Shown here: positions 1 to 64,000 of the stretch, piece by piece
Layout of the letters: every line of letters begins with the position of its first letter
How positions within the stretch are numbered: position 1 is the first letter of the stretch
Source of the DNA: an uncultured Chloroflexia bacterium
Lineage (GTDB): Bacteria; Chloroflexota; Limnocylindria; Limnocylindrales; CSP1-4
DNA length: 64,000 nt
Reading direction: 5' to 3'
NCBI GenBank assembly: GCA_963766735.1
Contig: CAVYBU010000017.1
Coordinates: 197,286-261,285, forward strand
Program-made: the position numbers and the translations under genes
Notes under the pieces: model-generated
Database searches by the model: none
What the model saw: only the letters and a program-made list of their open reading frames with translations
Told to the model about the DNA's origin: nothing

Positions 1-365
1 AGGTGTTCAACGACGCTGTCGCCGGTGCGCACGAGCCCGGCGATGGCCTTGGCCGCATCCAGCACGGAGCCGCCGCCCACCCCCAGCACGACCTCGACCC
101 CGGCGTCCCGGTGCGCAGCCACGGCCGCGTCAACGACCGCCGGAGACGGCTCGTCGGCCACGGCCACCTCGCCCACCACGGTTGCCCCCACGGCAGCCAG
201 CCCCGCGAGAAGGGTCTGCCGCCGCCCGGATGCGGCCAGAGACCGCCCCCCGGTCACCAGCAGTACCCGGCGTCCGTGACCCGCCACGATCTCGGGCACG
301 CGCCCGAACCCGCCCGCTCCAAAGCTGATCCTGGGCACACGCCCCAGCGAGAACGGCGAGACCAC
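1..365 (-). CDS. Iron-containing alcohol dehydrogenase, N-terminal part (runs off window edge)
   Basis: Manual translation from GTG at 365: VVSPFSLGRVPRISFGAG...LLVTGGRS...DEPS...VLGVGGGSVLDAAKAIA. GGGSxxDxAK is the Fe-ADH NAD-binding signature. Absent from the ORF track because there is no stop inside the window. Confidence 0.85.
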   Translation of the reverse strand, partial: MVSPFSLGRVPRISFGAGGFGRVPEIVAGHGRRVLLVTGGRSLAASGRRQTLLAGLAAVGATVVGEVAVADEPSPAVVDAAVAAHRDAGVEVVLGVGGGSVLDAAKAIAGLVRTGDSVVEH

Positions 366-370
366 GAGGC

Positions 371-676
371 TCAGCCCGCTCCCGTCTCGGGGAACAGCCC
401 CTCGTACCGGACGCCGACACGCGGCTCCACGAACCAGTCTGCCGTCGCCTCGCGCCAGGCGTCGTAGTGCGTGGTCGTCTTGTGCAGCTGCGCCGCCGCC
501 TCGTCCGTGTACCACTCGTACAGGACGAACCGGGTGGGGTCCTCCACGGAGCGGATGACGTCGAACCGCATGTTGCCGTCCTCCCGGGTGGAGGCTTCGT
601 GGTTGGCGCGCGTCGCGTCGACGAACGCGTCGATGCATTCGGGCTTGACGTGGCAGTGGACGAGGGTCACGAACAT
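371..676 (-). CDS. Antibiotic biosynthesis monooxygenase (ABM) family protein, LsrG-like
   Basis: 101 aa with EDGNMRFDV...FVLYEWY...HKTTTHY pattern typical of ABM/LsrG proteins; GGAG RBS. Confidence 0.8.
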   Translation of the reverse strand: MFVTLVHCHVKPECIDAFVDATRANHEASTREDGNMRFDVIRSVEDPTRFVLYEWYTDEAAAQLHKTTTHYDAWREATADWFVEPRVGVRYEGLFPETGAG

Positions 677-870
677 GGCTGGCTCCCTGGCGGCGGCTGC
701 ACCGGCCCCGAATCTATGCCGTCTGGCAGGCCAGTATCGGATGATATGGATCGCCTGGCCTCCCGGGCCCGGCGTGCCGCGGGATCAGATCCCCCCGGAC
801 GGCACTGTCCGCGCCGGGACGCGGGGTCGAGGCTGGCAACGATCAGTGCGTCCGTCCCGGAGGAGCGTCC

Positions 871-1284
871 ATGGCCCGCCAGTTCGTCGTCCAGCTCGAG
901 AACCATCCGGGCGAGCTCTCCCGCCTCGTGAAGAACTTCGCGGCACGGGGCGTGCAGATCCACCACGTCGCGTGCGTGGGCGCCGGGCCGCTCCAGTGCA
1001 TGTTCCTGACCACGACGGACGACGACGCCGCGCGCGAGGTCATCCAGGGCAGCGGCCACGAGTTCATCGAGGGCGAGCCGATCATGGTCGAGATCCCGGA
1101 CGTGCCCGGCTCGCTGGGCGAGGTCAGCCAGAAGCTCGCGCAGGCGGGCGTGCTCGTGACGGGCGTCATCCAGGCCGGCCGCAAGCCCGGCGTGATCGAG
1201 ATGGCGTTCTGCGTCGATGACGAGGCGAAGGCCCGCGAGGCCCTCGGTCTGCACGCCGAAGACTGCGTCGGCTGCTCCAGCTGA
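871..1284 (+). CDS. Tandem ACT-domain protein
   Basis: Two ACT repeats (LENHPGELSRLV; IPDVPGSLGEVSQKLA); GGAGGAG RBS. Confidence 0.8.
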   Translation: MARQFVVQLENHPGELSRLVKNFAARGVQIHHVACVGAGPLQCMFLTTTDDDAAREVIQGSGHEFIEGEPIMVEIPDVPGSLGEVSQKLAQAGVLVTGVIQAGRKPGVIEMAFCVDDEAKAREALGLHAEDCVGCSS

Positions 1285-1375
1285 GTGCCCGAGCGTCCCG
1301 CGGCTGAGTGCCCGCGCCCCAGCCGTGCCGGGCTGAGCGCCCGGGCCGTGCCCAGGCGCTCCGAGCGTCCCGCGG

Positions 1376-2776
1376 TCAGGAGACGCGGGCGTAGTCCGCG
1401 AGGCCGCGCTTGATGTACTGGCCGTGGCCCTTGCGCCCGGTGAACTCGCCGTCCTTCACGACGGTGGTGCCGCGGCTCATCACCACGTCCGAGGCGCCCT
1501 GCACGGTGCGGCCCTCGTAGCAGCTGTAGTCCACGTCCATGTGATGCGTCTTGGCGCTGATCACGCGTTTGCGGTTCGGGTCGTAGATGACGATGTCCGC
1601 GTCGCTGCCGACGGCGATCGCACCCTTCCGGGGATACATCCCGAACATCTTCGCCGGGCCGGTTGAGATCACGTCAACCCAGCGTTCCCTGGAGATGCGG
1701 CCGCCCACAACGCCGCCGTCGTGGATCAGGTCCACGCGGTCCTCGACGCCCGGCAGGCCGTTGGGGACCTTCCGGAAGTCGCCTCGACCCAGCTCCTTCT
1801 GGCCATGGAAGTCGAACGGGCAGTGGTCCGTGCCCACGACGCTGAGGTCGCCCTTGCGCAGGCCGTTCCAGAGCTCCTCCCAGTGCGGGTCGGCGGGGCG
1901 GAGCGGGGGCGAGCAGACGAACTTGGAACCCTCGAAGCCGTTGCCCATGTCGTCAAGGCTGAGGAACAGGTACTGGGGGCAGGTCTCCGCGAACGCCATG
2001 GCACCCCGATCGCGAGCCGCGCGGAGCTCGTCCAGGGCGTCCTTCGAGGACATGTGCACGATGTAGACCGGCACCCCGGCAGCCTCTGCCAGGCGGATCA
2101 CCCGGCCTGTGGCCTCGCCTTCGAAGATGGGGTAGCGGGCGACCCCGTGGTAGTACGGGTCGGTCTTGCCCTCGGCGACGAGCTGGGCCGCGACGACGTC
2201 GATGACCGGGCCGTTCTCGGCGTGCATCATGATCATCCCGCCGTTCGTGCGGGTCTGCTGCATCGCGCGGAAGATGTGGTCGTCGGGCGAGAGGAAGACG
2301 CCCGGATAGGCCGTGAACAGCTTGAAGTCGGGCACGCCATCGGCGACCACCTGGTCCATCTCGGTCAGCGTGGCGTCGTTGACATCCGACATGATCATGT
2401 GGAAGCCGTAGTCGATGACCGTGTTGCCCTCGGCCTTGGCGAGCCAGACATCGAGCCCGGTTCGCAGGGCCTGGCCCTTGGCCTGGACGGCGAAGTCCAC
2501 GATGGACGTCGTGCCACCGAACGCGGCCGCGCGGGACCCCGTCTCGAAGGTGTCCTTGGCGAAGGTGCCGCCGAACGGCAGCTCCATGTGGGTGTGGGCG
2601 TCGATCCCGCCCGGGATGACGTACTTCCCGGTGGCATCGATCGTCTCGTCAGCGGTCACGCCCGTCGCGGCCAGGTCCGCGCCAATCTGCGCGATGACCT
2701 CCCCATCGACAAGGACGTCTGCCGGGTACGAGCCGTCCGCGGTGACGATCGTGCCGTTCGTGATCAAGGTGCGCAT
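1376..2776 (-). CDS. hydA: Dihydropyrimidinase / D-hydantoinase
   Basis: True start MRTLITNGTIVT at 2776 after a GAGGAG RBS. PGGIDAHTH metal motif, FKLF carbamylated Lys, HAEN, CSPPLR, GTDHCPF, PNGLPGVE. The longer ORF extension is spurious. Confidence 0.93.
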   Translation of the reverse strand: MRTLITNGTIVTADGSYPADVLVDGEVIAQIGADLAATGVTADETIDATGKYVIPGGIDAHTHMELPFGGTFAKDTFETGSRAAAFGGTTSIVDFAVQAKGQALRTGLDVWLAKAEGNTVIDYGFHMIMSDVNDATLTEMDQVVADGVPDFKLFTAYPGVFLSPDDHIFRAMQQTRTNGGMIMMHAENGPVIDVVAAQLVAEGKTDPYYHGVARYPIFEGEATGRVIRLAEAAGVPVYIVHMSSKDALDELRAARDRGAMAFAETCPQYLFLSLDDMGNGFEGSKFVCSPPLRPADPHWEELWNGLRKGDLSVVGTDHCPFDFHGQKELGRGDFRKVPNGLPGVEDRVDLIHDGGVVGGRISRERWVDVISTGPAKMFGMYPRKGAIAVGSDADIVIYDPNRKRVISAKTHHMDVDYSCYEGRTVQGASDVVMSRGTTVVKDGEFTGRKGHGQYIKRGLADYARVS

Positions 2777-2882
2777 TGGCTGCTCCTCGCGCTTGGATCC
2801 CGCCGACCACGGCCGGCACGGGGACGCTCGACGTGAGGACATCGTACCGAGGTGGCAGCCCCTCTGCGAGGGCCGCTCGCGG

Positions 2883-3098
2883 TCAGCCGAAGGGGAGCCT
2901 GGCCTGCACGCCGATGGCGGCTGCGATGCCGAGCGCGATCGACCAGGCGAAGGCCGCGCCCGCGACGGCGCCCAGCGAGGCGACGAAGGCGAGGCTGGCC
3001 ACGAAGCGCCGGCGCCTGTGGGCGCGGCGCGCGGCGGGACCATCCGCCTCCCACCAGGGATCACGACGACGGAACAGCGACAGCGACGACACGGACAC
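2883..3098 (-). CDS. Small putative membrane protein (about 70 aa)
   Basis: GGAGG immediately upstream; Arg-rich segment followed by a hydrophobic stretch; co-oriented with the hydA operon. Confidence 0.5.
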   Translation of the reverse strand: MSVSSLSLFRRRDPWWEADGPAARRAHRRRRFVASLAFVASLGAVAGAAFAWSIALGIAAAIGVQARLPFG

Positions 3099-3236
3099 CT
3101 CCAGCAGGGCTGAGTGTGGCCGCCGGGACGTGCCTGGTCGAGGGTGACCTCAGGCCCCCGGACCCTCTCCGCACCCCACCGGAGCGCCCGTCTTCTCTGC
3201 GGAGTCCGTCGCCCCGGCAGGGCACCGGTGCGCCGC

Positions 3237-3290
3237 GGCACCGGCGGTCGGCCGGGCACAGGCGGTCGGCCCGGCACAGGCGGTCGGCCC
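3237..3290. repeat. 18-bp tandem repeat x3 (GGCAC[A/C]GGCGGTCGGCC[C/G])
   Basis: Units read directly at 3237, 3255 and 3273. Confidence 0.85.
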
Positions 3291-3350
3291 GCGAGCCTGC
3301 CGTGCAGGGTGCGCCCGCCGCCGCCCTACGTGCTCCGGCCCCGCGGGTCC

Positions 3351-4361
3351 TCAGGAGCGGGTCGGTGTGAAGTCCTTGAGGGCGGGGATGATCTCGCGGC
3401 CGTAGATCGCCAGCTGCTCTTCCTCGTTCCCGTTCATGAGGTACAGGTTGAACTGGTCCACGCCGGCCTCGGCCAGGTCGCGCAGGCGCACGATGTGCTG
3501 CTCCACGGACCCCACGAGGCAGAACCGGTCCACGATCTCATCCGTCACGAACGAGGCGTTGGAGCTGCCAACCTCGGCATGGTGGAGGTAGTCGTAGCCC
3601 TCGCGATCGCGGATGTAGGTCGTGAGCTCCGCCGGGAGATCCTCGCGGGGGTACTTGTTGACCAGGTCAACCACGTGGTTGCCCACCAGGGCCGGGAACC
3701 AGCGCGTGCGGTCGCGGCCGTCGGCGAGGTCGCCCACGTGTGCCGGCGCGGCGGCCATCACCTGCACCGCGTCCGGGTCGCGCCCGGCCTCGACGGCGGA
3801 GGACTTCACCTGCGACGTGAACCACCGGATCAGGTCCGGGTCCCCGATCTGGAGCATGGCTCCGTCCGCGATCCGTCCGGTGAGCTTGAGGGCGACCGGT
3901 CCATAGCCCGCGATCCAGACGGGCAGCGGGTGCCCGCGCGTCCAGGTCAGCTCCAGCATCGTCCCCTCGAACTCGATGCTCCGGCCCTCGACCAGGGCCC
4001 GCACGACGTGGACCGCCTGCTCCAGGTCCTTCATCGTCGTGGGCGCCTTGCCCAGCACGCGGCGCGCGGAATCGCCCCGCCCGATGCCCAGGTCCATGCG
4101 CCCGCCCGAGAGCTCCTCGAGAACGGCAAGGGCGGATGCGGTGACGCTGGGCTCCCGCGAGCCCGGGTTCGTGACGCAGGTGCCCAGGCGCATCCGGGTG
4201 GTGGCCTGCGCCATGAGGGTCAGCAGGGGATAGGGATCCTTGAACAGCACATGGGTGTCGAACAGCCAGCCGTATTCGAAACCGGCGGCCTCGGCCTGCT
4301 TCGTCAGCGCGATGGTGCGATCGATCGAGTGGTCGGGCTTGAGCGTGAAGCCGAAGCGCAT
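3351..4361 (-). CDS. LLM-class (luciferase-like) probable F420-dependent oxidoreductase, TIGR03842-like
   Basis: MRFGFTLKPD...WLFDTHVL...GTCVTNP...DLGIGRGDSA...YDYLHHA; lies between dihydropyrimidinase and nitrilase, the usual context of this subfamily. Confidence 0.85.
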   Translation of the reverse strand: MRFGFTLKPDHSIDRTIALTKQAEAAGFEYGWLFDTHVLFKDPYPLLTLMAQATTRMRLGTCVTNPGSREPSVTASALAVLEELSGGRMDLGIGRGDSARRVLGKAPTTMKDLEQAVHVVRALVEGRSIEFEGTMLELTWTRGHPLPVWIAGYGPVALKLTGRIADGAMLQIGDPDLIRWFTSQVKSSAVEAGRDPDAVQVMAAAPAHVGDLADGRDRTRWFPALVGNHVVDLVNKYPREDLPAELTTYIRDREGYDYLHHAEVGSSNASFVTDEIVDRFCLVGSVEQHIVRLRDLAEAGVDQFNLYLMNGNEEEQLAIYGREIIPALKDFTPTRS

Positions 4362-4486
4362 CGTTTCCTCCAGGCGGGGAGCTCCGGGAGAATCAGGCGG
4401 CTCGGCTGTCCTCCTCCATGACAGCCGAGCCGCGCGGGATCATACCGGACCTGACTCCGGTACCGCGCAGTGCCGTTTGGCCTGTC

Positions 4487-5334
4487 CTAGAGCTCGACCA
4501 GGTCCTCGTACATCTCCGGGCGGCGGTCCCGGTAGAACTGCCAGGTCTGGCGGACCTGCTGGACGAGGTCGAGGTCCATGTCCCGGATGACGAGCTCCTC
4601 GTCGTGGGCGGAGGCGGCCCCGCCGATGAGCTGTCCGCGGGGATCGCAGAAGTAGCTCTGGCCGTAGAAGTCGTCGTCGCCCAGGGGCTCGATGCCCACC
4701 CGGTTGATGGTGCCCACGAAGTAGCCGTTGGCGACCGCGTGCGCCGGCTGCTCGATCCGCCACAGGTACTCGGACAGGCCGCGGGACGTGGCCGAGGGAA
4801 TGAACACCATCTCGGCCCCGTTGAGCCCCAGCGCCCGCGCCCCCTCGGGGAAGTGGCGGTCGTAGCAGATGTAGACGCCCACCCGGCCGACCGCGGTCTC
4901 GAACACCGGGTAGCCCAGGTTCCCCGGGCGGAAGTAGTACTTCTCCCAGAAGCCCTTCACGTGGGGGATGTGGGTCTTGCGGTACTTGCCCAGGTACGAC
5001 CCGTCGGCGTCGATCACCGCGGCGGTGTTGTAGTAGATGCCGCTGGTGTCGCTGTCCTCCTCGTACATGGGCACCACGAGGACCATCCCGGTCTGGCGGG
5101 CGAGATCCTGCATCCGGGCGGTGGTGGGACCGTCGGGGATGAACTCGGTGTAGCCGTAGTACTCGGGTCCTGCACCTGGCAGAAGTAGGGGCCGTAGAAC
5201 AGCTCCTGGAACAGCATCACCTGGGCGCCCTGCTTGGCCGCCTCGTGGGCGTAGCCCTCGTGCTTCTGGATCATCGACTCCTTGTCGCCGGTCCAGCTGG
5301 CCTGCAGGAGCGCACCTCGGACGTTACGGGGCAT
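4487..5334 (-). CDS. Beta-ureidopropionase / nitrilase-family carbon-nitrogen hydrolase (1-nt frameshift near 5165)
   Basis: N-terminus MPRNVRGALLQASW...FQELFYGPYFCQVQDP in one frame; EYYGYTEFIPDGP...KYRKTHIP...ICYDRHFPE in the other. E-K-C catalytic triad intact once joined. Confidence 0.85.
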
Positions 5335-5668
5335 CGAAACTCTCCCTGACTTGCTCGCACGGGTCCCGCGGTCCCTACCGCGGCTGGCGATCCGGCCCAC
5401 CCCTCCGTGGGGTCGGCCGGCGAAGGAGGGAAGGATACGCCGCCAACCCGGCCGCGCGCGCGGACGGACCGCTCCGTTCGCGGGGAGCTGAACGCGACCG
5501 GGCGGATTCGGACGCCTCGATCGCCGTGATCCGGCGCATCGCGGGGGAGATCCGAGCGGGCTGGGGCCGGCCGCGGCTGAGAAGCGGGCGTCCTGCTGAA
5601 CGGCGGTGCACGGCGGCGCGGCGGAACGGCGGCCGCGGCTGCGCGGCGGGGTACGGCGGCGCGGCGGT

Positions 5669-5888
5669 GCTGCCATGCACCAGAGTGGCTGGTGCCATGC
5701 GGCTGGGGACACGAAACTCGTGTCACGTACCAGTCGGGTTGGTGTTGGACACATCCGTACCGGGCGCCGTGCAGAATCGGGTCGGCCAGGCGGTGCCGCT
5801 CCGCACGGGTGAATGCTCAGGGCGTGCTACCGCGCGACGGACCCTGTCACCACCCGGACTTGCACCAGCGTCACTGGTGGATGGCAGC
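5669..5888. ncRNA. Candidate ~220-nt structured non-coding RNA (long imperfect rod); family unknown
   Basis: 27-nt terminal inverted repeat (5669-5695 / 5862-5888) with nested helices 5732-5744/5848-5860, 5754-5758/5837-5841 and 5767-5775/5800-5808, plus hairpin 5708-5724. No credible ORF. Confidence 0.5.
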
Positions 5889-5980
5889 TTCAGCGTTGGG
5901 TGCAGCCAGCTTTGGGTGGAGCCAGCGTCGACCGGCGTCGACCGGCCAGCCACGCGTTCACCGGGCCCGTCCCGACGCGG

Positions 5981-6047
5981 CACCCGCCCCGCGCCGTCTC
6001 GACCGGCCGGCGGCGCGTTCACCCGCCCCGCGCCGTCTCGACCGGCC
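5981..6047. repeat. 28-bp direct repeat x2 (CACCCGCCCCGCGCCGTCTCGACCGGCC)
   Basis: Identical copies at 5981-6008 and 6020-6047. Confidence 0.8.
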
Positions 6048-6171
6048 CGTGGCGCGGCCCCGCCCCGCGACGCGGCCTCCGGCCGCTCCCGCGCTGTGCT
6101 GTAATTGCCTTCACGGCTGACCGCGTATCGCACGGGCGGGCCCCCTGACGGCCCCCCGGATCGGAGGAACC

Positions 6172-7503
6172 ATGGGCACCAGTGAACCTGGCATGACCAG
6201 CGAGGAGATCGTCGCCCTCTCGCGTGCGCACACGCTCTTCTCGTGGTCGGTGCAGGGCGCGCTCGACCCGATCGCCATCGACCATGCCGAGGGTGTCTAC
6301 CTGTACACGCCCGAGGGCCGTCGGATCCTCGACTTCAACGCCCAGCTGATGTCGGTCAACATCGGCCATGGCGACAAGCGCGTGATCGATGCGATCAACG
6401 CGCAGGCGGCCAAGCTCCAGTTCGTGCAGCCCGCCTTCGCCACCGAGATCCGTGCCCGCCTCGGCGCCAAGCTTGCCGAGATCATGCCAGGCGATATGAA
6501 CAAGGTGTTCTTCACGCTCGGCGGTGCCGAGGCTGTGGAGAACGCGATCAAGCTCGCCCGCCACTACTCGGGCAAGCACAAGCTCCTCGCCCGGTATCGG
6601 TCCTACCACGGTGCGACCGCCGGGGCCATGACCCTCACCGGCGACCACCGTCGCTGGGCGAACGAGCCGGGCATCGTGGGCGTCGTCCGCTACCCGGACA
6701 CGCATCGCTGGGGCGAGAAGGAGCCGCGGCCTGCCGATGAGGCGCTCAACGGCCTCGAGGACGTCATCAAGTACGAGGGCGCCCAGACGATCGCGGCGAT
6801 CTTCCTCGAGACGGTCGTCGGCACCAACGGCATCCTCATCCCGCCCGACGGCTACCTCCAGGGCGTCCGTGACCTGTGCGACAAGTACGGGATCCTCATG
6901 GTCGCCGACGAGGTCATGGCGGGCTTCGGACGCACGGGCAAGTGGTTCGCCGTGGATCACTGGGGCGTCACCCCGGATCTCATGACGATGGCCAAGGGAC
7001 TGACCTCGAGCTACCTGCCGCTGGGCGCGGTCGCGATGCGCGACCACATCGCCGAGGCCATGGAAACCAGGATGTTCTACGGCGGGCTGACCTACAGCAG
7101 CCACCCCGTGAGCCTGGCCGCGGCCCTGGCGACGATCGGGGTCTACGAGGAGGACGATCTCCTTGGCAACGCCGCCCGCCTGGGCGAGGTCATGCGCGGT
7201 CACCACCAGGCCCTCGCGGCCAAGCACCCGAGCGTCGGGGCGCACCGCAACATCGGCCTGTTCGGGATCCTCGATCTCGTCCGCTCCCAGGACCCGTGGA
7301 CGCCGATCACGCCGTTCAACGGCACCAGCGACGAGATGAAGGCGATCGGCAAGTTCTTCCGGGACAACGGCCTGTACGCGATGCTCGCCAACAACTCGAT
7401 CCACACGAACCCGCCGCTGTGCATCACGGCGGAGCAACTGGCCGAGGGCTTCGCGGTCATCGACAAGGCGCTGGACATCGCTGACCAGGCGGTCACCGGC
7501 TGA
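6172..7503 (+). CDS. Class III PLP aminotransferase (beta-alanine/omega-amino acid:pyruvate type)
   Basis: SYHGAT, ADEVMAGFGRTG and MAKGLTS (PLP Lys) motifs; GGAGG RBS; adjacent to pyrimidine catabolism genes. Confidence 0.9.
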   Translation: MGTSEPGMTSEEIVALSRAHTLFSWSVQGALDPIAIDHAEGVYLYTPEGRRILDFNAQLMSVNIGHGDKRVIDAINAQAAKLQFVQPAFATEIRARLGAKLAEIMPGDMNKVFFTLGGAEAVENAIKLARHYSGKHKLLARYRSYHGATAGAMTLTGDHRRWANEPGIVGVVRYPDTHRWGEKEPRPADEALNGLEDVIKYEGAQTIAAIFLETVVGTNGILIPPDGYLQGVRDLCDKYGILMVADEVMAGFGRTGKWFAVDHWGVTPDLMTMAKGLTSSYLPLGAVAMRDHIAEAMETRMFYGGLTYSSHPVSLAAALATIGVYEEDDLLGNAARLGEVMRGHHQALAAKHPSVGAHRNIGLFGILDLVRSQDPWTPITPFNGTSDEMKAIGKFFRDNGLYAMLANNSIHTNPPLCITAEQLAEGFAVIDKALDIADQAVTG

Positions 7504-7526
7504 ACGGGCCCCAGGGGGCGGACACC

Positions 7527-8351
7527 GTGACGTCCGTCGGCGACGCCGTCGCCCCCGCCCCCGTCGTCCGTCTGCGCGGCGTGTCCAAGACGTGGCCCGC
7601 CGCCGACGGGTCCCAGACCGAGGCGCTCTCGGGGGTGGACCTCGACATCGCCCCGGGCGAGTTCGTCTCGCTCATCGGCCCATCCGGCTGCGGCAAGTCC
7701 ACGCTCCTGCGCGTCGTCGCGGACCTCGTCCGACCAAGCGATGGCGAGGTGCTGGTCAACGCGAAGCCTCCGGGGCAGGCGCGCCTGGACCACGACTACG
7801 GCATGGTCTTCCAGGCGCCGGTCCTGTTCGACTGGCGCACCGTTGAGGAGAACGTGCGGCTCCCGCTCGAGATCCTCGGGCGCCCGAAGACGTGGAGCGC
7901 CGAGCGCACGCGCGCGATGCTGGAGCTGGTGGAGCTGGAGGGATTTGCGGGCCACCGGCCGTATGAGCTCTCGGGCGGCATGCAGCAGCGCGTGGCGATC
8001 GCGCGTGCCCTCTCGTTCGAGCCCCGGATCCTGCTCATGGACGAACCGTTCGGGGCCCTGGACGAGATGACCCGGGAACGCCTGAACGACGCCGTGCTGC
8101 GGATCTGGGGACAGACGGGCATCACGGTCCTGTTCGTGACCCACTCGATCCCGGAAGCCGTCTACCTCTCGTCCCGGGTCGTGGTGATGAGCGCACGCCC
8201 CGGCCGGATCGCCGGCAGCGTGGACGTGGACCTCCCGCGACCGCGAACGGACCTGACGCGCGAGTCGGAGCGGTTCTTCGGCCTCGTGACCGCCGTCCGC
8301 GAGCTGCTGCGAACCGGCGACGCGAGCCAGCACCAAGCCGCAACCATTTGA
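7527..8351 (+). CDS. ABC transporter ATP-binding protein (NitT/TauT family)
   Basis: [32 protein letters not shown]. Confidence 0.9.
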   Translation: MTSVGDAVAPAPVVRLRGVSKTWPAADGSQTEALSGVDLDIAPGEFVSLIGPSGCGKSTLLRVVADLVRPSDGEVLVNAKPPGQARLDHDYGMVFQAPVLFDWRTVEENVRLPLEILGRPKTWSAERTRAMLELVELEGFAGHRPYELSGGMQQRVAIARALSFEPRILLMDEPFGALDEMTRERLNDAVLRIWGQTGITVLFVTHSIPEAVYLSSRVVVMSARPGRIAGSVDVDLPRPRTDLTRESERFFGLVTAVRELLRTGDASQHQAATI

Positions 8352-8447
8352 CGGATCGGCCCGTTGGGTCGATGGTTGGCCTCAGTCGACAGCGCCGGGT
8401 TTGCATCCAGTCCGTCCGTTGCGTTCGCGACAGATCGGTTTCACGCG

Positions 8448-8741
8448 ATGTCCCGCAAGTCCTTCCCCCTGCCCGAGGCAACCATCGTTGTCTCCACCGA
8501 CGGCTACTTCGACGTCTACCCGCCCGTGCCCCGCACCGATGGCGACAAGCCCGCCTACCGCGGCCGCCTCAACGAGCTGGGCGCCGGCATCCGCGGCGCG
8601 GACGACCGCCTCGGCGTTCGACCGTCGTCCACTGCCCTGGCCGAGGCCGTGATCCTGTGGTCCTCGGTCAACGGCAAGTCCGCCCTGAAGGGCAAGATGG
8701 GCGGCGGCCGCGACGGCAACGAGGCCGAAGTCGAAGCCTGA
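8448..8741 (+). CDS. Hypothetical protein (97 aa)
   Basis: Strong GC3-biased codon usage and protein-like composition from ATG 8448; no family recognised. Confidence 0.65.
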   Translation: MSRKSFPLPEATIVVSTDGYFDVYPPVPRTDGDKPAYRGRLNELGAGIRGADDRLGVRPSSTALAEAVILWSSVNGKSALKGKMGGGRDGNEAEVEA

Positions 8742-8868
8742 CGTCCCAGGCCTGACCCGGGCAGGGTGCCCGCGTCGGCGTGACGGCGCCTCCTCCGCCG
8801 GTTGGGCTCGCCCTGGTTCGATGGCGCCCGGCCGCGACAGAGCCCCGCCCCGCCTGCCGACGCAGCGG

Positions 8869-9285
8869 TCATCGACGTGGTGGCATGGCGCCAATCTGGA
8901 GGAGCAGGCCGACCTGGTCGGCGATGCCCCAGTGTTCGATTACCACGCCGTCCTGGAATCGACAGATGTCGATCACGTCGATCTCGACTGGCTTCCCGGT
9001 GGGCGGGTTGCCCATCACGGAACCGGTGTTGACGCCCCGGGCGCGGTTGCGTGTCCACACCACGTCCCCCGCGACGGCGATGTCTTCGACGGTGAGGGAG
9101 AACTCGGACATCCAGCGATGCAGCGTCGTCGCGACCTGCACCGCCCCTTCCCGGCCCTGGTTGTTGCCGCGCTGGTGCTCGACGCAATCCGGTGCGAGCA
9201 GTTCCTCGATGACCGCGAGGTCACCCCGGCCGATCCCCGTCTCGATGAGTCGGCGCATGCGAGCGGCATTGTCCTCGATAGCCAT
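8869..9285 (-). CDS. SnoaL-like ester cyclase / NTF2-fold protein
   Basis: GDVVWTR...G.PPTGKPVEIDVIDICRFQDGVVIEHWG; AGGAGG RBS before ATG 9285. Confidence 0.85.
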   Translation of the reverse strand: MAIEDNAARMRRLIETGIGRGDLAVIEELLAPDCVEHQRGNNQGREGAVQVATTLHRWMSEFSLTVEDIAVAGDVVWTRNRARGVNTGSVMGNPPTGKPVEIDVIDICRFQDGVVIEHWGIADQVGLLLQIGAMPPRR

Positions 9286-9303
9286 GTCGGCCTCCTGCAT
9301 TGG

Positions 9304-9341
9304 ATAGAGCAGAACTCTATTGAATAGAGTGATACTCTATT
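9304..9341. promoter_or_regulatory. Tandem palindromic TetR operators (ATAGAG-N5-CTCTAT x2) overlapping divergent promoters
   Basis: ATAGAG-CAGAA-CTCTAT at 9304-9320 and AATAGAGT-GAT-ACTCTATT at 9323-9341; AT-rich island between the divergent SnoaL and TetR genes. Confidence 0.8.
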
Positions 9342-9344
9342 GAC

Positions 9345-9974
9345 ATGGACGCCGTCAAGCCCCCGACATCGCGGGCGCGGTCCACGCTTCGTGCTGAACG
9401 CGCCCAGGCAACACGCCGCCGGATCGCCGCCGCGGCACGCCGCCTCTTCGCGCGGGACGGGTACGCGGCCACCACGCTCCGCGACGTCGCTACCGAGGCG
9501 GGGGTCGCCGTCCAGACGGTCTACGCGGTCTACGGCTCCAAGGCGGGGATCATGCGTGCGCTTCGCGACCTCGCCACGGATCAGCCCGAGGCCGGTGCCG
9601 CGTTCGCGCAGGCGATGCAGCAGCAGACGGCGGGGGAGAGCCTGGCCCTGTTCGCCCGCTCGATCCGGCTGCGCTGGGAGCTCGCCGGTGACATCGTGAC
9701 GATCCTCGGCGATGCGGCCACGGCGGACGCGGCCATCCACGAAGAGGTGGAGGTGGCGCTCCGCACGCGCCGGGCTGGGGTAGCCAAGTTCGTGACAGCC
9801 ATCCACGACCGCTTCGGCCTGGCGATCGATCCCGAACGGGGGACGGCAATCACGCTCGCGTTGACGATGCCCGAGCTCCATGCCGAGCTCGTTGGCGTCA
9901 GCGGCTGGACGGAGGACGCGTACGAGGCATGGCTTGCCGTGGCGTTGCGCAGAGAGCTGGCCGCGGGCCGGTAG
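9345..9974 (+). CDS. TetR/AcrR family transcriptional regulator
   Basis: HTH: LFARDGYAATTLRDVATEAGVAVQTVYAVYGSK. Confidence 0.9.
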   Translation: MDAVKPPTSRARSTLRAERAQATRRRIAAAARRLFARDGYAATTLRDVATEAGVAVQTVYAVYGSKAGIMRALRDLATDQPEAGAAFAQAMQQQTAGESLALFARSIRLRWELAGDIVTILGDAATADAAIHEEVEVALRTRRAGVAKFVTAIHDRFGLAIDPERGTAITLALTMPELHAELVGVSGWTEDAYEAWLAVALRRELAAGR

Positions 9975-10047
9975 GATTGCGGCCGCGCCGCCCGCGAGCC
10001 CGCTCCGCAGATCGAGCTCGTCCCTGATCGGATCACGAAGGAGACCC

Positions 10048-10749
10048 GTGGCCACGATCGACTTCAGCCGTTTCGACGCCCTCACCTTCGACACCTACGG
10101 CACGCTCATCGACTGGGAGCGCGGCATCCTCAACGCCCTCCAGATCGTCCTCGCAGGCGATGACGTGAGCCTGACCGAGGACGAGCTGCTCGAGCTGTAC
10201 GCCAGGCACGAATCCGAGGTGGAGCGCGGCGTCTACCGTCCGTACCGCGAGGTGCTGGCGGCCTCCGTGCGTCGCCTGTGTGCGGACATCGGCGTCGATC
10301 CCTCCGACGCGGCGGTCGCGGACTTCTCGGCGTCCGTGCCGCAGTGGCCGGCCTTCCCGGACAGCGCCGACGCGCTCCGACGCCTCAAGGGCCGCTACCG
10401 CCTGGGCGTGCTGACGAACTGCGACGACGACCTGTTCGCGGGCTCGAACCGCCGCCTGGGCGTCACCTTCGACTGGATCGTCACGGCCCAGCAGGCCCGT
10501 GGCTACAAGCCGCGCCTCCAGAACTTCGAGCTCATGTTCGCGACGGTCGGCGTCCCGCGCGAGCGGATCCTCCACGTGGCCCAGAGCCTGTTCCACGATC
10601 ACGTGCCGGCCAAGGCGCTCGGCATGACCACGGTCTGGATCGATCGCCGGCACGACCGGCCAGGCTCAGGGGCCACACCACCGGCGGATGCCACCCCGGA
10701 CCTCGTCTGCCCCGACATGCGGACGTTCGCGGACATCGCGCTAGCCTGA
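10048..10749 (+). CDS. HAD-superfamily haloacid dehalogenase type II-like hydrolase
   Basis: FDTYGTLIDWE, LTNCD, YKP, HVAQSLFHD; AGGAG RBS before GTG 10048. Confidence 0.88.
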   Translation: MATIDFSRFDALTFDTYGTLIDWERGILNALQIVLAGDDVSLTEDELLELYARHESEVERGVYRPYREVLAASVRRLCADIGVDPSDAAVADFSASVPQWPAFPDSADALRRLKGRYRLGVLTNCDDDLFAGSNRRLGVTFDWIVTAQQARGYKPRLQNFELMFATVGVPRERILHVAQSLFHDHVPAKALGMTTVWIDRRHDRPGSGATPPADATPDLVCPDMRTFADIALA

Positions 10750-10775
10750 CGCTCTCGTACAGGAGGAACCCTGCC

Positions 10776-11234
10776 ATGAAGGACACGAAGGATTCGGCCA
10801 AGGCGACTGATGGCTTCACCGCCGAGGAGCGGGAGGCGATGCAGGAGCGCGCCCGGGAGGCCAAGGCCGATGCACGACGCCGCTCGGCGAAGAAGGGTGA
10901 CGCTGACGGGCTGACCGACCTGCTCGCGAAGATCGCCGAGATGCCGGAGCCGGACCGCTCGCTGGCGGAGCGGGTCCACGCAATCGTGATGGCCGCCGCG
11001 CCCGATCTCCAGCCGAAGACCTGGTACGGGATGCCTGCCTACTCCAAGGACGGCAGGAACATCTGCTTCTTCCAGGCTGCCGCGAAGTTCAAGGTCCGGT
11101 ACGCGACGTTCGGCTTCCAGCCCGACGCGAAGGTCGACGACGGCTCTATGTGGCCGGTCGCCTACGCCCTGACGGAGCTGGCCGCCGACACGGAGGCAAG
11201 GATCACCGACCTCGTGAAGAAGGCGGTGGGCTGA
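10776..11234 (+). CDS. DUF1801 (YdhG-like) protein
   Basis: GFTAEEREAMQERARE...PKTWYGMPAY...CFFQAAAKFKVRYATFGF; AGGAGG RBS. Confidence 0.8.
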   Translation: MKDTKDSAKATDGFTAEEREAMQERAREAKADARRRSAKKGDADGLTDLLAKIAEMPEPDRSLAERVHAIVMAAAPDLQPKTWYGMPAYSKDGRNICFFQAAAKFKVRYATFGFQPDAKVDDGSMWPVAYALTELAADTEARITDLVKKAVG

Positions 11235-11293
11235 GCTGGAATGCACTTCCGGTCGGCGGGCGCGACTCCAGCCGCTCGCGCTCCCGCCGGGGA

Positions 11294-12740
11294 TCAGCGG
11301 CCGGACGCTGCGCGCACGAGGACGCTCGCGACGAGGGGGACGGTGGCCAGGGGCTTGCTGCGTGCCAGTCGCGACGTCGACGAGATCGACCTGGCGGACG
11401 CCGTTGACGATGGAGTCCACGATGATCGCATCGGCGGCGTCAGTCCACTGCGCGTCGATGACCTCGGTCTCGGCCACCTGGACGGGCGATGCTCCGGGCG
11501 CCGCGAGGTCGAGACCAAAGCCCCAGACCTCGGGATCGTTGGCGACCTGAACCAGCAGCCCGTCTGCACCGGCCTGCACGGCGAGGGTGCCGCTGACGGG
11601 CTCGCCGCTCAAGGCGACGGTGGCCGGCGCGCCAAACGTGCCCGACAGCGACCCGTCGGCGAGGGTGAGCTGCGTGACGGACATCTCGGGGGCCCAGGCG
11701 TCTGAGTCCGTCGCGACGAGGATTGAGGCCGGCCCGGTCCACCCGATCGCCCAGGGGTTCGTGACCTGGATCGCACTCACGCCCGTCTCGCCCGTGGCCG
11801 CGTCGACGACAAGCACGGTCCCCCCACAGAGACTCGCGACGCGGGCGGCGTCCGCCGCCCAGGCGACCGGGGCCGTGTACCCGCACAGGTGCTCACGCAT
11901 GGTCCCGCTCGCGCTGTCCCACACAACGAGCACGGGTTCGACAAGCCCGCTCTCGGACGGCATCGCGGTCTGGTGAAAGGCGACGAAGCGCCCATCGCTC
12001 GAGAAGCGGCCGTCAAGCGCCTCCTGGAAGTGGCTGTTGTGCGTCAACTGCGTGACCGTCGAGCCGTCGCTGGCGATCGCGTACAGGTCCATGCACTGGG
12101 AGTTTCCGCTACCGCCGCTCCGGCGACCGAGCGTCACGAGGATCCAGTGGCCGTCACGGGACACGTCACTCACGAGGATCGTGTTCATGCTCCCGGTGAT
12201 GACGGCGATCCTGCGGAACGCGCCATCCTGCACAGCCCACAGCTCGGCGGGCACCGCTCCGCCATCCGGGGACTGCGTGACGTAGGCACCCCGGATGGCG
12301 GGGCCCTGGGCGATCGTGCCCGCCTCTGTCATCGCGCGCGGCATCACCTCGCCGGTGAGGATCCGTGCGGTCTCCGTCGGGCATGGGCCGTCGGGGCTCG
12401 GCAGCGGGATCGGGGTCTCGAGCGACGCATCGGCATCGCTCCCTGTGGGACTCGGCGTCGCGCCGATGCTCGGCACGACCACGGCCGTGTTCGGGCTCCA
12501 GGCCGGTGCCGTCCGCACGTCGTCGGGTCGCCCGTCGAGGACGCCTCCGGCACCAAGCGCGGCGCCGCCGAGCAGCAGCAGCGCAGCCGCCGCGAGCAGG
12601 ACGATGGTTCGTCGCCGGGCGGGATGGCGCGGAGGAGCGCCGTCGGCGACCCGGTGCAGTGCCATGTGCAGCGTCTGCGGGGCGGGGGGCAGGTGGGCAT
12701 CGCGGAGGTGGGCGCGCAGGTCGCGCTCCTGATCCGTCAT
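11294..12740 (-). CDS. Putative anti-sigma factor: short N-terminal domain, one TM helix, Pro/Thr linker, TolB/WD40-like beta-propeller (frameshift near 11355)
   Basis: ATGA overlap with the ECF sigma stop; TM IVLLAAAALLLLGG; repeats such as FSSDGRFVAF and SRDGHWILV. The likely C-terminus PLATVPLVASVLVRAASGR* is in another frame. Confidence 0.7.
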
Positions 12741-13312
12741 CGTCGTGTCTCCTCGGACGCATGGGCACGCATCCGTTCCAGCGCGCGGTGCAGCCGCGAG
12801 CGGACCGTTCCTCCGGGGATGCCCAGGCGGTCCGCGACGGACTCGAGCGTGAGATCGGCCCAGTAGTGGAGGACCACGATCGCCTTCTCGTCCGGCGGAA
12901 GGGTGGCGAGCGGCGCGAGGACGGCGTCGCGAGCCAGCACCGAGGCGAAGGGGTCGTCGATCGATGGATCTGCTGACCCCTCGATGGGGATGAACCTGAC
13001 AACCTTCCGGCGCCGGAGCTGGTCGCGGCAGCCGTTCACGAGAATCCGGTCGAACCAGGCCCCGAATGCCTCGTCCTCCCGGAGCGAGGCGAGCGAACGC
13101 CACGCCGTGGCGAGCGCGTCCTGCACCGCATCCTCGGCCTCATGGGCGTTGCCGAGGATCAGCCCCGCGATCCGGTACGCACGGTCGAGCCGCGGCTCCG
13201 CGAGGCGCAGGAACCGGTCACGGGGCGCGTCTGCCTGGGTTGGCACGAGCACGTCGGCGGACGCCGGCGGTTGCGGGACGGTGGTCGCTCTTTCGGGCAT
13301 CACAACCATCAT
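12737..13312 (-). CDS. ECF (sigma-70 group 4) RNA polymerase sigma factor
   Basis: Region 2 AEDAVQDA...FGAWFDRILVN and region 4 VADRLGIPGGTVRSRLHRA; start could be 13312, 13309 or 13300. Confidence 0.9.
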   Translation of the reverse strand: MMVVMPERATTVPQPPASADVLVPTQADAPRDRFLRLAEPRLDRAYRIAGLILGNAHEAEDAVQDALATAWRSLASLREDEAFGAWFDRILVNGCRDQLRRRKVVRFIPIEGSADPSIDDPFASVLARDAVLAPLATLPPDEKAIVVLHYWADLTLESVADRLGIPGGTVRSRLHRALERMRAHASEETRR

Positions 13313-13339
13313 GACGAGCGGGACGCAGAAACAGTTCTC
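13313..13339 (-). promoter_or_regulatory. ECF-type promoter (GAAC-N17-CGTC) just upstream of the sigma gene; likely autoregulatory
   Basis: Minus strand reads GAGAAC-tgtttctgcgtcccgct-CGTC-ATGATG, matching the general ECF AAC/CGT consensus. Confidence 0.6.
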
Positions 13340-13423
13340 GCCAGGGAGACGGCGCGTGCCCGCGGTGACGCCCCAGTCGAGCCGGGTCATCACCACACGG
13401 GCGCGATCGGGCTCGGCCACGCC

Positions 13424-14563
13424 TCAGCCGCCGAGGAGGTGCACCTCGACGCCGTCGGTCGGCAGCTCGGACCACCAGTGGGCGAACCGGCCCTGGAAGA
13501 TGACGGGCTCACGCCCGGCCACGAACGCACGCAGGCTCCTCGCCTCGGTCTCGAGCCCTGCCAAGGCGTTGTCGTCAAGCGCGCGGAACGCGGTGACCTC
13601 GATGCCGGCGTCGGTCGGGCGCCACACGCCCGCCACGTGGCCATCGACGAGGATTGTCGGTAGCACGTCGCCGTTCCTGCGCATGACCAGCGATCGGAAC
13701 GCGGGCGGGATGATCCGGCTTCGATCCGCGTAGGCGAGCAGCGTGCTGTCCCACATCGGCAGGAGGCGTGGGGGCGCGGGCATGTCCTCGGGCGGCAGCG
13801 GGCCACCGGGGACGTCGTAGAGGCGCTCGCCGTTCGGCCCGTCGTAGTGCACGAGCGCGTCACCGAGGGCTGTCAGGGCGGCCTGCACGGGCGGTCGATA
13901 GATCGTTCCGAACTGCGCGATGTCCCGCAGGGACGCCGGCCCGAAGCCCTCGAGGTACCGGACGACGAGTGCCCGCGTCGAAGCGGCTACATCGCGCGGA
14001 CGTGCCTGGTCGATGGCGCCCACATATGACGGCTTCGACCCGAACGACCATGGGCCGCCGGTCGCGGCATGGACAAACGGCCCGCACTGCCGAAGCGCCC
14101 ACCACACGCGCGGCTTCGGGGTTCCGAAGCGCGCTTCGAGCCATGCCTCGACCTCGCGGTTGACCCGGGGCGAGGACGTGAACTCGAGCAAGTCCGGGAC
14201 GAGCGCATCCGTGTCGGGGATCGAGACGCCCTCGTTCTCGAACCGCCGATCGTGGAGCCGCGCGGCACGCAGGGTGTGCTGCATCGCCTCGTGGAAGGGC
14301 GGGTAGTCGCCCGCCGTCACGGCGTGCAGCGTGATCCGCATCAGCTGGGCCTTGACGATCGCCTGGCTGGCGAACGCGACGTCCAGCTCCGCGGGGTCGA
14401 AGCCGTCTACCCGATTCCAGAGCGCCACGTACGGCGAGGCCGGCTCCTGCGCCTGGAGCGCGACGACGCGCCGAACGGCTTCGACGACGTCGACCGCCTC
14501 GCGCCGCAGCAGCAGCTGCCGGGCGAGGGTTGCCCGGTTGAGCTGACGGGCGGTGAGGCGCAT
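13424..14563 (-). CDS. AlkZ-like (HTH_42 winged-helix) DNA glycosylase
   Basis: LNRATLARQLLL, ALQAQ (QxQ motif), MRITLH, RYLEGFGPAS, LLPMWD, VDGHVAGVW. Confidence 0.85.
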   Translation of the reverse strand: MRLTARQLNRATLARQLLLRREAVDVVEAVRRVVALQAQEPASPYVALWNRVDGFDPAELDVAFASQAIVKAQLMRITLHAVTAGDYPPFHEAMQHTLRAARLHDRRFENEGVSIPDTDALVPDLLEFTSSPRVNREVEAWLEARFGTPKPRVWWALRQCGPFVHAATGGPWSFGSKPSYVGAIDQARPRDVAASTRALVVRYLEGFGPASLRDIAQFGTIYRPPVQAALTALGDALVHYDGPNGERLYDVPGGPLPPEDMPAPPRLLPMWDSTLLAYADRSRIIPPAFRSLVMRRNGDVLPTILVDGHVAGVWRPTDAGIEVTAFRALDDNALAGLETEARSLRAFVAGREPVIFQGRFAHWWSELPTDGVEVHLLGG

Positions 14564-14883
14564 CGAAGCATGCTACCGGCGGGGCTGCAGGTGGCCAACC
14601 GGGTTCGGCGCGTTGCCCGCCGCCCTGCTTCGCCCGATGGACTCCGACGCCGGACCCAGAGCCGTCCCGGGACCGAGCGCGTCGCGCTGGGCCGCATCCG
14701 ACCCGGACGATCGCTCGTCGCCCCGGCCGCGCAGGCTCGTCATTCGGCCCGCGCTCGAACCCGACACACCCGGGATCGCGGCGCTGCTCGCGTCGCGCGA
14801 GGGGATCGCCGACGAGGAGGCCCTGGGCCACGCCAGGCGTGACGTGGCCGATGCCGACACCAGCCGCCCGCCAGTGGTGGTGC

Positions 14884-15528
14884 TCAGTCGGTGTGGCCGG
14901 TCCCGAACTGGCGATCGCCCGCGTCACCCAGGCCGGGAAGGATGTAGCCCTTCTCGTTGAGCTGGCGATCCAGGGCCGCCGTGTAGATGTCGACCTCGGG
15001 GTGCGCCCGGCTGACCGCCTCGACGCCCTCCGGTGCCGCGATCAGGTTGACGAGCTTGATCCGGACCGCGCCCCACTTCTTGAGGACCTCGATCGCCGCC
15101 GTGGCCGAGCCGCCGGTCGCGAGCATCGGGTCCAGGATCAGGCACAGGTCCACGTTCGCGCTGTCGGGGAGCTTGTTGTAGTACTCGACGGGGCGGAGCG
15201 TCTTCTCGTCGCGGAACAGGCCCAGGTGCCAGACCTGTGCCGTGGGCATCAGCTCCAGCGTGGCGTCCACCATGCCCAGGCCGGCGCGCAGGATCGGGAT
15301 CAGGCCGATGCGGTCCGCCAGCTCTTCGGCCGGCATCAGCTCCATCGGGGTCCGGATCTCGATCGGCTGGGTGTGGGCGTCCGCGAGGGCCTCGTAGCCG
15401 AGGAGCCACGAGAGCTCGCGGACGACCTCGCGGAACTTCTTGGGCTCGGTGGCCTCGTCGCGCAGGATGCCGAGCTTGTGGCGCACGGCCGGGTGCTGGG
15501 AGACATGGAGGTTGGGCCAGGTTGCCAC
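14884..15528 (-). CDS. upp: Uracil phosphoribosyltransferase
   Basis: PILRAGLGM, ILDPMLATGGS, GYILPGLGDAGDRQFGT. Confidence 0.95.
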   Translation of the reverse strand: MATWPNLHVSQHPAVRHKLGILRDEATEPKKFREVVRELSWLLGYEALADAHTQPIEIRTPMELMPAEELADRIGLIPILRAGLGMVDATLELMPTAQVWHLGLFRDEKTLRPVEYYNKLPDSANVDLCLILDPMLATGGSATAAIEVLKKWGAVRIKLVNLIAAPEGVEAVSRAHPEVDIYTAALDRQLNEKGYILPGLGDAGDRQFGTGHTD

Positions 15529-15678
15529 GGGATCCCTCGCGCTGTACGGATCGGGCGGGCGGGGCCGACGTCCTGTGGCGCGACCTCCGGATCCAGACAT
15601 GAATGCTAGCGCGCGGCGCGAACCTGCGACGGACCTGTGCGACAGCCCGCGGCCACGCGCGCGGTATGCTCGACCCTG

Positions 15679-16833
15679 ATGGCTGCACGTCCCTCCGCCC
15701 GGACCTCGCGAACCGCCGGCAAACCGGCCGCCCACGCGCGCCATGCCCGCTGGACCGTGCCGCCGGTCCTCGTGCGCGAGACCCGCAACGGCGTGGTGGA
15801 GTCGGTCCACCGCGGGGACATCGTGGAGGTGGATGCTGCCGGGCTGATGCTCCGCGTCATCGGCGATCCGGATCGACTCGTCTTCCTCCGGTCCACGGTC
15901 AAGCCGTTCGGGCTCCTGGCCCTGCTGCGGGCCGACGGCCAGCGGGAGTTCGACCTCTCGGCCGAGGAGATCGCGGTGATGGCGGCCAGCCACTCCGGCG
16001 AGGATGTCCATGTCCGAACGATCCAGGCGATGTATCGCCGGATCGGGGTGCCCCAGGCGATCCTCGCGTGCAGCTCCGACCCGACGCCCCTCGACGCGCT
16101 CACGGCGGCGCGCCTCGCCCGCGACGGAGAGCGGCCGAGCCAGCTGCGGCACATGTGCTCCGGCCAGCATTCGGCCTTCGTGCTTATCGCCAAGCTGGGA
16201 GGCTGGGAGCCGGAGTCGTACTGGCAGCCCGAGCACCCCGCCCAGGAGGCTTACGCCGACGCGGTCTCGGCGATGTTCGGCGTCGCCCGGCCGGCGCTCC
16301 GGACCGGTCTCGACGACTGCGGCGTGCCCACCTACGCCTTCCCGCTGCGCGAGGTCGCGCGGGCATACGCGGCCCTTGCCGATCCCTCCGCGATCCCCGC
16401 GGACGATCGTCGAGCCAACCTCGCCCGTCACCTGGAGGTGGTCCGGGACGCGATGATCGCGCACCCGGAGCTGGTCGCCGGAGCGCGGGACCGCCTCGAC
16501 ACCTCGCTCATGAAGGCCGCCCCGGGCCGCGTGGTCAGCAAGTCCGGGATGGAGGCGCTGCGCGGCATCGGGATCCTGCGCGGACCGCGCGGCAATGGCA
16601 CCGAGGTGGCCGCGTCCGGCATGGCGATCAAGATCGAGGACGGGGACGGCTACGAGCGCGGCACCTGGTCCGCGTCGGTGGAGGCCCTCCGCCAGGCCGG
16701 TGTCCTCGAGGGTCAGGCGCTCCGCGTCCTCGCCCGCTACCACCGCCCGCTGTCCCTCGACCCGCACGGCCGGACCGCGGCCGAAGCCATCGCCGACTTC
16801 GACCTCGCGCCGGTGGGCGAGCTGATCGGCTGA
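15679..16833 (+). CDS. Class 3 (Rhizobium etli-type) L-asparaginase family protein
   Basis: VESVHRG, RSTVKPF, ASHSGE, HMCSGQH, DDCGVP, SKSGMEA, KIEDG. Confidence 0.85.
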   Translation: MAARPSARTSRTAGKPAAHARHARWTVPPVLVRETRNGVVESVHRGDIVEVDAAGLMLRVIGDPDRLVFLRSTVKPFGLLALLRADGQREFDLSAEEIAVMAASHSGEDVHVRTIQAMYRRIGVPQAILACSSDPTPLDALTAARLARDGERPSQLRHMCSGQHSAFVLIAKLGGWEPESYWQPEHPAQEAYADAVSAMFGVARPALRTGLDDCGVPTYAFPLREVARAYAALADPSAIPADDRRANLARHLEVVRDAMIAHPELVAGARDRLDTSLMKAAPGRVVSKSGMEALRGIGILRGPRGNGTEVAASGMAIKIEDGDGYERGTWSASVEALRQAGVLEGQALRVLARYHRPLSLDPHGRTAAEAIADFDLAPVGELIG

Positions 16834-16886
16834 GGGCGGTCCGTGCTGGGCCGTCCGCCACAACCACCACCACGGAGGCGCGTCCC

Positions 16887-17687
16887 TTGCCCTTCGAGGA
16901 TGACCCGTACCGGATGCTGGGGCTGCCGCCGGGCGCGTCGCTGAACGAGATCCGCTCCGCGTATCGGCGGCTGGCGAAGAAGTACCACCCGGACGCCGCG
17001 GGCGATCGGGCGCTGCCGCGCTTCCTCGCGATCCAGACCGCGTACGAGCGCCTGGTGGACGGCGACGGCCGGTTGCGGCGCCCTTTCGACGTGGCGGCTG
17101 GCGACGGCGTCCGGTCAACCGGCGGGCGCGGGTCGACCCAGGAGCCATGGCGAGCCGAAGCATCGCGAGCCCGGGCGTCGCGGGAGGCGTGGCGGGCCAG
17201 GCGGAGGCGGGGCGAGGGCTCGCAATCGGCCGCCGCCGGCGGAGCGGATCACGGGCCGGGTGGGGGAGCGGATCGCGAACCGGGTGCACGGACGAGTCCG
17301 GGCACGAGCGGGGGCCCGGGTCAACCCGGCGGGCGGCGCCCGGGTCGAGAGCACGACCGGCGACACACCCGTCGCGCCACGGCCGGCAGCACCACGTACG
17401 ACGAGGCGGCGGATACCCCGCTCGACCCGGAGTGGGACGGCGGCGAGTGGTACGGGCCGTCCTCGGGTACGTACTGGACGATCAACCCGCGCGAATACGC
17501 GGATCCCCGCAAGCACGGCCCCGAGTACCAGGCCCGGGCCCGCCGCCCCGCTGGTCCCGAGGGAGTCGAAGCGGATGCGGCGACGACGACTGGTGCTGGC
17601 GATCCCACGCAGGTCGCCGAGTCCAATGCTCGCCACCTCGGACCGCGCGGTCTGATTGCCATCCTCCGGCGAGCCGCGTCACGCTGA
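16887..17687 (+). CDS. J-domain (DnaJ-like, class C) protein
   Basis: GGAGG RBS then TTG; DPYRMLGL...IRSAYRRLAKKYHPD...IQTAYERL, followed by a low-complexity tail. Confidence 0.8.
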   Translation: MPFEDDPYRMLGLPPGASLNEIRSAYRRLAKKYHPDAAGDRALPRFLAIQTAYERLVDGDGRLRRPFDVAAGDGVRSTGGRGSTQEPWRAEASRARASREAWRARRRRGEGSQSAAAGGADHGPGGGADREPGARTSPGTSGGPGQPGGRRPGREHDRRHTRRATAGSTTYDEAADTPLDPEWDGGEWYGPSSGTYWTINPREYADPRKHGPEYQARARRPAGPEGVEADAATTTGAGDPTQVAESNARHLGPRGLIAILRRAASR

Positions 17688-17778
17688 CCGCGTGAGCTCG
17701 CGGCGGGAGGGTGGTTGCGATCCCGATCGCCCGATCCCTATCGTTCGCAACGCGCACGACTCGCCGTACACTCGCGGC

Positions 17779-18507
17779 ATGCGCCGCACCGCCGCCGCCG
17801 ACATCTCCGCCGCCGCCCAGGAATACCTCCTCGCCCTGAGGGTGATGGGATCTGACGGGCGCGTCGCCACCAGCGCCCAGCTCGGACGCCATGTCGGCGT
17901 GACGACGCAGGCTGCCAGCGAGATGTGCCGCCGCCTCGCCGCCGATGGTCTCCTGGAGCCCACAACCGGTCGGGGTTTGGTCCTTACCACCGCGGGCCGA
18001 ACCGCCGCCGACGCGATCTACCGCCGCCACGCCCTGCTCGAGTGGCTCCTCACCTCCGTCGTGGGCCTGTCCTGGGCCGAGAGCGATGCCGAGGCCATGC
18101 GCCTCCAGGGTGCCCTCTCCCCGCGCGTCGAGGCGAAGCTGGACGAGCTGCTCGGGCACCCGGAGGTCTGCCCGCACGGCAACCCGATCGACCTCGAGAC
18201 GGCCCGCCGCCGGCCTGACGGCCTGGCGCTGTCGGAGCTCGAGAGCGGGACGAAGGCCACGATCCTGCGGATCACCCAGGAGGCGGAGAAGGACGCAGGG
18301 CTGCTGTCGTACCTCGAGGCCCGAGCGCTCATTCCGGGGACGCACGTTACGGTGCTCGCCCGGTCGGAGTCCCTGGATTCCCTCACGCTCGACGGCCCGC
18401 GGGGGCGCGCAACCCTCGGCCTTCGCCCGGCCTCCCTGATCCGGGTCCTTCCCGGCGAAGCGGATCCGGCCCTGTTCCACCACGTGCCGGCGCCCCTGGG
18501 CGCCTGA
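17779..18507 (+). CDS. DtxR/MntR-family regulator with C-terminal FeoA/SH3-like domain
   Basis: QEYLLAL HTH, LTTAG...RRHALLE, CPHGNPI, LLSYL...L.PG; TACACT -10 six nt upstream of the ATG. Confidence 0.85.
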   Translation: MRRTAAADISAAAQEYLLALRVMGSDGRVATSAQLGRHVGVTTQAASEMCRRLAADGLLEPTTGRGLVLTTAGRTAADAIYRRHALLEWLLTSVVGLSWAESDAEAMRLQGALSPRVEAKLDELLGHPEVCPHGNPIDLETARRRPDGLALSELESGTKATILRITQEAEKDAGLLSYLEARALIPGTHVTVLARSESLDSLTLDGPRGRATLGLRPASLIRVLPGEADPALFHHVPAPLGA

Positions 18508-18659
18508 CCTTCGACCGGCGCCGGGCCGATGCCGTCTGCCTGGCCAGCGACCTTCGACCGGCACCGGACCCGCGCCCGCCTGCCTGGCCGCTGCCGCCCC
18601 TCCTGGCCCGCGCCGCCCCATCCGCCTGACCCGCGCGCGTCGCCAACTACAATCGGGGC

Positions 18660-20156
18660 ATGCCCTCCGATATCCGCGTCCGCATCGCCCCCAGCCCCAC
18701 CGGCCCGCTGCACATCGGGACCGCCCGCACGGCGCTGTTCAACTACCTGTTCGCCCGCCACACCGGCGGCACGTTCCTGCTCCGCCTCGAGGACACCGAC
18801 GTCGCCCGCAGCACAGCGGCGTTTGAGAAGGACATCCTCGATGGTCTCCACTGGCTGGGGATCACCTGGGACGAGGGCCCGGACGTCGCTGGAGCGGGGG
18901 AGGCGGGACCGTATGCCCCCTACCGCCAGATGCAGCGCCTCGCCACCTATGCCGAGGCAGCAGCCCGCCTCCTGGCCGCCGACCAGGCCTACCCCTGCTA
19001 CTGCCTGCCCGAGGAGCTGGCCTCGGACCGCAAGGCGCAGGAAGATGCGAAGCTGCCCGCGAGGTACGGCGGGAGGTGCGCCGCGTTGACCCCGGCGGAG
19101 CGCGCTTCCCGGGAGGCCGAGGGCCGGCCGGCGGCGATCCGCTTCCGTGTCCGTCCCGGAGTCGTGGGCTGGGACGACCTCGTGCGCGACCGCGTCGAAA
19201 TCGACACGGCGAACCTCGGCGGCGACTTCGTCATCGTCCGGGGCGACGGCAACCCGCTCTACCACTTCACCGTGGTCGTGGACGATGCCGCAATGGAGAT
19301 CAGCCACGTGATCCGCGGCGAAGACCACGTCAGCAACACCCCCAAGCACATCCTGCTGTTCGAGGCTCTCGGACACACGCCGCCGGTCTTCGCGCACCTG
19401 CCGCTCATCCTCAACCCGGACGGGACGAAGATGAGCAAGCGCAAGAGCCAGACCGCGGTAGCCGACTACATCGCGCAAGGGTTCCTGCGGGAGGCCCTGG
19501 TCAACTACTTCGCGTTCATGGGCTGGTCGCCCGGGACGGAGGAGGAGGTCTTCTCCCTGGAGGAGCTGACCGAGCGGTTCGAGCTGGACAAGGTCCAGAA
19601 GGGGGGCGCCCGCTTCGACCGGGAGCGGCTCGAGTGGGTCAACGGCCAGTGGATCCGGCGCCTGGACGACGAGGACCTGGTCTCGCGGCTGATGCCATTC
19701 CTGGAGGCGGCGCACGTCGCTGGGCAGATCGACCGGACGCCGGGCGAGGACGAGGTGCACGCGCTGCTGCCGATGGTGCGTGAGCGCCTGCCAACCCTCG
19801 CGGCCGTCGTGGATGTGGTGGGCTTCCTCTGGGTGGAAGACCTGGCGGTCGATGCGGATGCCGTCATCCCGAAGCGGTGGGACGCGGCCACGACCCTCGC
19901 CGGGCTGGGCGCGGCCCGCGCGGCCCTCGCCGCGCACGATGACGTCACCTGGGAGGCGGACGAGCTGGAGCCCCCGCTGCGGGCACTGGTCGAGGCGCAC
20001 GGATGGAAGGCCGGGGACCTGTTCATGGCTATCCGCGTGGCCACCACCGGGAAGACCGCCACGCCGCCGCTGTTCGACACGCTGGTCGCGCTGGGCCGCG
20101 ATCGCACGCTCGCCCGGCTGGACGCGGCGATCGCGGCGCTGGCAGGGGCGGGCTGA
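18660..20156 (+). CDS. gltX: Glutamate--tRNA ligase
   Basis: RIAPSPTG.LHIG, RLEDTD, IRGEDH, KMSKR. Confidence 0.96.
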   Translation: MPSDIRVRIAPSPTGPLHIGTARTALFNYLFARHTGGTFLLRLEDTDVARSTAAFEKDILDGLHWLGITWDEGPDVAGAGEAGPYAPYRQMQRLATYAEAAARLLAADQAYPCYCLPEELASDRKAQEDAKLPARYGGRCAALTPAERASREAEGRPAAIRFRVRPGVVGWDDLVRDRVEIDTANLGGDFVIVRGDGNPLYHFTVVVDDAAMEISHVIRGEDHVSNTPKHILLFEALGHTPPVFAHLPLILNPDGTKMSKRKSQTAVADYIAQGFLREALVNYFAFMGWSPGTEEEVFSLEELTERFELDKVQKGGARFDRERLEWVNGQWIRRLDDEDLVSRLMPFLEAAHVAGQIDRTPGEDEVHALLPMVRERLPTLAAVVDVVGFLWVEDLAVDADAVIPKRWDAATTLAGLGAARAALAAHDDVTWEADELEPPLRALVEAHGWKAGDLFMAIRVATTGKTATPPLFDTLVALGRDRTLARLDAAIAALAGAG

Positions 20157-20208
20157 CGGGGACGGCCATGACACCGCGCCCACAGGCCTGCCCGAACATG
20201 TTCGACGC

Positions 20209-20901
20209 ATGACACGGACGATCCTCGTCGTTGACGACGAGACCACGCTGCGCGACACGCTGGTCGAGGCCCTCGAGATGGAGGGTTATCGAGCCATTCC
20301 CGCCGCCGACGGGCGCGAGGCCCTCATCCGGTTCCGTGCGGACCACCCGGACCTCGTGCTCCTGGACCTGATGCTTCCCGAGCTCTCGGGCGTGGAGGTC
20401 TGCCGCATCCTCCGGGCCGAGTCTGCCGTGCCGATCATCATGCTCACTGCCAAGGATGGCGAGGTGGACAAGGTCGTCGGCCTCGAGCTCGGTGCGGACG
20501 ACTACGTCACGAAGCCGTTCAGCCTGCGGGAGTTGACTGCGCGCATCCGGGCGATCTTCCGCCGGGCGGAGCAGAGGGCCTCCGCGGAGATGCCGGCCAT
20601 CGTGGACCTTGGGCACGTCCAGGTTGACCTCACCGGCCACCGGATCCTGCGGGACGGGGAGCAGGTGCCCCTGAAGCCCAAAGCCTTCGAGCTGCTGGCG
20701 TTCCTCGTCCGGAACCCCGGGCAGGTCTTCACGCGGGACCAGCTCCTGGAGCGTGTCTGGGGCTATGACTACGCGGGCGAGACCCGGACCGTGGACGTCC
20801 ACGTCCATTGGCTCCGGGCGGAGATCGAGGCGGACCCGGCGGTCCCGATGCTCCTCCAGACGGTCCGCGGCGTGGGGTACGTACTCCGCCGCCCGGATTG
20901 A
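20209..20901 (+). CDS. OmpR/PhoB-family response regulator (PhoB/RegX3-like)
   Basis: ILVVDDE, LLDLMLP, LTAK, GADDYVTKPF, RTVDVHVHWLR, TVRGVGY. Confidence 0.92.
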   Translation: MTRTILVVDDETTLRDTLVEALEMEGYRAIPAADGREALIRFRADHPDLVLLDLMLPELSGVEVCRILRAESAVPIIMLTAKDGEVDKVVGLELGADDYVTKPFSLRELTARIRAIFRRAEQRASAEMPAIVDLGHVQVDLTGHRILRDGEQVPLKPKAFELLAFLVRNPGQVFTRDQLLERVWGYDYAGETRTVDVHVHWLRAEIEADPAVPMLLQTVRGVGYVLRRPD

Positions 20902-20920
20902 GCGGCCGCGGCGGGGTGGG

Positions 20921-20964
20921 GGAAGAGTCCCCGGCCCGGTGCGGAAGAGTCCCCGGCCAGGTGC
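20921..20964. repeat. 22-bp tandem repeat x2 (GGAAGAGTCCCCGGCC[C/A]GGTGC)
   Basis: Units at 20921 and 20943, one mismatch. Confidence 0.8.
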
Positions 20965-21048
20965 GGGGGCCCATCGACGTCCGGGCGCCACCGCGGTCGC
21001 CCGGGTCGGGTTGCCTCGCGTGCGACACTTCGGGGCAGGAGTGGCGAG

Positions 21049-23091
21049 ATGACCAAGGATCGTGAGGCGCCGGCGCGCGGGCTTGACCCGTCGACCGTGG
21101 GTCCAACGGGCACAGGTCGAACGGACACGCACCGTGCCATGCGGCCGGTTGCCCCCGCCGTCGATGGCGCCGCCTTCGGTTCCCGCGATGGCGCCGCCTC
21201 CGTGTTCCCGCCGATCGGCGAATACGGCTTCCTGTCCGACGGCGAGGTCACCGCGCTCGTGGCACCCAGCGGCAGCGTCGAGTGGATGTGCCTGCCGCGG
21301 TTCGACTCCCCGAGCGTGTTCGGTGCCATCCTCGACCGCGACGCGGGCCGCTTTCGCCTGGGTCCGGCGGAGGTCATGGTGCCGGCGGCCCGGCGCTACC
21401 TGCCGGGGACGATGGTGCTCGAGACGAGCTGGGGCACCCCGGGCGGCGGCTGGATCATCGTCCGCGACGTCCTCCTGATCGGCCCCTGGCACCACCAGGA
21501 CGGACGGTCTGCCACGCACCGCCGCGCCCCGACGGACTATGACGCCGAGCACGTCCTCCTCAGGACAGTCCGGTGCGTGAGCGGCGAGGTCCAGCTGGCC
21601 ATGGACTGCGAGCCGGTCTTCGACTACGGGCGGCTGCTCGGGGACTGGTCGTACACCGGTGACGACTACTTCCAGGGCATTTGCCAGGCCCCAGGTGTCG
21701 GCGGGGTGACGCTGACGAGCGACATGCGGATGGGGTTCGAGGGGCCGAAGGCGATGGCCAGGACCCTGGTGAAGGATGGGGACACGCGTTTCGTCGCCCT
21801 GTCATGGAGGAGTGGCCGCCCGCCACGGACGACCGAGGAGTGCCACGAGCGGCTCGTCTGGACGGCGCACCATTGGCAGCACTGGCTGGCCCGGGGCCGG
21901 TTTCCGGATCATCCCTGGCGGACCCACCTCCAGCGCTCGGCTCTCACGCTCAAGGGCCTCGCGTACGCGCCCACCGGGGCGATCATCGCCGCCGCGACCA
22001 CCTCGTTGCCGGAGGTACCCGGCGGCGCGCGCAACTGGGACTACCGCTACAGCTGGGTGCGCGATTCCACCTTCGCCCTGTGGGGCCTGTACACGCTGGG
22101 CTTCGACTGGGAGGCGAACGACTTCTTCTTCTTCCTGGCCGACATGGCCGGCACCGACGGTGGCGTCCAGGTGATGTACGGCGTGGGCGGCGAGCGCGTC
22201 CTCACCGAGCGGACGCTGGACCACCTCGCCGGGTACGAGGACTCGCGCCCCGTCCGCGTGGGCAACGCCGCCTTCGAACAGCGCCAGCACGACGTGTGGG
22301 GTTCGATCCTCGACTCGTTCTACCTGCACATCAGGTCGCGAGACCGCATCGACGACCGGATGTGGCCGATCCTGAGCGTCCAGGTCGAGGCAGCGATCGA
22401 GCACTGGCGCGAGCCGGATCGCGGGATCTGGGAGGTTCGCGGGGAGCCGAAGCACTTCACCTCGTCCAAGGTCATGTGCTGGGTGGCGACAGACCGCGGC
22501 GCGCGCCTGGCCAGGCTTCTCGGCGACACGGACACGGCCGCCCGATGGCAGGCGGCGGCCGACGAGATCCACGCCGACGTGCTGGCCCACGCCCTCGACA
22601 AGCGCGGCGTGTTCACCCAGCACTACGACACGGATGCGCTCGATGCGTCGCTGCTCCTGATGCCGCTGGTGCGCTTCCTGCCAGCCGACGACGAACGGCT
22701 GCGCCGGACCGTCCTTGCGATTGCCGACGAGCTCACGGAGGACGGCCTGGTGCTGCGTTACCGGCCCGACCTCACCGACGACGGCCTCGCCGACGGAGAG
22801 GGCGCCTTCACGATCTGCTCCTTCTGGCTCGTGTCGGCCCTGGTCGAGATCGGCGAGCTGGGCCGCGGTCGGCGCCTGTGCGAGCGGCTGCTCTCGCTCG
22901 CCAGCCCGCTCGGCCTGTACGGGGAGGAGACCGATCCGGAGACGGGCCGGCACCTGGGCAACTTCCCACAGGCGTTCACGCACCTCGCGCTGATCAACGC
23001 CGTGATGCACGTCATCGACGCCGAGAGCCGGCACCCGCACTCCGCTCACCACGCATCGTCGTCGGCGGACATCGCCAAGACCGGACGGTGA
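21049..23091 (+). CDS. Glycoside hydrolase family 15 (trehalase/glucoamylase-like)
   Basis: AAATTSLPE..GG.RNWDYRYSW.RD, GIWEVRG, FTSSKVMCW, LGNFPQAFTH. Confidence 0.9.
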   Translation: MTKDREAPARGLDPSTVGPTGTGRTDTHRAMRPVAPAVDGAAFGSRDGAASVFPPIGEYGFLSDGEVTALVAPSGSVEWMCLPRFDSPSVFGAILDRDAGRFRLGPAEVMVPAARRYLPGTMVLETSWGTPGGGWIIVRDVLLIGPWHHQDGRSATHRRAPTDYDAEHVLLRTVRCVSGEVQLAMDCEPVFDYGRLLGDWSYTGDDYFQGICQAPGVGGVTLTSDMRMGFEGPKAMARTLVKDGDTRFVALSWRSGRPPRTTEECHERLVWTAHHWQHWLARGRFPDHPWRTHLQRSALTLKGLAYAPTGAIIAAATTSLPEVPGGARNWDYRYSWVRDSTFALWGLYTLGFDWEANDFFFFLADMAGTDGGVQVMYGVGGERVLTERTLDHLAGYEDSRPVRVGNAAFEQRQHDVWGSILDSFYLHIRSRDRIDDRMWPILSVQVEAAIEHWREPDRGIWEVRGEPKHFTSSKVMCWVATDRGARLARLLGDTDTAARWQAAADEIHADVLAHALDKRGVFTQHYDTDALDASLLLMPLVRFLPADDERLRRTVLAIADELTEDGLVLRYRPDLTDDGLADGEGAFTICSFWLVSALVEIGELGRGRRLCERLLSLASPLGLYGEETDPETGRHLGNFPQAFTHLALINAVMHVIDAESRHPHSAHHASSSADIAKTGR

Positions 23092-23220
23092 GCGCGTCGG
23101 TGGCGCCCGATGCGGAGGACGGCCAGCCCGACGACGGCGACAGGTAGCGCCTTCGCGTCCGGCGTCGACTACGTGTTCCCGCGGGACTGACGCGCCGCGC
23201 GAGCGCGCAGGGGCCGCCGT

Positions 23221-23835
23221 TCAGGCGTTCTTGGCGACGATGAGCTCCAGGACCTCGCCCGCGTCCTCGGCGGCGTCGATCATGTTCTCCATGGCCGTGT
23301 AGATGTCACGCCACTTGATGACGTCGATTGCCTCGTGGCCGCCGCGGAACAGGCGCGCCACAGCGGCGCGGGACAGGCCGTCCGCCTCGTTCTCGAGGTC
23401 GTGGACCGCCTTGAGGTGCGGCTCCAGGTCCTTGAGCCGATCCAGCTTGCCGATGGCATCGTTCAACTGGCCTGCCTGCGCGGCCAGGACGCCCGCCAGG
23501 CGGCGCGCATCGTCGGTCGGCTCCTTGACGTCGTAGATGACGAACGTCTCCGCGACCTCCTGGATGCGGTCGAGCACGTCGTCCATCCGCGACACCAGGT
23601 CATGAATGTCCTCGCGGTCGAACGGGGTGATGAACGCGCGATCGAGGCGCACCTCGACCTCGATCTCGATCTCGTCGCCGTGGTGTTCGAGCGCCCGGAT
23701 CTCGGCGACGCGCTCGTCGAGCCGGTCATAGGTGCCGATCATGTCCTCGAGCCTGCGGGCTGCGTCGAGCGTGGTCCTGGCGTAGTCGACGAACAGCTCC
23801 TGGAACTTCTCGTCCTTCGGGATCAGTCGCACCAT
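23221..23835 (-). CDS. DUF47 / PhoU-like phosphate transport regulator
   Basis: LEHHGD...FITPFDREDI...LENEAD...IKWRDIY; directly downstream of pit. Confidence 0.9.
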   Translation of the reverse strand: MVRLIPKDEKFQELFVDYARTTLDAARRLEDMIGTYDRLDERVAEIRALEHHGDEIEIEVEVRLDRAFITPFDREDIHDLVSRMDDVLDRIQEVAETFVIYDVKEPTDDARRLAGVLAAQAGQLNDAIGKLDRLKDLEPHLKAVHDLENEADGLSRAAVARLFRGGHEAIDVIKWRDIYTAMENMIDAAEDAGEVLELIVAKNA

Positions 23836-23902
23836 CGTGGTCCCCTTCGCTGGTTCGTGGAGGTTGTGCTGGTCTGGCGCGGCCGGATGCCGCAGGTGTC
23901 GG

Positions 23903-24907
23903 TCACCCCATGCCGACGGCGTTCAGGACGTACCACGAGAGTGCCCCGAAGAACATCGTCGCCGGGAACGTGAGCACCCAGGCGCCCAGGATGCTGCGGG
24001 CGACGCCCCAGCGGACACCCTTCACGCCCTTGGTCGACCCGACACCCATGATCGCGCTCGAGATGACGTGCGTCGTCGAGACCGGCATGCCGAACACGGC
24101 GGCACCGTAGATCACGGTTGCTGCGGTCGTCTCTGCGGCGAACCCGTGGATGGGCTCGAGGTCCACGACCCTATGCCCCATCGTGTGCATGATCCGCCAG
24201 CCGCCGACCGCCGTGCCCAGGCTGAGCGCGGTGGCGGAGATCACGATCACCGGCACCGGGATGGTCTGTGCGTCGGGAAGAACGCCGCCGGCGACCAGCG
24301 CCAGGGTGATGATGCCCATCGTCTTCTGGGCATCGTTGGAGCCGTGGGCGAACGCCATGAACCCGGCCGAGAAGACCTGTGCCCGACGGAAGCCCGTGGT
24401 GAGCGGACGGCGCCGGACGCGACGGAAGACCCAGTAGAGCAGGAGCATCAGCCCGAACGCGATGGTGAAGCCGATGATCGGCGACGTGACCAGGGGGATG
24501 ATGACCTTGTTCCAGATGCCCGGCAGGTTCAGCTGGTCGAAGCCCGCGCCGACGATCGTCGCGCCCAGCAGGCCGCCAATCAGTGCGTGGCTGCTGGAGC
24601 TGGGCAGGCCCAGCCTCCACGTGATGAGGTTCCACGTGATCGCGCCGATGAGCGCCGCGGCCACGATCGCCTGCGTGGTGCTGGCGTCGTCGACGAGGCC
24701 GGCGCCGATGGTCTTGGCAACCGCTGTGCCGGCGAATGCGCCGATGAAGTTGAATGAGGCCGCCATGAGGATGGCGTACTGCGGCCGCAGCGCCTTCGTG
24801 GCGACCGAGGTGGCGATCGCGTTCGCCGTGTCGTGAAAGCCGTTGACGTAGTCGAAGAAGACAGCGAGCGCAATGACGACGAGAAGCGTGAGGGTGATGC
24901 CTTCCAC
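23903..24907 (-). CDS. pit: Inorganic phosphate transporter, PiT family
   Basis: NGFHDTANAIAT, PSSSSHALIGG, HGSNDAQKTMG, PVSTTH. Confidence 0.93.
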   Translation of the reverse strand: MEGITLTLLVVIALAVFFDYVNGFHDTANAIATSVATKALRPQYAILMAASFNFIGAFAGTAVAKTIGAGLVDDASTTQAIVAAALIGAITWNLITWRLGLPSSSSHALIGGLLGATIVGAGFDQLNLPGIWNKVIIPLVTSPIIGFTIAFGLMLLLYWVFRRVRRRPLTTGFRRAQVFSAGFMAFAHGSNDAQKTMGIITLALVAGGVLPDAQTIPVPVIVISATALSLGTAVGGWRIMHTMGHRVVDLEPIHGFAAETTAATVIYGAAVFGMPVSTTHVISSAIMGVGSTKGVKGVRWGVARSILGAWVLTFPATMFFGALSWYVLNAVGMG

Positions 24908-25133
24908 GATGCCGGCGCGCCTCGAGTGCGTGTTGGGTCGAGAAGTCGCGCGGGCGGCCGGACGAACCGGCGCCAGTGTCCGCGATCACCGGAGCATACC
25001 GGCGATCGCGGCGCGCGATGGACACTGTTCGCGGACGCCACCAGGGGCCGCGAGGAGGCCGACCCGGCCAGACGCCCGATGGGCAGCGCAGGCCGATTGC
25101 AGTCCCGCGCGCCTCGCCCGGTATCCTTCGGCC

Positions 25134-26852
<1,719 letters not shown>

Positions 26853-26871
26853 CCCCGGCGGGCCGCCGACC

Positions 26872-27978
26872 GTGCCCGCCCCGCTCGTCCCGGACGACGA
26901 CCTCTACGCGCGCCTGGGACTGGCCGACAACGCCTCTCCCGAGGCGATCGAGCTCGCCTGGCGCGGGCTCCTGAAGCTGCACCACCCGGATGTCGCGGGC
27001 TCCGGCGGGGAGGCGCTTGAGCGCGCGAAGCGGATCAACGTCGCCCACGACTGGCTGGCGGATCCATCCCTGCGTGCCCGGTACGACCGGGAGCGCCTGG
27101 GCGTCCCAGGCGGGCGCGGCGTGCGGTGGCACGGACCGCTCCGGCGCCCGGCGCGACCGTCGCGGCCTCCGGGCGCTCCCTCGCCCGCCCGCTCCCGGCC
27201 CGTCCGCCCGCGAACGGATCTCGTCCGCGGGGACCCGGCAGAGCGCCTCGCCCGGTTTCTCGCTCGCGTTGAGCGCCTCACCCCGGATGAGCTGGACCGC
27301 CTGGCGGCTGCGGAGCCGCCGCCGATCGCGTTCCTCGCCACGGTCCGCCGGTTCCTCACGCCGGACGCGCGGGCATCGTTCGCCGCGGCCGAAGCGGGCC
27401 TGGCGGCCCGCGTCCCGCCCGAGCGCTGGGCGGTGGCCGGGCTCCGGGAAGGGCTCCTCGGCGTCGCCGCGGAGCTGGTCCTGGCCGCATTCCTGGACGA
27501 TGCCCTGGCGGAGCCCTTCCGCGGTCGCGCCCGGGAGCGCCTGCTGCGGGCCTGGGAGGCGTCGGTCGACCAGCCCCGATACGGGCCAAACGCCCTCGCG
27601 GTGGCCGTGGTGCGCGACCGTGTCGCCGCGATGACGCGTCCGGAGCTGGCGGCATTCCTCCGCGCGTCACAGGGGATCGCGGGGGCGGATCGCCCGTGGC
27701 CCGCGGCCCTGGACCTCGACGAGGACGAGGCGTTGCGGATCTCCGCGGAGCTCGCGGCCCGGGACGTCGCCGCGGCGCTTGCCGTGGCGGATCTCCCGCC
27801 GGCAGTCGCCCTGCGCGCGCGGAGGCTGGCGGCCCGACTCGGGCACGTGGTGGCCCTGAAGCACGCGTTCCCCGCCGCGACCTACGCCTCGCTCGTCGCG
27901 CCGTTCGCTGCTGCGACCGGGACGACCGGCGCCGCGGCGCAGCAGGACCCGGGACCGGGCGTCCGGCGCGCGCGCTGA
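26872..27978 (+). CDS. J-domain protein with uncharacterised Ala-rich helical C-terminal region
   Basis: DLYARLGL...[12 protein letters not shown]...[20 protein letters not shown]. Confidence 0.8.
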
Positions 27979-28006
27979 CCACCCCTGCTGTGCGATCCTC
28001 GACCCC

Positions 28007-29185
28007 ATGGAGTCGCTGACGCTGATCGTGCTCTTCGGGCTGGGCCTTGCGCTGGCCGCGGCGCTGCTGGTCATCCGGCGCCGCGACGATTTGATCGACG
28101 TTCTCCTGACCGGGGCGGCTGCCGGCCGGGAGGCTGCCCGGGCCACCACGCCCGGGGCTGCCCTCGCGACCGACCCTGCCGACGACCTGATCCCCGTCGG
28201 CGTCCTGCGGGTGGTCGACGGTCAGGTCTCGCGCGCGAACACCCGTGCCCATGGGCTCCTCGGGATCGCCCCCGGCCATCTCGTCGGCAGGTCCGTCATG
28301 GAGACCTTCCTGGACACCCGGATCGAGACCCTCCTCGCTGGCATCGTGCCCGGAGGATCGGCAACGGCTGAACTGAAGATGCCGGGTCCGGACGAGGGGG
28401 TCGTCGCCCTGCGCGCGTCCCGCCTCGACGGGGCGGGCCTGCTGGTGATCCTGGAGGACGTCTCGGAGCTCCGCCGCCTGCAGCACATCCGCACGGCGTT
28501 CATCGACAACCTGAGCCACGAGCTCCGCACCCCGCTCTCCACCGTCAGCCTCCTCGCGGAGACGCTGGCACGCGAGGCCGAGACGAACGAGATCCCCCCC
28601 CGGATGCGCGACCGCATCGCCAGGATCGAGGTGGAGACCGGCCACCTTGTCCAGATGGTCAACGAGCTGCTGGACCTCGCCCGCATCGAGGGTGGCACCC
28701 AGCTCGACATGGTTGACGGCGTGGACCTCGGCCACCTGGCGGAGAGCTCCGTGGAACGCCTCCGGCTGTTCGCCGAGCGGCAGGGAGCGAGCCTCGTCGT
28801 GGCGGTGGAGCCGGGGACCCCTCGGATCCGTGGCGACGAGGCCCGCCTGGGGCAGGTCATCGTCAACCTCGTCCACAACGCGGTGAAGTTCAGCCCTGAC
28901 GGCGGCGAGGTCCGGGTCCTCGTCGGCCCGATCCCGGACGCCGTGGAGGTTGCCGTCGTTGACCACGGCATCGGCATCGCCCCGGCCGACCGCGACCGCG
29001 TCTTCGAGCGCTTCTACAAGGCGGACCGTGCCCGCGTGCGAGAGGGCGGAACGGGCCTCGGCCTGTCCATCGCCCGGCATATCCTTGAAGGGCACGGTGG
29101 CCGAATCCGCGTCGAGTCCGAGCTCGGTCGCGGCTCTACCTTCTCGTTCACCATCCCGCTTGTTCCCGCCGATACCGGCGCCTGA
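28007..29185 (+). CDS. Sensor histidine kinase (PhoR/SenX3-like; one TM, PAS-like domain)
   Basis: [39 protein letters not shown]. Confidence 0.92.
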
Positions 29186-29200
29186 TCCGGAGGACCCCGC

Positions 29201-30634
29201 GTGGAGCGCCTGCTCGTCGCGACGATGAACATCCTCAACCTGGCCGACCGCTGGGAGGAGCGCCTGCCGCTCCTGCTCGCCGACATGGCGGCGCTCCAGC
29301 CGGATCTCATCGGCCTCAACGAGGTGGTCTACACGATGCAGCAGGACCGGCTCCTGGGTGCGGCCGGCGAGGGACGCTACGAGGCCGTCCGCGGCTGGGC
29401 CGGCAGGCCCGAGTACGGCAACAGCCTGCTTGTCAGGGCGCCGCTCGTCGCTACGGACTACGACCGCCTGGACCTGGGCATGGCGCGGTCCGCGCATCGC
29501 GTGAGGATCACGCTCCGGGGCGGCGCCCGGCTCCTGTTCGCGGTCACGCACCTCCACAACCTCCCGGATGACCACGAGGTCCGCCTTGGCCAGGTCGGCC
29601 AACTGCTGGCCTGGCTGGATGCGGCGCCGGAGCACGAGGCGGTGATCCTCGTCGGCGACTTCAACGCGGACCCGCAGGAACCCGCCTACGCGGCGATGGG
29701 CGCAGCAGGTTTCGCGTCCGCCTATGCCGCCGTCCATGGCGCGGAGCCCCCTGTCACCTGGCCCACGGGCCTGGTCGCGCCGATGGGGGACACCGATGGC
29801 GAGCCGCGCTGCCTCGACTACATCTGGGTCCGCGGCGCGGTGGAAGTGGAGGACGCCCGCCTCGCGTTCGATCGGCCGGCCGTCGGTGACCCCACGCTCT
29901 TCCCGTCCGACCACTTCGGCGTGGCAGCACACGTCCGGATCGGGAAGCGGCGCGCCACGCTGGGATCGGGACGACGGACGCTCCGCCTGGCTCACCGCGG
30001 TGACACGCGCGTGGCGCCCGAGAACACGCTGAACTCACTTCTCGCGGCGATGGCTGTCCCCGGCTGTGACGGGGTGGAGTTCGACGTGCGTCTGAGCATG
30101 GACGGCGTGCCGGTGCTCCTGCACGACAAGACGCTCGAGCGGGTCCAGGGCCGGCCGGGCCGCGTCGACGGCATGTCGGCGATCGAGCTCGCGGCCGCCG
30201 GCGTGCCCACCCTGGCCGAGATCCTCGCGGCCATGCCGGCGCCCGCCTTCCTGAACGTTGAGCTCAAGGGCGACAAGCACGGCGACGCCACCGCGAACGT
30301 GCTCCGGGCAGGCCGCGGGGAGGAGGGCGAGGACGCGGTCGTCTCCTCGTTCGAACCGGCGACGATTGCCGCGATGGCGGATCGCCTCCCCGGCTGGAAC
30401 CGGTGGCTGATCGTCTCGGACCTGGAGCCCGACACGATCTCGCGGGCTCTCGGGTTGGGGTGTGTCGGGGTGTCGGTGAAGTTGGCCGCCCTGAAGCCGG
30501 CGCCCATCCAGGCCGCGCGAGAGGCGGGGCTCGACGTGGTGGCCTGGTCGATCCGGCGACGGGCCACGTTCAACCGGCTGGTCAGGCTGGGCGTCGTGGC
30601 CTGCTGCGTGGTGGACGCCGCGCTCGACGGGTGA
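29201..30634 (+). CDS. Fusion: endonuclease/exonuclease/phosphatase (EEP) domain + glycerophosphodiester phosphodiesterase (GDPD) domain
   Basis: EEP motifs TMNI, LNEV, VTHL, GDFN, LDYI, SDH; GDPD motifs AHRG, PENT, EFDVR, HD, NVELK, all in one frame. Confidence 0.8.
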   Translation: MERLLVATMNILNLADRWEERLPLLLADMAALQPDLIGLNEVVYTMQQDRLLGAAGEGRYEAVRGWAGRPEYGNSLLVRAPLVATDYDRLDLGMARSAHRVRITLRGGARLLFAVTHLHNLPDDHEVRLGQVGQLLAWLDAAPEHEAVILVGDFNADPQEPAYAAMGAAGFASAYAAVHGAEPPVTWPTGLVAPMGDTDGEPRCLDYIWVRGAVEVEDARLAFDRPAVGDPTLFPSDHFGVAAHVRIGKRRATLGSGRRTLRLAHRGDTRVAPENTLNSLLAAMAVPGCDGVEFDVRLSMDGVPVLLHDKTLERVQGRPGRVDGMSAIELAAAGVPTLAEILAAMPAPAFLNVELKGDKHGDATANVLRAGRGEEGEDAVVSSFEPATIAAMADRLPGWNRWLIVSDLEPDTISRALGLGCVGVSVKLAALKPAPIQAAREAGLDVVAWSIRRRATFNRLVRLGVVACCVVDAALDG

Positions 30635-30705
30635 CGGCAGTCAGTCGGCGACGACGTGTGCCGTATCGTGGCGCCACCAACTGCGGAGCTGGCCCGGGAG
30701 GCGAC

Positions 30706-30849
30706 GTGAGCAGGTACGCGATCGGTGTCGACTTCGGCACCTGCGTGATCCTCGAGGCGCTCGAGGCAAACAACTTCGGGCGCGGCGAGGACAACGTGAT
30801 GAAGACGCTCCGGGGCCCGCTTGTCCGGGCGAAGGCGGAGGCGGGCTGA
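30706..30849 (+). pseudogene. Internally deleted ribulokinase (araB-like) remnant
   Basis: GGAGG RBS + VSRYAIGVDFGT (FGGY kinase N-terminus) joined to FGRGEDNVMKTLR (ribulokinase C-terminus-like); 47 aa; stop overlaps the next ATG. Confidence 0.7.
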
Positions 30850-31979
30850 TGCGCCTCGCGGTGCTTGTGGCCATCACCATCGCCGTCGCCGCGTGCGGTG
30901 GTGACAACGCGACGACGGCCCCGTCCGAGTCGGCAGTCGCCACGACGGTGCCAGGCGAGTCGATGGCCGCCACCCCGGGGCCGGACGCGGACCTGATCGG
31001 TGTTGCGCTGCCGACCGGCGCGTCCGACGAGTGGGCCAGACACGGCGAAAGCCTGGCGGCGTCCCTTGCGGAGGCAGGCTATGTGAGCGACGTCCGGTAC
31101 GCGGAGGACTCGGTCTCGACCCAGGTCACCCAGATCGAGGACATGATCGAGATGCGAGTCAAGGCACTGGTGATCGGAGCCGTCGACGGGGCCGCCCTTG
31201 CCGACGTCCTGCAGAGGGCTGGCGACGCCGGGATCAGGGTCCTCGCCTACGACCGCCTCATCCGGGACACATCGAACGTTGACTACTACACAGCGTTTGA
31301 CCCGTTCGAGACAGGGGTCCTGCAGGCCGAATCCATCGTGACCGCCCTCGACCTCCGCGAGGCTGTGGGTCCGTTCAACATCGAACTGTTCGGTGGTGCC
31401 CCTGGTGACCGGGACGCGGGGCCCACCCTCGAGGGTGCGATGTCCGTCCTCCAGCCCTTCATCGATGACGGCAGTCTGGTCATCCGGTCGGGTGAGACCC
31501 TGTTCCCGGAGCACATCGGCACGATCCACTGGAGTGGCGGGACCGCCCAGGCACGCATGGACAACCTCCTGTACACGTACTACCTCGACAAGCGCATCGA
31601 CGCGGTCCTGTCTCCCCGCGATGCCATGAGCCGCGGCATCATCGCCTCGCTGCAGCAGGCCGACTACTACACGGCGGCGACGCCGGGTCCCGCCGTGACG
31701 GGTCGGGACGCGGAGCTCCTCTCCGTGCAGTCGATCCTCTCCGGCGAACAGACCAGCACGGTCTTCCGGGACGCCCGCAGCCTCGCTGCGCAGGCCGCGT
31801 CGATGATCGACCAGATGCTCAAGGGCGAGACGGTCGACGTCAACGACACGTGGACGTACGACAACGGGGTCAAGGTGGTTCCGACCTACCTGCTCAACGG
31901 GGTGAGCGTGACCGCCGACAACGTTCGCGAGCTGCTGGTCGACGGCGGCTACTACACGGCCGCGGAAGTCGAGCCCTAG
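30849..31979 (+). CDS. ChvE/SbpA-like multiple-sugar-binding lipoprotein
   Basis: Lipobox VAAC; QIEDMI...KALVIGAVDG, AYDRLI..T.NVDYY, NIELFGG, AQARMDNLL, YDNGVKVVPTYLL. Confidence 0.85.
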   Translation: MRLAVLVAITIAVAACGGDNATTAPSESAVATTVPGESMAATPGPDADLIGVALPTGASDEWARHGESLAASLAEAGYVSDVRYAEDSVSTQVTQIEDMIEMRVKALVIGAVDGAALADVLQRAGDAGIRVLAYDRLIRDTSNVDYYTAFDPFETGVLQAESIVTALDLREAVGPFNIELFGGAPGDRDAGPTLEGAMSVLQPFIDDGSLVIRSGETLFPEHIGTIHWSGGTAQARMDNLLYTYYLDKRIDAVLSPRDAMSRGIIASLQQADYYTAATPGPAVTGRDAELLSVQSILSGEQTSTVFRDARSLAAQAASMIDQMLKGETVDVNDTWTYDNGVKVVPTYLLNGVSVTADNVRELLVDGGYYTAAEVEP

Positions 31980-31980
31980 G

Positions 31981-32775
31981 GTGGCGTCGAGCGAGCCCCT
32001 GGTGCTCGAGGCCCCGGGCGTGCGGGCCGTCGTGCTGCCGTCCGACGGCGGCCGCCTGGGCTCGCTCGTCATCGACGGGCGCGAGCTGCTCGTGGCGCGG
32101 CGACCGGAGGGGCCGATCTCCTGGGGCAGCTACCCGATGGCGCCGTGGGCCGGCCGGATCCGCCACGGCGAGTTCGCCTTCGCCGGACGCGAGTACCGCC
32201 TGCCGCTGGGGATGCCGCCGCACGCGATCCACGGTGTGGTCTTCGACCGGCCGTGGAAGGTGGTGACGCCCGGGACCATTGCGATCGAGCTGGACGAACG
32301 ATGGCCGTTCCGCGGGCGAGTGAGCCAGAGGTTCACCCTGGACGCGGATGGCCTCGAGATCGAGATGACCCTCGACGCCGACGAGCCGATGCCCGCGGTG
32401 ATCGGCTGGCACCCCTGGTTCCGGCGTGTGCTGGCCGAGGGCGAGGCGCCCCTGGCCCTGCGCTTCCGCGCCGACGAGATGCTCGTCCGGGACGCCGAGG
32501 GGATCCCCACGGGGGAGCGCGTGGCGCCTCCGCCCGGGCCCTGGGACGACGCCTTCACGGGCATCCGGGAGCAGCCGGTGCTCGAGTGGCCGGGCCAACT
32601 GCGGCTCGAGATCTCGTCCACGTGTCCATGGCTGGTCGTGTATACGATGCCCGAGCACGCGGCCTGCGTGGAGCCCCAGAGCGGGCCGCCGGACGGGCCG
32701 AACCAGGCACCGGAGGTCGTGGAGCCGGGCGCCCCGCTGACGCACGCGATGCGCTGGCGCTGGACGCGTGGGTAG
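31981..32775 (+). CDS. Aldose 1-epimerase family protein
   Basis: PMAPWAGRI, HAIHG, GWHPWF, WDDAF, CVEPQ. Confidence 0.85.
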   Translation: MASSEPLVLEAPGVRAVVLPSDGGRLGSLVIDGRELLVARRPEGPISWGSYPMAPWAGRIRHGEFAFAGREYRLPLGMPPHAIHGVVFDRPWKVVTPGTIAIELDERWPFRGRVSQRFTLDADGLEIEMTLDADEPMPAVIGWHPWFRRVLAEGEAPLALRFRADEMLVRDAEGIPTGERVAPPPGPWDDAFTGIREQPVLEWPGQLRLEISSTCPWLVVYTMPEHAACVEPQSGPPDGPNQAPEVVEPGAPLTHAMRWRWTRG

Positions 32776-32808
32776 GGGAGCGGACCGTGGCGGTGGGCGC
32801 GGGGCGCA

Positions 32809-33294
32809 CTACCGGCCGGGGAGCACCTCCGGGGGAACCAGGTAGCGCAGCGTGCCGCGCCCGGCGATGGGGCTCGACCCCTCGAAGTCCACCCGGGCCA
32901 GGGCGCCCTTGCGCATCGGGATCGCGCCGGTGCCCACGAGCTCGCCCAGCAGCTCCGAGAAGTCCGGGTCGTGGCCGACGATGCACGGCCGCTCGGCGGG
33001 TCCCGCGGCGAGGAGGATCTCCGCCAGCAGGTCCGGATCCAGCGGGCCCCGGAGCCTGCGGTCCACAACCATCTCGACCTTCAGCGCCTCGGCCACGATC
33101 TCCGCCGTCTCCCGGGCGCGGAGCAGGGGGGAGGTGATGAGCAGGTCGGGGGCTTCGACCATCCTGTCCAGGAGCTTCGCAACCTGTTCGGCCTGGCGCC
33201 GCCCCTTCTCGGACAGCGGGCGGACGTCGTCGTCACCGTGCCAGCGGGCCGGGTCGCCCGCGTGCGCGTGGCGGAGCAGGTGCAGCGCGGTCAC
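32809..33294 (-). CDS. sixA: SixA-like phosphohistidine phosphatase
   Basis: LLRHAHA, RPLSEKG, TSPLLRARETA, VGHDP. Confidence 0.85.
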   Translation of the reverse strand: MTALHLLRHAHAGDPARWHGDDDVRPLSEKGRRQAEQVAKLLDRMVEAPDLLITSPLLRARETAEIVAEALKVEMVVDRRLRGPLDPDLLAEILLAAGPAERPCIVGHDPDFSELLGELVGTGAIPMRKGALARVDFEGSSPIAGRGTLRYLVPPEVLPGR

Positions 33295-33334
33295 TGCGCC
33301 GCGACCCGGTCGAACGACGCCGCTGCCGTCATCG

Positions 33335-34111
33335 TCATGGGTTGAGGTCCACCACCTCGCCCGAGGCGAGGAACACGATGTCTTCGGCAATGTTCGTCAC
33401 GCGGTCTCCGATCCGCTCCAGGTAGTGCGCCGCGAACAGGATACGCGTGCCAGGATCCACGTTCGCCGGGTCGTCCCGCATGAGGATCAGCACCTCGTCG
33501 AAGATCTCGTGGTAGAGCGTGTCGACCTCGTCGTCCAGGGCCGCGACCCGGCGGGCGCCGGTCTCGTCCAGCTCGACGATTGCCCGGATGATCCCGCGGA
33601 CCTGGTTTGCGACGCGCTCGCCGAGGATCGGCAGGCGGGCATAGTCCTTGAGCGGCGGGTGCGGTGCCAGCTTGCGGGCCTGCTTGGCCACGGACCCGGC
33701 ATGATCGCCCATCCTCTCCAGCTCGTTGGAGACCTTGTCCAGCGTCAGCAGATACCGGAGATCGCGGGCGACGGGGCTCTGGGTCGCGATGGTCGCCGCG
33801 ATCATCGTGGTTGCCGAGCGCTGGAGCTCGTTGATCAGCTGGTCGTCCTTGATGACCTGCAGGGCAGCTTCGGCGTCATGGGCGATGAGCGCCGCGATCG
33901 CGGCGCGGATCTGATCCTCGACGAGCGAGCCCATCCGGAGGACTGCGTCCTTGATCTCGGCCATCTCCTGGTCGTACGCGGACCGCAAGCCGTGCGACGG
34001 CGAGGGAGATGGCGCCGGAACCGCGATCGGATGGGCCGGAGACAGGTCGTCGAAGCTGCCGCCGAACGCGTCGGTCACGTGCGGGCCGGGGGGGGTGCGA
34101 TGGTCGTCCAT
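33335..34111 (-). CDS. phoU: Phosphate signalling protein PhoU
   Basis: QSPVARDLR, ELERMGDHA, YLERIGDRVTNIAE. Confidence 0.93.
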   Translation of the reverse strand: MDDHRTPPGPHVTDAFGGSFDDLSPAHPIAVPAPSPSPSHGLRSAYDQEMAEIKDAVLRMGSLVEDQIRAAIAALIAHDAEAALQVIKDDQLINELQRSATTMIAATIATQSPVARDLRYLLTLDKVSNELERMGDHAGSVAKQARKLAPHPPLKDYARLPILGERVANQVRGIIRAIVELDETGARRVAALDDEVDTLYHEIFDEVLILMRDDPANVDPGTRILFAAHYLERIGDRVTNIAEDIVFLASGEVVDLNP

Positions 34112-34127
34112 GTGGGTCCTCCGCCGC

Positions 34128-35012
34128 TCAGCCGAACCGGCCTGAGACATAATCCTCGGTCAGCTGGTTCCGTGGATTGGTGAAGATGTCGAGGGTCTGG
34201 CCCTCCTCCACCAGGTAGCCCGCACGGTCGTCCGCCATGTTCATGAAGATCGTGTAGTCGGACGCGCGCGCCGCCTGCTGCATGTTGTGGGTCACGATGA
34301 CGATCGTGTACTCCTCCTTCAGCTCGAACATGAGCTCCTCGATCTGGAGGGTCGAGCGGGGGTCCAGGGCGGAGCAGGGCTCGTCCATCAGGATGACATC
34401 CGGGCTGGTGGCGATGGCCCGGGCGATGCACAGCCGCTGCTGCTGGCCACCTGACAGCGCGAGGCCGGACTGCTTGAGCTTGTCCTTGACGTCGTCCCAG
34501 AGGGCGGCCCTCCGGAGGCTGGACTCGACGAGCTCGCCCATGTCGCCCTTGTACCCGTTGATCCTGGGGCCGAAGGCGACGTTGTCGTAGATCGACTTGG
34601 GAAAGGGGTTGGCCTTCTGGAACACCATGCCGATCCGCCGGCGGACCTCCACGGCGTCCACGTCCTTCCCGTACAGGTCCACGTCGTGGTACAGGACCTT
34701 GCCCTCGACCCGGGTCCCGGTGATGAGGTCGTTCATGCGGTTGATCGTGCGCAGGAGGGTGGACTTCCCGCACCCGGATGGACCGATGAGGGCGGTGATC
34801 CTGTTCTTCTCGAAGGTGATGGATACGTCCTTGACCGCCCGGAATGCCGAGTAGTAGAAGTCGAGGTTCTCGATGCGGATGACCGATTCGCCCCGTGCCT
34901 GTTCCACCGAATGGCCGCCTTCGACGCGGCCGGCCACGTTGGCCCGGTGGGCGCGACCGGGCTGGCCGGCGACGGGCTCCGTGTCGGGAGCGGGAACGGT
35001 GGTCTCAGCCAT
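34128..35012 (-). CDS. pstB: Phosphate ABC transporter ATPase
   Basis: [51 protein letters not shown]. Confidence 0.95.
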
Positions 35013-35035
35013 GTGGTCTCCGTTGGTATCGGGCA

Positions 35036-35978
35036 TCACCATGCCCGCTCGTAGCGCGCGCGGAGGACGATCGCGATCACGTTCGCCGCGAGCGTGATCA
35101 GGAGCAGCACGACGATGGCCGCCGCCGCGTCCGCCCGGAAGGCGTCCTGCGGCTTGCGAGACCAGTCGTACACGATGACCGGCAGGGCGGTGTAGCTGCC
35201 GGTGAACAGGGTCGAGATGGAGAGCCCCGAGAAGGACCCCAGGACGGCGCCGGCGAGGATCAGGGGAGCCGTCTCGCCGAGCGCCCGGGAGAGCGCCAGC
35301 ACCGTCCCGGTCAGGACACCCGGCGCCGCCGACGGGAGCACGAGCTGCCGCGTCACCTCCCAGCGAGATGCACCCACCCCATAGCCCGCCTCCCGGATCG
35401 CGTTGGGCACGGCCCGCAGGGCCTCGATCGAGGTGATGATCACGATCGGCAGGACGAGGACGGCGAGGGTGATCCCGCCCGCCAGGATGTTGCGCCCGGA
35501 TCCGTCGCCGTCCACGGTGTTCATGAACGCCACGAAGACCGACAGGCCCAGCAGGCCGTAGACCACCGAGGGCACGCCGGCGAGGTTGCGGATGTTGATC
35601 TGGATGAAGCGGGTCAGCCGCGTGTCGGCGGCGTACTCCTCGAGGTAGATTGCCGTTGCCAGTCCGAACGGGAAGGCCAGGACCGCGACGATCGCCGGCC
35701 AGGATGGCCGTCCCAACGAGGCCCTGGACGATCCCGGCCTTGGCCGGGTTGGACGACAGGGGCGACGTCAGGAACCCGGCGCCGCGATCCGCGAAGACGG
35801 GGAGCGCCCGGCTCACGACGTCGGCGATGAGGACGAACAGGATCGCCAGCGAGAAGAGGAGGCTGCCAAGGAGCAGCACCTGGAACACGATGCCCCAGAC
35901 GTCCTTGCGCCCTGCACCCGTGAGCCCGGCCCGGACGCTGGCGCTCGTGACCGAGGTGGCGGAGCGGATGGTGGTCAT
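35036..35978 (-). CDS. pstA: Phosphate ABC transporter permease PstA (frameshift near 35696)
   Basis: N-terminal TMs in one frame; [31 protein letters not shown] in the other. Confidence 0.88.
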
Positions 35979-35988
35979 CCTGGCGCTC

Positions 35989-36918
35989 CTAGTACCGCTG
36001 CCGCGCGCGGCGGACGAAGGAGTCGCCGACGACATTCAGCACGAGCGTGACCAGGAACAGCAGGAACCCCACGAAGAACAGGCTCTGGAACGCGGCGGTG
36101 TTGCCGGTCACCTGGTCGCTGCCGGTGGCAAGGGTGACCATCGCGGAGGTCATGGTGCCGCCCGGATCCAGCGGGTTGATCGTCCGCGCCTGGGGAGCGC
36201 CGGCGGCCACGGCCACGACCATTGTCTCGCCGATCGCGCGGCTGGTCGCAAGCATCAAGGCGGCGACGATCCCCGACGTCGCGGCCGGGAACACGACCCG
36301 CAGCGACGTGGTGATCCTCCTCGCGCCGAGGCCGTACGAGGCCTCGCGCAGGCTCTGGGGCACAGCGCGCATCGCATCCTCGGCCACGGACGCGACGAGG
36401 GGGATCGACAGGATCCCGACGCCCAGCCCGGCGGCCGCGAGGTTGAACGAGTTGGCCTCGGAGAACAGGGGCTTGATGAGAGCCGGCGTCAGCAGCGTGA
36501 GGGCGAAGAACCCCAGCACGACGCTCGGGATGCCCGCCAGGACCTCGAGGACGGGCTTGACGGCTTTGCGGAACCGGGGCGTGGCGTACTCGGACAGGTA
36601 GATCGCGGAGAACAGGCCGACCGGCGTCGCGATCAGCATCGCGATCACCGTGACGATGAGCGTTCCCAGCACGATGGTGGCGACGTCGAAGATGCCGCGG
36701 CGCGGGAACCAGCCGATCCCCACGAGCTGGCCCAGGTCGATCTGGGACAGGAAGTCGATCGCCTGGACCAGCACGGTCGCGATGATGAACAGGCTGATCA
36801 GGATCGTGACCAGCGATGCGGCGAGGAAGAGGCCGCGCACGACGGTCTCGCGATTTCGCCGACTGGCACTGCCACGCAGCGACATCCCGTCCGGAAGAGC
36901 TGGAGTTGCCTGCGCCAT
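35989..36918 (-). CDS. pstC: Phosphate ABC transporter permease PstC
   Basis: [28 protein letters not shown]. Confidence 0.93.
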
Positions 36919-36967
36919 CGGCGATCTGAGCTCCTGTGTGATCGTCCCCGTGGAGTCAGAGGATAGG

Positions 36968-37003
36968 GAACGGGCCGGGCCTGCGAGCGGGCCCGACCCG
37001 TTC
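36968..37003 (-). terminator. GC-rich stem-loop between pstS and pstC (mRNA stabiliser / partial terminator)
   Basis: GAACGGG..GGGCC...GGCCC..CCCGTTC inverted repeat right after the pstS stop. Confidence 0.55.
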
Positions 37004-37020
37004 GCGAGGAGGAGGGAGCG

Positions 37021-38045
37021 CTACTTGGCGGCAGCCCAGGCGGCCTGCGTCTCCGCAAGCGCGTCCGGCGCCAGGTTCACGTACGGGACGGTCTCGAGGA
37101 CCGAGGAGATGGTGCCGTCGGCCAGGTAGTAGTCGACGAAGGACACCACCCCGGGGTTCGCGGCGGCCCTGGCCTTGTTCACGTAGATGTAGAGGCTTGC
37201 GGGACAGCGGGTAGGAACCGTCGGCGATGGTCTCGGCCGTCGGGGCGATGCAGGTCCCGTTGACGTCCTTGGAGATCGGGATCTCGTTGACCTTGTCCCT
37301 GTTCTCCTCGGCGAAGGCGAAGCCGACCCAGCCGAGCGAGGTGTCGCTGCCGGCGATGCCGTCGATGATCGCGTTGTCGTTGGAGGACGCGGTGTAGTCG
37401 GGCCGCGTGTTGGCCTCCTGGCCGCGCGACTCGGCGATCTTCGCCATGGCGAGCTCGACGAAGCTGTCGAAGGTGCCGGACTCCTCGCCCGGGTCCGGTG
37501 ATGGACAGGTCGGCATCCGGGAAGGTGGTGCTGGAGCCGAGCTCCTTGGCGATCGCGGCGGCATCGCTCCACTTGGCGAAGCCGGTGGACTCCGGGCCGA
37601 CCAGGGCGTACAGGTCGGCGAAGCTGAGGCACGAGACGGCAGTGTTGTTGACGGAGGTGAGGACGGACATGCCGTCGATCGCGACCTTCAGCTCGATGTA
37701 CTCGATGCCGGCCTCGACGCAGGCGGCGGCCTCCTCGTCCTTGATCGTGCGGGAGGCGTCGGAGATGTCGGTTTCGCCGGCGCAGAACTTCTTGAAGCCG
37801 TCGCCCGTGCCGGGTCCCTCGACGGTGTAGGTGAAGTCCGGGTTGCTCTCGGCGAACGCCTCGGCCACGCCGGTGGTGATGGGCTCGACCGTGGACGAGC
37901 CGGAGACGTTGATCCCACCTTGCACACCCCCGGCGGCCCCGCCCCCGGCCGGGGCGGTCGTCGCGGAGCTGCCGCCGCAGGCGGCAACGAACAAGGCCGC
38001 GGCGAGCGCGAGGGTTCCCACGCGCTTGGGGGTGCTGAGCGTCAC
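37021..38045 (-). CDS. pstS: Phosphate-binding lipoprotein PstS (two frameshifts, near 37489 and 37198)
   Basis: Lipobox VAAC, GSSTVEP, GTGDGFKKFC, DASR; then EESGTFDSF...YPLSR; then LYIYVN, spread over three frames. Confidence 0.88.
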
Positions 38046-38128
38046 TGAGGTCTCCTTCGTTGACGACGGGCGTTGTCGCCGTGAACGTCGTCCTTCTTCT
38101 CTTGCGGTTCCCACGTTCCGGGCGGGCT

Positions 38129-38166
38129 GTCAACGGGTCGTGATCGCGACGTTAAGGGCCGGTTAA
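38129..38166 (-). promoter_or_regulatory. Pho box: four 11-nt-period direct repeats upstream of pstS
   Basis: Minus strand TTAAC-cggccc-TTAAC-gtcgcg-ATCAC-gacccg-TTGAC; an 11-bp period is characteristic of PhoB/PhoP sites. Confidence 0.72.
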
Positions 38167-38299
38167 CGGTGGCGCGGACCGGCCCATCGCCGTCCCGGGC
38201 CGCCGGGATGAGTCCAGCGCGGCGGCGAGAACCCACACGCATTGCCCGAGTGCGGCAGACTGGCAAGCAGCGGGTTCTGCAAGGGCCCGACCGGCGGGA

Positions 38300-40462
38300 A
38301 TGATGAGCGAGGAGCGGACCATGGGCAGCGCCCGAGGCGACGGGATGAACGTCGGAGGAGGCCTGGGGTCCGACAGCAGCGGTGGACCCGGCACCGAACC
38401 CGGAGCGCAGAAGGCCGCCCGCAGGTCCGAGCGGCGCGCAGCGAAGGCGACGAGGCAGGCGGCGGTCGCAGCCCGCAAGGCCTCGAAGGCAGCGGCCAAG
38501 GCCTCGAGGGCAGCGGCCAAGGCCGATCGCAAGGCCGCGAAGCCCTCGAAGAAGGAACGGAAGGCGCTCGAGCGCGCGATAACTGACGCCGCCAAGGGCC
38601 AGCGGAGGGCTGAGAAGGCGGCGCGCAAGGCGTCGAAGGCCTCCCGCAAGGCGGAAATGGAGGCCCCCGCTTTGGCTCGCTCGGTCTTGCCCCGGATGGA
38701 CGTGCCGACGGGCGCACACACCCCGTCGGCGTCGCCCGGGCCAGGAGGACGGGCGAAGCGCGGCAAGGCCGGGGCGAAGAGTCGCTCAGGACAGGCGCGC
38801 GAGACCCCGAGCCCGGCCGGTGCTGCCGTGATTGCGGCGGCGGGCGCGCTGATGGAGGCGGCAGGCCTCGTTCGCAAGGCGTCCCAGCCGGCTGGATCGC
38901 GCATCGCGCGACGGGTCACGAGCCGGCCCCGCCCAGAGGCGGAGCGCGCAGAGGCCGAGCCTGCCCTAGAGGCGGTCGAGCCGGAGCAGGACATCGTCGA
39001 GCCCGCCCCCGAGCCTGAGCCCGAGCCTGTAACTGCCCCCGAGCCCGAGCCCGAGCCCGCCCCCGAGCCGGAACGCGAGCCGGAACCCGAACCCGAGCCC
39101 GAGCCGGAACGCGAGCCGGAACCCGAGCCCGAGCCTGAGCTGGAGCCCGAGCCAGAAGCTGCGCCTGAACCGGCGCCGGAACCCGAGCCGGCGGCCGTGC
39201 CGGAACCCGAACCCGAACCCGAGCTGGCGCCTGAACTGGCGCCTGAACTGGCTGCCGCGTCCGAGCTGGAGCCCGCGCTGGAGCCGGCTCCGGAACCTGA
39301 GCTGGCGCCCGAACCCGAGCCTCGGCTGGCGCCTGAACTGGCTGCCGCGTCCGAGCTGGAGCCCGCGCCGGAGTCCGAACCGGAGCCCGAAGCCGCGCCG
39401 GAACCCGAGCCCGAAGCCGCGCCGGAACCCGAACCGGAACCCGAACCGGAGCCCGAACCCGAAGCCGCACCGGAACCCGAGCCGGAGCCCGAGCCCGCTG
39501 CCCCAGTCTCCGCCGTGCATCCGGGGACCCCCATCGGCGCCGCCATCGACATCGGTTCGACGAGCGTGCACCTCCTGGTCGCAGCAGCCGGTGATCACCG
39601 CCTGGATCCGCTGCTGGACGAGTCCGTCTTCCTCGGTCTCGGGGACCGTGTCTCGAGAGACGGCTACCTGGGGACGGAGGCCCGGGGCGAGCTGGTCGAT
39701 GCCCTGGCCGCGTACGTGGAAACGGCTCGCGGGCTCGGTGCCGACAACATCACGCTCATCGGAACGGAGCCCCTTCGTCGCGCAGACGACTGCCCTGCCC
39801 TCGTACAGGCCGTGGAGGAACGCACGGGGGTCTCGCTACATGTCCTGGACCACGACGAGGAGGGAATGCTCACCCTGATCGGCGTGACGAAAGGACGGGC
39901 TCTCCACGCTGAGATCCTCGTCCTTGACATCGGCGGCGGGAGCACGGAGTTCGTCATCGTCGGCGAGTCGGGGCCGATCCGGGTCGCCGGGCTGCAGCTG
40001 GGCGCCGCGCGCCTGACCCGCGAGCTCGTTCTGTCGGATCCGCCCTCGCTGGCCGAGACCGAGGCCATGCGTGAGGCCGCCAGGGTGCTCGTGGCCGATG
40101 CGCCCCAGGCCTCACCCTCGGAGGTGGTCGCCGTCGGCGGGACGGCCTCGAACCTGCTGCGGCTGCTGCCCGCGGCCACCCTGGACGGGATCCTCACCCG
40201 GCGCAGGATCACCGTGGCCCTCGCGATGCTCACGGTGGAAAGGAGCACGGAGGCGGCAGAGCGTCACCTCATGAGGCCCGAGCGGGCCCGGATCCTGCCG
40301 GCGGGTGCGGTCATCGTGGACGCCGTCCTCGCGCACTACGGCGCCGATCGCCTGCGCGTGTCGGAGGAGGGAATGCGCGAGGGCGTCGTGCTGGCAGTTG
40401 CGAGGGCAGGCGCCGCCTGGCGCGACCAGCTGGGCGTGCTCGTCCACGGGTGGGACGCCTAG
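38300..40462 (+). CDS. ppx: Exopolyphosphatase Ppx/GppA family protein with ~410-aa low-complexity N-terminal extension
   Basis: Catalytic domain from about 39538: [42 protein letters not shown]. Alternative start at 38321 with GAGGAG RBS. Confidence 0.85.
38990..39500 (+). repeat. Coding Pro-Glu (PE)n microsatellite-like repeat within ppx
   Basis: Runs of CCCGAG/CCGGAA/CCTGAG hexamers; a block encoding [14 protein letters not shown] is duplicated at about 39236 and 39326. Confidence 0.9.
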
Positions 40463-40519
40463 TCCCGGTCCACCGCGCCAGGCTCGACTGTCACGGTTGG
40501 ACCCGCGAGCGGCGCGGGG

Positions 40520-42235
40520 CTAGAGCCCGGCGACCAGGCGCCCGAGCGCGCGCCGGAATGCGGGACTGGACACGCCCCGCCACGCGGGCCCGACGGTCCG
40601 TCGCAGGCGGGCGAGCTCGCGCTCACGGTCCACGAGGTAGCGGCCGATCGCGGCGCTCTCGCGCTCCGACAGCTCCCCGGCGTGTGCCACGAGGAAGGTC
40701 CGGGCGAGCCCTGCCGCAACGTCCGCGTCATGCAGCCAGCCGAGGTGGTCCTGGAGGGCGACGACCTTCTCGATGACGGGGCCCGCGTCCCGCCCGAGTG
40801 CCTCGCGCACGAACTCCAGCGTGTAGCGCAGCCACTTGGCGGCGATGCGCAGGTCGTGGAGGGTTGTCACGTCTGCCCAGCGCATGACGGGCTCGTAGGC
40901 GCGGAGGTTCTCGTAGGCCGCCCACACGCGGGACGGCATGGTGTCGCGCACCCGGTGCGGCTGGACGGGGCCAACGGCGAGGGCACCGAGCCCCTCGGTC
41001 TGCAGGAACGCGACGTACCCGTCCACCCACCGGCGGAAGCGCTCCGAGTCGAGCTCCCTGACCAGCATGATGCGTGCAGCGTCGCGGTTCGTGCGCCAGC
41101 CGGCGACCAGCGGCTCGAAGGCGACGGCCTCGGCGGCGGGTTGGCGGCGGCGATAGGCCTCTGCGGCTTCGATGAGGACGTCCATGTCGCGGACCGCACC
41201 CAGGTCTGCGGCGATCTCCTTCAGGCGTCGGCGGTGCTTCCGCGTGAGGCTTGCGTCGAACGCGTCGCCGAACACCCGCCATGCCGCCCGCTGGCGCCGG
41301 GTGGCGACGCGCATCCCATGCAGCTCCTCGGCATCCTTGCCGGTTCGGGTGCCGGCCTCCCGCGCAATCATGCGGGCGAGGTGGAACCGCAGGACCTTGC
41401 GTCCCGCCTCCGCCAGGTGGTCGTCCGCCAGCACGCCCGGGGACTTCGGCACCACGATCCGCGGCATCTCGGGCTCGACGGGCCGTCCCTCGACCACGGG
41501 CTGCAGCTCCGCATCCGCCGCGTGCTCGGCTGCGCCGTTGCCGCCGTCCCCATTGTCGCCGTTGCCGCCATTGTCCTGGCCCTGGTCCCTGCGCAGCGCC
41601 TCGAGCGCTCGCTCGAGCTTTGATGTCTGTGCCGGCACCAGCTCCTCGACCTCGCTGAGCAGGTCCGCCAGGGGATCCAGCCCTGCCTCCTCGCCTTCCC
41701 GAAGCTCAAGCTCCAGCTCCGCGAACCGGCCCACGGTCCTACCCCCTGCCACGACCTCGACGTCGTCCACTGACACCTCGACCACGGCCCCATCGCGTCC
41801 GTAGAGCCGCTTGTGGCGAGTTTGCCGGATCGTGACGAGATCGACGAGGGCAATCTCGCCCGCGATCTCGACGACGGCGTCCCGCGCTGCCGAAGCGGGC
41901 CAGCTCCCGGCCCCGGTTGCCGGATCGGCCGGCCCTTCCAGCTCCTCGCGCCGGTGGACGGGCCCGCCCTCGTCCTCCCGGTGGAGGCCCTTGAGCGTGA
42001 TCACGGTGCGCGTGCCATCAGATCGGAGGCGACCGGCATACCCGGCCGCCGCCAGGGCGCCGTCGGGCGTATCGAGGTAGCGGTCTTCGTTGAGGACGGT
42101 GACCGCGGGCTCCAGGGCGGTGAATCCCGCGAGTTCCTCCGCCGCGATGAGCCGGTCTCCGGTCGCCACGTCGGTCATGCGGTACTTGAGCTCGACCTCG
42201 AGGGGGCGAGGCTGATCCGCGGCCGCCTTGGTCAT
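40520..42235 (-). CDS. CYTH + CHAD domain protein (polyphosphate-binding)
   Basis: CYTH: EVELKY, YLDTPD, REELE, ELELEL, SKLER. CHAD: LHGMRVATRRQR, LGAVRD.DV, LHDLRIAAK.LRY.LE, LQDHLG.LHD. Confidence 0.9.
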   Translation of the reverse strand: MTKAAADQPRPLEVELKYRMTDVATGDRLIAAEELAGFTALEPAVTVLNEDRYLDTPDGALAAAGYAGRLRSDGTRTVITLKGLHREDEGGPVHRREELEGPADPATGAGSWPASAARDAVVEIAGEIALVDLVTIRQTRHKRLYGRDGAVVEVSVDDVEVVAGGRTVGRFAELELELREGEEAGLDPLADLLSEVEELVPAQTSKLERALEALRRDQGQDNGGNGDNGDGGNGAAEHAADAELQPVVEGRPVEPEMPRIVVPKSPGVLADDHLAEAGRKVLRFHLARMIAREAGTRTGKDAEELHGMRVATRRQRAAWRVFGDAFDASLTRKHRRRLKEIAADLGAVRDMDVLIEAAEAYRRRQPAAEAVAFEPLVAGWRTNRDAARIMLVRELDSERFRRWVDGYVAFLQTEGLGALAVGPVQPHRVRDTMPSRVWAAYENLRAYEPVMRWADVTTLHDLRIAAKWLRYTLEFVREALGRDAGPVIEKVVALQDHLGWLHDADVAAGLARTFLVAHAGELSERESAAIGRYLVDRERELARLRRTVGPAWRGVSSPAFRRALGRLVAGL

Positions 42236-44403
42236 GCCCGGGGGTCCATCGAGCCCGCGCCCGACATCAGCCCATGGCTCGTATCAGTGGCTGTCGCGGC
42301 CGCGGACGCGTCGTCCTTGAGCATCGCGAACGTGTCCAGCGTGCCCTCGAGCGACCCGATCACCTCGGTGCGCCGCCAGGTTCCGTCCGGTCCCAGCTGC
42401 CACGAGCGACGGTCGTCGGCGAGCATCACCTCGATGATGCGCGCGAGCCTGGCGCACGCCTCGTTGTCCTCCACCGGCGTGACCACCTCGACCCGGCGGT
42501 CCAGGTTGCGCTCCATCAGGTCCGCCGACCCGATGTACCACTCGGCGCGGCCGGCATTGGCGAACATCCAGATCCGGGAGTGCTCCAGGAACTCGCCGAT
42601 GATCGAATGGACGCGGACGCGCTCCGATATCCCGGGCAGGCCGGGAAGCATGCAGCACGCACCCCTGACGATCAGGTCGATGTACACGCCGGCCTTCGCC
42701 GCCTCGTACAGGCTCTCGATCACCTGCGTGTCGACGAGCGAGTTGACCTTCAGGACGATCCTGGCGGGGTGACCCGCCCTGGCATTCGCCGCCTCGCGTT
42801 CGACGAGCTCGAGGAAGCGGGAGCGGAGCGTGATCGGGGCGACGAGCAAGCGCCGGAAGACGCGTTGTCGAGAGAGGCCAGTCAGCGTGTTGAACAGGTC
42901 CGTGACATCCGCGCCGAGCTCCTCCCGGCAGGAGAGGATCCCGAGGTCCACGTACAGGCGGGCTGTCTTGGAGTTGTAGTTGCCGGTGCCGATATGAACG
43001 TATCGGCGGAGGCCGCTGCCCTCGCGGCGGACGACCAGCGCCACCTTCGAATGCGTCTTGAGGCCGACGACGCCGTACACGACGTGGGCACCCGCCCGCT
43101 CCAGCTTGCGGGCCCAGATGATGTTGTTCGCCTCGTCGAAGCGGGCCTTGATCTCTACCAGGACCACGACCTGCTTGCCGCGTTCGGCGGCGCGCATCAG
43201 GGCGGCCACGATGGGCGAGTCGCCCGACGTCCGGTAGAGCGTCATCTTGATCGTGAGGACGTCGGGATCGTCCGCGGCCTGCGTGATGAACCGCTCCACG
43301 GACGCGGTGAACGACTCGTAGGGGTGGTGGACGAAGATGTCTCCCGCGCGCACCTGGGCGAAGATGTCGACGGGCTCACCATCCTCTGACGGAACCAGCC
43401 GGGGGGGAACCACGGGGACATGCGGGACCGCCTTGAGGTCCGGGCGGTCCAGGGCCGCCAGCTGCCACAGCGCGGTGAGATCCAGCATCCCGGCAACCTC
43501 GAAGCTGTCCTCCTCGCGCACGCCGATCCCCCTGAGCAGGATCTGGCGGGTGACCTCCGGCATGGAGCGCTCGAACTCGAGGCGCACGGCCTCGCCGAAG
43601 CGCCGGCGCCGGACCTCCTCCTCGATCGCGAGCAGCAGGTCGTCCGCCTCGTCCTCCTCGATCGTTATGTCCGCGTCGCGGGTGACGCGGAACAGGTGGG
43701 TCTCGAGGACCTCCATGCCCCGGAACAGCTCGTCCAGGTTGGCCTCGATCACCCGGTCCAGGAGCACGAACTTGTCCCGTTCCACCGCGAACAGGCGCGG
43801 GAGGCTGGGCGGGATCTTGACCCGGGCGAACCTGCTCTCGCCGGTCTCCGGGTCCCGCAGGCCGATGGCGATGGAGAGCGAGAGGGTGCTGATGTAGGGG
43901 AACGGGTGCCCGGGATCCACCGCCAGCGGTGTGAGGACCGGGAAGATCTCGTCGTGGAAGCGGCGCCGGAGCGTCTCGTGGTGCTCCGGGACCTGCTCGA
44001 AGTCCACGATCTCCACGCCCTCCGTCGCAAGCTCGGCGCGGATCGCGGTCCAGATGGACGAGTGCTCAGCGATGAGGTCCCGGACGCGAGCGCGGATGGC
44101 ATCCAGCTGCTGGGCGGGCGTCAGGTTGTCGGACGAGTGGCCGTGGGAGCCCGCCTGGTCCTGGCGCCGGAGGCCGGACACGCGGACCTGGAAGAACTCA
44201 TCGAGGTTGGATGCGAAGATCGCGAGGAACTTCACCCGCTCGAGAACCGGGTTCCGGGTGTCACTCGCCTCGTGGAGGACGCGCGCGTTGAAGTCGATCC
44301 ACGCCAACTCGCGGTTGAGGATCGGGCCCTTCTGGTCGCGCGAGGACCGGCGGCGGCTGCGGCCGGCGACGCGGGGTCCTGGTGCGGGGCGAACGGTGGT
44401 CAT
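42232..44403 (-). CDS. ppk1: Polyphosphate kinase 1
   Basis: NRELAWIDFNARVL, SNLDEFF.VRV, HHPYESF, KMTLYR, ARFDEANN, LKTHSK, GTGNYN, FLEHSR, SADLMERNLDRRVE; exact start uncertain (44403 or 44478). Confidence 0.95.
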   Translation of the reverse strand: MTTVRPAPGPRVAGRSRRRSSRDQKGPILNRELAWIDFNARVLHEASDTRNPVLERVKFLAIFASNLDEFFQVRVSGLRRQDQAGSHGHSSDNLTPAQQLDAIRARVRDLIAEHSSIWTAIRAELATEGVEIVDFEQVPEHHETLRRRFHDEIFPVLTPLAVDPGHPFPYISTLSLSIAIGLRDPETGESRFARVKIPPSLPRLFAVERDKFVLLDRVIEANLDELFRGMEVLETHLFRVTRDADITIEEDEADDLLLAIEEEVRRRRFGEAVRLEFERSMPEVTRQILLRGIGVREEDSFEVAGMLDLTALWQLAALDRPDLKAVPHVPVVPPRLVPSEDGEPVDIFAQVRAGDIFVHHPYESFTASVERFITQAADDPDVLTIKMTLYRTSGDSPIVAALMRAAERGKQVVVLVEIKARFDEANNIIWARKLERAGAHVVYGVVGLKTHSKVALVVRREGSGLRRYVHIGTGNYNSKTARLYVDLGILSCREELGADVTDLFNTLTGLSRQRVFRRLLVAPITLRSRFLELVEREAANARAGHPARIVLKVNSLVDTQVIESLYEAAKAGVYIDLIVRGACCMLPGLPGISERVRVHSIIGEFLEHSRIWMFANAGRAEWYIGSADLMERNLDRRVEVVTPVEDNEACARLARIIEVMLADDRRSWQLGPDGTWRRTEVIGSLEGTLDTFAMLKDDASAAATATDTSHGLMSGAGSMDPRA

Positions 44404-44583
44404 CGATCCTCTCGGCGGGTCGGGCACGAGGACCGGAGCGGCTTGAAGAGGAGGCGGCCTCGCCCGGTCAGGGTTCATGAGAATACCACCCGCTGTGCCG
44501 CGGACCCCCGGTTGGACCCCCGCCGCGTGCATTGGAACGAGGCCTGCCGGGGCCATCCCACAGGCCTCCTCTCACCCGGGACG

Positions 44584-44937
44584 TCAACCTTCCGGCACGT
44601 ACCGCCGCTCGCCGGATGAGGGGTCTACCCAGACGCGGAGCGGGATGCCCGTGGTCGGGTCCAGGAAACGTTCCTCGGTCGGCCGGAAGCGCGCGTCCGG
44701 AGGGCCGGTCTCGCCGCCACCAGGCCCGTGGTCGTCGCCCCTCCGCTCTGCGGCAAGGGACCGGTATCGCGTGCGCTCCAGGACCACGGCCGCGATGATC
44801 ACGACGCCCGGAATGAACATCACCAGGGCGGCCACGAGGCTGCCACCGGGCCCCGCGATGGCAGCCGTGGCGATTCCGCCCAGCAGCAGCAGGAGCCCGA
44901 AGCCGCCGATGACGCCCCGGGCCAGCGTCACGCCCAC
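44584..44937 (-). CDS. Small two-TM membrane protein with C-terminal FRPTEERFLDPTTG...RVW.DP.SGERRYV motif
   Basis: Two hydrophobic segments and a conserved-looking tail; co-oriented between the ybjQ-like gene and ppk1. Confidence 0.7.
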   Translation of the reverse strand: MGVTLARGVIGGFGLLLLLGGIATAAIAGPGGSLVAALVMFIPGVVIIAAVVLERTRYRSLAAERRGDDHGPGGGETGPPDARFRPTEERFLDPTTGIPLRVWVDPSSGERRYVPEG

Positions 44938-44941
44938 CCCG

Positions 44942-45286
44942 CTATTCGAACGCCTGCGGCGCTGAGGCGTCCTCGACCACGACGACCGCGGTCCCGTAGG
45001 CAACGATCTCGGACATCGTGGCGGCCATCTCCGAGGAGTCGAACTTCATCGAGATCACGGCGTTCGCGCCCACCAGCGTCGCGTTCTGGACCATCCGGTC
45101 GATGGCCTGGCGACGGGTGTCCTCGAGCAGGGTCGTGTACTCGTGGATCTCACCGCCAACGATCGAACGCAGGCCGGCCACGAGGTTGCCGGCCATGCCC
45201 CGGCTGCGGACGACGAGCCCGAAGACCTGGCCCTTGGTCTCCACGACCCGGTATCCGGCGATGAACGGAGCGGTCGCGATGATCAT
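44942..45286 (-). CDS. YbjQ / UPF0145 family protein
   Basis: GLVVRSR, GLRSIVGGEI.EYT, GANAVI...FD, EIVAYGTAV. Confidence 0.9.
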   Translation of the reverse strand: MIIATAPFIAGYRVVETKGQVFGLVVRSRGMAGNLVAGLRSIVGGEIHEYTTLLEDTRRQAIDRMVQNATLVGANAVISMKFDSSEMAATMSEIVAYGTAVVVVEDASAPQAFE

Positions 45287-45651
45287 CGAGTTCCTCCATG
45301 GTCCTGGTGGCGCGTCTCACGGTCCCGAGCGCACGGCGCACAGGGGCATTGGTCACGCAGCAGCTGGAACGAATGGTAGCCGGTGGCGTGCCCGTCACCC
45401 CAGGTGACCTGGATCGCGTAGGCGCCCACCAGGGCCACGTCCACGAGCCGCGTCTGCTCCGGGGTGAGGGTCGGGTTGGTGTCGAGCCAGCCGGGCATGC
45501 CGGCCTCGCCGCGGCAGTAGGCACAGGGGCACAGCCAGCGGAGCGTCACGGCGTCGAAGGCGGTGGCGTGGCCGTCGACCCACTCGAGACGGAGGGTGCC
45601 GGCCGACCGGTCGGCGTCGATGCGGACGGGCGTGGTCGTGGAGTCGTTCAC
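45283..45651 (-). CDS. DUF971 (GBBH-like N-terminal) protein
   Basis: W.DGH, LR..CPCAYC, VGAYAI..TWGDGHATGYHS...LR. Confidence 0.85.
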   Translation of the reverse strand: MNDSTTTPVRIDADRSAGTLRLEWVDGHATAFDAVTLRWLCPCAYCRGEAGMPGWLDTNPTLTPEQTRLVDVALVGAYAIQVTWGDGHATGYHSFQLLRDQCPCAPCARDRETRHQDHGGTR

Positions 45652-45749
45652 GCCCCAGATCGTACTCCGGACCGGGACCTTCCCCCGGCCCGTGTTCAGG
45701 ACCATTCCCCGGTGGCGTCTGCCCGCAGCGCCGGTATGCTCCGGAGCGG

Positions 45750-46727
45750 ATGAGCCTCGTCGTCGACCATCTCACCAAGCGCTTCGGGTCCGTCGTCGCC
45801 CTCGATGACCTGGCGTTCGAGGTCGCCCCCGGCCAGGTCTTCGGGTTTCTCGGTGCCAACGGATCCGGGAAGACCACGACCATGCGGATCGCCCTGGGCG
45901 TCCTGGAGCCCGACGCAGGACGGGTGACCTGGATGGGCACGGAGAGCCACCGCCTGCCGCGGTCGACCTGGGGCTACCTCCCCGAGGAGCGCGGGCTCTA
46001 CCCGCGGATGCGCGTCCTGGACCAGCTGGTGTTCTTCGCCGGGCTCCACGGCGTTCCGGCCGGCCGGGCGAGGCGGGAGGCAGCTGCCTGGCTGCGGCGG
46101 TTCCGCGCGGAGGACCTGGGAGAGCGCAAGGCGGAACAGCTGTCCAAGGGGAACCAGCAGAAGGTCCAGTTCATCGCCGCCGTCCTCCACGATCCGGCCA
46201 TCCTCCTCATGGACGAGCCGTTCACCGGCCTGGACCCGGTCAACGTGATGCTCCTGCGCGAGGCCTTCCTCGAGCTTCGGGACCGGGGACGGACGGTGGT
46301 CTTCTCCACCCACCAGATGGAGGTGGCGGAGGCCCTGTGCGAGTCGGTCGCCATCGTGGACCGGGGACGGATGGTCGTCGGCGGCCGGCTGCGCGACGTG
46401 AAGCGCGCCACGGGCCGGCGCCTGGTCCGGATCTCGGTCGCGGACGACCACCGGCTGCCATGGCTTGCGTCGGTCGCCGGCGCACGCATCGTCCTGGCGG
46501 GGATGGACCGCTCGGCGGTCGAGCTGGACGCCGGTGTTGAGCCCGAAGCCGTCCTGGCGGCGGCCATCGCCGCCGGGGTGAGCGTCGTCCACTTCGAGAT
46601 TGCGGACCCGAGCCTCGAGCAGGTGTTCATCGACCACGTCGGGCATCCGGCCGACGACGAGCTGCACCTGGCGCCGGCCGACGGCGATGACGACGCCGTG
46701 CCGGTCACCGCGGAGGGTGCCGCGTGA
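45750..46727 (+). CDS. ABC-2 exporter ATP-binding protein (NatA/YhaQ-like)
   Basis: GANGSGKTT, GYLPEERGLY, LSKGNQQK, DEPFTGLDP. Confidence 0.9.
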   Translation: MSLVVDHLTKRFGSVVALDDLAFEVAPGQVFGFLGANGSGKTTTMRIALGVLEPDAGRVTWMGTESHRLPRSTWGYLPEERGLYPRMRVLDQLVFFAGLHGVPAGRARREAAAWLRRFRAEDLGERKAEQLSKGNQQKVQFIAAVLHDPAILLMDEPFTGLDPVNVMLLREAFLELRDRGRTVVFSTHQMEVAEALCESVAIVDRGRMVVGGRLRDVKRATGRRLVRISVADDHRLPWLASVAGARIVLAGMDRSAVELDAGVEPEAVLAAAIAAGVSVVHFEIADPSLEQVFIDHVGHPADDELHLAPADGDDDAVPVTAEGAA

Positions 46728-48067
46728 CCGCGCCCGGAGAACCCGTGGGTCGGACCCAAGGCAACGGCGGTCTCGCCAACGTGTGGCTGGTTGCTCGCCG
46801 CGAGTACGTGGAGAGGGTCCGGTCGCGCGCGTTCGTGTTCTCGACGCTGCTGCTCGCCGGCCTGGCCGTGGTGGTGGCGTTGCTCCCACTCGCGGTACGC
46901 CTGGTGGACCGCGCGACGGTGACCCGGATCGCGGTCACCGCCTCCGAGCCCGGCCTGACCGACCGCGCCGTCGGCGTGATGGACGGGTTCCTCAACGCCC
47001 GCCTCTCGGGCGAGGGCGGCGGCGGGGAGGCAGTCTTCGAGTTCGAGCCGCGGGACGACCGCGGGGCCGCGGTCGAGGCCGTCCGCGAGGGTTCCGTGGC
47101 GGCCGCCATGCTGATCAGCCGCGGTGCCGACGGCGGCCTCGACATGCAGGTCCTGACCGCGGGGGCGCTGGGGCCGGACCGGGCGCAGCTGCTGCAGGTC
47201 GGGTCATTTGCCGTGGGGATCCTGGACTGGACCGCATCGCAGCCGGCGGCGACCCGCCCGTTCGTCGTCCCCGGGTTCGAGGTCATCGACGCGGGCGCGG
47301 CAGGATCGGGGGGTGGCGCCGCCGCCATCGACGCCGCCGAGTACGCCAGTCGGCGGATCGTCGGCATCGTGTTCGTCATGCTCTCGTTTCTGACGCTCGT
47401 GTTCTACGGGCTGTGGGTCGCATCGGGGGTCGTGGCGGAGAAGGCAAATCGGGTCATGGAGCTGCTGATCTCGGCGGCGACGGCACCGCAGCTGGTCACC
47501 GGCAAGATCTCGGGCATCGGCATGGCGGGGCTGACCCAGGTCGGATTGGTGCTCGCCCCGGCGGTGCTGACGCTGCTCGCCTCCGACCGGATCGCCGATG
47601 CCGTGCTGGGGTCCGCCGCGGGGTCAAACTCGTCGCTGGCGGCGCTGTCGCCCGGCCTGCTGCTCGCGTTCCTCGTCTACTTCGTGCTCGGGTTCGCGCT
47701 GTACGCGGCGCTGTACGCAGGGGCCGGATCGCTCATCAGCCGGGCTGAGGACCTGCAGATCGTCGCCCTCCCGTTGTCCATCCCGGCGATCGCGGGGTAC
47801 CTGCCGGCCGTGCTTGCCCTGTCGGGGGGAACCTCCACGTTCATCCGGTTTGCCTCGTACGTGCCGCTGTGGAGCCCGTTCGTGATGATGGCGCGGCTCT
47901 CGGTCGGCTCGGTGGAGCCGTGGGAGCTGGCCCTGTCGGTCGGCCTCCTGCTGGCTACGGTGCCGCTGGTGACGCTGCTGGCGATCCGCGTGTACCGGGC
48001 GGGTGTCCTGCTGTACGGGCAGCCGCCGACCGTGGGCACGTTCCTGCGGGCGCTGCGGCACGGGTAG
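46724..48067 (+). CDS. ABC-2 exporter permease (NatB/YhaP-like)
   Basis: REYVERVRS, VVAEKANRVMELL, GKI.G; multiple TMs; GTGA overlap with the ATPase. Confidence 0.88.
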   Translation: MTAPGEPVGRTQGNGGLANVWLVARREYVERVRSRAFVFSTLLLAGLAVVVALLPLAVRLVDRATVTRIAVTASEPGLTDRAVGVMDGFLNARLSGEGGGGEAVFEFEPRDDRGAAVEAVREGSVAAAMLISRGADGGLDMQVLTAGALGPDRAQLLQVGSFAVGILDWTASQPAATRPFVVPGFEVIDAGAAGSGGGAAAIDAAEYASRRIVGIVFVMLSFLTLVFYGLWVASGVVAEKANRVMELLISAATAPQLVTGKISGIGMAGLTQVGLVLAPAVLTLLASDRIADAVLGSAAGSNSSLAALSPGLLLAFLVYFVLGFALYAALYAGAGSLISRAEDLQIVALPLSIPAIAGYLPAVLALSGGTSTFIRFASYVPLWSPFVMMARLSVGSVEPWELALSVGLLLATVPLVTLLAIRVYRAGVLLYGQPPTVGTFLRALRHG

Positions 48068-48141
48068 GGGAGAGCGCCGGTCCGCGAGCCCGGCCGGCGC
48101 GGGGAGACGCGAGGCAGCGGCACCGGCCCCGTCCGGCCCGC

Positions 48142-49152
48142 CTACCGCGTCGGCGTGACGACGACCTTGTTGCCCTCACGCCGGCTGGCCGTCCGGAATG
48201 CGGAGTCGAAGTCGTCCAGGTCAAACACGCTGCTCACGACGGCTCCGACATCCACGTGCCCCGCCTGCACCAGGGCGATCGCACGCGGGTAGACGTGGAC
48301 CATCCGCCGTGAGAAGCGCAGGTCCAGGCCCTTCCGGCGCGCAACCGACGCCGAGATCGTCGAGTGATCGCCCGACGGGATCCCGGCCACGACGACCGTG
48401 CCCGCCGGTCGCGCGAGGTCGATGGCGGCGTCGATGGCGTCGTCGTCGCCCGCGATCTCGATCGCCGCGTCCACGCCGCGCCCGCCCGTCGCCTGCAGGA
48501 GGATGTCACGCTCGGCGCCGCCGTCCACGACGGCCGCGATCGCCCCCAACGTGGTCGCGGCCAGCACGCGGTGCCCGAGCCGGTCCGTGGCGACCACGGT
48601 CGTCGCGCCGGCGTTCAGGGCCAGCTGGATCAGCAGCAGCCCGATCGGACCACACCCGAACACGCCGACGGTGTCGCCGGGCCCCACCCGCGCAAGACGC
48701 AGCGCGTGGATCGCCACGCCCAGGGGTTCGAGCATGGCACCCGCAGCGTCGTCGATCGCGTCGGGGAGTGGGACGAGGTTGGCGAGCGGCCAGGCGATCA
48801 GCTCCCGCATTGCCCCGTCCGTGGTCGAATGGCCGAGGAACCGCACATCGGGGCAGAGGTGGCCTCGTCCGAGGTCGCACGTCTCGCAGGCGCCGCACGG
48901 GATTGACGGATCGATGGCGACGCGCTGTCCCGCCCGGGGTCCATCGGCGATCACGCCCGCCGCCTCGTGGCCCAGCACCAACGGCTGCGCCAGCGGGACG
49001 CCGCCGATGCCCGACTCGCCGTACCAGTGCAGGTCGGAGCCGCAGATGCCCACCGCGGTCACGCGTACCAGCGCCTCATCCGGGCGCGGAACCGGGGCGG
49101 GCTCGTCCGCCAGGCGGAGGTCGCCGGCAGCGTGGAGGCGGAGTGCCTTCAT
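48142..49152 (-). CDS. Zn-dependent (MDR) sugar-alcohol dehydrogenase, sorbitol/L-iditol DH-like
   Basis: GICGSDLH, LGHE, CGACETC..G..HLC, EPLGVA, GCGPIG. Confidence 0.9.
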   Translation of the reverse strand: MKALRLHAAGDLRLADEPAPVPRPDEALVRVTAVGICGSDLHWYGESGIGGVPLAQPLVLGHEAAGVIADGPRAGQRVAIDPSIPCGACETCDLGRGHLCPDVRFLGHSTTDGAMRELIAWPLANLVPLPDAIDDAAGAMLEPLGVAIHALRLARVGPGDTVGVFGCGPIGLLLIQLALNAGATTVVATDRLGHRVLAATTLGAIAAVVDGGAERDILLQATGGRGVDAAIEIAGDDDAIDAAIDLARPAGTVVVAGIPSGDHSTISASVARRKGLDLRFSRRMVHVYPRAIALVQAGHVDVGAVVSSVFDLDDFDSAFRTASRREGNKVVVTPTR

Positions 49153-49282
49153 CGAGCCGCCTCCCTTCCAGGTGTGTTCCTGCGCGCCGAATCCGATTGC
49201 GCTCCGCCACCGCACCCTGCGGCACCGGGTCGCCGCATGGTACGACGCGCCGAGGTCGCATCGAGGCTGGTGCGGGTGACGG

Positions 49283-50047
49283 TCAGTCCGTCGGGTCTTC
49301 CTCGAACGGGAGCCGGCGGAATAGCGCCAGGACGGGAGCGGTGCCGGAGGAGCCTTCGTCGGCAGGGTCCTTGGGGGGCTTCTCGGGCGTTGACTGCGTC
49401 GGGACGCCTTCTCCGGGCGCCGTCACGGCGATCGACCGCCACAGGGCGCTCCGCACGCCGGGCAGGTACGGGCTCGTCCGCCGTCTCGCGAGGATGCCCG
49501 CGATCCCCTGCGCGGCCACCGCGTCGTACAGGGCACGGCCCTCCCCGGCAATTGCCGGGACCATGACCACCTCGTCGCCCGGCCGCAGCATGCGTCGAAG
49601 GAGGCCCCGCCGCTTCTCGAGGGGCTGGTTCAGGAGCCAACGTCCGTCCAGGTGGAGCAGGTCGAACACGAGCAGTGCCGCCGGCCGCCCGCCCCGGCCT
49701 GCCAGCCGCTCTCGTAGCGCCTCGTCGTCGGCCCGCCCCCGCCCGTCCACGACGACCAGCTCGCCATCGAGCACCGCGGACCGCGCCGCGACGCGGACCG
49801 CCAGCCCGGCCAGCTCCGGGAGACGCCCGGCCAGGTCCCGACCGGCGCCATCGACCAGCCGCACCGCGCCGTCGCCGGCGTGCTCCGCGGGGTCGATGAA
49901 CGCGAGCACCCGGTGGCCGCCCCACGTCGGTTCGAACAGGAAGTCGGGGGAATCGAAGGGCTCGGGGTGGGGCGTGGGCCACATCGGCGCCAGGTCGCCG
50001 GCACGCGGGAGGGCCGGCTCGAGCCGGAGGGAGAGCTGCTCGGCCAT
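49283..50047 (-). CDS. ATP-dependent DNA ligase (LigC/LigD-type) adenylation-domain homologue lacking catalytic residues and OB domain
   Basis: PM...PFDSPDFLFEP, VLDGELV, VFDLLHLDG, PLEKRR, SPYLPG.RS..W scaffold retained; KxDG reads TWGG. Confidence 0.8.
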   Translation of the reverse strand: MAEQLSLRLEPALPRAGDLAPMWPTPHPEPFDSPDFLFEPTWGGHRVLAFIDPAEHAGDGAVRLVDGAGRDLAGRLPELAGLAVRVAARSAVLDGELVVVDGRGRADDEALRERLAGRGGRPAALLVFDLLHLDGRWLLNQPLEKRRGLLRRMLRPGDEVVMVPAIAGEGRALYDAVAAQGIAGILARRRTSPYLPGVRSALWRSIAVTAPGEGVPTQSTPEKPPKDPADEGSSGTAPVLALFRRLPFEEDPTD

Positions 50048-50147
50048 CGCCCCCCGATGGTAGCCCCTGCACCAGGGCTAGACTGCGGGCAACGCCCCCG
50101 TCCGCCCTACCCGCGGACGCCCACCGAGCCCTCCGGGAGGATGTCCC

Positions 50148-52274
50148 TTGCCCCGAGCCGCACTCCCCGACGACATCTATCGCCTCCAGGTGCCGTTCGA
50201 GCCCCGCCTCTCCCCCGACGGTCGGACAGTTGCGTTCACCGTCAAGCGGAGCGCCGTCGGGTTGGACGGGTACCGCGATTCGATCTGGACGGCGCCGGTG
50301 GACGGGTCGTGCGATGCCCGCCGGGTGACGCTCGGCGCACGGAGCGACAGGCATCCGCGGTTTGCGCCGGACGGCCGGACCCTCGCCTTCCTTTCGGACC
50401 GCCGGCTGCTGGTGGAGGAGGAGCCGGAGCGGCCGAAGGAGGCCAATGAGCGCGAGGATGCGGTCCAGGTCCACCTGCTGCCGCTCGACGGCGGGGAAGC
50501 GCGGCGGTTGACGGACCTCCCGCGTGGGGTGATCGAGTTCGCCTGGTCCCCCGATGGGCGCACGCTCGCCGTCCTGACCTCGTCCATGGGGGCGACGGCC
50601 GAGGCCGATCGGAAGCAGCGCCGCCGGCCCGCGAAGCCGAAGCCCGGCGAGCCCCCGCTGTCCGACTACCGGTACCTCGACAAGCTGGGCTACCAGTACA
50701 ACGGCGCCGGATTCATCGACGACCGGGACGCCCACCTGTGGCTGGTGGACGTGGCAACAGCGGAGGCTCGCCCGCTCGTGGTCGGACCCACGCCCGAGGC
50801 TGCGCCCGCGTGGTCTCCGGACGGAGCGCGGATCGCGTTCGCGGCCAACCGGCGGCGGGACCCGGACCTCGCGCACCGCTCAATGGTGTTCGTGGTCGAG
50901 GTGGCGACGGGCTCGGTGACGCCCGTGGCATCCGGCGACGACGCGCTGTTCCGCTCGCCGGCCTGGACGCGGGATGGGTCCTCGATCGTGGCGATCGGCG
51001 ACCAATTCCCGCGGGGCGGGTACCGCACGGGTATCTGGCGATTCGCGGCGGACGGGTCGGACGCCCGGACCGGTGGCGGGACGGACCTGCTGGCGACGAG
51101 CGAGCTACAGCCGGACGCGGGCATGAACAGCGACGTGACGTTGGGCGAGGACGCCCGCCTCGCGATGTCCTCGGACGGGGCCTCCGTCCTGTTCACCGCA
51201 CCGGTGGATGGGAGCTGTGAGCTGTGGCGGGTCCCGCTGGCCGGCGGGGCGACGCCGGAGCGTCTGACGACGGACCGCCACTACCTCGCGGGCTGGGATG
51301 CGACTGCCGTGGACGGGCACGATGTTGTCGTGGCCGTGCGGTCCGCGGTCGCCGAGCTGCCCGAGATCGTGGCCTACGACGTGGCCCCGGGCGGCAGCAC
51401 AGACGCTCCTCGGAGGCTCACGTCCCTCAATGCGGAGCTGGCAGCCGAGATCGGGTTCATCGAGCCGGTCGAACGCCGCTGGACCAGTGATGGCTGGGAG
51501 ATCCAGGGTTGGCTGTACCCGGCGGGGGAGGGCCGGCAACCGCTGGCGCTCGAGATCCACGGCGGTCCGCACACGCTCTACGGGTGGTCGCCCAACCTGG
51601 AATGGCAGGTCCTCGCGGGGGCGGGCGTGTCCGTGCTCGGGTGCAACCCCCGCGGTTCCGAGGGTTACGGCGAGGCTTTCAACCGGGCGAACCTCGGGGA
51701 CTGGGGTGACGGCCCGATGGCGGATGTGATGGCAGGCGTGGACGGGCTCATCGCCGACGGCCTGGCCGACCCGGACCGGCTCGGAGTCACCGGCGGCTCC
51801 TACGGCGGCTACCTGACGAACTGGATCGTGGGCAAGACCGACCGGTTCATGGCCGCCGTCACCTGCCGCTCCGTGGCGGACATGGGGATGCTGTTCATGA
51901 CCGGCGACATCTCCGGAGGCGAATGGGCGCAGATGGAGTTCGGGCGTTCGCCGTGGGAGGACCCGGCCTACTTCGCTTCGATCTCGCCGATCTCGCTGGC
52001 CGCGAACGTCCACACGCCGCTGCTCATCCAGCACGCGGAGCGGGATCTCCGCTGCACCGTCGGTCAAGCGGAGGCGCTGTTCACGGTGCTCCGGACCCTC
52101 AAGCGGCCAGTGCGGTTCATGCGCGTGCCCGACGAGAGCCACGAGCTGACGCGCAGCGGTTCGCCGTTCCGCCGTGCGGAGAACCTGGTCCAGGTCCGCG
52201 ACTGGTTCGTGCACTTCCTGGTGCGCGGCTCGAAGCGGATGCCTGCGCCGCCGAAGATCCGAGCCGGGCGTTAG
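50148..52274 (+). CDS. S9 family peptidase (acylaminoacyl peptidase-like) with TolB-like propeller
   Basis: WSPDG repeats, IHGGPH, NPRGS.GYG, GGSYGG, D.RC, ESH. Confidence 0.9.
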   Translation: MPRAALPDDIYRLQVPFEPRLSPDGRTVAFTVKRSAVGLDGYRDSIWTAPVDGSCDARRVTLGARSDRHPRFAPDGRTLAFLSDRRLLVEEEPERPKEANEREDAVQVHLLPLDGGEARRLTDLPRGVIEFAWSPDGRTLAVLTSSMGATAEADRKQRRRPAKPKPGEPPLSDYRYLDKLGYQYNGAGFIDDRDAHLWLVDVATAEARPLVVGPTPEAAPAWSPDGARIAFAANRRRDPDLAHRSMVFVVEVATGSVTPVASGDDALFRSPAWTRDGSSIVAIGDQFPRGGYRTGIWRFAADGSDARTGGGTDLLATSELQPDAGMNSDVTLGEDARLAMSSDGASVLFTAPVDGSCELWRVPLAGGATPERLTTDRHYLAGWDATAVDGHDVVVAVRSAVAELPEIVAYDVAPGGSTDAPRRLTSLNAELAAEIGFIEPVERRWTSDGWEIQGWLYPAGEGRQPLALEIHGGPHTLYGWSPNLEWQVLAGAGVSVLGCNPRGSEGYGEAFNRANLGDWGDGPMADVMAGVDGLIADGLADPDRLGVTGGSYGGYLTNWIVGKTDRFMAAVTCRSVADMGMLFMTGDISGGEWAQMEFGRSPWEDPAYFASISPISLAANVHTPLLIQHAERDLRCTVGQAEALFTVLRTLKRPVRFMRVPDESHELTRSGSPFRRAENLVQVRDWFVHFLVRGSKRMPAPPKIRAGR

Positions 52275-52314
52275 CTTCCATGAAGGGCGCGCCTCGCAGA
52301 AAGAGGAACACTCC

Positions 52315-53436
52315 ATGACAGGCGAGCGCACCGCCGCAGGATCCGTCGTCCACCGCGACGGCGGCATCCCGTTCCTCGTCGTGTCGGGCTCGCATCGCGA
52401 GGTGGGGCGCCAGGTCGGCCTCGCCACGGAGGAGGTCCTGCGGGAGGCAGTCGCATTCGATGCGGCCCTCCCGGCCGGGCGGTCACGCGCCGACCAGCTG
52501 AACCTCGCGGCGCGGTACAGGGAGGTCACGCTCGCGGCGACGCCCTGGCTGGTGGAGGAGCTGGATGGGGCCGCGGAGGGCGCCGGCGTTGATCCGCTGG
52601 CGCTGTTCGCCGCCTCGATCGAGGAGATCTGGACCGTGCGCCCGTCGCAGGCCACGGCCGGGCTCGGGGTTGACGGCCGGTGCAGCGACCTCGTTGCCGC
52701 GCCACCGGCCACGCTCGACGGTCACGTGTGGATCGCCCACAACAACGACCTGTCGGCGGCGTCCGAGGCCGCGGTGATCGCGATCGAGTGGCGGGTGCCG
52801 GGCGAGCCCGTGGTCTTCTCGCTGGGCATCGGGCCCTGGATCAGCGTGGGCTGGAACTCGGCGGGGTTGTCCCTGACCGGCAATGAGCTGGCGCCCAACG
52901 ACGAGCGGATCGGGATCCCGCGGCTGCCGATGGTCCGCGAGCAGCTGACCGCTCAGTCCCTGGATCAGGCGGTGGCGATGGCTCTCCGGCCCGATCGCGC
53001 GTCCTCGTACAACACGGTGTTCGCGCACCGGGACGGGCGTGTCGTGAACGTGGAGGGGTCCGCGACCGACGTCGAGATCACCGGTCCGTCTGCCGCCGGC
53101 ACCCTGGCCCACACCAACCACTACGTCTGCGAACGGATGCTGGGCTACGAGGGCGACCCGGCGTATGCGGAGAGGTCCGCGGTCCGGCTGGGGCGGGCGC
53201 TCGAGCTCCTGGATGGCCCCACGGGTGGCGGGCCGGCGGCGGGGTCGCTCGGGCCGGAGCAGCTGCTGGCTGCGATCTCGGACCACGCGACGTCGCCCTC
53301 GATCTGCCGCCACGACGACGGTTCGGAGACCTCCGCGACGGCCTTCTGGTGCCTGGCCGACGTCACGGCCGGCGAGATCCGCTATGGACTGGGAGCCCCG
53401 TGCAAGGGTCAGGAGGCGCGCTACCGGTTCGGGTGA
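52315..53436 (+). CDS. Peptidase C45 / acyl-CoA:6-APA acyltransferase family Ntn hydrolase
   Basis: GRCSD autoproteolytic Cys, AHNND, G.NSAGL, AHTNHY; GAGGA RBS. Confidence 0.8.
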   Translation: MTGERTAAGSVVHRDGGIPFLVVSGSHREVGRQVGLATEEVLREAVAFDAALPAGRSRADQLNLAARYREVTLAATPWLVEELDGAAEGAGVDPLALFAASIEEIWTVRPSQATAGLGVDGRCSDLVAAPPATLDGHVWIAHNNDLSAASEAAVIAIEWRVPGEPVVFSLGIGPWISVGWNSAGLSLTGNELAPNDERIGIPRLPMVREQLTAQSLDQAVAMALRPDRASSYNTVFAHRDGRVVNVEGSATDVEITGPSAAGTLAHTNHYVCERMLGYEGDPAYAERSAVRLGRALELLDGPTGGGPAAGSLGPEQLLAAISDHATSPSICRHDDGSETSATAFWCLADVTAGEIRYGLGAPCKGQEARYRFG

Positions 53437-55286
53437 CGCGCAGCCTCCGCGAGGTACTCATCCACCCCGTCCAGCCGCCTGATCCCCGGCACCGAGCGCG
53501 CGAGGAAGTCCAGCACGATCGCCGTCTGGCGGATGCGCTCCTCCACGTCGAACGAGGCGTGGCCGGTCGCGTACGTGTAGACCTGCGGCTCCAGCCCTCG
53601 GGCCCGCAGCAGCCCGACGTAGTTCCACACCTGCCGGATCGGGCACCGGGAGTCGTTCTCGCCCGCCAGGATCAGCAGCGGGGCGGCCACCGCGTCCACG
53701 TAGGTGATCGGATTGCGCTCCACGAAGAGGTGTGGCACCTCCGCCGGCGACCCGCCGAACAGCGCCCGGTCCAGGGCCTGCAGGATCGGCGCCTCGTCCT
53801 CGTACGCCGCGACGTAATCAGCCACCGGGACCCCGCCGATGCCCGCCGCCCATCGCTCCGGATGCCGGCCGAGACCAAGCAGCGTGACGTACCCGCCCCA
53901 GGACCAGCCCGCCAGCACCGCGCGAGCGGGGTCGGCAAGGCCGCGGACGACCAGGTCGTCCAGCCCTGCGAGCACGTCCTCGAGCTCCAGGAACCCGATG
54001 TTGCCGGTCAGCTCGTCCCTCCACTCCTGGCCGAAGCCAACGGAGCCGCGGTAGTTGACCATTGCCACCAGGAACCCGGCGTCCACGTGCGCCTGCACGT
54101 CCGGCGCCCACCGGTCCATGTCCACGGAGTGCGGGCCACCGTGCACCCGCATCATCACGGGGTGCGGTCCGTCGCCCTCCGGATGCACCAGGAATCCGTG
54201 GACGCGCTGGCCCTTCGGGTTCGTGAACCACCATCCCTCGAAGTCGCGCCCCGCAGGTGCGGCCGGACCCGCTGCCACGAGCAGCGGCGCGGTTGTCCCG
54301 GCCTCCAGCAGCACGGCCGGGTGCTGGCCATTGTGGCCGCGATACCAGACGGCGCCGTCGGGTCTCACCGCGGCCGCGGTGATCGAACCGGGCTCGGTGT
54401 CCAGGGTCGTGAGCTCGTCTGTTGCCAGGTCGTACCGGTGCAGTCGGTGCCGCCCAGCCTCCAGCTGGACCAGGAGCATGGCAGATGCGTCCGGCCACCA
54501 GTCCGCCGGCTCCACGTCCCCATCCAGGTCCAGCGCCAGGTCCCGGACCGAGCCCGTCGCAACGTCCCAGATCGCCGGCCTGCGCTCGCCGGATCGCTCG
54601 TGGGTGATCGCCATCCGAAGGTCCCCGGCAACCGGCGAGAACCCGAAGCCCGCAAGCTCCAGCCCGTCGTCGCGGAGGTCCGCCAGCGTCTCGCCCGTGG
54701 CCGCGTCCACGGCCCGGAGCGAGGGGTGGAGCACGTCGCCGTCCTCCATGACCTCCAGCACGGCGACGCGGTCATCGGCGGACAGCGCACCGCGATCCAC
54801 CGACCCGGTCAGGCCCCATCCCCCGGCCAGGCGGATCGGCTGGGCGTGCTCGTGGAGCAGGCGCACGGGCTCTCCATCGTCCGACGCCCAGACCCTGTAG
54901 CCGTCCTCCGTGCTCATGACCGCGAGCGAGCGGTGCCGGCCGATCGCCAGGCCCTCGGTCCAGCCCTCGGGCAGGCCGTCGAGCAGCGGCTCCGGTGCGG
55001 TGTCCTCGTCGAACGGCGCGACGACGAAGGTGCCCCTCTCCGCGCCGGTCTCGTCCTGGAACCAGATGACACCTGTCCCGTCCCGCGTCGGCCGGCCCTC
55101 CAGCACGCCGACGGCGTCCCGCGTCACCTGGCGCCGTTCGCCGGTCGCGCGGTCCCAGGTGTGGAGCTGGTAGCTGCCGCTCTCGGTGGACGCGAGGATC
55201 ATGCGGTCTGGGGCATCCGCTGCCCAGGAGGGGAAGGACAGGATGGGCGCACGAAAGCGGCGCTCCCAGGGAGGCGTGTCGGTCAT
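53421..55286 (-). CDS. S9 family peptidase
   Basis: HGGPH, NYRGS.GFG, GWSWGG, NDSRCP, GH. Confidence 0.9.
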   Translation of the reverse strand: MTDTPPWERRFRAPILSFPSWAADAPDRMILASTESGSYQLHTWDRATGERRQVTRDAVGVLEGRPTRDGTGVIWFQDETGAERGTFVVAPFDEDTAPEPLLDGLPEGWTEGLAIGRHRSLAVMSTEDGYRVWASDDGEPVRLLHEHAQPIRLAGGWGLTGSVDRGALSADDRVAVLEVMEDGDVLHPSLRAVDAATGETLADLRDDGLELAGFGFSPVAGDLRMAITHERSGERRPAIWDVATGSVRDLALDLDGDVEPADWWPDASAMLLVQLEAGRHRLHRYDLATDELTTLDTEPGSITAAAVRPDGAVWYRGHNGQHPAVLLEAGTTAPLLVAAGPAAPAGRDFEGWWFTNPKGQRVHGFLVHPEGDGPHPVMMRVHGGPHSVDMDRWAPDVQAHVDAGFLVAMVNYRGSVGFGQEWRDELTGNIGFLELEDVLAGLDDLVVRGLADPARAVLAGWSWGGYVTLLGLGRHPERWAAGIGGVPVADYVAAYEDEAPILQALDRALFGGSPAEVPHLFVERNPITYVDAVAAPLLILAGENDSRCPIRQVWNYVGLLRARGLEPQVYTYATGHASFDVEERIRQTAIVLDFLARSVPGIRRLDGVDEYLAEAARHPNR

Positions 55287-55433
55287 GGCTCGCAGGTTAG
55301 CGGACCCGAATCACCGGCGGGGCGTCCGGCGGATAGGTGACCGTCGGACGCCGCGGCCCTGGACCTCACCGCCCGCACGTCGGACCCGACGGTTCTGCGC
55401 GTCAGCGTGCGCCGCGCCCCGCATGCCGGGGGC

Positions 55434-55928
55434 TCACCGCCCCGCCGTGCGCCGCGCCCAGGGCACGAGGCCCGTGACCGGCAGGGCGTCCAGCTCCGGC
55501 AGCGGGATCCACCGCGCGAGGTCCGTGGATCCGCCGGTCTCGTCGCGAAGCTCGCCGCCGGTGATCGTGGAGCGGTACAGGATGCCAACCGTCTGGACGC
55601 GGTGACCGCTGATGGTCTCGGCCGGCTCCAGCACCGCGGACCGCACGCCGAGGACCTCACCCACGTCGCCCTCGTACCCCGTCTCCTCGAGCAGCTCCCG
55701 CCGCAGCCCCGCCTCCGGATCCTCGCCGAAGTCCAGGCCGCCGCCCGGGAGCGTCCACTGTCCGCCGCCGGGTCCCTCCGTCGAGATCCGGCACAGCAGC
55801 ACCGCGCCGTCCATCTCGCACCAGCCGTATGCCGCCAGCCGCACCCGCTGAACCACACCGTCCGCGCCCAGGAACCGGGCGACCGGGAATTCTGCCTCGC
55901 TCACCGGACGCACCCCCGTCGAGGCCAT
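55434..55928 (-). CDS. NUDIX hydrolase
   Basis: Nudix box PGGGLDFGEDPEAGLRRELLEETG; start uncertain. Confidence 0.85.
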   Translation of the reverse strand: MASTGVRPVSEAEFPVARFLGADGVVQRVRLAAYGWCEMDGAVLLCRISTEGPGGGQWTLPGGGLDFGEDPEAGLRRELLEETGYEGDVGEVLGVRSAVLEPAETISGHRVQTVGILYRSTITGGELRDETGGSTDLARWIPLPELDALPVTGLVPWARRTAGR

Positions 55929-56072
55929 CGCACGCGACCCTGTTTGGTCATCATGGGACGATCATACGGACGGCCGGGGGTGGCGATGCTGCCGAGCTGA
56001 CGCCGCCACGCCCGATACCGCGAACTCGTGCACCCTAGTTGCCGTCCAACCAACACGAAGGGGCCAGGACCC

Positions 56073-56996
56073 GTGATCGTCATCGCCGGAGACGCCCTCG
56101 TCGATCTGATCGTGCGCCCCGACGGGGAGCTGGTGCCCGTGGCCGGGGGCGGGTCGTACAACACGGCTCGCGCCGCCGCGCGCCTCGGCATGGCGTGTTC
56201 CTGGATCGGCGGATTGTCGACGGACCGCTTCGGCCGGATGCTGGAGGCGGCCCTGGTCGCGGACGGCGTGTCGCTGGATCTGGCGCAACGGACGGAGCTG
56301 CCGACGACGCTGGCCCTCGCCGAGCTGGATGAGGACGGCGCGGCGGCCTACCGGTTCTACACGGAGGGGACCTCCACACCCGCCGTCCTCCCGGGTCCGC
56401 TCGCCGGCGGGCTGCCCACCGGAACTCGTGCGGTCCTGACGGGCTCACTGGGCTTCGTGCTGGAACCGATGGCGACCACGCTGGAGGCCTGGGTCGCCGG
56501 TCTGCCCGATGACATCCCGCTCATGATCGATCCCAACTGCCGCCCATCAATCACGCGCGATCCAGGTGCCTACCGCGCACGCCTGGGACGGGTCTTCGCG
56601 CGGGCGGACATCGTGAAGGCCAGCGTTGAGGATCTCGACTTCCTTTGGCCCGGCGCGACGGCGGACGAGGCAGCGGCCTCGATCCGGTCCCTTGGCGCGC
56701 GCGTGATCCTGGTGACCGATGGCGGGCGACCGGTGTCGGTGGACGTGAACGGTGCGGTGCACGCCGTGCCCGCACCGCCGGTCCGGGTCGTGGACACCGT
56801 TGGAGCGGGGGACACGTTCGGTGGCGCATTCCTGGCCTGTCTTGTCCACGAGGGCGCGACACGGCCAACCATCGCGGACGAGGGCGCGGTGCTTCGTGCC
56901 ACGCGCTTCGCCGTGCGGGCATCAGCGTTCGTGTGCGAGCGCGCCGGTGCCAACCCGCCGACGCTCGACGAGCTTGGGGGCTGGCCCGCGACCTGA
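56073..56996 (+). CDS. PfkB-family carbohydrate kinase (fructokinase-like)
   Basis: GDALVD, GGGSYN, DPNCR, VVDTVGAGDTF. Confidence 0.9.
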   Translation: MIVIAGDALVDLIVRPDGELVPVAGGGSYNTARAAARLGMACSWIGGLSTDRFGRMLEAALVADGVSLDLAQRTELPTTLALAELDEDGAAAYRFYTEGTSTPAVLPGPLAGGLPTGTRAVLTGSLGFVLEPMATTLEAWVAGLPDDIPLMIDPNCRPSITRDPGAYRARLGRVFARADIVKASVEDLDFLWPGATADEAAASIRSLGARVILVTDGGRPVSVDVNGAVHAVPAPPVRVVDTVGAGDTFGGAFLACLVHEGATRPTIADEGAVLRATRFAVRASAFVCERAGANPPTLDELGGWPAT

Positions 56997-57007
56997 CCCG
57001 GGGCTGG

Positions 57008-57060
57008 CCCGCGACCGACCCGACCCGCGACCGACCCGACCCGCGACCGACCCGACCCGC
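57008..57060. repeat. 16-bp tandem repeat x3.3 (CCCGCGACCGACCCGA)
   Basis: Perfect units at 57008, 57024 and 57040 plus a partial unit. Confidence 0.88.
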
Positions 57061-57156
57061 AATTCGTCCTGCAATCTCACCCGAGATCTGACGCGAACCC
57101 CCGGTCGCTACGGCGCCCGTCGGTCCGGCACGTTGTCTGCGTCCTAGACTCGCGGG

Positions 57157-58047
57157 GTGGACCCGCTTGCCCTCGGCTGCATCGCGATCGCGGCGGTTCT
57201 CCACGCGGCCTGGAACATCCTGCTCAAGACCGCCGGCGACCCGCTCCGGACCGCGACGGTCGGGGTCGTGGCGGCATCGCTTGTGCTGGTGCCGCTGGCC
57301 GTTATCGCCTGGCTGGTCGCGGACCGGCCCGACGTGCCTGCGGCCGCATGGGTGCTCGGGATCGTGTCGGGGGGCGTGGAGGTCGCCTACTTCGTCTTCC
57401 TGGCGGCCGCCTATCGCCGGAGCGACCTGTCGGTCGTCTACCCCATCGCGCGCGGGAGCGCGCCGCTGCTGGCGGTGGCGGTCGGGGTGCTGGTGCTGGG
57501 CGAGCGCCTGCCTCCCTCGGCGTGGCTGGGGGTCGGCCTGTTGCTGGCGGGGCTGCTCGTGGTCCAGCGGCCGTGGCGGCTGGTGCGCGCGCCGGGAGCC
57601 GATCGGTCGGGCGCCGGGTTCGCTCTTCTCACCGGGGCGATGATCGCCACCTACTCCGCGCTCGATCGCGTCGGCGTCCAGCAGGCCCCGGCCTGGCTCT
57701 ACGCCGCGATCCTGTGGCCGACCTGCGCCGTGGGGCTCCTCATCGTGGCCTGGGTGCGGCCGCGGATCGCCGGTGGGGCGTATCCGCGTCGCGACGTCCC
57801 GCTCGACGTCCCGAGGGCGGTCGCGGGCGGGCTGCTGATCTTCACCGCGTACGGGTTCGTGCTGGCGGCGCTGTCCCGGGCACCGCTCGCCGTCGTGGCG
57901 CCCCTGCGGGAGTCGGCCGTCCTGTTGACCTCGACCTGGGGCGTGCTCCGCCTGCACGAGGCGGTGGGACGCCGGGAGATCGGGCTGCGGATCGCAGGGT
58001 CAGTCCTGGTGCTGGCCGGCGCCGTGGCGCTGGCGGTCGCCCACTGA
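57157..58047 (+). CDS. EamA/DMT family transporter
   Basis: AAVLHAAWN, DLSVVYPIARG, APLRES; about 10 TMs. Confidence 0.88.
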   Translation: MDPLALGCIAIAAVLHAAWNILLKTAGDPLRTATVGVVAASLVLVPLAVIAWLVADRPDVPAAAWVLGIVSGGVEVAYFVFLAAAYRRSDLSVVYPIARGSAPLLAVAVGVLVLGERLPPSAWLGVGLLLAGLLVVQRPWRLVRAPGADRSGAGFALLTGAMIATYSALDRVGVQQAPAWLYAAILWPTCAVGLLIVAWVRPRIAGGAYPRRDVPLDVPRAVAGGLLIFTAYGFVLAALSRAPLAVVAPLRESAVLLTSTWGVLRLHEAVGRREIGLRIAGSVLVLAGAVALAVAH

Positions 58048-58081
58048 TGCGACAATCGCCGCGAACACCAGGAGGAGTCCC

Positions 58082-59086
58082 ATGCCGCCCCTGACACTCG
58101 GCTACAAGGCATCCGCGGAGCAGTTCCCGCCCCAGCGCCTGCTCGACCTCGCGGTCGCCGCGGAGGGCGCCGGCTTCGACTCGGTCTGGACCAGCGACCA
58201 CTTCCAGCCGTGGCGCCACACGGACGGCCATGCCCCGAACGCGCTCGTCTGGCTGGGCGCGGCGTCCCAGGCGACCCGCCGCGTCACCCTCGGCACGAGC
58301 GTCCTCACCCCCTCGTTCCGCTACAACCCGGCGATCGTGGCCCAGGCGTTCGGCACCCTTGGCTGCCTGGCCCCCGGGCGCGTGATCCTGGGCGTCGGAA
58401 CCGGCGAGTCCCTCAACGAGGTCCCGGTGGGCGTCACCTGGCCGGAGCAGGGCGAGCGGTTCGCACGGCTCAAGGAGTCCGTGCTGCTGATCCAGCAGCT
58501 GTGGCGGGGCGAGCGGCTCACGATCGAGGGCGACCACTACCGCACGAACAACGCCACGATCTATGACCGTCCGGAGGAGCCCCTTCCGGTGTACATCGCC
58601 GCCTCGGGGCCCGCGGCCGCCCGCCTTGCCGGGCGTATCGCCGACGGACTCATCTGCACCAGCGGCAAGGGCGAGGAGCTGTACACCGGCACCCTGCTGC
58701 CGGCCCTGGACGAGGGCGCAGGCAAGGCCGGACGGGACGCCTCCGGGCTGGACAGGATGATCGAGATGAAGGTGTCCTTCGACACCGATCTCGACCGGGC
58801 GATGGAGGACACCAAGGTCTGGGCGGCTCTCGCGCTCACCGGCGAGCAGAAGATGGGTGTCCACGACGCGCTGGAGATGGAGGCCCTCGCGAAGGAGGCC
58901 GAACCGTACGCGCACCGGCGCTGGCTCGTCTCGGCAGATCCCGAGGAGCACATCGAGCAGATCGCGCCCTACCTCGGGTACGGGTTCAACCACCTGGTCT
59001 TCCACTTCCCGGGGCCCGACCAGGAGGCCGCCATCGCGCGGTACGGGGAGCTGGTCCTGCCGCGTCTCCGCGCGCGCTTCGGCTGA
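58082..59086 (+). CDS. fgd: F420-dependent glucose-6-phosphate (sugar-6-phosphate) dehydrogenase
   Basis: LGYKASAEQF, SDHFQPWRHT.GHAP, GTSVLTP.FRYNPA, GTGESLNE, ICTSGKG.ELY. Confidence 0.88.
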   Translation: MPPLTLGYKASAEQFPPQRLLDLAVAAEGAGFDSVWTSDHFQPWRHTDGHAPNALVWLGAASQATRRVTLGTSVLTPSFRYNPAIVAQAFGTLGCLAPGRVILGVGTGESLNEVPVGVTWPEQGERFARLKESVLLIQQLWRGERLTIEGDHYRTNNATIYDRPEEPLPVYIAASGPAAARLAGRIADGLICTSGKGEELYTGTLLPALDEGAGKAGRDASGLDRMIEMKVSFDTDLDRAMEDTKVWAALALTGEQKMGVHDALEMEALAKEAEPYAHRRWLVSADPEEHIEQIAPYLGYGFNHLVFHFPGPDQEAAIARYGELVLPRLRARFG

Positions 59087-59157
59087 GCGGAGCCCGTCGG
59101 GCTGGGCGGGGCCCCGGCCGCCTGATCAGCGCCCGGTCGGGCTGATCAGCGCCCCGG

Positions 59158-60105
59158 TCAGCCGCTCCGGCCGGCAGCGGCAGCGGCGGCGGCGTCGGCC
59201 CGACGGTCGATGAGCCGCTTCGCGGTCGGCCCGCTGTTGACGAGCGCGATGCCCGCGATGATCAGGCTCGTCCCGACGATGCGGGTCACCGTCACGGGAT
59301 CGCCCATCACGACCGCCCCGAGCACGATCCCGACCACGGGCAGCAGGTACGCGACCATCGAGGTCCGGGTTGCGCCCCAGTGGGCCAGGATCGTGAAGTA
59401 GCACAGGTAGGCGACGCCCGACCCCAGCAGCCCGAGCCAGATCACGGCCACGATCGCCTCCGGCGCGGGGCTGACGTTGCCGACCGGCTGCTCGAAGACC
59501 AGCGCCATGGGCACGATGATGGCGACCGCGAAGAGGACCTGGAACAGGGCCGGGATCATCGGGCGGAGGCCGCGGACGTTCCGCTTGGCGTACACGTTGC
59601 CGATGCCGTAGCAGATCGCCGCGCCGAGCATCATCAGCTCGCCCGTGAGATCCGCGTCCGACAGGTTCACGAGGTCCGGCGCCACGAGCAGGATCACGCC
59701 CGCGAACCCGACGGCGAGCCCCGCGATCCTGGGCAGCGTGATGCGCTCGTCGGGCAGGAACATCGGTGCCAGGACGATGACGGTCAGGGGCACGGTGGCG
59801 GTCAGGATCGCCGCGAGGGCCGAGTCGATGGACTGCTCGCCGACCGTGATCAGGACGAACGGCATCACGATGTTGACGACCGCCATGACGAACAGGTGGC
59901 CGTACTGGCGGGGCTCTCGGGGGAGGGGCTGCCGGGCGATCGCGACGACCACGGCCAGGAACGCGCCACCCAGCAGGAGGCGTCCGGCGATCAGCGTCAG
60001 CGGCGGCAGTGATTCCAGCCCGATCTTGATCCAGAGGTAGGACGATCCCCAGAGGAAGCCGAGCGTCAGGAACAGGACCCAGATCCAGGCGGGCGAGCGC
60101 TGCAT
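59158..60105 (-). CDS. EamA/DMT family transporter
   Basis: LWGSSYLWIKIG, EQSIDSALAAIL, MVAYLLPVV; about 10 TMs. Confidence 0.88.
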   Translation of the reverse strand: MQRSPAWIWVLFLTLGFLWGSSYLWIKIGLESLPPLTLIAGRLLLGGAFLAVVVAIARQPLPREPRQYGHLFVMAVVNIVMPFVLITVGEQSIDSALAAILTATVPLTVIVLAPMFLPDERITLPRIAGLAVGFAGVILLVAPDLVNLSDADLTGELMMLGAAICYGIGNVYAKRNVRGLRPMIPALFQVLFAVAIIVPMALVFEQPVGNVSPAPEAIVAVIWLGLLGSGVAYLCYFTILAHWGATRTSMVAYLLPVVGIVLGAVVMGDPVTVTRIVGTSLIIAGIALVNSGPTAKRLIDRRADAAAAAAAGRSG

Positions 60106-60247
60106 CGCGGGATGATACCGGCGCTTGGCCCATGTTCATAGGCCAAGTCCGGTTCAGCGGCCGTCCGCTTGTTCCCGTGCCTATGATTCGTCAGGCGATG
60201 AATTCCGGCGGGGATGGGTCTCCGGCGCGGCAGAGAGGACGGCGGCG

Positions 60248-61030
60248 ATGGCGATGGACGCGACGGTCCAGGCGCAGGCAGTCACGGGGCCCGGCGAGCA
60301 GCCCCCGCCCGAGCCGGCCATCCGGGCCGTCGGCCTGGTCAAGCGATTCGGGCCGGTTGCGGCCGTTGACGGCATGACCTTTGACCTCGCTCCCGGGCGC
60401 ATCTACTGCCTCCTCGGCCCCAACGGGTCCGGCAAGACCACGCTCATCCGTCTCCTCACCGGCCTGACGAAGGCCACCGAGGGCCATGCCGAGATCCTGG
60501 GTGTGCGGATGCCGTCGCGCGCCAACCTCGCCCACATCGGCTATATGACCCAGGGTGACGGCATCTACCCGGCGCTCACGGCAGGGGAGAACGCCGGGTT
60601 CTTCGCCGCCGCCTACGGGGTTGGCGACGCCGCCGCGGTGACGGACGCCCTCGCCCTGGTGGGTCTCGCGGATCGGGCGAAGAGCTTGGCCGAGACGCTG
60701 TCGGGTGGCCAGCGCCGCCGCCTGTCGCTCGCATGCGCCCTCGTGCATCGCCCGCCGATCCTGTTCCTCGACGAACCCACCGTGGGCGTCGACCCGCTCC
60801 TCCGGGTCCAGTTCTGGACCCACTTCCGGGACCTGGCGGACGCGGGAGCGACGATCGTCGTGTCCAGCCACGTGATGGACGAGGCAGACCACTGCGACGA
60901 CCTTCTGTTCATGAGGGCCGGCAGGATGATCGCCCGCGGCAGCGGCGCCCAGCTGAGGACGCAGGCCGGCACCGACGACCTGGAGGCGGCGTTCCTGCAG
61001 TTCGCGGGCGACGGCGAGGCTGTGGCATGA
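60248..61030 (+). CDS. ABC-2 exporter ATP-binding protein
   Basis: GPNGSGKTT, LSGGQRRR, LDEPTVGVDP, SSH. Confidence 0.9.
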   Translation: MAMDATVQAQAVTGPGEQPPPEPAIRAVGLVKRFGPVAAVDGMTFDLAPGRIYCLLGPNGSGKTTLIRLLTGLTKATEGHAEILGVRMPSRANLAHIGYMTQGDGIYPALTAGENAGFFAAAYGVGDAAAVTDALALVGLADRAKSLAETLSGGQRRRLSLACALVHRPPILFLDEPTVGVDPLLRVQFWTHFRDLADAGATIVVSSHVMDEADHCDDLLFMRAGRMIARGSGAQLRTQAGTDDLEAAFLQFAGDGEAVA

Positions 61031-62169
61031 ACCCGCGTCGGCTCCGCGCCATCGTCCGCCGGGTCGTGCAGGAGATCCGCCGGGATCGCCCGAGCCTCGC
61101 CCTCCTGTTCATCGTTCCGATCGCGATGACGGGACTCGTGACCTTCATCGTCCGGGAGTCCCAGGCACCGCCCGTCGAGGCCGTGCTGGTGAACGAGGGT
61201 GGCGCCCGCGGGATCGCTGTGGAGGCGGTGCTGCGCTCGGCGCTCGAGGCCGGGGACGTGACCGTCACCGCGGCGCCCGACGAGGAAGCCGCCCGGAGCA
61301 TGGTCGAGAACGGCGATGCATCCATCGCAATCGTGCTTCCGGCCGACCTGGGCGAGGACGCCGCGACGATCACCCTCATCACCAACGGCCTCGATCCGGC
61401 TGGCGACGCGACCCAGGTCGCGGTCGTTCGGCAGGCTCTGGTCGGCGCCGCGGCGGCCGCGGCAGGCGCCCGGCTGCCAGCCATCAGCCACGTGACCGTG
61501 TACGGAGTTCCCAGCGACGATCCGATCGCACCCTTCGCGCCCGCGATGGTCGCGTTCCTGGCCTACTTCTTCGTCTACATCCTCACCGGGGTCAGCTTCC
61601 TGCGCGAGCGCATCGGCGGCACGCTGGAGCGCCTGATGGCGACGCCCGTCTCGCGCGGCGAGGTGGTCGTCGGGTACATCGTCGGCTTCGGCCTGTTCGC
61701 GACGCTGCAGGTCGCGGTTCTCATGGCCTGGGTCCTGGGGACCATCCACGTGCCGGCCATCGGTCCGCTCCCCGAGTTCTCGATCGGACTCGGGGTTGCG
61801 ATGGCGGGCGACCCCTTGACGGCCTTCCTCGTGGTCTTGCTGCTTGCCCTCGGGGCGGTCAGCCTGGGCATCTTCCTCTCGACGTTTGCCCGGACAGAGC
61901 TGCAGATCATGCAGTTCATCCCGATCGTGATGACGCCACAGTTCCTGCTGTCCGGGGTCCTGTTCCCGGTGAGCTCACTACCCGACGTGCTGCAGCCGTT
62001 CGTGGGCCTGATGCCGGTGACATATGCGGTCGAGGGGCTGCGCGAGGTGTTCGTCGCCGGTGCGGGGCTGTCCAGCGCGGTGCTCCGTTGGGACATGGCG
62101 GTGCTGGCGCTGGTCGCGGTGTCCTTCACCGTGATCGCCTCGCTCACGATCCGCCGGGACGTCGTGTAG
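61027..62169 (+). CDS. ABC-2 exporter permease
   Basis: RRDRPSLAL, LRERIGGTLERL..TP, QFIP...PQ.LLSG; ATGA overlap. Confidence 0.88.
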   Translation: MNPRRLRAIVRRVVQEIRRDRPSLALLFIVPIAMTGLVTFIVRESQAPPVEAVLVNEGGARGIAVEAVLRSALEAGDVTVTAAPDEEAARSMVENGDASIAIVLPADLGEDAATITLITNGLDPAGDATQVAVVRQALVGAAAAAAGARLPAISHVTVYGVPSDDPIAPFAPAMVAFLAYFFVYILTGVSFLRERIGGTLERLMATPVSRGEVVVGYIVGFGLFATLQVAVLMAWVLGTIHVPAIGPLPEFSIGLGVAMAGDPLTAFLVVLLLALGAVSLGIFLSTFARTELQIMQFIPIVMTPQFLLSGVLFPVSSLPDVLQPFVGLMPVTYAVEGLREVFVAGAGLSSAVLRWDMAVLALVAVSFTVIASLTIRRDVV

Positions 62170-62297
62170 GCGCGCGGACCCAGGGCGGCCATGCGGGTAC
62201 CGGCCGCGACCCTGCCGCCCGGGTACTTCATCGTGCCCGGCACATGACCGCCGCGACGGCGGCACGGCCGTCCGGGTGGTTCGGTAGGCTGCATCGC

Positions 62298-63517
62298 ATG
62301 AGCACCCGGGCCAACACCCCAGACCCCGGCGCCGCAGCGCTCGCGCGGGACCCGGCAGCCCTCGCGGCCCGTCTGGCCGCTGTCGACTCCGGAGGCCGCC
62401 GCCCGGCCTGGCGACATCCGCGTCGTCCACGCCCCCGGACGCGTCAACCTGATCGGCGAGCACACCGACTACAACGAGGGGTTCGTCCTCCCGGTGGCGA
62501 TCGATCTCGGGATCGCGATCGCGCTGCTGCCGACGGATGACGGCATCGTCCGCCTGACCCTGGCCGAGACCGGCGAGACGGGCGAGTTCGATCCCACGGC
62601 CGTCGGCGCCCGGCAGGGCGGCTGGATCGACTACGTGGCTGGCATCGCCTGGGCGATGGCGGAGGCGGGCCTCCGGCCGCGGGGGTTCCGCGGGATCCTC
62701 GCCTCGGACCTGCCGCAGGGGGCGGGCCTCTCATCGTCCGCGGCGCTCGAGGTCGTGAGCGCCTGGGCGCTTGCCGGCGGCGAACGGCCGGCAAGTCGAC
62801 CCGATGCGTCTCGTCCATCTCGTCCAGCGGGGTGAGAACGGCTACATCGGCCTCAACAACGGGATCATGGACCAGTTCGCGTCGATCTTCGGCGAGGCGG
62901 GCCGCGCGCTCCTGCTGGATTGCCGCACGCTCGACCACCGAGCGATCCCCATGGCCGACGACGACCTCGCGCTGGTCGCCTGCCACTCGGGCTCGCCCCG
63001 ACGGCTGGAGTCGTCCGCCTACAACGAGCGTCGCTCCCAGTGCGAGGCTGCGGTGGCCGTCATCGCGGAGACCGTGCCCGGCGTCACCGCGCTGCGCGAC
63101 GTGACCCCGGCGATGCTCGAGGAGGCGCGGCCGCGGATGGACGCGATCGTCGCCGCCCGCGCGGAGCACATCGTCTTCGAGAACGAGCGTGTCCTCGCGG
63201 CGATCGCGGCCTTCGAGGCGGGCGACCTGGCCACCGTCGGCCGGCTGTTCTACGAGAGCCATGCCTCGATGCGGGACCTGTTCGGGATCAGCAGCCCGGA
63301 GCTGGACGCGCTGGTGGAGATCGCCCGTTCCACGCCCGGGGTCATCGGCGCACGCCTGACCGGGGCCGGCTTCGGGGGCTGCACGATCAACCTGGTCCGC
63401 CGGGACGCCGTGCCGGCCTTGCGGGAGGCGGTCATGCGCGACTACCCGGCGCGGACCGGCCTGGCCCCGCGCGTGTTCGAGGTGGCGGCGTCAGACGGAG
63501 CCCGGCGGATCGCCTGA
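62298..63517 (+). CDS. galK: Galactokinase (two frameshifts, near 62388 and 62793)
   Basis: [51 protein letters not shown] across three frames. Confidence 0.9.
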
Positions 63518-63593
63518 GCCCGTGACCGGGCGGACCTGCGATCATGCAGGGGCCGCCCGGCAAGCGCTCCACGGCCCCAGGAGGAACCCCCGC

Positions 63594-64000
63594 GTGCCCA
63601 CCGATCCCGTCCGGCCCCCGGACGCCGACATCGCCGCGCTCGAGGCCGAGCCCCACCGGCGCCTCAACGCGCTGACCGGCGAGTGGGTCCTGGTCTCCGC
63701 CGGCAGGACGAAGCGCCCCTGGCTGGGTGCCGAGGAACCCGAACCGCCCGAGGAGCGCCCCGCCCACGACCCGGACTGCTACCTCTGCCCCCGGAACACC
63801 CGCGTCACGGGCGACCTCAACCCGGACTACGCCTCCACCTTCGTGTTCACCAACGACTTTGCGGCCCTCCGGCCGGACACCTCCGACGCCCGCGTTGGTG
63901 GCGGCCTGTTCCGTGCCGAGGGGACGCGGGGCACCTGCCGCGTCGTGTGCTTCTCGCCGCGCCACGACATCACGCTGGCCGGGATGGATGCGGCCTCGAT
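63594..64000 (+). CDS. galT: Galactose-1-phosphate uridylyltransferase, N-terminal part (runs off window edge)
   Basis: AGGAGG RBS; [55 protein letters not shown]. Confidence 0.92.

Follow-up and report, generated by a model that had tools for sequence, protein, structure and literature searches.

A LigD-type ligase domain with degenerate catalytic motifs and conserved terminal peptides, a candidate clamp-tethered accessory of Ku/LigD end joining in Chloroflexota

The stretch of Chloroflexota DNA analysed here (64 kb in full, referred to as the window) encodes a protein, P0001, that is very probably a pseudo-enzyme built on the adenylation domain of a LigD-type DNA ligase. It descended from small Ku-linked Chloroflexota ligases. 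We propose that it is a clamp-tethered pseudo-ligase serving as an adaptor or regulator of Ku/LigD end joining, a role for which we judge the chances to be about even. The evidence comes from the predicted fold and its degenerate motifs, from two conserved terminal peptides, and from the genomic company kept by relatives of the gene.

A ligase fold with degenerate catalytic motifs

The P0001 reading frame is intact and encodes 254 amino acids, as given by the ORF list and the translation, and its GC content by codon position (0.83/0.54/0.89) is typical of real genes in this window of 71% GC. An earlier note on this DNA had described an intact frame of this length with its own -10 element. Both were found, the latter as a -10-like hexamer within a conserved upstream block, GGGCTACCATCG (Table 1). 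The block is kept across 49 aligned loci, with variable flanks, and ends 9 nt before the ATG of P0001; this implies that the mRNA is leaderless or has a very short leader, and that the true start is Met1. In-frame read-through of the same block explains a pseudo-conserved GYHRxAM in over-called N-termini. One metatranscriptome match was obtained, a single 194-nt contig of 95% identity from one run (window positions 49648-49841), which may stem from DNA carry-over or from a relative and is too weak for a claim about transcription or habitat. Separately, parts of the 64-kb stretch are contained in DNA runs of sediment metagenomes.

Table 1 Features of the P0001 locus (positions in the window)
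Feature	Position	Strand	Evidence
Complete CDS of the dead ligase-like protein P0001, stop codon included	49283..50047	minus	ORF list, translation, coding-type GC, PF01068
Conserved upstream block GGGCTACCATCG, holding the -10-like TACCAT (50057-50062)	50055..50066	minus	Alignment of 49 upstream regions
Residues 1-11, MAEQLSLRLEP, beta-clamp-binding-type peptide	50015..50047	minus	Conservation and DnaN complex model
LigD-type nucleotidyltransferase (adenylation) domain, catalytically degenerate, residues 20-210	49418..49990	minus	AF2, Foldseek, sequence matches
Degenerate motif I FEPTWGGHR, residues 38-46; Thr41 for the adenylated Lys, Gly43 for Asp	49910..49936	minus	Alignment to 1vs0 FEGKWDGYR
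Degenerate motif IV GIAGILARRR, residues 181-190; EG..AK to AG..AR	49478..49507	minus	Alignments
Degenerate motif V LWRSIA, residues 202-207; both W-x-K-x-K lysines lost	49427..49444	minus	Alignments
Linker, residues 211-235, variable, probably disordered, in place of the OB domain	49343..49417	minus	pLDDT, dN/dS, alignments
Conserved C-terminal putative docking peptide TAPVLALFRRLPF, residues 236-248, predicted short helix	49304..49342	minus	dN/dS, conservation, AF2

The protein matches Pfam PF01068 over residues 33-203 (E 1.6e-15; 57.8 bits against a cut-off of 26.2), and its closest solved relatives by sequence are the Mycobacterium tuberculosis LigD ligase domains 1vs0, 6nhx and 6nhz (E 3e-21). 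The AF2 model has a pLDDT of 88 and a pTM of 0.84, with pLDDT above 90 across residues 20-210, and the same three structures are its top Foldseek matches (32-33% identity; 6nhx best, E 5e-15). The NCBIfam model for NHEJ ligases, TIGR02779, scored 113.3 bits, below its cut-off of 227.75, and all 12 NCBIfam matches of P0001 fell under their cut-offs. The homology to LigC/LigD adenylation domains proposed in the earlier note is thus borne out by PF01068, TIGR02779 and the LigD structures. PHROGs gave a weak ligase match only (E 1e-4). Membership in anti-phage defence was rejected, PADLOC returning 0 families at E up to 0.01.

Alignments to 1vs0 and to the profiles confirmed each replacement that the earlier note had listed for motif I, SRxG, motif IV and motif V: besides the changes in Table 1, motif Ia RSRSG became VDGAG, and the segment EGVIAK of motif IV in 1vs0 reads AGILAR. 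The stretches LDGE, FDLL and SPYLPGVRS are retained, and PF04679, the OB domain, has no match in P0001 at E up to 1, in line with the earlier description of a missing OB-fold next to preserved DGE, FDLL and SPYxPGxRS. The chain stops 50 residues past motif V, in a low-confidence linker and one short helix of the AF2 model. Because the motif-I lysine, the motif-V lysines, the motif-IV Glu and Lys, and the OB domain are gone, P0001 is unable to form lysyl-AMP. Judged from its sequence, the missing OB domain and the replacement of the motif-Ia Ser-Arg pair by Asp-Gly/x also argue against strong nick binding, and the nick-sensor role suggested in the earlier note gains no support here.

The replacements are a property of the family. 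Lys occupies the motif-I position in none of the 121 close homologues, and the substitutions, together with both end peptides, are common to all of them. Motif IV is kept as GIAGxxAR in 117/121 and motif V as LW[RH][SA]I in 115/121. Among 127 representatives at 50% identity in which the motif-I column is filled, none of the 33 with the highest scores has Lys; the best 150 include about 60 representatives at this identity without the lysine, and in the wide family the position is variable (W, S, R, T, L, D or a further residue). With 2276 matches at E up to 0.001 among 8000 candidates scored, the family is large, so that P0001 appears as a recurrent solution and no oddity.

Could P0001 instead be the strain-specific remnant of a decaying ligase? 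Its catalytic residues are lost, and 6 of 53 related loci have a homologue spread over more than one reading frame, possibly through misassembly or through decay at the locus. However, the P0001 frame itself is intact, identical substitutions and end peptides run through the whole set of 121, the promoter block is conserved, and pooled dN/dS is about 0.27 (996 of 1035 pairs among 46 CDS), with 0.21 for the core and 0.054 for the C-terminal peptide, which shows purifying selection across the family. Strain-specific decay is refuted by the dN/dS and the conservation across homologues, and we regard it as extremely improbable. The earlier note had read the gene as a pseudo-enzyme, not as decay, and had proposed to look among orthologues for the lysine loss and for dN/dS below 1; both were found and, with the confident fold prediction, uphold that reading.

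A further alternative is that the domain has kept the ability to bind a nucleotide or a DNA end that is adenylated, and works either as a sensor or as a non-canonical enzyme that needs no lysyl-AMP, acting for example on 5'-adenylated ends from aborted ligation. Residues whose counterparts surround the adenosine in ligases are kept in the subfamily (the invariant Arg46 of motif I, Asp94 and Glu96 of motif III, Phe128 and Asp129 of motif IIIa), and the pocket-forming fold is predicted at high confidence. Yet all phosphate-contacting lysines and the motif-I Asp are gone, and Glu96 and Phe128 are replaced in the Ku-linked sister subfamily (VLDGTLL, VASDLL), so that nucleotide binding is no family-wide constraint. 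His45, next to the position of the missing lysine, is constant in the close family alone (120/121) and variable in the wide family, which also speaks against this alternative; as a substitute nucleophile it was rejected on the same grounds. We consider retained nucleotide binding improbable, and a pseudo-enzyme remains the preferred reading of the domain.

Terminal peptides and the sliding clamp

Residues Q4-L5-S6-L7-R8-L9 of P0001 fit the pattern QLxLxL and have no secondary structure in the AF2 model (pLDDT 61-79). The resemblance of MAEQLSLRL to a clamp motif, pointed out in the earlier note, holds family-wide: an N-terminal [ED]QLSLxL is present in 121/121 close homologues, 39 sequences show no change at E3, Q4 or L5 and at least 90% conservation at L9, and [EDNG]QLxLxx occurs in 17/17 full-length rows of the alignment of distant members, two N-terminally short rows lacking the region. 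Both the N- and the C-terminal motifs are retained at 33-50% identity. Codons 1-12 have a dN/dS of 0.73 and a pN of 0.124, not below the 0.143 of the core, with E3, Q4, L5 and L9 as the only fixed positions.

Prediction of a complex between P0001 and DnaN from the same genome gave ipSAE values of 0.62, 0.61 and 0.61, against 0.02 for the best of three controls; the score mark passed here is reached by 116/157 solved complexes and by 2/215 mismatched pairs. The runs share at least 72% of contacts, with a partner pLDDT of at least 80. Confident contacts come from residues 1-11 of P0001 only, which are placed in the cleft that lies between the clamp's middle and C-terminal domains (II/III) and touch DnaN residues 155, 172, 174-177, 244, 246, 249, 280, 282, 321, 323, 347, 349, 363 and 365-370. 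The earlier note had proposed a clamp tether and its examination by multimer modelling with DnaN, and docking in the peptide cleft is indeed what the model predicts. Since clamp-peptide complexes are abundant among solved structures, the pass may show clamp-motif likeness only, and we read the model as likeness to such complexes, not as binding. Clamp docking of P0001 is thus a prediction, and on this basis its N-terminus probably binds the clamp.

The N-terminal element may also have an older history. Immediately before their ligase domain, the LigDs of these genomes have a comparable stretch without the Gln, EIDLSAA, so that the element may be a long-standing trait of the ligase module that serves some other purpose. 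Among 2715 long ORFs of the genome, P0001 was the only protein found to end in a clamp-type or RLPF-type peptide, a result that gives no picture of how the organism itself uses clamp motifs.

At the other end, the linker (residues 211-235) is variable in length and sequence, with a pLDDT of about 50 and a dN/dS of 0.84, and is followed by the C-terminal end, which reads APVLALFRRLPF. Its PVLALFRRLPF peptide has the lowest dN/dS of all regions (0.054) and is present in 121/121 close homologues; a helix at residues 237-245 is predicted with a pLDDT of 70-78. In distant members the consensus is PxLAL[IF]xRLP[LF], and where P0001 has VLALF as the central segment, the wide family has VLALI and the sister family TLALIL. 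The hydrophobic LALFRRLPF behind a flexible linker is as the earlier note described it in sequence, but its low dN/dS marks it as more than a mere hydrophobic tail. The C-terminal peptide is a putative docking motif in its own right.

The likeness of VLALF, VLALI and TLALIL to QLxLF or QLxLxL minus the Gln, and the placement of both peptides on flexible ends, raise the possibility of a bivalent clamp blocker in which QLSLRL and VLALF (xLxLF, Q-less) fill both pockets of one DnaN dimer and, apart from any end joining, keep hold of clamps or shield them. Only residues 1-11 made confident DnaN contacts; the model contained a DnaN monomer with one pocket, so that the C-terminal peptide was unable to compete for the second. 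The trailing RLP[LF] is conserved as strongly as xLxL[IF], and to our knowledge no clamp motif requires trailing residues of this type. The Ku-operon ancestry described below points toward end joining, and we think it hardly probable that P0001 acts as such a blocker rather than as an end-joining adaptor or regulator held on the clamp by its N-terminus.

Ku linkage and ancestry

Within the 64-kb window there is no Ku and no other ligase, in agreement with the earlier note, which had reported neither Ku nor an active LigD adjacent to the gene. Ku is likewise absent from the window and 53 related loci taken together (959,794 bases). The neighbours of P0001 in its own lineage are an S9 peptidase, an ABC transporter, a Zn-dehydrogenase and a polyphosphate kinase; being metabolic and transport genes only, they give no function from context. 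On another contig of the same genome, Ku stands beside a LigD of the PE-LIG-POL type with an intact KWDG.

The relatives are placed differently. In a sister family (f3) of the same class, Ku is followed directly downstream, on its own strand, by a dead homologue of 225-232 aa in 8/8 loci examined (L097-L101, L108-L110). In other Chloroflexota, the gene directly behind Ku encodes an active ligase of 343-386 aa with related end peptides in 8/9 loci (L090, L092-L096, L107, L111; the exception is L091); these ligases carry an N-terminal DQLQIELE and a C-terminal LTRFPF or related C-termini. In the tree, the dead clade lacking the OB domain (21 rows, SH-aLRT 96) is placed among the Ku-operon forms.

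Ku and LigD-type matches have identical per-family tallies across 401 Chloroflexota genomes, and in the family of P0001 they occur in the same 21/23 genomes. The co-occurrence with Ku that the earlier note had proposed to examine was found in all 18 sampled own-family genomes with a close P0001 homologue (best E 1e-85 or lower), which are kin and not independent. The two own-family genomes without any ligase-type match (G187 and G245) are also without Ku. The Ku linkage of the wide family was sampled in Chloroflexota genomes only. In its own lineage, the link of P0001 to Ku comes from relatives and from co-occurrence among non-independent kin. On balance, we lean slightly toward a function of P0001 tied to Ku/LigD end joining.

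The same linkage bears on which partner the end peptides dock. According to PMC13717202, the Ku C-terminus of M. tuberculosis contacts residues of the LigD ligase domain, so that a ligase-domain shell could still partner Ku. Both peptides might then dock Ku and/or LigD instead of the clamp, with the ligase look-alike sitting on Ku as a decoy or a structural third subunit and the clamp prediction a false positive from motif likeness. Several observations fit this alternative in addition to the reported contact: related end peptides occur in active ligases right behind Ku, and these ligases have no POL domain, the part through which other LigDs meet Ku; in the sister family, it is the dead form itself that follows Ku; and LigD C-termini in these genomes finish in a similar ...Q-x-LPP[LF]. 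The LigD residues that touch Ku in that source, D522, K579 and L580, align to A88, G148 and L149 of P0001, an uninformative correspondence. Against docking to Ku or LigD, the N-terminal peptide is close to the published clamp motifs of Hda and ImuB, and it is placed in the DnaN cleft by the complex model at 0.61 versus 0.02 for the best control. We therefore rate this alternative as unlikely, although less so than the other alternatives considered above, and continue with a clamp-tethered N-terminus as the preferred reading.

Comparison with known systems and proposed role

P0001 shares its adenylation (NTase) fold with the LIG domain of LigD in NHEJ (M. tuberculosis Rv0938; 1VS0, 6NHX, 6NHZ; TIGR02779); it keeps motifs III and IIIa and SPYxPGxRS, and its nearest relatives are encoded beside Ku. 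Unlike the LIG domain, it is without the motif-I Lys and Asp, the motif-V lysines and the OB domain, has an altered motif IV, and carries extra terminal peptides on flexible ends. Its closest active relatives in the tree, the small Ku-operon ligases of other Chloroflexota, share the N-terminal start DQLxIELE..RPM and a C-terminal tip that is hydrophobic (LTRFPF or LxxLxxLP[FL]), but KWDG, EG..AK, W-x-K-x-K and also the OB domain (PF04679) are retained in them, and they lie directly behind Ku.

Eukaryotic DNA ligase I, a member of the ATP-dependent ligase family, is tethered to its clamp by a short N-terminal PIP box, much as proposed here for P0001; unlike P0001, it is active, has DBD and OB domains, and uses another clamp and motif (PCNA, PIP box). 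Hda carries the clamp motif QLSLPL, a near-identical hexapeptide that also lies a few residues from the N-terminus, and residues 1-11 of P0001 are modelled in the matching DnaN cleft; Hda, however, is an AAA+ protein acting on DnaA, with no homology to P0001 beyond the peptide. The ImuB analogy drawn in the earlier note is apt as a concept. ImuB, as portrayed in PMC10421592, is a hub without catalytic activity that bears the clamp motif QLPLWG; in it, a DNA-repair enzyme has lost its activity, kept a beta-clamp motif and become an adaptor. Its fold and pathway are unrelated to those of P0001, and experiments support its clamp binding and its role as a hub, whereas those of P0001 are predicted. 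The literature searched, including PMC8656161 and PMC10140301, describes neither a lysine-less LigD-type domain nor a clamp link for bacterial NHEJ ligases.

We propose the following role for P0001. It would be a stand-alone, catalysis-free LigD-type adenylation domain that retained both terminal peptides of the ancestral small Ku-operon ligases. With its N-terminus on the clamp, its C-terminal PVLALFRRLPF would dock a second partner, for which Ku, LigD or the second pocket of the clamp dimer are the likeliest candidates, and P0001 would thus act in an ImuB-like manner on Ku/LigD end joining. The choice of C-terminal partner, and whether P0001 recruits or restrains, are points on which we can only infer. 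More speculatively, Chloroflexota end joining might include a third, non-catalytic part, a dead ligase with its N-terminus on the clamp and its C-terminus on Ku or LigD, which would couple break repair to clamps left on DNA or let them gate it; the ancestral Ku-operon ligases would themselves have been clamp-tethered, similar to the link between ligase I and PCNA. This wider scheme is tentative, and we hold it to be possible but doubtful.

For annotation, the family is labelled "ATP-dependent DNA ligase" or "bifunctional NHEJ protein LigD" in the sources and cannot be either. If the proposed role is true, P0001 would be an additional, accessory component of bacterial non-homologous end joining, which is usually described as a two-part Ku/LigD system, and would give a first hint of an end-joining pathway wired to the replication clamp. 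It would also be a clean bacterial case of a repair enzyme turned scaffold, like ImuB.

Fold, catalytic residues and conservation of P0001

The gene at 49283–50047 (minus strand) encodes the ligase-like protein P0001 in an intact 254-codon ORF, whose codon-position GC (0.83/0.54/0.89) is like that of real genes nearby (window GC 71%). Residues 33–203 match the Pfam ATP-dependent ligase adenylation domain (PF01068, E = 1.6e-15). P0001 also matches 12 NCBIfam ligase models, all below their curated cut-offs, with TIGR02779 ‘NHEJ ligase’ on top at 113 bits. The closest solved structures by sequence are those of the M. tuberculosis LigD ligase domain (1vs0, 6nhx and 6nhz; E = 3e-21). An AlphaFold2 model built from 45 family sequences was confident (pLDDT 88, pTM 0.84; Table), and a Foldseek search with this model returned LigD structures first (E = 5e-15, 32–33% identity), followed by adenylation domains of archaeal and human ligases.

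Alignment of P0001 to 1vs0, together with a profile alignment of 271 sequences, confirmed every catalytic substitution listed in the earlier note (Table). No match to the OB domain (PF04679) was detected in P0001, whose chain stops shortly past motif V. Because the catalytic residues and the OB domain are absent, P0001 cannot perform the lysyl-AMP chemistry that defines ligases. The role of nick sensor that had been proposed is without support, as P0001 has neither an OB domain nor the motif-Ia Ser-Arg. P0001 could alternatively be a residual nucleotide or AppDNA sensor, with which the retained Arg46, Glu96 and Phe128 are consistent; however, the Ku-linked sister subfamily retains neither the Glu nor the Phe.

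A word-indexed search with P0001 gave 2276 matches at E ≤ 0.001 among 8000 candidates scored. The best 120 matches (245–298 aa, 69–91% identity) are labelled ligase or LigD, and their named sources are Chloroflexi or Candidatus Limnocylindrales MAGs. Among P0001 and these 120 matches, none of the 121 sequences has the motif-I Lys, which is replaced by Thr in 117 (including the homologue P0093, whose motif I begins with Tyr) and by Ser in 4. All 121 carry an N-terminal [ED]QL[SDNT][LFI]x[LIMF] and a C-terminal P[VI]xAx[FI]R[RK]LP[FLI]. When 1.84 billion representatives at 50% identity were searched exhaustively with a profile, 15,686 matched at E ≤ 0.001 and 133 at E ≤ 1e-30. Motif I is covered by 127 of the best 150 representatives (61 non-Lys, 66 Lys); the top-scoring 33 of these 127 are all non-Lys, and the first Lys-bearing ligase is P0172. 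Atlas matches with known phylum are mostly Chloroflexota. In the profile alignment, the lysine position is free to vary (W, S, R, T, L, D, V and others) and the flanking W-G-G-x-R is retained, a pattern that would be expected once the nucleophile is unneeded.

Selection was estimated by pooled Nei–Gojobori dN/dS over 996 of the 1035 pairs of 46 complete CDS, excluding 39 pairs with pS >0.55 and 5 extracted CDS with aberrant length or internal stops (Table). The absence of Lys from all 121 sequences, the universal end peptides and a whole-gene dN/dS of 0.27 refute decay of a ligase gene.

Features of the P0001 gene and protein and predicted DnaN contacts
Feature	Position	Strand	Observation
Upstream block GGGCTACCATCG	50055-50066	minus	49 aligned upstream regions
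-10-like TACCAT inside the block	50057-50062	minus	
Motif I			FEGKWDGYR (1vs0) to FEPTWGGHR (P0001); adenylated Lys and Asp lost
Motif Ia			SRSG to DGAG (P0001)
Motif IV			EGVIAK to AGILAR (P0001)
Motif V			W-x-K-x-K to WRSIA (P0001)
Kept in P0001			LDGE, FDLL, SPYLPGVRS
No secondary structure	residues 1-20		pLDDT 61-79 (AlphaFold2)
Core	residues 20-210		pLDDT >90 (AlphaFold2)
Linker	residues 211-235		pLDDT ~50 (AlphaFold2)
Short helix	residues 237-245		pLDDT 70-78 (AlphaFold2)
dN/dS, whole gene			0.27
dN/dS, core	residues 21-210		0.21
dN/dS, linker	residues 211-234		0.84
dN/dS, C-terminal peptide	residues 235-248		0.054
DnaN contacts, middle domain	155, 172, 174-177, 244, 246, 249		predicted complex
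DnaN contacts, C-terminal domain	280, 282, 321, 323, 347, 349, 363, 365-370		predicted complex

Terminal peptides and start site

Residues Q4-L5-S6-L7-R8-L9 of P0001 fit the clamp-binding motif in its hexapeptide form; for the catalytically inactive hub ImuB, the motif is reported as QLPLWG (PMC10421592). Complex prediction with DnaN, the β sliding clamp of the same genome (371 aa; alignment of 30 relatives), gave ipSAE values of 0.62, 0.61 and 0.61, compared with 0.02 for the best of three controls. In the calibration of the ipSAE mark, 116 of 157 solved complexes attained it, as did 2 of 215 mismatched pairs, which is only a rough guide here, as custom alignments were used. Contacts agreed to at least 72% across the runs, with a partner pLDDT of at least 80. 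Confident contacts involve P0001 residues 1–11 only, at the expected cleft flanked by DnaN's middle domain and its C-terminal domain (Table). The model thus supports clamp binding by the P0001 N-terminus without showing it; what it does show is a peptide that is clamp-motif-like in context. Since clamp–peptide complexes have already been solved, the score may be recognition by likeness.

Within otherwise variable sequence, the block GGGCTACCATCG ends about 6 nt upstream of the ATG in the 49 aligned upstream regions, which explains the spurious ‘GYHRxAM’ extension of over-called homologues. The block supports Met1 as the putative start, on an mRNA almost without a leader, so that the QL motif would stand at the extreme N-terminus. 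The -10 element proposed earlier is plausible and is conserved among these regions. Codons 1–12 have a dN/dS of 0.73, yet their pS is unusually low (0.16, against 0.47 elsewhere) and their pN of 0.124 is close to that of the core; E3, Q4, L5 and L9 are the positions that stay fixed. The conserved block and the low pS of these codons (50012–50047) suggest that the nucleotide sequence itself is constrained, for instance by a near-leaderless start or by an operator. On the plus strand, TAGACT at 50079–50084, conserved as AGTCTA across the majority of these 49 regions, is likely the -10 element of the divergent S9 peptidase gene (50148–52274). An imperfect inverted repeat in the window, TAGCCC-N7-GGGGCTA, combines this element with the promoter block of the ligase-like gene.

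The C-terminal peptide is the most constrained element of P0001. Its type is common to P0001 and the Ku-operon ligases, and it is unique among the 2715 long ORFs of its own genome. PE-LIG-POL LigD proteins of the same class (n = 10; L112–L120 and L121, the latter at C30:280000-292000 of the own genome) have a conserved end, ...GDLF..A....Q.LP[PAK][LFV], somewhat like that of P0001, and in 7 of the 10 an EIDLSAA-like segment directly precedes the ligase domain. Judging from these likenesses, the ligase module may have carried both elements from early on. Candidate partners of the C-terminal peptide are Ku, LigD or a second clamp pocket, the last because VLALF, VLALI and TLALIL resemble Q-less clamp motifs. 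P0001 might accordingly be a bivalent clamp blocker; alternatively, its end peptides might bind Ku or LigD rather than the clamp, as a decoy or third subunit.

Genomic neighbourhood and links to Ku

In the window, the neighbours of the P0001 gene are genes for a divergent S9 peptidase, a Zn-dehydrogenase, an ABC transporter, YbjQ, polyphosphate kinase and CHAD/CYTH proteins. The S9-peptidase/ligase-like/ABC order recurs across 53 related loci from GTDB genomes, with the S9 peptidase immediately upstream in 28 of them by ORF calls; no Ku was found in these loci (959,794 bases) or in the window. The Zn-dependent alcohol dehydrogenase gene (48142–49215, minus strand) separates the ligase-like gene from the ABC transporter. 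Its cluster is not recurrent among the 53 loci, so that the gene looks like a local insertion into otherwise conserved synteny. At 40520–44556 (minus strand), a CYTH-CHAD protein beside polyphosphate kinase 1 forms a polyphosphate-metabolism pair, and CYTH genes also occur near the Ku/dead-ligase pair in two sister-family loci (L099 and L100). In 6 of the 53 loci (L043, L049, L050, L052, L058 and L059) the homologue is split by frameshifts over at least two reading frames, which may reflect long-read assembly error or local decay. Parts of the window are present in sediment, estuary and aquatic DNA runs; a 194-nt contig from one sediment metatranscriptome run (X20) is ~95% identical to 49648–49841 and may stem from DNA carry-over or from a relative.

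The own genome contains three further PF01068 genes and one Ku, which sits ~1 kb upstream of a LigD of PE-LIG-POL type whose FEVKWDGYR is intact. We searched 401 Chloroflexota genomes for Ku linkage, then fetched and annotated the flanks. Ku was found in 113 and LigD-type matches in 112 of the 401, with identical per-family tallies (these include three unpublished genomes, G038, G173 and G272, which supplied no flanks and on which no specific claim depends). Of the 23 genomes sampled in the own family, the 21 with Ku are also the 21 with LigD-type matches; G187 and G245 have neither. Each of the 18 genomes that encode a close dead homologue also has Ku, although the genomes of the family are kin and not independent. 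Ku adjoins LigD in 4 of 7 own-family loci but in none of 3 sister-family loci, where Ku lies with the dead ligase instead.

All 8 loci examined in sister family f3 of the same class (L097–L101 and L108–L110) have a dead homologue of 225–232 aa immediately downstream of Ku and on its strand. These homologues contain FEPWWPG[VAT]R, VLDGTLL and AWLRAP, with [EDN]QL[PSD]Lxx three residues past a GTG start and a C-terminal RPxLALIxRLP[LF]. In 8 of 9 loci of families f23, f27 and f4 (the exception being L091), the gene directly behind Ku encodes an active ligase. These ligases, five of them read from the called start (343–386 aa), all retain KWDG, EG..AK, WLK.K and the OB domain; those of f23 and f27 start DQLQIELE and end LTRFPF, and those of f4 end RLVVLQSLRL or RLVLIHSLPF. 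Forms with OB-length C-terminal regions, judged by length and not by domain scan, occur in f8 behind Ku (L106; K-to-D, FSIDWDGMR) and in f16 (L102–L105; K-to-R, FETRW[SN]GIR and FEVRWDCIR), where no Ku was seen in the fetched stretches. Both have QLxLxL-type N-termini and RPxLxxLxxLPL near the C-terminus. Since these longer forms carry Asp or Arg, the motif-I lysine has been lost in several architectures of the ligase-like clade.

For 76 adenylation domains, a quick maximum-likelihood tree (IQ-TREE, SH-aLRT only; an own-genome ligase that failed the domain cut was left out) places P0001 among 21 dead forms without an OB domain that group as one clade (SH-aLRT 96). The nearest branches are Ku-operon dead forms, K-to-D forms, K-to-R forms and two active Ku-operon ligases. 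Support of 83–85 at deeper forks leaves several numbers of independent lysine losses possible.

Proposed role of P0001

The M. tuberculosis Ku C-terminus reportedly contacts residues of the LigD ligase domain (PMC13717202), so a dead ligase shell could plausibly still meet Ku; mapping these residues onto P0001 was uninformative. A literature search of limited reach, including the available parts of a LigD structural review (PMC8656161) and a metagenomic repair-enzyme survey (PMC10140301), returned no description of lysine-less LigD-type domains and no clamp link for bacterial NHEJ ligases. We propose that P0001 is a non-catalytic ligase look-alike that would have descended from a Ku-operon ligase and would be tethered to the clamp, as the docking model predicts. 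It may then serve Ku/LigD end joining as an adaptor or regulator, the link to Ku being drawn from relatives and co-occurrence. We rate P0001 as a pseudo-enzyme of the LigD ligase family that would follow the logic of a clamp-bound hub.
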